NCBI GenBank assembly: GCA_002104945.1
Contig: MCFH01000009.1
Span: forward strand, 868,001-932,000
Length of the DNA: 64,000 nt
Reading direction: 5' to 3'
Source of the DNA: Piromyces finnis finn
Taxonomy: Eukaryota; Fungi; Neocallimastigomycota
Below, in pieces: positions 1 through 64,000 of this stretch. The translations under genes and the position numbers were made by a program. The number at the start of each line of letters is the position of its first letter. Within the stretch, counting starts at the first letter, position 1. Below the pieces are notes generated by a model that worked only from the letters and a program-made list of their open reading frames with translations, did not search any database and was not told where the DNA came from.

Positions 1-732
1 ATAAATTATGTTTTAATATATATTCTTATTTAAAACATTTTTTATTACTACTATAAGTCTTAAAGAAGATTTTAAGCAAAGGCATAATGAAAAAAAAAAA
101 ACAACAACAACCTTATTTTGTTTTTAATAACTAAATAGTGGATGAAATTATTTTTGAAATCATTTTTCATTTTGGTTAATTTTAGATTTTAAATTAATTT
201 GTCAACTTTAATTAATAAATTTTTAATTAATAGTTTTCCGAAAATTTTAATAAAAAGACTTCAATTTTTTTTTTTAAAATACTTTAATTATATTTTTATC
301 TTTTTATCTTTTATTATTTTTATAAAATTTTTAGTAGAAAAAGGAATATTTGCATGTTATTTAGCATAGAATATTAAGAAGCAATAATAATAACAACAAC
401 AGCAACAATAATAAAAGAAATTAAATAATAATTTAAATTATATTTGAAAAGGAAAATAAATTTGGCAAAAAGAATTATTTAAAGTTACTATACATTATTT
501 GTAATACCAAATTTATATAATTTAATTTATAATTATTATTTTAATCTTTATTATTATTATATAACCAATCTATGTATATATATTCTTAATTTCATTTATA
601 TTAAAATAATTGATAAAAAAAAAAAAAAAAAAAAATTAAAATCAACGTTATTTAGTTATATGTTAATAAAAAAGATTCAAAACTATCTATAAGTCAATAA
701 ATTATATTATTATATATTATTATATATGAAAA

Positions 733-2053
733 ATGTATAAACTAGAAGGTGAAAATAATAATGAACTTTCAAAAGCAAATTTTGAAGAGAAAAAGGAAGA
801 TATTAAAGAAGATATAATTGAAGAAATAACAGAAGCTGTAACAAAAGAAAAAACTCAAAAAACAAATATATTTACTTCCGAGTTTCATAGTAATACAGAA
901 ACAATAATTAAAAGTACAGTAGAAACAATACAACAATTTACTAATGGTAAACCATGATATATTTTATTTCATATATAAAGTATCATTAATATAATTAAAA
1001 ATTAAAATTTAATTTATTTATTATGATATTATTAATGAAAACTTTATTATTAATAGGAACAAATGTATATAGTGAAAATAGTAATGCACAAAAAATTACT
1101 AAAACAATAATTAGTAATAGAATAACAACCAATAATAATAATTATCTTACAAATTCACAAACTGATATATTAGAATTTAAAAGTAATAATAATGATCAAG
1201 GTTTTATAATCGATAATACAAATTCCTCATTACCTAGTTCTATAGTGGAAATTAAAAAAGTGCCAAAATCGTCAAGTCGGTTTTCAAGTTCTCAGGGATC
1301 GGTTCATTTGAGACAATCAGGTTCAATAGAGAACCAAATTACAAATGCTTTAGTAAATGAAGATTCAAAAAATAATATAGATAATGAAATTGATGAGACT
1401 AACAATAATTTTAATTCAGATGAAGCAAAGGATGTTATCGAAGAAAAAATCGAGGCTGTTAATACAGTGGATGATATTATATTATTTGATCAACAACACT
1501 CAAAGACATTAAAAGGTAGTTATTCAATGCCGAAGTTAAATGAAAATCAAATTATAGATGAAGATTTTGCAAAGTTAAACAACCGATCAAAGTCATCTCA
1601 AAGTTTCTTTAAATCTCAAAAAATCAATAATTCAAGTAATGACAATAGTATCATTATTATAGATAATGATAATACTAATTCTATGATAATTAGCAATAGT
1701 GGCAATCCTATAAATACTAACAAAAGTACAAATGATATTATAAACGTTGAAAATACTACTCTATTCTCTAAAGATACCAAAACTCCAAATAATGATAATA
1801 TTAATGAAATCTGTAAAAGTAATAGAAATAGTAAAAATGATATTAATGATGAGGATAATGAAGATTTTAATATTATTAGTAATAAAAATAAAAATAATCC
1901 CGAAACTTATCCGAAATCAGCCTCTCAAAAAATATTAACTTTATCTGATCTTTCCTTAAATTCTAGTTACGCAAAAATTAAGAGTTTTTCAGATACAAAT
2001 ATATTAACTTCTTCTCAATCAAAATACAATAAAAGTAACCAAAAAAATAATAG

Positions 2054-2094
<41 letters not shown>

Positions 2095-4528
2095 TTACTA
2101 TTAGTAGTAAAAATAGTAATAAAAAAAGTAGTAGGGACGGGAGAAACTATGGAAGTGTAAATACAATAAATAAAAATTTAGAAAAAGAAAAATATCAAAA
2201 ATCATCATCTAGAAGTTCACAAGAATCTTTTAAAGTTGATAAAAATAATAATGATAATGATATAATATATAATTTAAATAAAAATAAAATTGCTTATTTG
2301 AAAAATAATAAAGGTTATTAATAACGAATATTAATTTCATAATTAAATGTTATTTAAAAAAAATATATATCTATACCGTATTATATATAAAATATAATAA
2401 CAAATGAATATATAATATATATAATATAAAATAATAATAGGCTATGATGAAGAAATAAATGAACCTATAATTATTCATTCATCCAATAATTTTAATAGTA
2501 ATATAAACGATGATTCAAATATTACTATTGTTACCATCAAATTTGATCAAAACCAAGATACCCTTGATTTTTTGAATTCATTAGGTATATATTTCCTATA
2601 GATTAAAATTTTAATATTAAAAAAAATTTGATTCTAAATTATAATTTATTTATAAAATTTAAATAGAGGATAAAATAGATAAGAATATTTGTTATACAGA
2701 TTATTTAAATATTAATAGAGGAAACTTGTATGGCAAATGTACTATTCAGGTTAAAGAAGCTACGTTTAAAGGAATATCTTGCTATTATGTTAATAAAAAT
2801 ATAATTATCCATGATAAAGCCAATAATGGTTTATTATACCAATTAGATTATATATCCTATATATCCCCAAAATTAAAAACAATACACCAAAGTTTGAAAT
2901 TAAATGAAAATAATGGTGTTAATTATCATCAACATGCAAATTATGATTTTTCTAATAATTTAATGGTTATTGAACAGTATTATTATGAGAGTGCTACAAC
3001 CATAAAACAAAAATTTAATTGTGAACAATATTTAAGTGAAGGTAAAAAAAAAAAAATAAAAACAAAAACAAACAACAATATTATATATATATATATAAAT
3101 ATATAAATATTAAAAATTGATAAATTATTTATTATACTATAAATATAAAATAATTAAAGGTGCAATTGAAATTTTGAATAGACTAATTTTAAAAAATGAG
3201 GTTAAACCTCATAATTACAATTTCCTTACTTTTGTTAAAGGTATTATGTATCAATTAAATGTTTCCACCTTCCCAAATATTAATAAAGCATACTTCAAAG
3301 GAAAAAAAATACCATTCCCAATGATTAAAATTGAAAATGAAATTCTTCCTAGATCAGAAAGTAAAACGATATATGAAGAAGTTGATGCTTTTCGATTATA
3401 TTCAGACTTTCAAAAATTAGCCAAAAAAGACAATTCTAATAATGTATCGTCATCAATATTGAATAATAAAATGGAAACAAAAGAAGATAAAGAGGAATAT
3501 AAAAGTAATACTAGTATATTACCAGAATTATCTATTTCAAATAATCAACTTAATACAGGCGGCAATAAACAAAAATTAGTAACTGATTTGAAAAATGAAA
3601 CTAATGAAGGAACAATGTATTATGATAACAAATATGATTATACAAAACATCCCCATTTAAAACATAAATATACAAAGAGTACTAATGATATAATACCTAG
3701 TTCCTCATATTTAAATGATAGTAATATTAATGAAGAAGAAATGTCTGAAGGAATTATGCTAGGTGATTTAGATCTACCGAATTTTACCATATCTACTAGT
3801 CAAAATAATGTAATATTTGACCAACTTGGTAATCATCATACTAATGCTAATACTAATACTCTTTACAGTGATTATGACATTAATAGTTCACTTGGAAGTT
3901 GTAAATTGGTTGAAATACCAATGAATAATTCATTATCTATTGGCAATGTAACAGTCAATGACATTAATATGAAAAAGGGAAATATACCAATTCGTAAACT
4001 TGATTTAAAAAAAAGAAATGAGGAAGAGGATTGGTTATTTGACAATATATCATTAGAAACTAGAATATGTTGTCCAGTAAGAGGGTGTTTAATTATTGAA
4101 AATGACCCACTTCACCATCGATTTGAAAATAAAACAAAGTTAAAGGATATAGGTATAAAATATATATAAATAAAAATGAATATAGCTACAAATATTTTTT
4201 TTATTCTAATTTTATTTAATATTTATAATAGCTGTTCAAAAAAGTTTTCTTGATGAACAAGAAAATCTTTTTATCTATCGTGAATATAAAGTATGTATTA
4301 AATATTATTGAAAATGTTTTATATTACTATTTATTTTTTTTCCTCATTTTTATACATTACTTTTAATTATTTAAATGAATGTAGGATATCTATGTTAAAA
4401 AATATGATAAATATCTCAAATATCATGAATCCTTGAAACATATGCTACAAGATTTTATACATTCAATATTTATTAATAAGCCAAAAAATGTATATGATTT
4501 TACCAAAAATTATTTTTCCTATGATTAA
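733..4528 (+). CDS. CATIP: CATIP-like (ciliogenesis-associated TTC17-interacting protein) with long low-complexity N-terminal extension; about 7 exons
   Basis: The ORFs at 733, 1023, 2726 and 3117 join through GT-AG introns with compatible phases. The core 'TDYLNINRGNLYGKCTIQVKEATF...YLSEGAIEILNRLILK' and the spliced last exon (4385-4528) 'YDKYLKYHESLKHMLQDFIHSIFINKPKNVYDFTKNYF*' resemble the CATIP N-terminal domain and its C-terminal RIIa-like docking motif, compared from memory. Confidence 0.7.
2055..2093 (+). repeat. (AGT)13 coding microsatellite encoding poly-Ser
   Basis: Perfect AGT run inside ORF 1023..2321. Confidence 0.95.
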
Positions 4529-4794
4529 ATTACAATTAACTTTTCATTATTTAATAATATTAGCATTACTTATTTATTTATCTGTAATTTCTCGAGTTAG
4601 TTTTTTTTTTATTTTTTTTTATTTTAAAACCAACAACAGCAACAACAACCATTATATATTATTTTTAAAATTTTCATTTATTTTTCTTTTATATAATATC
4701 AATCAAAAAATGCATTAAAATTAAAATTTATTATAATGTTATACAAAATTAAAATTAAAAAAATTAATTATTTTAAATGTATCCTTCAAATAAA

Positions 4795-4801
4795 TCACGT
4801 G
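4795..4801. promoter_or_regulatory. E-box TCACGTG about 100 bp upstream of the PSMG3 start codon (putative bHLH site)
   Basis: The sequence taaaTCACGTGcaat lies in otherwise nearly GC-free DNA. Function is inferred only. Confidence 0.35.
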
Positions 4802-4901
4802 CAATGTAAATCTTTTTTAATAAATTAATTAAATTTTATTATTATTAATTTTTCTTTTTGATATTTGTTTTTTTTTTATAATAAAAGTGTAAGATATATA
4901 A

Positions 4902-5512
4902 ATGTTCCAAACAACAACAGATTTATATGACGATCCTACTTCTAAAGCCTTTCCAGTTGAAAGTAAACAAATAGCAATTGAAATAGAAAATTGTCATACT
5001 GAAATTATTATTAATGAATTTTCAGATAAACTTTTTATTGTTATAACGCAATTAAATAAAATTGGTAGCATGGTAATTATATAATATGATAATATAATGT
5101 ATTCAATAATTAAAAATAATAAAATAGTAAAATAGTAAAAAAAAAAAAAAAAAAAATAAAGAGAAAAAAAAAGTATATATATATTTAATTATTTTATAAT
5201 ATAAATATATTTATAAAAAAACAAACTATTACTATAAAATAGATGTTAGTTACAGCAGAGAATAACAGGATTAGTAACAATAAATTAATTAATGTTCAAT
5301 CCTTACTTGGTGCTTCAGATAATCAATTATATCAAACATTTGGTTCTTGTTTACTTCAAGAAATTCTACAAATAAGGCCAAATGAAAGAAGACCTTTATT
5401 ATTATCCCTCGCTTTAAGCAAAAAGATGTTTATTGGAGATTCTGAAGAATCAATTATGTTTATTCCCAATTTATTACCAGGAGTTTTGAAAGCAATAAAA
5501 ACTATATTATAA
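4902..5512 (+). CDS. PSMG3: Proteasome assembly chaperone 3 (PAC3/PSMG3); 2 exons
   Basis: Exon 1 'SKQIAIEIENCHTEIIINEFSDKLFIVITQLNKIGSM' ends at donor ATG|gtaatt and joins via acceptor aaatag to exon 2 'LINVQSLLGASDNQLYQTFGSCLLQEI...RPLLLSLAL'. This matches the PAC3 pattern (F...ILVVVTQFGKMG; LLG; LLLAVA). Confidence 0.85.
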
Positions 5513-5911
5513 AATATCAAATATATATATATATATTTTTTTTTTTTTCGCTATATATATTATTAATACGCCAATATAACATCCATAATAACAATAAAAT
5601 TAACTATATTTTTTTAAAAAAATAAAAAACCTCTACATATATACTTAATAATTTCGATATTTTTAAAGGATTCATAAGAAAAAGATACAGTAAAAAATCC
5701 CCCTTTTATTTTAAAGATATGCATATATACATTTATTTTCATTATTTTTAATAATAATTGTTGATTTGCATAATAATTATTTACATGAATTTTTATATTG
5801 TTTAATATTTCCAATTTTATACAATTTTAAATTGGGAATAGAAAGAATTATTAAGCATATTTTATTTTAATTACGAGAATTTTATAGACTTTGATATATG
5901 ATATGATTTTA

Positions 5912-6560
5912 TTAATTTCTTTTTTGTTGAATAACATAAATGAATGAATTATCCATAGTGATTTGGAGTGTATATGTCATATAAGAAACTATTTAAAAAT
6001 ATTTTAATTTATGTTTTTTTTTTATGATTTTTTAAATATTATTTTTAAAAATTATATATATTATATCACTTACTACAAAGTTTAATGAAACCACCATTAT
6101 TACCAGATTCTATTATTTTTTGTGAATCATTTAACATTTCGTATATTTGTTCAGCAATTTGATTTAAATTGACGAAATTATCTGTATACTTTATTTAATT
6201 CAAAAATAATAAAAATTAATAATAATTATTATTTTTTCTCCAATTGACTTCATTATTGTTGGATTATAATAATTCTTTTTGTTAATTAAATCATATTATA
6301 ATTATTACCACTAATACATCTCCCTCATGCGACATTAACATATAAATATCACAATTTGGAACTTTTTCTAGCATTTTTGTAGCTTGAATTACATCAGAAG
6401 ATTGATTAACAAATACCAATGTCTTATATATATGAATAATTAATAATATATAATTTTTGAAAGACATTAATATAAATTGTTAGAAAAAGGAATTCCATTC
6501 ATTTTAAATTACGAGCTTATTTTTATTATAAATTTATTAAATAAAGGCTTTTATTACCAT
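5912..6560 (-). CDS. LAMTOR4: Ragulator subunit LAMTOR4-like, 102 aa; 4 exons (6560-6558, 6422-6309, 6188-6074, 5988-5912); not in ORF track
   Basis: Manual splicing gives MTLVFVNQSSDVIQATKMLEKVPNCDIYMLMSHEGDVLVYTDNFVNLNQIAEQIYEMLNDSQKIIESGNNGGFIKLCISYMTYTLQITMDNSFIYVIQQKRN*. All introns are GT-AG. Length and roadblock-type pattern parallel LAMTOR4 (LERIPDQLGYLVL.EG.VL...N..Q.A..I...FKRLSV.F....L.VT......VV). Confidence 0.75.
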
Positions 6561-6905
6561 TTTGTATTATATAATTAATTTTTCTTTCGTTATTTATCTT
6601 TTATATTTAACCTTCATATAATTTTATAATATTTATATATATTTTAAAAGTTATGAAATATTTATTAAAACATTCATTCATATTTTAAATATAAATGTCA
6701 TGTGCAACGAATGATCTATATATTAAATGCTATCAATACATAAATTTAATTAAAGAATAATAAATTTTTTTTGATTCCAAAGTTTTGAAATATTTTTTTA
6801 TATATATATTTTTTAAAGAGATAGAATTAAATATTGAAATTATTTACCATAAAATCTCTAATTTAAATATAAATTATAACAAATAAAATAAATATAAAAA
6901 GAAAA

Positions 6906-7922
6906 ATGGCTTTAAACGAAGAAGCAATTAAAAGAGTATGTCATTTCCTATAATAAATTATTGTATAAATAAGAATTAAATGTATCATGAATTAGACCAT
7001 AGTTTAAAATGAATTATTTATAATTATTGTCTTTTTTTTTATTAGAAATAAAAAGAAACAATAAAATGATAAAAAAAAAAAAAAAAAAAAAAAAAAACTA
7101 AAATTATAAATTAATGATAAAATAATTTTCATTATTATATTTTAGTAATTAAAAATTTACTAAAGTAGCAATATATATATTTGTATAATAAGCATTGAAT
7201 TAAAAACGTAAAAGTACTTGAGATTATTAATCATAAAATGGGATAATCATTAAATTTTCAATTTTAATATATAGAATGTAAAACAAAAAAAGATTAGATT
7301 TCATTAAAAAATAAATCTATTTAATGAAAAAATAAAATTAACATTTATTAAAATATAAAATAATTAAAATCAAACGCAATTTATATAACTAACAAATATA
7401 TTTTTAAATTTTTGAAAGATCTTTCAAGAAATGCAAAATAAAAATCTTCAATACACTAGAGATTTAAATGGTGTTAAGTATCAAATCCAATCCAATGAAA
7501 GAGAACAAAAAATTTGTGAACTTGCTAATAGAGAACTTCTTAATTATGATGATAATACTATAGCTTATACTTCTGTCGGAAAAATGTAATTAAGTTGACT
7601 ATATTTTTTTTTTAATTTATGATATGTTTACATTTTTTTTTTTTAAAAAATAACAATTATTGAATTTTTTTGTTAAAGTTCAAATATACAATATATATTC
7701 ATTAATAAAATTATATAATAAATTTAAATATTAAATTTATTTTTTTCTATATTAATAAGGTTTGTTCAAGCTGATTTAAAGGATATACGCAAACAAAATG
7801 AAAAACAAATTGAAGAATATAAACAAGAGCATGATGATTTAAAGAAAAAAGAAAAGTATATAGAAAAGAATTTAACAGATTTACAAAATCATCTTAAGGA
7901 TATAATGCACAGCGCTCGATAA
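6906..7922 (+). CDS. PFD1: Prefoldin subunit 1; 3 exons; not in ORF track
   Basis: Spliced translation: MALNEEAIKR|IFQEMQNKNLQYTRDLNGVKYQIQSNEREQKICELANRELLNYDDNTIAYTSVGKM|FVQADLKDIRKQNEKQIEEYKQEHDDLKKKEKYIEKNLTDLQNHLKDIMHSAR*. It carries the beta-type prefoldin hairpin 'Y.SVGKMF' and canonical GT-AG introns. Confidence 0.9.
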
Positions 7923-8164
7923 ATGCAATTAGTTGGATTAATTAAATATTTTTTATTCAAATTTACTATTAATTTAAATAATAATGATATAATAAGAATC
8001 ATAAAAGAAGAAGAAGAAAAAAAACTTTTTCTTTTTTCATAAAAGCAAAAATAATTTTAAAAACAAGAAAAAAAAAAAAAAAAAGCAAAAACAAAAAACA
8101 AAAACAAAATTAAACAAAAATAAAAGAAATGCTTATAAAATTGCACCACGTAACAATATATATG

Positions 8165-8195
<31 letters not shown>

Positions 8196-10302
8196 TAAAG
8201 TGTTATTATTTTATATTCAGTTAAAGTGTAATTAATTATTAATTAGAGATTTAAATCTATAAGAAAGATTAAATTTAAATTTCTTTTAAAATATTAAATA
8301 TTTAGAATCAATTTATATGAATTTTTATATCGATATATTTAAAGACATTATCAATAATAATTTCTTTTCTTTTTTTTTTTTTTATAAAATTTCTTATTTT
8401 ATTTTACAATGATTTTATGATTTATTATGTAAAAATTTAATTATTATATAATTTTTATAAAGATGTATTTCATTATAGTAGGGTTAAATAACTATGAAAA
8501 TAAGTTGTGACACAAAAGTAGAATTATCATCTTTTTTCAATTTTTATAATAAATTATTTATAAATAGTATATTGAGTAAATATTAGAAAAAATAAGAGTA
8601 TTGATAATTGTAGTTGATTATTTAATAGTATATAGTGACAGTTGGAGATATATACGCCGTTTTTTTTTTTTTTCTTTTTTTTTTTTTTAAATATAAAACA
8701 GTTTTATGAAAAATTGAAATAGGATTAATAGAGAGTCGTTCTTACATATATTATATATAAGAATTACATGTCATCTATGTATGTAGATATACTTTTTTTT
8801 TTTTTTCATAAATTCATAATTATAAATAAATTAAAAAAACTACAAGTTTTTTTTATTTATTTATTAATAATTTATATATTTATAATATAATAATATACAT
8901 TATATACATTATATACATGATTATATATAAACAGTTATTTTTTATGCTAAATTAAACTTTTTTTAATTAAAACTCTTTATTATTATATATTATTTTAAAG
9001 TATATATATTTCAGTAATATAATAGTTTTAAAACTAAAGTGCATTTTTAGTGTAATTAAAATTATATTAGAGGGATGGTCCATTTTCCCATCACAATCCA
9101 TCACGTGACATTTATATCTCAATATTAATTTAAAGATAATTGTTTAGAATTAATTTAATAATATCAATATATTTATTAATAACGTATAATATATACAAAG
9201 TGAAGATGTTGCTATAATATTAATTCTACTATTTTATTACTATTTTATTACAACATTTATGTCAGTATCAATAATTTTGAAAAAAGTTTAATTACATCTT
9301 AACAATTATAAAATTTAGAAAATTATACAAAAAAAAAAACCCTTTTATTTTGAAATTAATTTTTACATTTTTTTATGTAAATAAGTTTTAAATTTTTTCA
9401 ATATAAATTTTAAAAAGATTAAAAAATTTAATAAAAAATTTAAATAAATAAAAAAATTTAATTTATTTTTTTTAAATATATTTTTTAATTTGTATATCTT
9501 TAAAATTTAAATATTTGGTAAAAAAAAAAAAAAAATAGACAGTAGGTTTTTTATTTATTAATTAGTTTTATTTTTTTAAAATTTAAAGCAAAAAAGTAAA
9601 AAGAAAAGTAGTATTTACTTTAAATATTATATAAATTATTTTATATTATAATATCTACTTATATTTATTTTTTTAAAAATATTATTATTAAATATAATAA
9701 AGATTGAGGTAATTAATAATTCTATAAAAGTTTATAATGCTATTTTTAAAATATTTGTCACTTTTATTCCTATTTTATTATTATTATTATTATTATTTTT
9801 TTTTTAAAAGAATAATAATAAATGAAAAGATTATATATAAAAAGAAAACTCTCTAGAAAAAGTTGAAAGTGATAATAAATGAAATAAGAAAATAAAAATA
9901 GTTAACTTAAAAATTATTAAAGAAAAATAATTTAATGAAGCAGGAACTTAAATTTAAAAAAAAAAGATATATAACTTTTAAATAAAGACTAATTATTTTA
10001 ATATAAAACTTTATATTCAAAGATAATAAAAACAATAATACAATAGAAATTTAAAATTATTTATATATATATATGTAAAATATAAATTTACATATAAAGT
10101 ATTAAATTGAAATTAACGTGTTAAACAAAGTATATATTTAACAAATAATAGTTAGAAGCAAGAGATCATATAATATATCCCTCTTTCTTTTTTTTTTTTT
10201 TAAAAAAAAGATCTTTAAATATAAGATAATATATAAGTAGTAATTAACAAAAATATAATTGATACATGTGAAAAAAAATAAATGCTAATATTTAATGATA
10301 TA

Positions 10303-10359
<57 letters not shown>

Positions 10360-10459
10360 CATAATAATAATAAACATAATAATAAACATAATAATAATAA
10401 ACATAATAATAATAAACATAATAATAAACATAATAATAATAATAATAATAATAATAAAC

Positions 10460-10506
<47 letters not shown>

Positions 10507-10545
10507 TAATAATTAATAATAATAACAACAACAATAATAATAATG
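10303..10545. repeat. Compound (AAT)n microsatellite with periodic AAACAT interruptions
   Basis: Directly visible. AAT runs flank 12-15 nt units of (AAT)2-3 plus AAACAT. It generates the spurious poly-N and poly-Y ORFs in the track. Confidence 0.95.
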
Positions 10546-10935
10546 ATAATTAATACTAATACTGAAACTAATAATATACTAATATTACTATTACAACTAT
10601 TAATAACAACAATAATATTAATAATAGTAACAATAACATAAGCAACTGATATATATATATTTATTTTAATATTTAAAGTAGAAGAATATTAGTAATTATA
10701 ATATATGCTTTTTTAAGTAAATTTGTCTTTATATATATGTTTTTGCTTATATATATATAATATGTTAATATGCTATTTTGAAAGAAATAGAAACTAAAAT
10801 TTATTACTTTTTTAAACTATTGAAATATAATTAATAAAGTCAATAAAATCTTAAAATTATTTATATATTAATTATATTAATTTAATAATATTTTATAGGG
10901 AATTTTATTTTTATATTAAATATAAAAAGAAATAA

Positions 10936-13161
<2,226 letters not shown>

Positions 13162-14012
13162 ATTTTAAATATCATCCCTAGCAAAAAATAAAAAGTAATA
13201 GCGACGAAAAAAAAAAAAAAACGAAAAAAATGTTTTTTTCTTTTTTTTTTTTTCTTTTTTTTCCAAATTTTAATAATAGAATGACATCATGGTAATAAAT
13301 TCCCATCATTATAAAGATAACAAGTATCTTTTGGATCTATATATCTCTTTTTTAACTCTACTTAATACACTAACATAAATACCTTTATTTTTTGTTTTTT
13401 TTTTTTTTTATAATTTTTTTCTTCTTCTTCTTCTTCTTATTATTTAAATTAAATTTTAAAAATATATTTTTTTATATAATAAAAACGACTACCATATATA
13501 AAAAATATGTAAAAGTTAAACTACCCATATTAATTTTCTCTTTAAAATTTTACATTTATATTCCTTTCCTTTTAAAATTATTAAATAGCAAATAAAATAT
13601 AAATATATTAAAAAAAAAAAAAATTAAAATTTATAATAGAAAATCAAGTTTAAAAAGATATACTTTTGAATTTTATATATATTTAAAATTGTTTTAATTT
13701 TATTTTTATTTTAAATATAAAAGTACCATAAAAATAAAATTTACAATAGAGTTTCAAATTATTTTGAATATTTGCTTTATTATTATTATTTTTTTTAAAT
13801 AAGATAGGAATATATTATTTTAGATAATTTTCATTTTCCCTTTTATCTCTATATTTTAAATTCTTTTGAAATATTTAATTATTTGAAATTATTTCCACTT
13901 AAAATTTTGATAATATTATTTTTCATTTATTTTTGTCAAATAATATATAGTTTTTATTATTCATACGGCTGTTTTTGGTGCATTAATGTATATTTAGGGA
14001 TTTTTTAATTTT

Positions 14013-14814
14013 TTATTGACTTTTTTCAATAGCGTGCATTTTTTCAATTCTACCAGTGTGTCTTCCACCTTCAAATGAAGTAGAAAGGAAAGTGTCAACC
14101 ATATCATAGGCAACAGATTCTTCAACAATTCTACCACCAATAGCAATGACGTTAGCATCATTGTGCTATTAAAATATGAATTATTATTGAGAATTTTTGT
14201 ATAAAAGTTAATAATAAACATTTTTATATATTTGAAATTTAATTAATTTTTTTTTTAAAATATTTACTTGTCTTGACATTTCAGCGGTGTAGTGGTCATG
14301 GCAGAGAGCACAACGAATACCGTTAACCTTGTTAGCAGACATAGAAATACCAATACCAGAACCGCAAACAACAATACCGTATTTGGTTTCTTTATTATTT
14401 TTTTTAAAAGAATGAATTATATTTATAATAATATTAATTAATTGTTACTAGCTTTTTTTAATAATAAAAATTAATGACATGTTAATTTTACCATATTCTC
14501 TTTTTGGATTTAAGTATTGAAGACAAACTTCCTTAGCAAAATCTGGGTAGTCACACTATATATTTATATTAATGTTAATTAATTTACTTATTAAGAATTG
14601 TAATGCTAATTTAATTATTTCATTAATTATTCTAAATATAGCTTACTCTTTCTTCGGCATGAACACCAACATCAATGAGATCCCAACCTTCCTTTTTCTT
14701 TAAGTATTCAACTAACTTAACTCTTAATTGATAACCAGCATGGTCGGAACCGATAACAAGAAGCTTCTTGTTGGATGGTTCTTCAACAACGTACTTTGCT
14801 AAAGGAGCTGCCAT
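14013..14814 (-). CDS. rpiB: Ribose-5-phosphate isomerase B (RpiB/LacAB family); 4 exons
   Basis: Spliced translation: ...[11 protein letters not shown]...DVGVHAEER|[10 protein letters not shown]...|...[37 protein letters not shown]|[43 protein letters not shown]. The RpiB motifs DHAG, DYP, CG(S/T)GIG, HNxAN and FEGGRH are all intact. Confidence 0.95.
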
Positions 14815-16170
14815 TTTAAATTTTATTATAATTTTTTTTTTAATTGATAAAGTATTTTACTATTTTTTTTGAGAATTAAAAAAAAAATAATTATAAAATT
14901 ATTATATTGATTTATATGATTGGTTTAAAAATATTTTTAAATTGATGACTGTAAAAAAATTAATTTTATAATATAAATTAATATTCTCAAACCTTTAATT
15001 ATAGTAATATTATTTGTGGTAGGGTATTATTGTTTTATTCTTTTTTTTTATTTAACATAATAAGCAGAATGTATATGAATAAAATATATTTATTGATGTA
15101 TAATTCTTTTGTATTATTTTTTATAATTAATATATTAAAAGCATTTTTATTTACATGCAATAAAACTAATTAATTTTCTATTTTGAAAGTTGTATTATTT
15201 TAATAAATTATGGATGGATATAAAAGGTAATATTAATTTAAAAAAAATCGTGTTAAAGATGATAGTATTTCCATTTAAAAAGGTGTAGAATGCATTGTAA
15301 TTAATATAGATGTAAAGATTTTATAGAATAAACATACTTTAAATAATATTATTTATTAAACAAATATTTTTTTATTTTTTTTGTTGGTGATTTGAAAGTT
15401 GTTGTCATTTGTATTTATAAATTTTGCTATTTTATTTGAATATTATTAAAGTTACAAAAGGTTCACATTTTAATTTTAAATTGGAATAATTAATTTTTAA
15501 ATATTTTTATTATATATATTATATAATGTTAAAAATAAAATTTATATTAATTCCTATAATTTTAAAAATACTATTTTTTATAATTCATTTTATGTTTTAT
15601 TATAATATAATAAAGAATAGAGAAAATTAATATACGTTTAACTATATATTACTGTGAAAAAAAATTCATTATAGTATATTTGAATCATAAATATTTATAC
15701 AATAAACGTTTACAATTTAAACTAACTATGTAGATATTGTTATTTAGATAATGTATAACAGTTAAAGTTTGAGAAAGATATAAATTGCTAATGATTTATA
15801 GCCATATACGAAGAAAGAAAAAAAAAGTTTTAAGTACAAAAAGATGCTATTGTAAATATCTTTTACATTAAAGAAAAATAGTTGAAATAAACTCAAGAAA
15901 TTGCTAAAAAATACAACTAAACTATAGCCAATCTAAAATTTTCAATCACCAAGAATATTTAGTTTGTCACACCTAAAAATTCATTTCTCTATCTCTTGCT
16001 TTTTTTTTTTTATTGTAAACTTTTGTATATAAAAAAGGAATAAATTTGTCTTCTTTATATTATAATTAAATCATTAAAAAAAATAAAGTGTATTATATTT
16101 TTATTTTTTTATTTTTTAAAAAAAATTAGTAGTGAACTTTAGCATTTTTTATTTCTTTAAAATGTAAAAG

Positions 16171-16455
16171 AATAAAATAAAATAAAATAAAATAAAATAA
16201 AATAAAATAAAATAAAATAAAATAAAATAAAATAAAATAAAATAAAATAAAATAAAATAAAATAAAATAAAATAAAATAAAATAAAATAAAATAAAATAA
16301 AATAAAATAAAATAAAATAAAATAAAATAAAATAAAATAAAATAAAATAAAATAAAATAAAATAAAATAAAATAAAATAAAATAAAATAAAATAAAATAA
16401 AATAAAATAAAATAAAATAAAATAAAATAAAATAAAATAAAATAAAATAAAATAA
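16171..16455. repeat. (AATAA)n pentanucleotide microsatellite, about 57 perfect copies
   Basis: Directly visible uninterrupted run in the divergent intergenic region between rpiB and the zinc-finger gene. Confidence 0.97.
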
Positions 16456-16823
16456 AAAAATTATTTAAAAAAAATATTAAAAAATTATTTAAAAATTATT
16501 TAAAAAAAATGATATAGTTGAATATTATTAATCTTAATTTTATAATAGTAAATCATGAGAATTTTTATAAGAAGTAAAATTGAATAAAAATCAAAATTTA
16601 TATTTAATGAAATTTCATTGAATCAAAATAATATCATTTTATATTAAAATATACAAATATTAAATTAAATTGAACGTCTTTTTCATAACAAATTAGTAAG
16701 CCTTATTATTTTAATTAGTTATATTTATATGGTATAAATTTCAATAAAAAATATATCGAAATCTTATTTTAATAAGTTTTGAAAGAATAACTGATAAGTA
16801 AATCAGGAAAAGAATAAGATAAA

Positions 16824-19800
16824 ATGCCTTTACAGAAACAAGCTTCAAATACAATGCCTTCACGATTTAAACAAAATAAACCATTAATATCTCGGCAACC
16901 ATTAAATAAAAATGAATTTAGAAATGATAACTTAATAATTAATAGCTTAAATAAGTATAATTCAAAATCAGAAAATGAAATGCTGAAAAAAGAATTAAAA
17001 TTATGTTCCCAAGTTTGGATGAAGTTGTCAAAATTACCTCTCATAAGATACTTAGAGAAAAAAGTATTTTTTTATTATATTTATTATTTTTAAATTTTAT
17101 AAATTAGATTTTGTGTTATTAATTCATTTTATAGCATAATCCAAATGTACATTTAGATACTAAAATATTGAATGAGATTACAATAATATACGAGAAGATT
17201 AATAAAGAAGAATATATTGGAAAAGATGAATTTTATTCAATGATTATGGATATTATAAATAAATTCGGATTAATTTGTAAACCAACAGCCCAAGTATATA
17301 GTGATTACACTAATTTAAAAGTATTATTCAATTCAGAATGGAATAAATGTTTAAATATATTGAAATTAAATAAAGGTAATTCTTATTTAATAAAATTATA
17401 TATAATTATATTATTTCTTTTTTTTAAATTATAATTATTAACAATCAATATATATATTCGTGGATAAAGATATTATTACAAGTCCAGATAATAAAATAGA
17501 TAAATTAATTTGTACATTATGTAATGAAGAGTTTAAAACAAAGAAGGAATTAAAAATACATTTAAAAACTTGTTTAATAAATGAACAAAAAGTATCAATA
17601 AAAGATGAAGATACAGACAATTCTTTAACACCTTCAATTAAAAACAAATCAGTAATATCACATAGTTCATTGTCTTCACCCATTCCTAATATAAAATATA
17701 AATATGAAAAGAAAGATTTACAAAAAAGTGAGAAAAAAGAATTATCAATATCTTATAAATATTATTCAAGATTTTTTAAACCAGATTTTAAAATGGAAGA
17801 TATAAAAATTGGTGAAGTCATAGATTGCCCATTTAATAATTGTCAAAATTCTTCTAATAGTATTGCTAAACTTATTACACATATAATGACAAATCATCAA
17901 GATAAATTGACTGTAATTTCAGACTACTACTGTTCAATTTGTGGGAAGAGGCTTCCGGATATAACGACACAATTGATTCATTGTGTTGAACATCAATATA
18001 ATAAACGTAGAAAAATATTTTCAAAAGATCATACAACATCAATATTTTCTTCAACAACATCATTATTAAATCCATTGGGTACTATTCAAAACCCATTTAT
18101 TCCAATTAATTCAACTTTACCTATACCATCATCTAATACAAAATCATTAAGTACTAAATCATTAAAACTAAAACGTAAGTATCCATTTTCAATACAGGAT
18201 TGTAATAAACTACCTATAAATGATGGAAAGATTAAAGAAAAAGAAAATAATTTATTTCCATTGACACCATCATCTACATCATCCTTATCTCAAACCTTAA
18301 CCTCACCAGTAAAATTTAATGAAAAACAATTGAAAGAAAATAATACCTCACTGAATATTAGTTTTAAAGTAAAGGAAGGAGAAAAAGTAAAGAAATTAAA
18401 AACTAAAGATAAAGAATATAATACTTTATCTGAAAAATCATCAGATAAGTTAAATAAAAATATATCTGAAAAAATCCAACTTCAACTTGGCCAATCTAGT
18501 GATAATACATTACAATTAAAAAATACTACAAGTAAAACAATTGATTATAAAGTATTAGATGGGGAGAAATCTAGTATTAAAAATATTTCATCTCAAATAT
18601 TCTCACCTGTTGATCAAAAGCTTAGTTATAAACATACCAAAGGTAATATCATGCCAAACTAATATAAATAATAACAGTAATAATAATAAAACTAAATTAT
18701 ATTATATATATTTATTGTAATATTTAACAGAAAGTTTATTGTCATCTTCATCACAATCAAATAAAAACAAAAATTCACCTAATGTTTCATATACACGTCT
18801 AAAATCAAGAATTCCATGTGTTGTTGAAAGTTGCAAGAAAACATATAAGAATATTAAAGGCCTTAAAACACATATTAGCAGATATCACCCAGAAGTTAAT
18901 GTAAATATTGAAGAATTGATTGAATCATATAAAATTCATTCGGAACAAGAAGAGATAAAGAAAAGTAATAAAGTTCAAAATAATGTATCCATTGTTTTAT
19001 CCTCACCAAAATCTACAAATATGAATAACTCATCAATCTTATTATCTGAAGATAAAAATAATTCTTTATTAAAAATACCATCTAATGAAATGAATATTGT
19101 TGATAAACCTTTAACAGAAGATCTAATTAATAATTTAACTAAAGAAAAAATATTAAATAAAGAAAGTAAAGTTGATAAGAAGGTTAAACCTACATCAAAA
19201 GTTGATAATAATTCAATGGATATTGATACACAAATAGGTAAATAACTCTTTAATAATAATATTAAAGTATTAATAAAGTTAAAAAAAATAACTCATTAAT
19301 AATATAAATATATTATCTAATATATAAAGATGATTTAAATAATATGAATTCAGAAGCCTCGTTACCATCCAGTAATAGTTTGAATTTACTACAAGAATAT
19401 TTAAAGAATGATAATGATAATAGTAATTACAATTACAATAATCATACTGTTACTACTACTACTACTACTACAAACAACAACAACAACAACAACAATAATA
19501 ATAGTAATAAAAATATAAATAATAATACAGATCATAATAATACTACTATTACTATTACTACTATCAATAATGATAATAGTAATAATTCCAATCATACTAC
19601 TACTACTAAAAATAATAACCATAATATTGCTATTAAAAATAATGATAGCAATAACAGCAATAATAATAACAATGATGACACAACTACCAACAATAACAAC
19701 GAAAATAATAATAAAAATATAAATAATAATATCAATTCCGTTATAGAGAATTCACAAAACTTAGGTTTAAATTCGGTAATTATTTAAATATAAAATAAAG

Positions 19801-20645
19801 CACTTAAATAAAATAATAATATTTATTAATTATATTAATAATATATTTTTATTTTTATATAGAATATATTTTCATTTTTAGGAAATAATATAAATATGTC
19901 ATATTATTTGCAAAATCCGTTATTATTTAATAACACACTATCTGATTTAACAAAAAATGATTCAAATTTAAAAAAAAATACATCTTTGCTTTCTGATTTA
20001 ACAAAGTCAGAATTGATACCAGAGTCATTATCTACACAGTTTTCAAAAAATAATGAAATGCTATCAAATAATTTATTATTCAATTTATTGTGCAATAACA
20101 TGAATAATCAATCCTTATCATTAAATAGTAGTTTAAATAGTAATCATAATCTGCTCAATGTGCCATATAATATATTTTCAATGCATAATCAAAATGAAAG
20201 AGCAGTAAATTCATTAAATAATACCCTACTTCAATATTTAACAAATAACAATAACCTCAACAACAATATTAATTTAAATAATACAGATAGAGTTACTACA
20301 AACTCCGAAAGTCAATCAAATAGTACAAGTCCAAATGATTCTATTTTAACCAAGGAAAATCAAAATAAAGTCATTACTACCGCTACTATTAATGATGAAA
20401 TGGTAATAGATAAGCTTGATCTTCAAAAAAATAATTCTGGAACAAACGTAGATAACAAATTTTTGAATAATTTTTTTTTAAAAAATAATGCAAGTACTTC
20501 AAATTTGGGTTTACTTAATTTAAATCCATCAACTTCTGACACAAAGTCTTCATTAGATATATTATCAAATAATATTATACCAACATCAGATTTAAAAGCT
20601 TTAAAATCGGAAATATTACAAAAAGAAAACGAAAGGAAACAATAA
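16824..20645 (+). CDS. C2H2 zinc-finger protein with a degenerate bromodomain-like N-terminus and Asn-rich C-terminus; about 6 exons
   Basis: The ORFs at 16824, 17168, 17460, 18739, 19344 and 19896 can be linked by GT-AG introns. There are four C2H2-like fingers (CTLC...HLKTC; CPFNNC...HIMTNH; CSIC...HCVEH; CVVESC...HISRYH). Exon 2 'IYEKINKEEYIGKDEFYSMIMDIINKF...VYSDYTNLKVLFNSEW' resembles bromodomain helices. Confidence 0.6.
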
Positions 20646-21145
20646 TTTAACTAATCAAAATCGAAAGGAATAATGAAATATCATTTTAATCAAATTAATT
20701 GAAATTATTATACATATGAATGACATAATATATAAAGCTTAGCTTATACTTTTCAAAAGAACATATTTACTATTTATTTATTAATTTATTTATTAATCAA
20801 TTTATCTAGATTAATCTTAAAATATTTATTAATGCGTTTTGATAGTATTAATATTATATTTAAATTGTTTGATAAAAAGAATATTTTTATTAACTATTTT
20901 TTTTTTTTTTTTTTTTTTTAATTTTTTGTAAAAAAATTTATTAATTTAATGCAATAATTATCAAATAAACAATTTCTTAATAAATTATAATTATAAAAAT
21001 TTTTAATGTTCTTCAAAGTTTTAATCATGCTTTTATAATAACTTATTTTTATTTATTTATTTATTTTTTATAATATGGATAATACTATAGTAATAATAAT
21101 TCTAGCGTGAGTTAATATGCTCATATATATAAATATATATATATT

Positions 21146-21146
<1 letters not shown>

Positions 21147-21180
<34 letters not shown>
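21147..21180. repeat. Poly(A) tract (about 34 nt) between convergent gene ends
   Basis: Directly visible. Confidence 0.9.
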
Positions 21181-21182
<2 letters not shown>

Positions 21183-21587
21183 ACAGTTAAGAGTATAAAG
21201 ATAATGGGAATATTTTTTTTAATTATTAATTTTATTTATTAATATTTGTTTTAACTAAATTTTTATAATGAGATTATTCTCAAAGTATGTAACTATATAT
21301 TAAAATTATAAAGTATATATATAATAATTTATATATTATTAATGCTGTGTTGCTTTTATAAAAAGGGTAATATGATATTATGATGTATCTTTTTATTAAC
21401 TTTTCATTTTTTTTTTTCTTCTTTTTATTTATATTTAATATTTATATTTAGTATTATAAATTAAATAATAATTTGTTTTATTACTATATTATTCATGTTA
21501 TTAATTTTTCTTATTTATATGTATTTTACAAATTAATAAAGATTATATATACATTATACTTATCGTAAATATTAATACTTTTAATAT

Positions 21588-24500
21588 TTATGATAAGTGG
21601 AAACATCCTCTTCCTTCTTTGTAAGATATTTCAAGTTTTTCTTTCAAAATTTCCTTGGAAGAGTATTGTGGAATCTTTAAGTAATTTGCACATGTCATTA
21701 CACTTGGTAAATATTCATCTGGTTTATGAGATGCTTCAGTTGTTTTACATACAACAGTAAATGGAGGATTCAAATTTTTAAATCCACCTAATGGAAGTTT
21801 TGGACAACCAGTAACAAATTGAATAAACTCTCTTCTTTCAGTATCATCCATTTCTGACATTACTTCTACTAAATAAATAATTTGTGGGCTATCCATAGTG
21901 TAACCGTGATCAGCATGAATACAATTAATTAAATCTAATATAATAATAATAGTTATTATTGAAATGAAAATAATAAAAAAAAAAAAAAAATTACAATTAA
22001 TAAATTATTTAGTATATATATATATATTAAGGAGGAAAAAAAAATAAACTCCTTACTTTCATAACTCCAATCCTCGCTTTCTGAACCACCAAATAATAAT
22101 ACTAATTCTTCATTATCAAATATTGATAAATTAGAAATTGGGAATACAGAATTGAAACCTTTTCTAAATGCTTCGATTTGCTTATTGACACCTTTACCAA
22201 TTGTAAAGTTAATGATTTCTTTAAGGTATTCTTCTACATTCCAATTTGTGACTTCAACTTCACTACCGTTTTCAATCAATTCAATGTCTGGGAAACCTGG
22301 TAGAGTAAAGTCTAAACATAGATCTTGAATAGTAGTATCGTCAATTTTTATATTTTGTACCATGGTATGAAGTTCATCTGGTGAAAGATTTGTATTTGAG
22401 TATATTTCTTTTTTAATATTTGAATATTTCATTATTTGATTTAAGGAATTAACTAATGGTGGATCTACTTGCTATAAATTTAATTTTTATTAATAATAAA
22501 ATAATAATTATAATAAAAAAAAAAAAATAATTTTTAATTTTATATATTATTTATAAGAATAATATAATAATAAGTAATACTAAATAGGGTATATATATAC
22601 CTCTATAATTTTAAGTCCCATTTCTAAATAATTTTTATTAGAACTTAAGCAATATAATTCAGAAAAATTAAGATTATTAACATTATCTTTGATTAATTTT
22701 ACAAAATAGGCATTTAATGGCAAATCAATAGTTCTGAAATCCAACATTGCTTTTGCGACAAATATACCAAGACAGTTAAATAATTTCAACAATTTTCTAT
22801 TTATTAATTATTTTAATAAATAAACATAATTTAATATACAAAATTAGTTAATAAAAAAAAAATGACTTTAAATATTTATATAATCTATATTATAAATAAA
22901 TTATATATATAATATAAATATACATATAATAAATATTTATTGCATATAAAAATCTATAGTTATTTTAACTTTTAAATATTTACCTTCCAGTTTTGGTATC
23001 TAAATTGTCAGGATTAATTGGTGCAGGGAATAAACCATATTTTATATTAACGTAAGTATCTTCTTGATTTGGATTTCCGTTAGTGAAATTGATCCTATTA
23101 TTATCAAGCTCTGGAATACCAGAATTAATTTTAATGTTGAGATCTTCAACAGAAGTTGAATTATTAGATGTAACATTGGTAATACTAGAATCATTATTTG
23201 GGATGAGAGAGGATAAAGAAGAGAATGTACTATCTCCTTTTAAGGAAGAGAGTGATGTATTATTATGAGATTTTTCAAAAGTTTCTTTGTTTTGAGTTGT
23301 GGTAGCATTGTAAATATCTTCATTAGTTTCTTTTTTAGATTTGTTGACTTCTTTCTTTTCTTGTTCAAGAATTGAATTTATACTAGATTCATTACTATCG
23401 TTTGAATCTCTCCATAGCTTATATTTACTTTTGCATATTTCATTACTTACCAAACTATAGAATTCTAGAGTTGGACCTAAACCTGTACCAACTTCATTAT
23501 AGAATTCTATTTCTAATAAAGAGTTTTTAACACCATACAGTGGCATAATTTTTATTATGCTTTCGAGGATATGATTACGATTAACACGAACTTTTTGACG
23601 TTGGAGTCTTCCGAAAAGTGATTGGTCTCTTTGATTATTATTACCATTAGGATTATTAGAATGTTGCCATCTATTCATACTTCTACCATAACCAAAGGAT
23701 GTAGATTGTAGGTAGAGTATACGTGTATCGAAACTTATTAAGAAACTGAAATTATGTGTGATTTCATGACACCAAGATGGAAGAACATTACTAGCAACAA
23801 TTAATGGTTCATCTAATTGTCGGCCCAACTTTGCTGTAATTTTTGTATTAATGAAGTGATCTTTTGGAATAAAAACTAAAAATTGTTTGTTATTATTTGA
23901 TCCATTTTTGTTTTCTGCTGATAAAATATCTGGATGATTAATATAAAAGTCATCATATGGATTATTTATTTTATATAATACATTTAATACAAAAATAACT
24001 TTTCCATTAATTGTATCAATAGATAAACATTTTGGCATTGATGAGGAATATCTTCTATTTATTTTTTTCTTTTTTTTATCGTCAATATCTACAGAATTAT
24101 CATAGTCATTATTATTTATATTCATATCATTATCATCTGATAAAGGTACTTTTTTCATATTACCCCTAAAGAAAATTGTATATGAATGTTTCCAAATATC
24201 AACATTATCATTAGAAATTTTTGATTGGTTTATGTCATTATCTTCCGAATTTTTCTTACCCTTTTGTTTCTTTTTTTGTTGATTTTGTTGTTCATATTTC
24301 CAACAAGCACCAAATACTGTAGTTTCATTAGTAATAATAATTTCTTTATTATTTGGCTCACCAATAGTAAATTCAATATTTAATTTTGTATGTTCCTTTT
24401 CCTTTTTGAATTTATTAGATGAATTAGCTGATTTTTGCACGTTATGAACCAATCTTGTTAAAAATGATCCTGAAAATCTTTTCTTTTTTTTTCCTTTTGT

Positions 24501-27500
24501 GCTCTTTTGAGTTGTATTGTCTGTATTCTATATATAATATAAATATTAATAATTAAATATTAATATATGTTATACTATATTTTTAATATTTATGTTATAT
24601 TAATTATTAATAAATAATTTTTAAATCAACTTACCATTCTATTATCACTCTGTTCTGTTTCACTTTTATCATCCTGATAATCATATTCATCAATTTCATT
24701 AGCTGATGAGTCATCATCACTAGAATTATACTTACTATCTTCATATCTTGCATATTGTGGATAATACTTAGAACGTATAAATTCATCAATTACTTTAAAT
24801 GGGGCAATTGCGTGTACAGTAACACTCATTTGTGATATTTGCTTCATAATTGAAATATCATCCATACACACCAACTTAATATGAATTTGTTTAACAAGTT
24901 GAAGTGCAGAATTCTGTGATGAAGAGTCATTTGAATTCACTGAACTTATATCTGTATTGCTTGCGAGAAAACTTTCATATGGTTGTAATTTTTTCTTTGG
25001 AATTCCACTATAAAGTTGGAAGTTTTCATAACGCGATAATATTTCTTGTAATTTTTTAACAATATTTGGAAAAGCATTAGGAACATAAAGATATTGATTA
25101 GGTGTTTTATAAGGCCATGGTCCATCTAAAAATACATGAATAAAGGCTTTAACTCTTTGAATATATTTTGCATTATTTTTTTCAGCCAATTTCATAATTT
25201 CAATATTTTTTTTTTTAGATTCAATGATATTCTCTTCACTTAAATAAATTACTAATGAATCAATAAGACCACTTTTAATTATTTCATAACCAGTTATATT
25301 ATCTTCTTTAGAGCTGTCAGAAAAGTATTTTGCAACTTGATGTAATTTCAATATATTCGCAACATCATCATTTTTATCATCATCAAAATTAATTAAATCT
25401 TTTGATAGAACCTTAATTTTTTCATAAGAAGATTCAATATTACTGTGATCATTATGTAATTTTTCGGATATTTTTGTTGATATAGTCAATATCCATATCA
25501 TTACTTCTGTAATTAAATAGGATTTTTTGTTTAAACTTTTAATTGAAGGAATTACATTAGTATTTCTTACTGGAATGCCATTGAAATTAACTAAAGATTC
25601 CATAAATGATTTCACACCATTAAATATGGCATTTTCGGATTCATTTGAATTTTCTTCTTTAGGCTCTTCATGCATTTGTTTTTCTAATTTTTTTAAAAAA
25701 TATAGAAAAAAAAATATGAATTTTTAAAAATATTAAATATTAATATTAAAGATTCTATCTAAAAATATATATTTATATGCTTATATTTATTTTGGTATTC
25801 TTACTATTTGAATTTTTACTATTAGAACTATTATTATCATTATAAGTTTCTTTAGATTTTATATCTTCTTTCTTTTTGTAATTATCATTTCCATTATTGT
25901 AATCCATATTTATTTCATTATCATTATTATTTTCTTCTATATCAATATCCATATTGTTTGAATTATTATCTTCTTTTGTTGAGCTTGTACTTTCTATAGT
26001 ATTTGTATCAATTTCCTCATCACTATTACTAGGTAATAATTCAAATGAATTAACATTTGCATCTTTAGTGGAACCCATTTCCATAAATTGATCTTGGGAA
26101 ACGTTAGTATCAACATTATCATTATTTGCAGAATTTTTGTTGGATGATGATGATCTTAAATTTTTATATTTTGTTGAGAATGAATGCTTTTTCTTGATAA
26201 ACTTTGATTTTATATCAGATAATCCTTTTTTTGAAAGTGAACTTTGTATTTCATAAACTGAAGACTTTTGTTCTAACTTTTTATTCAATTTAGTAATATT
26301 ATCACTAGATTCCAATATTTTATCAATAATAGCTAAAAGACCATCGCGAATAAACATTTTTTCGAAATATTCACTATTGCGTTCAATAACAATAGTTGAA
26401 AGTTGCAAACCAATACATAATAAAAATATTGAATCAAAATCTAAATTTTCATTTACATTATTAACTGATCCATTGAGTAGGGCATCGTTGTTATTTAAAG
26501 CACATAATTCACTTATAAATTTACCAAATTCATCTTTATTTACAATAACATTTTGTAAATTATATGTATTGTTTTCAATGTCCAATTTATTTACCCACCA
26601 AATTATTTTTGATACACTTTCAACTGTTAACTTTCTTAAAGGTATATTTGATGAACATAAAAATATTTCAATAAGAACTGGGAATATACTTTTACTACAA
26701 TCTTTTAAAATATCAGGCTCATCTTTGAAGAATGAAAGTTTATCTTCAAATAAACTATTCTTGTTGTTTTCCTGTTTAGTGCTATTTTCTTCTTTTGTTG
26801 TTATTCTCCATATTCCCTCTTATATTTTAATATAAAGTAATATTAAATTATAATAAATTTTTTTTATAAATATTATTAATGTATTATATTTAATTATATA
26901 ATTATAAAAATTTCATTTATAATATTTTAAATACCATCTGGAAGATCAGGTAATAATTCATTTATAAGCTCCAAAATAATTTTTGTTTCTTCAATTGAAT
27001 TATTAAGGATGATTGGTGATATTTTGGTATTCAATTCAAGAGTATTATTTATATCAATATCTGTAATATAAATGAATATAATAAATAAATATAAAATTGT
27101 ATTAATTATCTTATTGTTATTATTATTATTATAACAATTAACAATTAGTAGTTTTATTATTTTATAAATATTTTACAGTTAATATGGAAATAATTATTTA
27201 TTATTGCAATTAGCTTATTTGATTTTATTATATCAAATGTTTTCTTTGATGATCCTTTAAATATTCCTATTAATATTTTAATTAATTCCACAAATATAAA
27301 TGAATCATGAATTTGGATTTTTGAGGCTTTATCTGGAAGGAAGTATTGAATTACAGAATCAATAAAGTCATTGGAAAATAATTCCTATATATATTTTTAA
27401 TGTAATATGTATAAAAAAAGTTAATGCTTTTATAACAGCAACAAAAAAAAAGAGTATTTGCTATAATTTATACCTCCACTTTATTATTTAACTTTGATGT

Positions 27501-28958
27501 CCATAAAGACATATTTGCTAAAGAAAATGCAACACCTTCAACAATTTTTTTATCAGAATAAGATATTAAATTCTCTAAAACTGGCACTACTTCTTTTAAC
27601 ATTGAGTAATAATCATCAACTTTTATGATATATAAAATAACAAATAATTAATTTATTTTAATTATATATATATATAATTTGATTATATAAATAAAACAAA
27701 TATCAAATATTTAATTATATTTACGATGTTTGTTACTAGCTAATAAAGCTTTGCTAGCATTGCCAATAATTGATATCGATACTCTCTGGACATGTAAAGG
27801 ATAAAAGTCGAAATATTGAATTATGTTAAATAATTTACAAGTCCTTAAAATTGAATTTGGTTGATCCATTGAAATTTTATTTAAAATCTATAAATTATAT
27901 TAATATTAAAATGAATTTATTATTTTTATTATGATATATATTTGTAATTCATAATATCACTTATAAAAAAGAAATTTACACTTAAAATATGCTCTGCAAG
28001 ATCAATATATTCTATTTCAACTAATTTATTTATTAATATTTTTACACCTTTATTTTTTATAATTAAATATTGGCAGGGTGGAAAAGCTTCAATAAAATTG
28101 TTAATACATCTATAAACTAAAAGCATAATATCAACAATGCCTATTATTATCAAATTAATTATAATAATTATAGATTAATCTTATTATTTTCTTTTAAAAT
28201 AAATATATTTATTTATAGAAAATTTAATTACATTCACTTCCCATTCCAAAGTCATCTGAGTATTGTATTACTTAAAATAATTAAAATATTGATTATAAAT
28301 TAATATTTCTAAATTTATAAATATTTCTATATGTTACAAGTACTAAATGTCTACCTCCAAATATTGGTGAATCAAGAATATTTATTAATGCAGAAATATA
28401 TTCTTCTGGTGTTCCTCCTAATAATCTAAGACTTCTGTGGCCGACAAACATTTCCTCTATTTTTTTTTTAAAAAAAATTAATATTAATGCATAATCTTGT
28501 CAAAAAATTATTCTTAAAACTTCTATAAAGTTATAAAATATACCAGTTGCAACACATAAAATTCCAGATAAATCTTGTAATGTTGACATAAGAAGATATA
28601 AATTATCAAACTTTGTTAAATTATTTAGAAGTTCATTACGACGTTGAATAATATTTTCTTTCGTTTTCCTTGAGAATTCTGAAAGGTCAATTCCATAGTC
28701 TTCATAATCTTCATTTCTCTCTTCATCATATTGATACATATCTTCTATAATACCATCATTTTCTTCATCTTCATCTTCTTCATCTTCTTCTTCATAATTA
28801 TCGTTGATATTATTGAAGTCGTTATTATTTCTTTCCTTATTATTTTCATTTTCAACATTTCTATTATCATTATATATATTATCATTTGAATTATCTTTTT
28901 CAGCTGGATCCAAATTCATTTCATTCTCAATATTACTTTTGTTTTTTGAAGATTCCAT
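21588..28958 (-). CDS. UFD4: HECT E3 ubiquitin ligase, UFD4/TRIP12 family; multi-exon
   Basis: ARM-like N-terminus 'FIEAFPP...KLVEIEYIDLAEHILS'. HECT domain 'LEIEFYNEVGTGLGPTLEFYSLVS', 'LDFTLPG', and C-terminal 'FIQFVTGCPKLPLGGF...LPSVMTCANYLKIPQYSS...GCFHLS' with the catalytic Cys. Confidence 0.93.
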
Positions 28959-29129
28959 TGCTTATTTTTACTGAAATATACTTAATGAAATGTTAAAAAA
29001 TTAATTGTGAGAAATTAATATAAAAATTATCAAGAAGAAACTGTCACACTTTTTCGAATTAAATTTTATATGAAATAAAACAATAAATCTAGATAATTTA
29101 GAAATATTTAAAATTATATAAATAGAATA

Positions 29130-29168
<39 letters not shown>

Positions 29169-31019
29169 GCAATTGAATGAATTAGTATTATAAATATAAT
29201 TACTTATTAATTTAAATATTGTATATTATATTTTACAAATTATATTATTATGTATTTATCATTAAATACAACTTTTATAAATTAAGAATTTTTATTTAAT
29301 TTTACTTAAATAATTAAATATAATTATTGTAATATATCATGGTTATTAATTAATTATTATAATATTTAATTAAAAAATTACTTCAATGACAATAAGTAAT
29401 TATAATAAATTATTAATGGATGAAAAATCTATTACTAATTTTACATTATTAAATTTTCAAATAGAACTAAACTGAATAAACTAAAAGTTATTATTAATAT
29501 TTACTAAAATGTTATTATAAAAGGAACATTAAAATAGTTTTAATTCATATTGGTATTTTCAACATTTAAGTAAATTGCTTTTTTCATTATGAAATTATAA
29601 TTTTAATGTGTTGTAATTATTTATTCATTTAAAATTAAAACAAAAAAGTGATATTCACATTTTTAATTTGAATTTCTAATGTTTATATTAAAGTTGCGGA
29701 AAAGAATGAAGCTCTTCATAGAATTCATATAATTGTTTAATAAGAATCCCAATATATAAATTTAGCTTTTCTAATAATGTTTAAATTTTGGCCATATATA
29801 ATAATTATTATTAAGAAAAATATTAATTTTTTTAAATTTAACTATTTATTTATATAATACCATTAATTACTATAACAATAAATAATTATTCTTTCTTCAA
29901 TATAGAACTTGAAGAAGCTTTTAATAGTAAATCATTTATAATGTCTTTTTTTTTTATTATTATTATTTTATATAATGTTTAAATAATAAAAATAGTATAT
30001 AATTAAATAATTTAATATTTGTAATTAAATTTTAGTTTTAATTGAAAAAAAAAAAATTTATAATAATAATAAATTAAATATTTAAAAAACTAAAAAACAA
30101 TTTAATATATATTTAAATAGAATGTCAAAATTTTGATAATGAAGAATAAGACTTTTATTTTTTTATACTAATTCAAAATATTAAAACAAGAATTATAAAT
30201 ATTAATAATAAGACACAGTGTTAAAACTTTATCTTTTTTTTTTTTTTATTTTTTTTTAGTTTTTGTAATAATTGTGAAAATAATAGATAATTTTTCATCT
30301 TTGAATATAATTTTACATATAAAAAACATAATATACAATAACTCCTCTAGATTTGATAATTTTTAAGGTTAATATTATTTAAACCTTTTAGTTATATATA
30401 TATATATATAATACACATTCATAGACAATTAATTTATTTTTATATATTTACATAAAAAGAATGTGTATTTTATAAATATATTTAATCAATTCCCATTAAA
30501 TAAGGCAAAGACTATTATTCTCATTGAAATTAAAATATTAAAATGTTTCACAAATAAAATTAATCAATAAAAATAATTAAAAATTAGTATCAATGTAAAA
30601 AAGTGTGGTTATATATATTAACAAAAAAAAAAAAAACAATTTTTAAATATAATTCATTTTAATGAGGTTATATAAAGAAAATAAAAAATAAATATGATAA
30701 TATTATTTATTATTTAGTTGAAATAAAATATCGTAATGTTTTTCAAGTCATCATATATTTTAAACATGTATCTAACAAAAAAAAATTTTTTTATTATTAT
30801 TATAATAATATAAATAAATTATATATATAAATTTTTTATTTTTTTTTTAATTAAAAATATTGAAATTATGAATATGAAAATTTAAAAATTTAATTTAAAA
30901 AATAAACAATTATAAACTTTAAAAAAAAAAAGTATACATTAAATAAAAGAATAACATCCCAAAAGTAGTAAATTAAATTTATTATTAAAAATAGTAGAAA
31001 AAAGATAGTATTATTAGAA

Positions 31020-33460
31020 ATGGAATTTTATGGTGAATTTACTCTCGCGTAAGTTGTAATTTTAATAATTTTTATCTACGAAATCTGAATATTTAATAAC
31101 ATTTTTTTTATAATTTTATTTTAAAGGAATACGAGAGGAATTAGCCAAAATGTTAAGCCGGTATATATTACACCAACAATTTTTTGTTACGCATCTGGAA
31201 ATTGCTTAAACTTTGTTGAAAGAAAGAAAAAAGAACAATCATATAGTTATTATTCTGATGAACCATCCTCAAAGTATTGTTACCAAGATGTTAATCATAA
31301 AATGACAATTAATCGTATTACAGCAATTACATCATATCCAAGAAACTCAATATTCTCGTATTCTGAATTTAAAACAGAAAAAGTCAATGTATATAACTAT
31401 CCCTCATTTTCAATACAATCAACAATTACGCTAAGTAAGTAGAATTTTTTATTAATTAAGTTTTTCTTTATTAAAGAACATACACAAATATATATTCATT
31501 TATCCAAAATTTAAATAACTGAATATTAAAGATTCAGGAGAAAGTGTGAAATCAATGGCTTTCTCATGTGATGGTAAATATTTGGCAATTTTAACGGATT
31601 ATCCTACATGTACAGTATATATATGGAAATGGAAGAAAGAAAAATGTTTATGTAGTTATCAGATTGGAAAAAAAGTAGATTATATATCATTCAACCCTTT
31701 GAATAGATATCAATTATGTGCAAGTGGAAATGGAAGTATATATTTTTTAGAAATAATCGAAAGTTTTAAGAATCAATTTATATCGTGCATGTAATTATAT
31801 ACTCTTTTTCACTAAAGAAAAATTAATATTTTTTTACTTATTCATGAAAATATACATATTAAAAATTATACTTCTAAATATTTATATTTAAATATTATAT
31901 ATTATAATATATATATTGAATTAAAAATTTCATATTGATTAGACCAGGAGAACAATCAACACAAAATGTTTCTAATTTTATAGCTGAGCATATAATTAAT
32001 TTATCAAAAATTAATAATATGGATTCAAATTTATTTTTAAATGTGGTTGATGATAATACTGTAGAATGTAGTCCTATTCATTTAAATCTTTTTCCAAACA
32101 AACATAAATGGGGTCTTAATAATATTGTAATTGCAAGTAGTATGGATGGTGATTTTATATATGAATATGATATTAGTACTGGACATTGTAAAATAATGTT
32201 ATCCGCTGTTTATTTAGGAGGTGTACTTCTAAATAAAGAATATACGGATAATAAATATTTTTTAAATCTTATTAATGAAGAACTTATCAGTGGATATAAT
32301 AATGATAACACTATTTTAAAAAACCATTATGTAGAGGATTATATTGGAATTCATAATACATTTTCTTTTATTATAACTACCAAAGATATTATTATTGGTG
32401 GTGAGGTATTAAAAAATAAAATTATAATTTTATTATATATTTATATATTTATTTTATCTTAAAAAATAAGAATAATATTCCTAACGTTATAATTAATATC
32501 TTGTATTTTTTATAAAATTAAAATTTTTAATAAATAACCTTTTTTTAATTCTATGAATAATATAGGATGGTGTAATAAAATGGGTAGATTTAGAAAATTT
32601 ATCAACTGTTAATAGGCAGGAATATATATCTGATTGTAAAATTGAAGATTTAATTATATCACCAAATTATGATGAAATACTTGTATATACAAATAATAAA
32701 AAATTATATTCATACGATTTACTAGAAAATAAAAAAACGATGGTAATTTTTAGCATTTATATAAAATTATAAATTTGTTATAAATAATAAATTATGTATA
32801 TAATATATACCATATGTATTATATGTATTATTTAGATTATTGATGATTATTCACAAAATATAACATCAATGGATTGTTATGATTTGGATAAAATTGTAGT
32901 TACATGTTCTTCAACAGGTTCATTATATTTCTGGAATAGTGATAACTATTCGTTAATGTCAAAATATAATATTAATAATACAATATTTACAGATGTCAAA
33001 TGTAGTCCTGTATCAAATTTATTGGCAGTTGGATCTAATAATGGTGTTTTAAGAATATATGATGCTGAAAATATAAAATATTCATTAGATAATGAGTCGA
33101 ATGTACAATTAATAAATAAATATAAGGACTTTAGAAAATCTCTTGCTATTTCAAATATTAATGAAAGTAAAGAAATAAATATTGATGGAAAAGAATATAA
33201 TCAATATGAAGATATTTCTGAAAATTTCAAAGAATTATTTATTTTATTAAGAAACAAAATCAGTAATTACCCAATCAAGCATGTATGAAACTAAGTTTTT
33301 TTTTTTTTTGAAAAGAATAAAAAATTTACTTAAATATATAAAATAATAATAATAATAATAAACTTTTTTCTTTTATTTCCAATTATATAATTCTAATTAT
33401 AATATGGCATCTATTGTAATGGTGTATGTCTAAAAAAAAAACTATACAAATATTGCTTTA

Positions 33461-33538
<78 letters not shown>

Positions 33539-36500
33539 TAATAATTAATAAATAACCATAAAAGATGCTATTTGAACCAAATGGAAGGTTTTTATGTGTT
33601 GGAGTTCAAGAAGAAAAAATATATATTATAAATTTGATTTCAAAAATTTCAATATTAGGCCATTTAAAATATAATGGATGTATTGTGGATATGATATGGG
33701 GTTGTGATTTGGTACTTGAGGATGAAGATGATGAAGAAGACGAAGAAGATGAAGATGAAGAAATCAATAATGTAAATTAAATTTATTTAAATCAACTAAA
33801 TTAAATAAATTATTAAAACTAACTTTTACTTTTAATTTAAATAAAAGATTAAAACGTTATATGTACTTGTAATTAATTCTGATGGAAAAACAAGTACTCT
33901 CTATAAATATATTATAGATACTACTCTTTTACCGAATTCTTATGCTGACGAAATTATTGATGCATGTCCTAATGTAATAATTAAATATAAAATTAATAAT
34001 AGTATATTTTTTTAGTCAATGAATTAATAATTGATATATTATATAATGAAATAAGCATTATTTATATAGGATTAATGATGTTGTTACCGGATTTTCTCAA
34101 ATACCAAAGTAAGGATGATAAAATATTTTAGCCAATATATATTATATTTAGTATATCATTTATATAATTGATTTAATAAACATATATTTATTTGTATATG
34201 TATATTAATATACTATATTTAAACATATAGACAATATTCAGAAGGAAAAGAAGTATTCAATTTTGTTTGTGTTGATAAATCAATAAAAACTTATATGTTA
34301 CCAATTGTAGGGCCAAATACAGAAGATATTCAAACAGTGATTGAATTTAATGGCTATTTAAATGAAGTTAGATTAAAATAAATATTAATTTAAAGTTTAT
34401 ATATATAAATTACTTAACATAATTATATTTATATTATGATATTTTATTAATATTTTGTTAGGTTAAATCAAATCATTACAAATCAGGAGTAAAATTACAA
34501 GCAATTAATAATAATGAATGGTTATTAAGTTATTCTTTAGATGGATATGTTATAATTCATATGAATATGGATTTAAATGAAAATATAAAATTTTTGGCAA
34601 CACTTTCATCTGATGGAGGTATAAAAAAGTGTATTATGAGAAATGACTGTAAGGAAATTATAACAATAGGAAATGATAATATATTAAGATTCTGGGAATG
34701 GAAATTAACTCCTAATGGGAAAAAAAGATTAACTGAGTTAGAAAATGAATTAGAGAAATCAAATAATATAAAATTAAAAATAGGAAATGATATTAAATCA
34801 ATTATAAATATTGAAAAGGTAAATAAGGAATAAATTAAATATCAAAATTATTTTTTGTATATATAATAATACAATATATTTTATATTTGATATAATACTA
34901 TAAATCGAATAATATTATATAAAAATGTAATAGAAAAATGATAAATTTCAACTAGATTATCCGGATAATGATGAAGAACAAATATATTTATATTCACAAC
35001 AAGAACAAAAAATTGAAAAAGATATATTAGAAAAAGATATAAATGTAAAATAATAAATAAATAAATAAATATATTACATAATAGTTATACGTTATACCAA
35101 TTTATTTATTTTTTTCAATTTATTTATTAAAATTATAGGAATTCCAAGAAAATATTAAAAGTAAAATTGAAGAATTGAAATTAAAATATTTAGAATTAAT
35201 CGAAAAAAACGATAATTTGAAAGATATTGAAAAATTAGAGCCTCTTGAGTTTACAATTGATTATGAAGAAAAAAATAGATTAAATAATGAATTGGAGGAA
35301 GAGCTAAAAGAATTCAGAAAGAAATTGGAAAAGGAAATTTTAAAGACACAAATTATAAAAGAAAGAATAAAAGTATAGAAATATATAGTTAACAATTATA
35401 AAAAAATCTAATATATATTAATTTATATTAATAAAAAAATTTTAAAATTAAGACCGAATGTTGGGATTCGATGAGTGTTGTTGGGAAAACAATAAAATCT
35501 TTTAAAGAAAATAAATTGACTGGAAAGAAGATAAATATCACAAACTATCCATTACGTAAAAAAGATGATAAAGAACAACGTACTATTAATAAAATAATTC
35601 AATTAAGAAAAAATCAATTGAGAATTGAATCCCTTATAGATAAAATTAATGCTGATAAAGTATTACATAAAAATATTTATATATATATAACTAAATAATA
35701 TGTAGTAATCAATAACTAATAAATAATATTTAAAAAAGTTTAAGGATATTGATGTAATAATGAATGAAAACGAAGAAACTAATAAAGAAACATTAAATAC
35801 TAACAATGCATCAAATAATAAGCCTTCTAATAATAATAATAATAATAACAATAATAACAATAATGGATCTGAAATTAATGTAATATAGTTTTTTTATAAA
35901 TATAAAAAAAAGATGTTAAATAATATAAAATAAAAAGATAATAATCATTATAATTTGTATAATGTAGTCAACAACAAATATTACAAAACTTAAGTCGAAA
36001 TATGATAGCTTATTATTTAATCCATTTGACTTGGTAACTAATGAAAGAAAACGTATTCAAATATTCATTTTAGAAGAAATAATTACTGATATAAAAGTAA
36101 TGATACATAATTTTGAAATATTAAGTGATTACAATAGTTAAAATATAGATTACTAAGCTTTTTCATTATATATAATATTAATAATAGAAACAATTTAACG
36201 AAAAATTTGATGAACAAGTAAAATCAAAAAATGATATTTTATCTAAAATAGAAGAGAAAAATGAAAGAATTCAAACAATTATAGATGAATTACAAGTAAA
36301 TATAATATATTCAAATTATAAAGTGAAGTGATGTAACAATACTTGAATATTGAATATATAAAATTATGAAATAATTTCTTTACAGATTAAAGAAGAAATA
36401 TCCCAATTATCATTAGATGATGATGAAATTCCTGATAGTTGTTTAAAGTTGGATGAATCTGAGATTAAAGCGGAAAAAGTATTTAAATGTTTTATTATAT

Positions 36501-38924
36501 TTAGATTTTTTTTTAAAATTATATAAAATTTAATTTTTTAATATTTAAATTAATTAAAAGTATTTAACAGAAGAAGAAAAAAGAAAATTAGAAGAAAAAA
36601 GACTAATTGAGGAACAACGCTTGAAAGAAAGATTAGAAGATAACTGGCAAGAAAGAGCTTTATCAGAAATGATGAACGGATCTTTAGCAGACAAGTAAAT
36701 AAATATAAATAATTATATATTTATGTAATATTTACTAATTTTTATTTTAAAATTCATAGAAATGAGAAAGAAAACCAAATTGAATTTATAAAACCAGAAT
36801 GTATGAACAAACCAAAGGAAGAATTAACAGAGGATGAAATTAAACAAATTAAGGAATATGAAAAGAAAGTCGAAGCTTATATAGTAATATTTTAAAATAT
36901 AAATATTCATTACCTAATATATTAAAAATATTAATTATTAAATATATATTCTTTTTAAATAAATAGGAAGAGCAAGAGAAATATAGAAAAGTATTAGAAA
37001 CAGAATTGAGAAAACATCAAGGATTTATAGCTGATTTATTGACTAATTATGATGATGAATTAGATAAATTATTTAAATTAAAATTAACAACAGATCAATT
37101 AATATATCAAAATGAATTAAAAATAATAAAATTATATCAAGGAATTTTATTTTGGGAAAAAATCGAATATCAAAATGCAGCTTTAAAGCAATATATGGAG
37201 GAATTAACAAGAGAAAAAATGAAGTATTCATCAGAAATTCCTGAAGTTAAAGTAATGGATATATATAAATAATTTTTTAATGTTATTAAAAAATATTAAA
37301 ATGCTTAATTCATATTGTTATGTATTAATAGAAAGACCATGAAAAATATAAAGAAGATTATGATTTAATTGTTCATAAGGATAAAGAAATTGAGAAGGCA
37401 TTTAAAAAAGAATTCCATCAATATGAACATTGTTTTGAATTATTATATAAAATCTTTAAAAAGAGAGAAAAGGTAATGATATATTTTCAAAATACTAATT
37501 AAACTGATATTAATATAAATATTCTTTTTATAATGTAGAACGGAACGGAAACATATGATGAAAAGTTTAAATCATCATTAAATCCATTTAAAGAAATTGA
37601 ATTAAAATATGAATTAAATGATGATAAAAACACAAATTATGATGTTATTAATGAAGAAATACCAGAAGGTTGTGATACAGAACTATGGAATAAAATGCTA
37701 GAGATGAGAAGTAAAAAAATTGAAAGTGAAAAAGAAGTATGAAATTATTTATAATATTTGATATTCTATGGTTCAATTTAATAAATATATTAAATATAAA
37801 TAATTAATATTATTATATAATATAAAAAAAGGTTCAATTAATGCTTAAAAGATTAAATAAAGTTCAATTATTAGCTCAAAATTATATAAAAGAAAATGAA
37901 AATTACAAAATGAGATGTGAAAATGGTAATAAAAGAATACCTGAAATAGAAGAATATATTTTTCAAGGTATTTATAATCTTGAATGTTTATTCCAATTGA
38001 AACAAGGACAGGTAATACATTATTATTTTTTTTTATTTATTAAATATAAATATGAAATATTATTTAATTATATCTAAAATTATTAAAATTAATAATATTT
38101 TAGGTTGAATATCCACAATCACTTGTTGTAACAGATTATTCTGATGCTGTAATGATTAATAGAAAAATCATTGAACAACTTAATGAAGTTATTCTAAATT
38201 TAGGACATTCAAAAATCGAAGCTTTAAAAGAAATGAAAGAATATAGAAAAGGAATATCTGCTTTAGAATGGTAATAACACTATTAATTAAAAAAAACTAT
38301 TTTAACTTAAAAAGTTTAATTAAAATAACAAATCAATTATAATCATCATATTAAAGGGAAAATAAAGTACTTGATTTTCAAGCTGATGATCTAATTCTGA
38401 AAACTAAACATATTCAATTACTTCGTGTTACAAAACATATTCAAGAATATATTAGAGTAGGTGGTGAGGATAAATTCCCGGCTGAAATGCAAGCATTAGA
38501 ACGTCGTGGAGAATATTCAGAAAAAGCATTTTTACATAAAGTTGAAAATCAGAAGAAAATTATTGATAAAATTAATAATGATATTCAAACTAAACTAAAA
38601 GAAAATGTTAAATTAGACAAAAAAATTAGATCTCTAGAAGAAGCGGTCATTGAAAGAAAGAAGATTAATGATATTAAAGGTAATTATTAATAAATAAAAC
38701 ATATTATTATTATATTTGATATTAACTATATTAAATTAACAATAATTATAGTGAGTCACCATAATTATTCTGATCAATGTAACGATGCTAAATACCAGGA
38801 AATTATTGAACGTAGAAGATTAATTGATTTAGCTCGATTACAAGCTAAAGATATATCTCTTTTAAGGAGCGAAGTTGAAAAATTGAGATTAAAGACTTTC
38901 CCTGCTTTTCCATCTTCTACTTGA
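31020..38924 (+). CDS. CFAP43: Cilia- and flagella-associated protein 43 (WD40 repeats plus long coiled coil); many exons
   Basis: N-terminal WD40 exons ('SMAFSCDGKYLA...VYIWKWKKEK') are followed by a coiled-coil tail containing 'LLFNPFDLVTNERK'. The terminal 'SLLRSEVEKLRLKTFPAF' matches the CFAP43 end motif (EVERLRMKTFPAL). Start and internal exon boundaries were placed by eye. Confidence 0.85.
33461..33538. repeat. (AAT)n intronic microsatellite in CFAP43
   Basis: Directly visible, about 26 units. Confidence 0.9.
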
Positions 38925-40824
38925 AGTAATTTCTATTGATTTTCATATAAATATCAATAATCTTAATTACATTTTAGTAGTTTTAAATATATAATATTAT
39001 TAAGTAATATTATGTATATCTTTTTTAAAATTTTAAAACTTTTACTTTTGTTATAACAATAATATTTAAAAGAATTTTATAAATTAATAACATCATTAAA
39101 GACTGCTTTATTACATTTGTACAAATATGACGATTATTTGTCATATAAATTTTATCCACTATAGCATTACAATTTTTCAAAATATTAAACATGATTTTCT
39201 GTACATTAAGAAATATTAAAATACGTAAATAACTAATAATGATAATTACGAATATTACATATTATATTCATAATAATTACTATTATCATAATTAATAAAA
39301 TTATTTAATAAATATGATTAAAGAGCTAATTATAAATTACAGTTCAGTTCTAAAAAAAAATACATTATAAAAATATTTTTATGTTTCTTATTCATAATAT
39401 CTATAATAAATAAAATTATATAATATGTATTATTTTCAAAAAAATTACAGTTTTTATGAAAAATTAACTTAATATACTTTTAGTTTACAAACTTTAAATA
39501 TTATTTTTTTTCATTACAAAAATAAAAAATTAAAATTAATGTTCTTTTTCATATCTTTTTACCTTTTGTTTTTAAAAAGAATTATTATTATTTTTATACA
39601 AATGTATTATTTATAATTTACTACTATAATAATACTTTTAAAATTCTTAAAAATAAAAACTTTATTAGCTATTCTTTATGATAATTTACTAAATTATTTT
39701 TAGGCATTGAATCTATGTAAATAAATAAAATAAAATTTAAAATAAAAATAAAACAATATGATATATTTATTTTTTTTTAAACTTTAAAAAAAAATTGCAA
39801 AAAATAAAAAAAGTAAAAATAAAAAATAGTTTCTTTTGGTTTTCATATTTATTAAAAAAATTATAATTTTGTTCCTTTTTTTAATGATAAAAAATTAATT
39901 ATTAGAAAAAAGAAACAAAGAGTATTTCCTTGTATAAATTATTAAATATATTCGATATATAACCACAAAGATAGTGATTCAGTAAATACTTTTTTTTTTC
40001 ATATTTAAATATAAAGAAATAATATAAAAAAAGAAATGAAAAGTTAAATATGAATAAATAGATATTTCAATAATGAAAAGACTATACAACATATATTAAA
40101 AAAAAAAAAATACCAATAATGAAATATTATAAATGGTGTATTAAAAAATTGAATTTGATATAAATCAATAATACTATAATAGGAAATTATGTTAAATATC
40201 TATATAATTAATAATTGATAAAATGACTAAAGACAAAAATAATTAAACAGAATTGCATATTTTTTAATACTTTACAAAAGCTACTTATAAAAGACAAAAA
40301 ATCAAAAAAAAAAAAAGTTAAATTTTTTATTCTGTCATTTATCATATTGATATTTTTAAAATAACAACAACAGCAATACAAATAATAAAAGAAATACTTT
40401 GAAATAGTAGTATTATATAAAAATTATAAAAAAATCTTTTTTTTTAATAATAAATAAAATAATAGCAAAACTAAAAAACAAAACTAATGAATATTAATAA
40501 TTTTTATATTAATATATATATATAAAATATAATTAAAAATTGTAATTTTTTTTTACTTTGTTGAAAATATATATACAGTAAGTAAAAATATATATAATAA
40601 AAATGTAGTTTTGAAAATATATTAATTCATTACTAATAATTATATTATTAAAAATTATCAAAATAATAATGACTATATTTTTTTATACAATTTCTCTATC
40701 TATATTGAATACAGATAATGCATTATAAAAATTAATTACTAAACTCTTAAAATACATAATAACTTTAAATAGAAGATACAAATATATAAATTAGTGAATT
40801 TCACAAATATATAAATTAGTTGAA

Positions 40825-41040
40825 ATGTCTGACCTTAAATATCAAAAACTACTTCAATTGAATGAACGTCTTCGCCAAGAAGAAGAATTACCTAGAATTC
40901 CTGTATCAGAAGCTAGTAAGAATCTTGTTAAATATATTGGTGAAATTCCAGACCCATTGTCTCACCCATTGAAAGCCGAATGTCAACCTAATCCATTTAC
41001 TTCACAACCTCCAGGTGGTAGCTGTTGTGTAATATTATAG
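40825..41040 (+). CDS. Heterotrimeric G-protein gamma subunit, 71 aa, intronless
   Basis: 'LNERLRQEEELPRIPVSEASKNLVKY...DPL...NPF' is the GGL-domain pattern. The C-terminal 'CCVIL' is a CaaX box with an adjacent Cys. Confidence 0.92.
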   Translation: MSDLKYQKLLQLNERLRQEEELPRIPVSEASKNLVKYIGEIPDPLSHPLKAECQPNPFTSQPPGGSCCVIL

Positions 41041-41810
41041 AAAATCAAATTAAAGACACAAATAATTATATATAAATATTAACCAGTTAAATATACAATA
41101 TTAATAATCTATAAATTATATAAATATAATAATAATATTTATTAATTGAAATATAAATAATAATAATAAATTATAATGATAAATAATACTATAATGAAGA
41201 AGTAATATGTTCAATTTTTTACTCTTTTAATTATTATTATTATTATTGTTATTATTATTATTGTATTTATTGCATTAAATCTTTATTCAATTTTTTTTAT
41301 TGATAAAAAAAATTATCAATAATTTTTATAGTTAAATTTATTTAGAATATATAACAATATAGAATTTTTTATTTTTCCTCCCTTTTTTTGATACTTTGTT
41401 CCTGTTAAAATTTAATCATTAAATAAATTATATATATAAAAATATATATATATATTTTTATAAAAAAAATAAAAAACTATGCATATTTATTTTTTCCTTT
41501 TTATTTTTTTGTAATTTATTTATTTATTTATTTTTTTTAAAAAAAAAAAGGAAGTCTTATTGATTTAGTAGTTTCATACTTTTATTATTTTTTGTATCTA
41601 TTAAATTATAATTATATTAATTGAATGATTGCTTTTCAGAGTTTAATTTAATTTTGAATGTTTTAAATATTAAATTTTTATTTAATAAAAGGCTCAAAAT
41701 TACAAAGGGTAAAAGAGGAAAAACAAAAACAAAAACAAAAAAAAATGTCATTTCTAATTAATTTTATTTTATATAATAATTATACAAATTTTTATTAATA
41801 TGTTAATTTA

Positions 41811-44345
41811 TTAAATGCTTTTTTCTTCTAATTTTGAATCATTTTCATCCCATTGTCTTTTTCCAAGAATCTTCTCAACATCTTCTTTGCCAATAACTTC
41901 TTTTTCTAATAAAAGTTTTGCTAATTTATCAATATCTTCCTTTTTATCGGTTAATAAATCGTATGTTCTTTTATAGCAGGCTTCAACCCTAAATTAAAAA
42001 AGATTGGAATATTAATGTTTTTATTAATTTATATAAATATATTATAATATTATAAATCAACTTACAATTCTCTAACTTCTTTATCAATCATTTGAGCAGT
42101 TTTTTCACTGTATGGTTTAAAGAATGAAGATTCATTTTCTTCTTTAAATGAAATATTACCAATACTTTTATTCATACCATATTGAGCTACTATTGAATAT
42201 GCCATTTGAGTAACTTTTTGTAAATCATCATATGCGCCTGTAGTTATTCTACCAAAGAATAATTGTTCTGAACAACGACCACCTAACGACATACAAATAA
42301 TATCTATCAACTGTTCCTTAGAATATAAATAGTGTTCTTTTGGAATATATTGGGCATATCCTAAAGCAGAAGAACCTCTTGGGATAATAGAAACTTTCAA
42401 TAATGGACTAGCATACTCTAAGAACTGGTAATATTAAATATATTATGTTAATAAACACTACATTCATAATTAAAATATTATAACATAATTCATTATTTTT
42501 ATGAATTAAAATTACCCATCCAACAACAGCATGACCTATATAACAATATATATAAATATTAATATTTATATATCAATATTAATGATTTTATATTAATTAT
42601 TATAGTACCTGCTTCATGATAAGCAACAATTTTTTTTTCGTGTGGATTTAAAAGTTTGGATTTCTTTTCCAATCCACCAATAACTCTTTCAATAGCCTTT
42701 TCAAAATCAATTTTTTGAACTGATAATTTTTGTTCTCTTGCAGCTATTAACGCAGCTTCATTACAAGCCTTAATAAATTTCATTATATCAAATAAATTAT
42801 ATATTAAAAAAAAATGAAAAAAAAAATTGAAAAAAAATATGTATAATATTATTATATATTTACACTATGGATATCTGCACCAGAAAATCCCGGAGTTAAT
42901 GATGCAAGCTTATTACTTAAGTCATCGATATTTTCATTTGGATCAATTGTAATTGGTTTAAGATGAACTTTAAAAATTTCTTTTCTACCTTGAATATCAG
43001 GTTTATCAATAGTAACATGGCGATCAAAGCGACCTGGTCTCATTAAAGCTGGATCTAATACATCTGGTCTGTTGGTACCAGCCAAAACTATAACATGATC
43101 ACTAGAATCAAAACCATCCATTTCAACCAATAATTGATTCAAAGTATTTTCACGTTCATCATTTCCCCCACCAATACCAGTCATTCTACTTCTTGTCTGT
43201 TATATATTTTAATCTTAAGTATATATATTAACTTATATAAATTAAAACTACATATATTAAAACAACTAACTCTTCCAATAGCGTCAATTTCATCAATGAA
43301 AATTATACATGGAGCTAACTTCTTAGCATTGGCAAATAAATCCCTGACTCTTGAAGAACCAACACCAACAAACCTATATTAAAAATTTTTAATATATTTT
43401 AATATTGTAAAATTTTAAATTACCTTTTTAATAAATGATATATAGTTTATATAATTTAATTTTATTTACATTTCTACAAATTCTGATCCAGAAACGCTCA
43501 AGAATGGAACATCTTTAATATAGTTATTTTATTATTAGATAAAAATTATTAGCAAAATGATAATAGTAATAGTAATAGTAATATATTATATTTACCAGCT
43601 TCACCAGCAGTAGCTTTAGCAAGTAAAGTCTTACCAGTACCAGGTGGTCCAGATAAAATAGCTCCCTTTGGCATCTTAGCACCTAATAATTCAAAAGAAG
43701 CAGGATTCTTTAAGATTTTTACAAATTCCATAATTTCCTCCTTAACTTCATTCATACCAGCAATATCCTTAAATTTAACCTTAACTTTATTTTCTTGATT
43801 ATACATCCTAGCATTAGATCTAGATAATCCAAATATACCTCCTTGAGGTCCCATAGTTGTCGGAGATCTTCCACCGGAATTCTTTGAAGCCCACCAAATA
43901 CATCCAAAAAATAAAATTGTTGGTAATAAATCCATAAACTTATTTGATGAATTTTTATTATTTGAATAAATTACTTAAAAAAAAATATTTATATAAAAAG
44001 AAGAAACGTTTAAGTATTAATAGTATTATTATATTTATATATAGTTATAGTTACCTGGTATTTTCTTCCAACTTGGTATGCCTAATTCATTTTGAGCATC
44101 TTCCAACTTTTTTTCAAAACTTTCAACACTTCCTATATAATGTTAATAATAAATAATATATTTAATATTAATAAAAAATAAATAGCTATATATATTAAGT
44201 AAAATCTAAATACCTATTGTGAAACATAAATGCTTTTTTCTTTTGATAAGATCTTTAATTCCCTTAGAATCCTTGTTCTCAAATAATCCAGGTTTAAAAT
44301 GAATATAAACATATGAACCATCACAAACTTCTAAATATCTTTTTA

Positions 44346-44401
<56 letters not shown>

Positions 44402-45201
44402 GATAATTAAATACTTATTGATTTAATTAAATGAATACATTTAATATTTTATTATAATGTAATAAAAATATATATTCACTTTACTGCATCAGTACTTAAA
44501 TATTTTTCTCTGAAATCCTGCCATGAAATTTCATCTTTATTTTCATTCTTACTAACAGTGGTGAAAAAAGCAAATCCAATCATTAATAAAAATGGTAATA
44601 ATGGGTTCGGTCCTTTATTTTCATTTGAATACTTTGGATTTTTGGGTATATTATTTCTATTATTATAATTGTTTGTTTTTTCTATATTTCCAAATTGTAA
44701 TAATCATTTATTACTTTATATTCTTATTATTATTTTTAATTTTTATAATTATAATTTTTTTTAGAAAAAAAAAAAAAAAACAAATTCTTTACCATTATCA
44801 TTATCATTATCATTGTCATTATCGTATTTATATTCATTTTCATGCTGATATTCATTATCCAAATCAGTCTCATTTTCATTTTTATGGTTGGATTCATTTC
44901 CTTCCTTTAGAGTTTCTTTTAATAATTTTTCAAAATCTTCGAAATCCTTATTTTTTTTTTCATTTATTTTGTTGACATTATAAATTCCCTCATTTTTCGG
45001 TGAAAATGAAATATTATTTAATTTTCTTTGGAAAATAAGTTTATTGTTATTTAATAAATTCAAATTATTCGATTTTTTGTTTAAAGCTATTTTATCAACA
45101 TTATGAAAATTGTTTTTTAAAAATAATGAAAGGTTTGTAGGGAAAATATTATTATTTCTTGGTTTTAACAAACAAGATACATTTTGCAATGAATTAAACA
45201 T
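41811..45201 (-). CDS. AFG3: m-AAA protease subunit (AFG3/YTA12/AFG3L2-type FtsH family); multi-exon
   Basis: [18 protein letters not shown], Walker A GPPGTGKT, Walker [12 protein letters not shown] '[19 protein letters not shown]', HEAGH zinc motif (split by an intron), '[15 protein letters not shown]' and '[12 protein letters not shown]'. The N-terminus looks like an organellar presequence. Which paralogue (AFG3 or YTA12) cannot be resolved by eye. Confidence 0.9.
44347..44401. repeat. (ATT)n intronic microsatellite in the m-AAA protease gene
   Basis: Directly visible, about 18 units. Confidence 0.9.
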
Positions 45202-46158
45202 TTTTATTAATTCATTTATTTATTAAGAAAAAAGTTACCGATTCTTCAACTGGAACAATACACAATTACTTCAAAAGAAATAAAATTTCTTGTTAAATTT
45301 ATATTAATATTTTCTATTTTATTTTTATTTATACTATTTTTATTTATATTATTTTATTTTTTATTAACCTTTTTCTCAATTATTTTAATGTTGTAAAATA
45401 GTTGTTTAAGTAAATTTTTGATATTGCACTAATATTAAATATGTTATTTATATTAAAATTCAATATAAAAATTTATTTATTTTTTTAATACATTATTTAT
45501 ATAAAATACAATAAACATTTATAAAAAATATATAAAAAATGTATGAATTTTAAATTATAAATACTCATGTATAAAAGGAAGAATATAATTAACATCAACA
45601 ATAAAAAGAAAAAGAGATATATCATTCTCAAAGTCGTCATCGTTATGAATTATAAAATTATAATATTTAGCATTATTATATAAATAAAAAATACTTTACA
45701 CAAATAAAATTTATATATTTATTAATTTTCAATCTTTATTACCAGTTCATTATTTGTTTTTAATTATTTAATACTAATCATTTTATATACTAACAAAATC
45801 ACTTCTATTATTTTATTTTTTATAGTAATTTTTAATTAGTTTTTATTATACCTTTATTTCTTTAATTTATTATTTGGTTATCATTTTATGATTATTATTG
45901 CTGCTACTACTATTATTTTCCTTTTTTTATTATAAATTTTTTATTTACTTTATTGAGAAATTAGTCTCTTAATTATAATTTTTTTTTATAAAAATTTTAT
46001 TTTATTATTTTAAAATATGGGTAATTTATATAAATTATCCATATTTATATTATTTAGACATAAAGATGAAAAATAAATATTTATAATACATAATATAGGT
46101 ATATAATTATTATATTATTTTTGGTATTTATTTATATTTATTTATTGTATTAAATTAT

Positions 46159-46919
46159 CTAGTCTAAATCGGCATCTTCAAGATAACAATATTCAAATCT
46201 ATTCATATTTTTTAGAGGTAAAAAAAATTAGCATATTTATATATAAAAGCTACTATATAAAATTAAATGCTATTAAAATTAAATTGTAAAATATTTACTT
46301 GAATTCGCTCTTCCTTCTTTTTCCCCATAAGCCTTCATAATCAAAGTATATGTAAGTTCCTTGTTCATATTCTTCTGTAATATGTTTTGGTTCTTCGAGT
46401 CTTTGAAACCATGTATAGTATTTTTTATGGAATCTCCAAGATTGGCGTTTTAATTCACGAGCGGCTAAATATCTATTTAATTATTTATGTTATTTTTTTT
46501 TGGTTAATTATTTTTTTAAAGTTTATTTATTAAATTGCATATTATAATAATATCTATCAATTTTTAATTTTTTATGAAACATCGAATACATACTGTTGAT
46601 AAGTTCCTTGTTGATAATAGAAAATAAAGAATAAGGTATCAACATCATATTTTTTAAATATTTCTGGATTTTCATATGTTTTTTGTGGTTCTTCAGGGTA
46701 ATAGGAAGGTGTTGGATATGCATTTTCCATTGTATAAAAGTCTGGTCTATTATTTTAAAATTTTTATTTTGTTTAGAAATTCTAACTTAATGTAATAATA
46801 ATTTAAATAAAAAAATTTTATAATACATACTCATCTGAATCATGTAACCTTGGAACATATTTAAAACTGGAATCGAGCATATTTTGAAGGAATGTTGTAT
46901 CATTACCAGCTTTTGATGC

Positions 46920-47005
<86 letters not shown>

Positions 47006-49031
47006 ATCTAGCCTTAGTAGCTTCAAATGATTCTTCCAAATCAGATAATGATGGAGGTAATTTATTTTCAATAGCCTCTGATGATGGTGTTGGTTCGGTT
47101 TTATTACTTATTGATTCTGCATATGAAGCCTAGTGTATACGAAATAATATTTTATATAATTAATTACATACAATATCTATTATTTTTATTTAATTTTATT
47201 AAATTTGATATTTACTTGTTTGGATAATGATGCTTTAGGTTGTTGTGGAATTTGATTATTTTCATGACTTTGTTGGATTGATGGTGATTCGGATAATGAT
47301 TTATTTTGTTGTGCATTTATACTTTGACTTGAAACAACTATAATATATTTAATATATAATTAATTGTTGGTTTATACTCTGAAATATTAAACATGGGATT
47401 TATATAATAAAATTTACCAATTGGAGTGTTGATCCTTGAATCAGTTGATGCAGCGGCAACTGCAGCATATCTTGGTTGAACAGATAAAGTATTCATAGGT
47501 GAAGAAATATCAGCAGTACCACGAACAGCACTTGTAAAGGATGCTCTTGGTGTTCCTGGTTTTGAAGGTGTAAAAGATGAAGTTGGAGTAGGTGACTTAT
47601 TACTTGATATAGAATTATTTCTCGATTCAACTATTTATTTAATTAATTATTAAAAATTATTCAAAAAGAGTTTAATATTTTTTAATATATATTATAAATT
47701 TACCTCTTGATATATTTGATAAACTGTTTTTACTTGATAATGATCTTAAAGGTGATGATATATCCTTCTTCTTATCTTCATACTTATCTTTTTGTGAAAG
47801 AATTGGTGATTGTAATGGTGTTTCCTTTTTATTATTATAAATGAAAATTTAATAACTATTACTGAATACAAATGTTTTTTAAATAAAATTTACTTACATC
47901 TCTTTTTTCAGATTCATCTTTGTTGTTTTTGTTGTTATTGTTGTTGTTGTTTTTAATAATTTTAATTAATATACAATATACATTAGAATTTAATTTTTTA
48001 TAAATTATCCCAATTATTATTATCAAAATATTATATTAAACTTACTATCTTTATCATCATCATTATTAAGACCATAATATTCAGCTTTAGTTAGGTTAAG
48101 TTCATCATATATTCCATCATCTTCCATAAAATCATCATCTGCATGATTTTCAACATAATATTTGACATCTTCACGAATATCATTAACCTTTTTTTTTTAA
48201 TTAATATTTAATATTAAATTATCTTCAGTATTTGATTACGTTGATATTTATGTTGTTTAATAGTTTTTATACCTTTTCCACGCTTAAATTTCCATTTTCA
48301 ATCAATCTTAAAATAATTTCTAACTGCATAATATGGTATTTATGTTTTTCTACTCTCTTTTCAATTTCTTCTAATCTTTCAGTTTTACTACTATCACCTT
48401 TTCTTGATTTTTTTATGGCAACTTGTAGTTTTTCTGCCTCTGCTTCATATTTATCAATTTGTGAATTTAAAATATCAACTTGACTTGTTATAAAATTACA
48501 AACATCAACTTTTTCTTTTTCCTGTGGATCTATTTTATTCGCTAATTGTAATCCTTCTTTTGAATAAGCTTTTGTTTTTAATTCCTTTTCACAAGCTTTA
48601 AACTTTTCCATTTGCTAATTAAAAAATATTAAAATTATACAAATTATCATTAAAAAAATATTATTTTAAATCATTTTATTATGTAATTATAATATATACT
48701 TGTTCAATTAATTTTCTATTTTCAGTAAGTAATCTTTTATCTTTTATTTCATTTGAAGATAACCAAGTTTTAATTTGGTCTCGGTATCTTTGTAATTTTT
48801 TAATTTCTTTCTTCAATTCTTGCTCATATTTTTCTTTTTGTCCTATATTTGAGGAAGATTGAATTTTATCAAATATAGTTTCAAATGTATCAACTCCTTC
48901 AGCAACCTTTTTCAAGGTTCTATCAATTTCACCTATATACATTAATATTATTGAATTTAATATTACTTTTGCATCTGAATAATTTAATAATTTTAAGATT
49001 GAATCAAACCTTGAAGTTTTCTACTCGTCAT
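46159..49031 (-). CDS. NOT3: CCR4-NOT subunit NOT3/NOT5 (CNOT3); multi-exon
   Basis: MTSRKLQ|[14 protein letters not shown]...[26 protein letters not shown]; [21 protein letters not shown]. The C-terminal NOT-box region includes '[33 protein letters not shown]' and the last exon 'FEYCYLED'. Confidence 0.95.
46922..47002 (-). repeat. (AAT)n coding repeat encoding about 27 Asn in NOT3/5
   Basis: In frame in 'ARC(N)nKASKAG' just before the NOT-box region. Confidence 0.85.
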
Positions 49032-50398
49032 TTCTAAACTACGTTGAGAATTGTTTTATAATACTAAATAAATACAAAATGGAAAAGAATTAGTGATCTT
49101 GTTTTATATAAATATTTAAAGTCCTTAAATTTTATTTATATTTTAATATCTTCTTTTCGATAAAGAAAAACAAAAATACATATTTATTAAATTAAAAATA
49201 AATATTCTACTGTTTTATTGTTTGAAAAAGAAATAAATCCATAAATACTGAATCTATTAAAGAAACAATTCATTTCTACAAATTATATTGAATATCAATT
49301 AATTGTATACTGTATGATTGTATAAATATTTTCTATTAATAAGAAAGAAGCTCTTCTTCTTTAATGTTAAATGCATTTATTTATCTTATGTTTGAATAAT
49401 TAATGAAAGCATTTTTGATGAAAAATTAAATGTTTTTTTATATTTATTTATTTTTTCATATTTATTTATTTACTTATTTATCTATTTATCTATTTATTTA
49501 TTTATTTATTTATTATTTATAATTTAATTATTTTTTCACGCTTTCATTTTTGATTTTATAATAACAATTTATAACTTTCATTTTATACATATTACAATAA
49601 TTATTTTTTTCTATATTAATGTATTATACTCAAAAAAAGTGTCTTACTTTTTTTTATTTAATTGATGAATTTCTTATTTTAATAAATGAAAATTAGTTTT
49701 ATAATATAAAGTTTAAAAGTAAATTTTTGAATATTTTTTCTTTATTTCTACTAATTTTATTATTGGTTTTATAATATATAAAAAAAAATTAATAAATTAA
49801 AATTTAATCGATTTTATAAATGATTAAACGATTAATCAAAAATTTAATAATAAAAAATAATATGTAATTCAAGAATAGACATTAACATAAAATATAGTTT
49901 TATAAGCAATACTTTGTTAATTTTAACAGTAATTTATTGAGAAACCTTTATTTTTAATATTATGGAAATAGTATTTTTTTATTTCTTTTATAGTAATAAA
50001 AATATATTATATATATTTAAAAGATAAAAATTAATTATTAATCTTATATACACTTTTTATATATTGTAAAATGAATAAAATTTATGAGAATTTTTAAGCT
50101 TTATTTTTTTATCAATAGAAATATAAAATAATAATAATAATAATAATAATAATTAATAAATAAATAAATAAAATAATTATTTTAGTTTAAAGAAATAACA
50201 AAATTATTTTAATTAAAATATTAAATATGATTTTTAGGCACTTTATTATTTTTATTTCCATTAATTAAAATCAATTGAAAATAATAAAGTTTTCTGAAAA
50301 AGTATTGGAGCTTTTTACATCAAATTTCGATATTTTATTCTTCAGTAATGTTGAAGTTAAAAAGAAAAACTATTTAAAAATATATTTATATAAAAAAG

Positions 50399-59154
<8,756 letters not shown>

Positions 59155-59611
59155 TAATGCATTGTTTAAATATAATATCTTAATTAAAAAAAACCAATAT
59201 CATTTTATATATTAAATATATAATATCAATATATCATTATTTTTAATTTCAATTAAAATAATTTAAATAATTGAATTATCTTTTTTAAAATAACCAATTT
59301 TACTATCATTTAATAAAAAAAAAATAAAAATCATAATAAATAATTCATTAACATTATATATATATAATAATTATTTTCTTATATATAGTAATACTTTTTA
59401 ACAACAATGTAAAAATATTTTATTTATTTTTTTATAATAAAAACTATTAAATATATATCTATATAATTAACTGAAAATATTATTAATCAAATATTGACTG
59501 GAAACTTTAATGTTCAAATATTTTTAACCTATATAAATAATTTAAAAAAGGTACTTAAATTAATAAATTACTTTAATTTAAAAAAAAAACTTTATTTAAC
59601 TAACCTTTGAA

Positions 59612-62600
59612 TTAATTCTTTATTTGGTAAATCATCTATATTAGTATTTGAATATGTGCTAATGAAAAGGAAAATATTTAAATTAATTTATTTTATTAAT
59701 ATATAGTGTGTTATATTTAAAAGAATATATGTTATTTGCTATTCTTACAAATTTTCTAGTCTTTTCAAATTATTAATACTCTCTGGAATAGGTCCGTTCA
59801 ATAATTTATTATTTTGAAGTTGTCTTTACATTATATGATTATATATTTTTATTTATTATAATAATAGAAATAATAATATATAAATTTAATAGGATGTAAT
59901 ATTTCAATTGTTTTTTCTATTATTATTACTATAAAAAACATTTTACAATATTTTTAATCGGGTTAGTTTTCCTATATCATTAGGAATACTTCCTGAAAAA
60001 TTATTATAACTTAACCATAATTGGTTTAAACGAGAAAGGTTACATAAAAATTCAGGAATTTCACCTGAAAGTTTGTTTTCATTTAATATTCTAAATTTTC
60101 ATTTTGAATTTTGTTAAATATTAATTAATTATAATTATGAATAAATTATATGACAATTCAAGTATATATAAATATATGTTTCATACAAAACTGATAGTTG
60201 TTGTAAATTTTGAAATGATTTAGGTATTTCTCCTTTTAAAGAATTCTGTGCTAAGTATCTATTATTATTATTATTATTATTATATAAAAAAAGTAATTCC
60301 CAATATACAATAAAGCAAAGATATTAATTTACATTATTTTTACAATAAAAATAAAATACTTCATAATAAGCATACAAATGAGTTAAATTTGTTAAATTTC
60401 CCAAAGAATCTGGTATGCATCCTGTAAATTGATTATCTTGCATAATTCTATTTTATAATAAATACATAACACGGTTTTTTTTCCCGTTATTTATAGTTAT
60501 TCCCAGTTTTACTTTTTATATATATCATATAGTATACAATTTACGTACAAATGAACTAAATTTTTAAGATTTCCTATTTTATCAGGTATTTTCCCAACAA
60601 ATTTATTATGAGATAAATAACTAATAAAGTAAATTAATAATTTTTTATAAAATTATGAAAAATTGTATAATGTACTTACAGATGTGTTAACTTTTTTAAG
60701 TCACCTATGGAAGAAGGAAGTTCATCAGTGAAATTATTATGATCCAGACGTCTTATCATTTTAATAATTATAAAAATAATCTTAATGACAAAATTAATGC
60801 GTATATTACATAAATTAAAAAATTAATAAACTCACAATTCTACTAAATTCTGTAATTGACAAATTGTCTCAGGTATTTTTCCACTTAATGAATTTCCATG
60901 TAAACGTCTTTGATGATTAATAATGATATTTAATTAATATAAATAAATTTATATTTAAATTATTATAATTATATAGTAGATAGTATTATCAATATCTTCA
61001 TACAATGTAGTTAAATTATATAACAATCCAATAGAGTCTGGAATAGATCCTTTAATTTTATTATATGCTAGGCATCTTTTTTTTAAAAAAAAAATTCAAT
61101 TATTAAATTTATAATTAGTTTTTATTATTATAAAAAAAACAATAATAATTAAAATAAATACAATTCAGTAATAGTCTTATAATTTCCTATTTCTTCAGGT
61201 ATTTTTCCAGATATATTTTCTTTATCTAAAGTTCTATATATAAAAATAATTATTAATTATATGATTTAGTTTAAATTATATATAATTTTTTTTTTTTTTT
61301 TTTTTTTACATTTTTGTAACTTCATTTTGTAAAAATCTTTCAATTCTAATTTTACAGGATATATTTATATATAAAAAAATTTATTATAAAATTAATATCA
61401 TTTATTATTATAAAATATGAATTTAAATTAATATTTTAGTATGAAATACTTTTTTTTCCTTACTTTACACATAATCTTGGTTTTTCTAATTTATTACTAC
61501 TATGATGACTTCTTTCTTCATTCCTCATTGAAATATCATTTGTAGACTTTGCTAATCTAATACTTTCTTTATTGATTTCTATACTAGCAATTTTACTATT
61601 TATGATTTGGAAAGAATTAGAATTAATATCGCCAATATTGTTCATAGTCATGCTTTTTGGAATTTTTCCATTTTTTTTATTGTAAGATTTTATTTTATCA
61701 AAGCTATGAACTGAATTATTATATATTAAATTGGAACTTCTTATTGAATTTTGAGTAGAATTATTTTCAATGTTACTAATGCTTCTACGATGATGGCGAA
61801 TAGGATCATCATTACTATCATTAGTATCAATACAATTAACAGAAACAGAATGTTTCATTCGATTGCATTGCTTTGATTCTCTTTTTAAAGATAAATTATA
61901 AACGGAATGGTCATTAGAAGGTACAGCAATATCATAATTAGAATTAAACATAAATTCTAGGCTATTATTATTTATATTTTCCATTTCTTCATCATTCTGT
62001 TTATTAGATTCTTTTAAGTTATTATTTATTTGAAGTTGTTGATTTCTTAATTGAATAAGTAAAGAGGCAACTGTCATTAATGATATACGTTCAAAAGGAT
62101 CGTAATTCCATGTTTTCTCTAAAATGTCCCACATTTTATTTGAATATAAAATATTATTTTCTAGTGAAAAGTTGTTAACTTTAAGTTTTGAAGGATATTT
62201 ATCATGGATAATCATATATTCCACTTGAACTTCATTTATAATATCATAAAAAGGAATCTTTTGAAATATAATTTCATAGAAAAGACGACCAACTGAAAAG
62301 ATGTCAGAGAAAATACTAATTTTTCCAATAACATTACTATAATCATTATTTTGATCAAAACTTTTAAAATCATCTAGATCTTCATTATTACTGAAATGAT
62401 TTTTAATATTTTGTAGCTTATACTCTGAAAAAAGCTCTGGTGCCTTCCAACGAATTGCATCTGTAACTTTACATGGTATTGTCAACGTACTATTACTATT
62501 TTAAATATATAATTATCATATATTTATTAATCAAAGTATTTTTTTTTTTCTTTTTACAATTCTTTTTTGTCATATACAATTTAAATTTATTATCATTCTT

Positions 62601-63872
62601 CCCATAATTATACCTGTTAATTTGATTGGTTTGAAAAACACTTAATCCAAAATCACATATTTTAGGTTTTCCATTTTCTGTGATTAAAATATTATCACTT
62701 TTAATATCACCATGAATAATATTATTTTGATGAAGATGATATAACCCAGTAATTATTCCATGCATAATTTGTAATTTTTGTTCTGGAGAAATATTTTTCT
62801 GACTAGTATATGTTTTTACTGTACCTCGACTACAATATTCCGATATAATAGATGGGTATTGACTAATATGGCATGCACCATAGAATTGTAAAATATTTGG
62901 ATGGCTTTTAATCCTACTCCATATCTCTATTTCTCTTAAAAATAATTCTTTTTCATTAATATGTAAATTATTATTAATTCCATTGCTATCAATTATTGTT
63001 TCTTTATAACATTCATTTGTTTCGAGATTTAGCGTTTTCTTTGCAACTAATGCCCCATTATATATACACTTTTGTACATAGCAATAACTTCCAGATCTAA
63101 AGATTTATTTATCAAATATTTTATGATATTATTATAATTTTATTATATATATATATATATATTTATACACATTGCTATATAGTAATTTTTTAATCCATAT
63201 TATTTATTAATATTTTAATGTGTACCCAATGAAAGCATCTTTACTTTCTAATACATCAATATTAGTTTCATCAATAAACCATGAAGGAAGAGTTTTAGTT
63301 TCATTTGCTACTTTTGATTTTCTTTTCATATAACCCAATAGCTTTATGGCTAGATCATAAAGTTTAGGATTAGCTTGTGAATGATTTACCATATTCATAG
63401 TTTTTACAATATATTCATATTCATTTTTTTTAAATATATCTATGATAGCTGAATTTGATTGACCTACTTACAAAAAAAAAAATTTCAATTTAAAAAAATA
63501 TCATCAATAATTAAACTATATATATGATACAAAAATTAGTTTAAATTAAATACTATTTGAACTATTAATCTTGGATTTTTCTTCATCATTATCTGTCATA
63601 TAAGGAATATTCTTCTCCTTATTATTATTATTATTTTCAACTGTATATATTGCATATTTTTTTTTTAAAAAAATTATAATAAAGAAAATAAAAAATACAA
63701 CTTTCTGATTATTTATTAATGTATAACTATAGTAATAATTATAATAAGTTATATATATAAAATATATAAATAAAATATAATACTGACCTTGAATATTATT
63801 GCCTTCTACTAAATTAATTTTGCTTAATGATCGACTACTATTTTCCATTATAATTTTCTTTTTATTTTTCAT
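59612..63872 (-). CDS. TKL-group protein kinase fused to 10 C-terminal plant-specific-type (24-aa) leucine-rich repeats; no TM segment seen; about 16 exons
   Basis: Kinase motifs: LPSWFI, FIGSGSYCYV, VAKK, FLREIEIW, HPNILQFYG, HGDIKSDNIL, DFG, IRWKAPE, SDIFSVG. After a low-complexity linker the donor GTAAA|gtaagg (61464) splices in phase 2 to a 36-nt exon (61345-61310). LRR exons follow, e.g. 'LDKENISGKIPEEIGNY', 'LAYNKIKGSIPDSIGLL' and 'LHGNSLSGKIPETICQL'. The stop codon is at 59612-59614. Confidence 0.85.
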
Positions 63873-64000
63873 AATAATTGGACTATCTAATAACGATTAA
63901 TTATATATATATAACATGAAAAGTATTTTTTTTATAAAAGTATAAAAAAATCATTAAAGATTTACTGAATTCATTTTTATTATTTATTTATATTTCATAT

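What the first reader, a model, noticed from the sequence alone, without database searches (positions are those of the whole stretch)
59612..63872. Cytosolic kinase-first, LRR-last protein: an inverted, membrane-free counterpart of plant LRR receptor kinases
Seen in sequence: an apparently catalytically complete TKL kinase (G-loop, VAKK Lys, alphaC Glu, HGD, DFG, APE). It splices in frame, through a roughly 200-aa Asn/Ser-rich linker, to 10 LRRs of the plant-specific consensus LxLxxNxLxGxIPxxLGxLxxL. No signal peptide or TM helix is visible. The ORF track shows only the kinase and misses all the LRRs. Established: this LRR class is typical of plant receptor kinases, where it is extracellular and N-terminal. 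Inference: here it forms a soluble sensor-kinase, possibly a non-self or danger receptor in a fungus living in a dense microbial community. The substrate-region motif 'IRWKAPE' resembles the tyrosine-kinase 'IRWMAPE', so specificity is worth testing.
Basis: partly seen in the sequence, partly recalled or inferred. Interest (0 to 1): 0.8.

Follow-up and report, generated by a model that had tools for sequence, protein, structure and literature searches.

The report
Gut-fungus helical-bundle, kinase, LRR protein
The anaerobic gut fungus Piromyces finnis makes one soluble protein that joins an active-looking kinase to a plant-type leucine-rich-repeat domain, and it also carries an overlooked N-terminal helical (possibly MLKL-like) domain; this layout is not described for fungi and its function is untested.

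Summary
On the minus strand, 17 in-frame exons (63886-59507) encode a kinase, a 197-aa Asn/Ser-rich linker and 10 plant-type LRRs.

- **Identity:** every exon is 100% identical to the public P. finnis protein 'L domain-like protein' (955 aa).
- **Junction:** A 36-nt exon follows, and the TAA lies inside the GTAAGG donor.
- **Transcript evidence:** intron-free metatranscriptome contigs from relatives carry kinase and LRR in one ORF. No P. finnis reads could be laid.
- **Topology:** no signal peptide or TM segment was found.
- **Correction:** 'kinase-first' is wrong. The gene continues about 1.2 kb beyond the window. There, three unannotated exons encode a roughly 135-aa helical domain and a coiled coil. 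The domain looks MLKL_N-like by language-model features only; Pfam and fold searches do not confirm it.
- **Full length:** about 1209 aa in 20 exons. The public models are truncated (P. finnis) or split (Anaeromyces).
- **Kinase:** non-RD (HGD), with a Ser/Thr-type catalytic loop.
- **LRR:** the concave face is 87% conserved across genera, which points to an invariant partner.

Function is untested. The scan has flagged similar bundle-kinase-LRR genes elsewhere in this genome (s1-078639, s1-176773, s1-176947).

The parts
63887..64000 (-). 3' part of the intron that joins the upstream exon X3 (outside the window, equivalent to 64455-64005) to exon E1
   Evidence: Donor A|GTAAAT lies at L005:3091/3092 and the acceptor TTAG|AT at 63887/63886. 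The phase-1 join gives Asn, matching P0068 'IETIEN|SPII'.
63788..63886 (-).
   Evidence: 100% identical to P0068 residues 36-63. The frame is open upstream to the acceptor.
63554..63640 (-).
   Evidence: 100% identical to P0068 65-92 and 75% to the cDNA protein P0067.
63226..63463 (-). Exon E2: conserved helical pre-kinase region, ending in the start of the G-loop
   Evidence: 100% identical to P0068 95-172 and 85-87% to the orthologues.
62614..63096 (-). Exon E3: kinase N-lobe through DFG (G-loop, VAKK, alphaC Glu, HGDIKSDN, DFG)
   Evidence: Pfam Pkinase 1.4e-30. 100% identical to P0068 174-333. Motifs conserved.
61464..62495 (-). Exon E4: activation segment (IRWKAPE), kinase C-lobe, and a 197-aa Asn/Ser-rich linker with conserved Ser-rich islands (RHHRRSIS, PKSMxMNN)
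   Evidence: Pfam Pkinase 6.9e-7. 100% identical to P0068 335-677. Linker composition, conserved islands. Donor AAA|GTAAGG; the TAA at 61462-61460 lies inside the donor.
61310..61345 (-). 36-nt exon M: N-terminal half-repeat or cap of the LRR domain
   Evidence: In frame (phase 2 in and out). 100% identical to P0068 679-689. The homologous stretch is continuous in the intron-free contig L002.
59749..61233 (-). Nine LRR exons carrying ten 24-residue repeats: 61233-61162, 61075-61004, 60907-60836, 60751-60680, 60620-60549, 60447-60376, 60258-60187, 60090-59947 (two repeats), 59823-59749. All have phase-2 introns of 59-123 nt.
   Evidence: each exon 100% identical to P0068. Pfam LRR_1. Repeat register and conservation.
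59605..59658 (-). Exon L10: C-terminal cap region after the repeats
   Evidence: 100% identical to P0068 932-950. Donor AG|GTTAGT.
59507..59528 (-). Last exon (..LKIFEH, stop TAA at 59509-59507)
   Evidence: Matches the C-termini of P0068, P0002 and the cDNA protein P0067.

Best explanation
This is one 20-exon gene of Piromyces finnis, of which 17 exons lie in the window. It encodes a soluble protein of about 1209 aa. From the N-terminus the parts are:
- a roughly 135-aa helical domain, possibly of the MLKL_N/HeLo/RPW8 kind;
- a K/E-rich coiled coil and a Ser/Asn-rich spacer;
- a conserved pre-kinase helical region;
- a catalytically complete, non-RD (HGD) kinase of the TKL group with a Ser/Thr-type catalytic loop;
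- a 197-aa disordered linker with conserved basic Ser-rich motifs;
- a 10-repeat LRR solenoid without Cys caps.

Shown here: the architecture, its transcription as one mRNA in relatives, its conservation and synteny, and the lack of TM segments or a signal peptide.

Inferred: the LRR concave face binds one conserved partner in the cytosol. That binding, together with phosphorylation of the linker motifs, controls the kinase. The N-terminal bundle and coiled coil then mediate oligomerisation or membrane engagement as the output. The LRR is one of several C-terminal modules that this gut-fungal kinase family swaps; the others seen are SH3, ubiquitin repeats, or none.
For: - **Gene model.** Every exon is 100% identical to consecutive stretches of P0068. 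Introns have GC 0.06-0.22 against 0.19-0.33 for exons, and all are GT..AG.
- **One transcript.** P0001/L002 is an uninterrupted ORF across the C-lobe, linker, exon M and six LRRs. P0067 is a 1267-aa ORF on three contigs from three JGI datasets. It has stops before its ATG and spans the N-terminal domain, kinase and LRR.
- **Upstream exons.** They are collinear and phase-compatible in P. finnis, and 80% identical to P0067. They are also present in A. robustus.
- **Domains.** Pfam. The kinase is nearest to RIPK2, CTR1, LIMK1 and DLK. The LRR is nearest to plant LRR-RK ectodomains and to SHOC2.
- **No TM or signal peptide**.
- **Conservation between genera.** Kinase 84-85%, LRR 81%, linker 50%. 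LRR concave positions 87% against 73% for convex positions. Linker motif islands are conserved.
- **Synteny.** A cyclin gene lies upstream and a large gene converges downstream in both genomes.
- **Paralogues.** The same N-terminal domain and kinase occur with SH3, ubiquitin or no C-terminal module.
- **N-terminal domain.** MLKL_N clusters top the protein-language-model search for two paralogues that are 31% identical (0.94 with 186 shared features; 0.95 with 195).
Against: - No RNA reads of P. finnis itself were laid. Transcript evidence therefore comes from relatives and from the public annotation.
- The N-terminal fold is unresolved. There is no Pfam or PDB sequence hit. The good AF2 model, of a paralogue's domain, gives only generic helical-bundle matches (Foldseek E > 1; VIA Z <= 8.8, below the tool's noise level for helical bundles). 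It also shows one long first helix rather than a clear four-helix bundle.
- The regulatory mechanism is inference. No ligand, substrate or phenotype is known.
- The linker could simply be a flexible tether.
Confidence: 0.6

Rival explanations
1. Single-chain sensor, kinase and executioner for regulated cell death or immunity. The cytosolic LRR detects an invariant microbial or danger molecule. The non-RD kinase switches on. An MLKL_N-like bundle then oligomerises and permeabilises membranes. This would be an NLR-like logic with a kinase in place of the NTPase.
For: - MLKL_N clusters top the language-model feature search for two paralogues.
- The best shape match in the Atlas is a PF17111 cluster, TM 0.60. 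From memory, PF17111 was formerly named HeLo-like N.
- The order bundle, helical region, kinase parallels MLKL.
- The kinase is non-RD with Gly, a class tied to receptors for conserved microbial signatures in plants (PMC3411088).
- Kinase-NB-LRR receptors such as Tsn1 exist in plants (PMC10952240).
- Scan notes report sister architectures in this genome; I did not check them.
Against: - No Pfam MLKL_N hit at E <= 10 in five family members.
- Fold searches are non-discriminating, and MLKL is absent from the top rows.
- The gene has a syntenic orthologue in each of the two annotated genomes, and a highly conserved LRR face. That is unlike diversifying immune receptors.
- No death or immune phenotype is known.
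Confidence: 0.2
2. Housekeeping signalling scaffold-kinase. The LRR binds an endogenous conserved partner, for example a small GTPase or phosphatase as in SHOC2 or fungal adenylate cyclase. The kinase acts in growth or morphogenesis. The N-terminal helices are only a dimerisation device.
For: - A syntenic orthologue in each of the two annotated genomes.
- LRR as conserved as the kinase, with the concave face at 87%.
- The cytosolic scaffold SHOC2 is among the LRR matches, at E 1e-43.
- Sister paralogues carry ordinary signalling modules, SH3 and ubiquitin.
Against: - The family appears limited to anaerobic gut fungi in the searches run.
- The non-RD catalytic loop and the MLKL_N-like features point elsewhere.
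- No partner is known.
Confidence: 0.3
3. Two separate genes: a kinase ending at the TAA at 61462-61460, and an LRR-only gene starting at the ATG near 61325.
For: An ORF list shows only the kinase. The ATG at about 61325 followed by GT could in principle start a phase-2 exon.
Against: - The TAA sits inside a consensus donor, GTAAGG.
- Relatives' intron-free contigs read through the homologous junction.
- The public models of two species join the two parts.
- Exon M is conserved as coding sequence.
Confidence: 0.02
4. A membrane receptor kinase whose TM segment or signal peptide was missed, leaving the LRR outside the cell.
For: The LRR type is the one used in plant ectodomains. P. finnis is said to have many LRR-TM surface proteins built from similar one-repeat exons (scan notes; I did not check them).
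Against: - No hydrophobic 19-mer scores above 1.37 in three orthologues, including the complete cDNA protein.
- The N-termini are polar.
- There is no LRRNT_2 cap or Cys pairs.
- The LRR is C-terminal to a kinase with no TM segment between them.
Confidence: 0.03

Closest known systems
Plant LRR receptor kinases (RLK/Pelle; e.g. FLS2, MIK2, Xa21)
   Same: Same 24-residue plant-specific LRR type; the best PDB sequence matches are FLS2, MIK2 and GSO1. LRR and kinase sit in one chain. The non-RD catalytic loop is as in FLS2, EFR and XA21.
   Different: No signal peptide, LRRNT cap or TM segment. The domain order is reversed and the whole protein is cytosolic. The kinase is not closest to IRAK/Pelle structures. 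There is an extra N-terminal helical domain and coiled coil.
MLKL and plant MLKL-like proteins (four-helix bundle, brace, pseudokinase)
   Same: An N-terminal helical domain, then a helical connector, then a kinase fold. Language-model features of the N-terminal domain point to MLKL_N clusters.
   Different: The kinase here keeps every catalytic motif, so it is not a pseudokinase. A C-terminal LRR is added. The MLKL_N fold is not confirmed by Pfam or fold search.
Kinase-NLRs (Pk-NB-ARC-LRR; wheat Tsn1, moss expansions)
   Same: Cytosolic, with the kinase before the LRR and the LRR as the C-terminal sensor (PMC10952240).
   Different: No NB-ARC or NACHT lies between kinase and LRR here, only a 197-aa disordered linker.
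ROCO / LRRK kinases
   Same: Cytosolic TKL-group kinases that carry LRRs (PMC1420674).
   Different: In ROCO proteins the LRR is N-terminal, and a Roc GTPase plus COR domain are defining. Pfam detects neither here.
SHOC2 and fungal adenylate-cyclase LRRs (cytosolic LRR scaffolds)
   Same: A cytosolic LRR solenoid used for protein or ligand binding. SHOC2 is a strong sequence match, E 1e-43. The adenylate-cyclase comparison is from my own knowledge.
   Different: Those proteins are not fused to a protein kinase or to an N-terminal helical bundle.

Membership tests
Plant-type LRR receptor kinase (RLK/Pelle) | N-terminal signal peptide and extracellular LRR with an LRRNT cap | tested here: not met
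   Polar N-termini. No LRRNT_2 in Pfam. The LRR is C-terminal.
Plant-type LRR receptor kinase (RLK/Pelle) | Single TM helix between LRR and kinase | tested here: not met
   The highest KD19 window is 1.37, inside kinase helix F, in three orthologues.
Plant-type LRR receptor kinase (RLK/Pelle) | 24-residue plant-specific LRR consensus | tested here: met
   Repeat register; PDB matches.
TKL group of protein kinases | Kinase domain closest to TKL members; catalytic motifs present | tested here: met
   PK_Tyr_Ser-Thr and Pkinase hits. The top PDB hits are RIPK2, CTR1, LIMK1, DLK, ZAK and KSR, though only at E around 1e-16. No kinase tree was built.
MLKL / MLKL-like | N-terminal MLKL_N four-helix bundle | tested here: inconclusive
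   No Pfam hit at E <= 10. Foldseek and VIA give generic bundles only. Language-model features rank MLKL_N clusters first for two paralogues.
MLKL / MLKL-like | C-terminal pseudokinase (lost catalytic residues) | tested here: not met
   VAKK, HGD, DFG and APE are all conserved.
ROCO / LRRK | Roc GTPase and COR domains between LRR and kinase | tested here: not met
   Pfam finds only Pkinase and LRR families on the full-length orthologue P0002 and on the fragment P0001.
NLR / STAND, including kinase-NLR | Central NB-ARC or NACHT NTPase | tested here: not met
   No NTPase family appears in Pfam scans of the exons or orthologues. The linker is low-complexity.

The most novel reading that the evidence does not exclude
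Anaerobic gut fungi collapse a necroptosis-like pathway into one polypeptide. A cytosolic plant-type LRR senses an invariant microbial or danger ligand, an active non-RD kinase acts as the switch, and an MLKL_N-like bundle executes at the membrane. This would be a fungal LRR-based intracellular receptor, an NLR analogue with a kinase instead of an NTPase, in a kingdom where reviews state that LRR receptors of this kind are absent.
Probability: 0.15. Interest if true: 0.85.

Novelty: new variant of a known kind. Interest (0 to 1): 0.55.

Why it matters
Reviews of fungal immunity state that fungal NLR-like receptors use WD40, ANK or TPR repeats, and that no LRR versions were found (PMC12881547; PMC10197012). 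Here a conserved cytosolic protein of gut fungi couples a plant-type LRR to an active kinase and a possibly MLKL-like N-terminal domain. No paper I searched describes this combination.

It offers a simple system to ask how an LRR controls a kinase without an NTPase or a membrane. It also allows a test of whether early-diverging fungi have LRR-based intracellular sensing.

There is a practical point too. The public gene models are wrong at the 5' end: truncated in P. finnis and split into two genes in A. robustus. Domain censuses based on them miss the architecture.

Tried and rejected
- **Promoter and terminator scan.** This is a bacterial consensus scan and is irrelevant for a eukaryotic gene. 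It gave no signal above shuffles.
- **RNA evidence.** No reads were laid.
- **Exon M.** I first mis-framed it and considered skipping it or using other donors. The relative's cDNA corrected this.
- **Word search with the P0010 N-terminal region** found only P0010 itself.
- **Metagenome scan with the N-terminal alignment** gave only two loci.
- **AF2 of P0067:1-175** gave pLDDT 49 and was unusable.
- **N-terminal domain searches.** Profile against PDB sequences, Pfam, Foldseek and VIA-align gave no specific match.
- **Donor of the LRR (possible horizontal transfer).** Bacterial and plant proteins tie at 35-47% identity, so no donor can be named.
- **Joined models.** I sent no joined spliced model to any search or fold. 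I used exon references and the stored public proteins P0068, P0002 and P0067 instead. The 1209-aa P. finnis model has no reference and was neither searched nor folded.
- A local tblastn in the sandbox had them in its subject. No database, pattern, paper or findings search was given those letters.
Full report
**Where and what.** The region is very AT-rich, with GC about 0.10-0.25. An ORF list shows only kinase fragments on the minus strand. Reading the minus strand and translating it in three frames showed a kinase split by introns. It is followed by a series of 24-residue LRR units, each on its own 72-nt exon. All introns begin with GT and end with AG. They are 59-324 nt long and have GC 0.06-0.22, against 0.19-0.33 for exons. 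Pfam confirms Pkinase on exon 63096-62614 (1.4e-30) and on exon 62495-61464 (6.9e-7). It also confirms LRR_1 and LRR_4 on the double-repeat exon.

**The disputed junction.** Exon E4 ends at 61464. Its donor is AAA|GTAAGG, so the 'in-frame TAA' at 61462-61460 is part of the donor. I first mis-framed the small exon at 61345 and considered other joins. An HMMER search of 1.84 billion representatives with the E4 translation settled it. It returned two informative hits:
- P0001, 510 aa and 71% identical;
- P0002, 924 aa and 61% identical.

Both carry the kinase C-lobe, the linker and LRRs in one protein. P0001 is the whole of a 1533-nt JGI contig (L002) with no intron. Its DNA reads straight through the homologous junction. 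That fixes the window's small exon as 61345-61310 (36 nt, phase 2 in and out), which then splices to 61233.

**Identity of the window.** Each of my exon translations is 100% identical to consecutive stretches of P0068, separated by one residue at each split codon. P0068 is 'L domain-like protein [Piromyces finnis]', 955 aa, on GCA_002104945.1 contig MCFH01000009.1. So the kinase-plus-LRR product is already in public databases, unnamed as to function. The comparison added two exons: one at 63640-63554, and a last 22-nt exon at 59528-59507 reached from donor AG|GTTAGT at 59605/59604. It also showed that the ATG at 63872 is internal, because the exon starts at the acceptor at 63886.

**Transcript evidence.** No P. 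finnis reads were examined. I sent none of those places to any database, pattern, paper or findings search afterwards. The one caveat, about locus L005, is disclosed under 'tried and rejected'. Indirect evidence is strong, however. P0067 is a 1267-aa orthologue, 81% identical to P0068 in the LRR and 85% in the kinase N-lobe. It is an uninterrupted ORF on contigs of about 4.1 kb from three different JGI datasets (L003, L004, L006). It has in-frame stops before its ATG and a short 3' UTR. In a lineage whose genomic copies carry about 19 introns, these are spliced mRNAs. They carry the kinase and the LRR on one molecule.

**The gene does not start in the window.** P0067 has 340 residues before the part that matches the window's first exons. 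A local tblastn found these residues encoded just upstream of the annotated start in P. finnis, on the same strand. The locus is L005, and a window coordinate equals 67096 minus the L005 coordinate. The pieces are L005:2070-2453 (80% identical) and L005:2641-3090 (64% identical). The splice sites and phases fit:
- X1, ATGGGAG|GT, at L005:1886-1892;
- X2 at L005:2053-2450;
- X3 at L005:2641-3091, leaving phase 1, which is exactly what the exon at 63886 needs.

The annotated start Met of P0068 lies inside X3, in an ORF that is open upstream of it. The same exons lie upstream in A. robustus. There they overlap a gene called separately as a 319-aa product. The full P. finnis CDS is 3630 nt, that is 1209 aa in 20 exons. 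It runs from window-equivalent 65210 to 59507. 'Kinase-first' is thus an artefact of the window edge and of truncated public models. This lead came from scan note s1-185679, whose stretch starts at this ATG.

**The N-terminal domain.** It has no Pfam or PDB sequence match, either singly or as a five-sequence profile. AF2 on the P0067 version, which has a long loop, failed with pLDDT 49. AF2 on the compact paralogue from L007 gave pLDDT 81.5 and pTM 0.69, an all-helical model. The fold searches were not informative:
- Foldseek against PDB found nothing with E below 1.
- VIA-align against 48,161 chains gave only generic helical bundles, with Z at most 8.8. That is under the tool's stated noise level for helical bundles. 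The ZAR1 coiled-coil domain is at rank 16 with Z 7.2, and MLKL is not listed.
- The Atlas shape search ranks a PF17111 cluster first, at TM 0.60.

By contrast, the protein-language-model feature search puts MLKL_N (PF22215) clusters first for P0067 residues 1-170 (0.94, 186 shared features). It does the same for the 31%-identical paralogue P0010 residues 1-128 (0.95, 195 shared features), with RPW8 and MCAfunc clusters lower in the list. I treat MLKL_N-like as a supported lead, not a result.

**Family context.** The closest relatives all come from anaerobic gut fungi or from gut metatranscriptomes. They share the N-terminal domain, coiled coil, pre-kinase helices and kinase, but they differ at the C-terminus:
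- LRR in this gene and in P0002, P0067 and P0001;
- SH3 in P0007/L007;
- four ubiquitin repeats in P0070, an Orpinomyces model;
- nothing in P0010.

The LRR is therefore one swappable output or input module. The best PDB matches of the kinase are TKL members (RIPK2, CTR1, LIMK1, DLK, ZAK, KSR), at only about 1e-16.

**The LRR.** The best PDB matches are plant receptor ectodomains: FLS2 1.6e-175 (summed over repeats), then MIK2, GSO1 and PEPR1. The cytosolic scaffold SHOC2 also matches, at 1e-43. In the large protein collection, bacterial multidomain proteins tie with plant LRR-RKs at 35-47% identity. These include Bacteroidota T9SS-tailed proteins. So the repeat class is not plant-exclusive, and no donor can be named. 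There is no LRRNT_2 cap and there are no paired Cys. No segment is hydrophobic enough for a TM helix: the highest KD19 window is 1.37, in kinase helix F. The N-termini are polar, including that of the complete cDNA protein.

**Selection pattern.** I compared P. finnis with A. robustus and with the P0067 species.

| Region | Identity |
|---|---|
| Kinase N-lobe through DFG | 84-85% |
| LRR | 81% |
| Linker | 50% |

Within the ten repeats, the solvent-exposed concave positions are 87% identical and scaffold positions 90%. Convex and other variable positions are 73%. The concave residues differ from repeat to repeat. This is what a specific, invariant binding partner would produce, and it is the opposite of a diversifying receptor. 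The gene also sits in conserved synteny in both genomes, with a cyclin gene upstream and a large convergent gene downstream. The linker contains conserved Ser-rich basic islands (RHHRRSIS, MKHSxS, PKSMxMNN), which are plausible phospho-regulatory sites.

**Kinase chemistry.** All catalytic motifs are kept in every orthologue. The catalytic loop HGDIKSDN has Lys two residues after the Asp. By the Hanks-Hunter rule, which is established knowledge and was not tested here, that marks Ser/Thr or dual-specificity kinases rather than tyrosine kinases. The IRWKAPE resemblance to tyrosine kinases is therefore weak evidence. HGD makes this a non-RD kinase. In plants, non-RD receptor kinases with Cys or Gly at this position are those that recognise conserved microbial signatures (PMC3411088). 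This is a correlation only.

**Comparison with the known.**
- It is not a plant LRR-RK: there is no signal peptide or TM segment, and the order is reversed.
- It is not ROCO/LRRK: there is no Roc-COR.
- It is not an NLR or a kinase-NLR such as Tsn1: there is no NB-ARC (PMC10952240).
- It is not MLKL proper: the kinase is intact, and the N-terminal fold is unconfirmed.

Fungal-immunity reviews state that LRRs were not found in fungal NLR-type receptors (PMC12881547; PMC10197012). None of my paper searches found this architecture described. An older kinome paper even says that TKLs are absent from fungi (PMC3019232).

The scan's own notes list sister genes elsewhere in this genome. These are a bundle-pseudokinase-LRR gene, a bundle-active-kinase-RNI-LRR gene, and many LRR-TM genes built from the same phase-2 one-repeat exons. 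I did not check them. They suggest that the LRR array arrived by exon shuffling within the genome.

**Verdict.** Three corrections apply. It is not kinase-first. The LRR face is conserved rather than variable. Tyr specificity is unlikely. The most likely working is a cytosolic, LRR-regulated non-RD Ser/Thr kinase whose output runs through an N-terminal helical and coiled-coil module. Whether that output is MLKL-like membrane attack remains open. I rate it a new variant of a known kind, with interest 0.55.

Noticed in passing
L005:1886-3091 (window-equivalent 65210-64005) and L001:1408-2874: The public annotations mis-model the 5' end. The P. finnis model starts at an internal Met inside exon X3. 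The A. robustus annotation calls the N-terminal domain and coiled coil as a separate 319-aa gene directly upstream of the kinase-LRR gene.
   Followed up: yes
window 61464-62050 (linker part of exon E4): The otherwise poorly conserved Asn/Ser-rich linker holds short islands that are invariant or nearly so across genera (MKHSxS, RHHRRSIS, PKSMxMNN, EKxxLC). They are candidate phosphorylation or docking motifs.
   Followed up: partly
L007:384-1517; P0007; P0070; P0010: Paralogous gut-fungal kinases share the same N-terminal helical domain, coiled coil and kinase, but they end in SH3, four ubiquitin repeats, or nothing. This is a modular family with swapped C-terminal modules.
   Followed up: partly
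window 61286-61308 (minus strand, intron after exon M): A run of about 23 A directly follows the GTAAAA donor of the 36-nt exon. Such a homopolymer could confuse read mapping or oligo-dT priming at this junction.
   Followed up: no
window 55596-59154 (+ strand): Long Asn-rich ORFs on the opposite strand converge on the 3' end of this gene. In L005 the convergent neighbour is annotated as a 1903-aa WD40-repeat protein, and a large convergent gene also follows the orthologue in A. robustus.
   Followed up: partly
They are AT-rich, low-complexity intron sequence. I worked beside them.
   Followed up: no
window 52389-52652: A long simple-sequence tract; it reads as a poly-Thr/poly-Ile ORF on the minus strand.
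   Followed up: no
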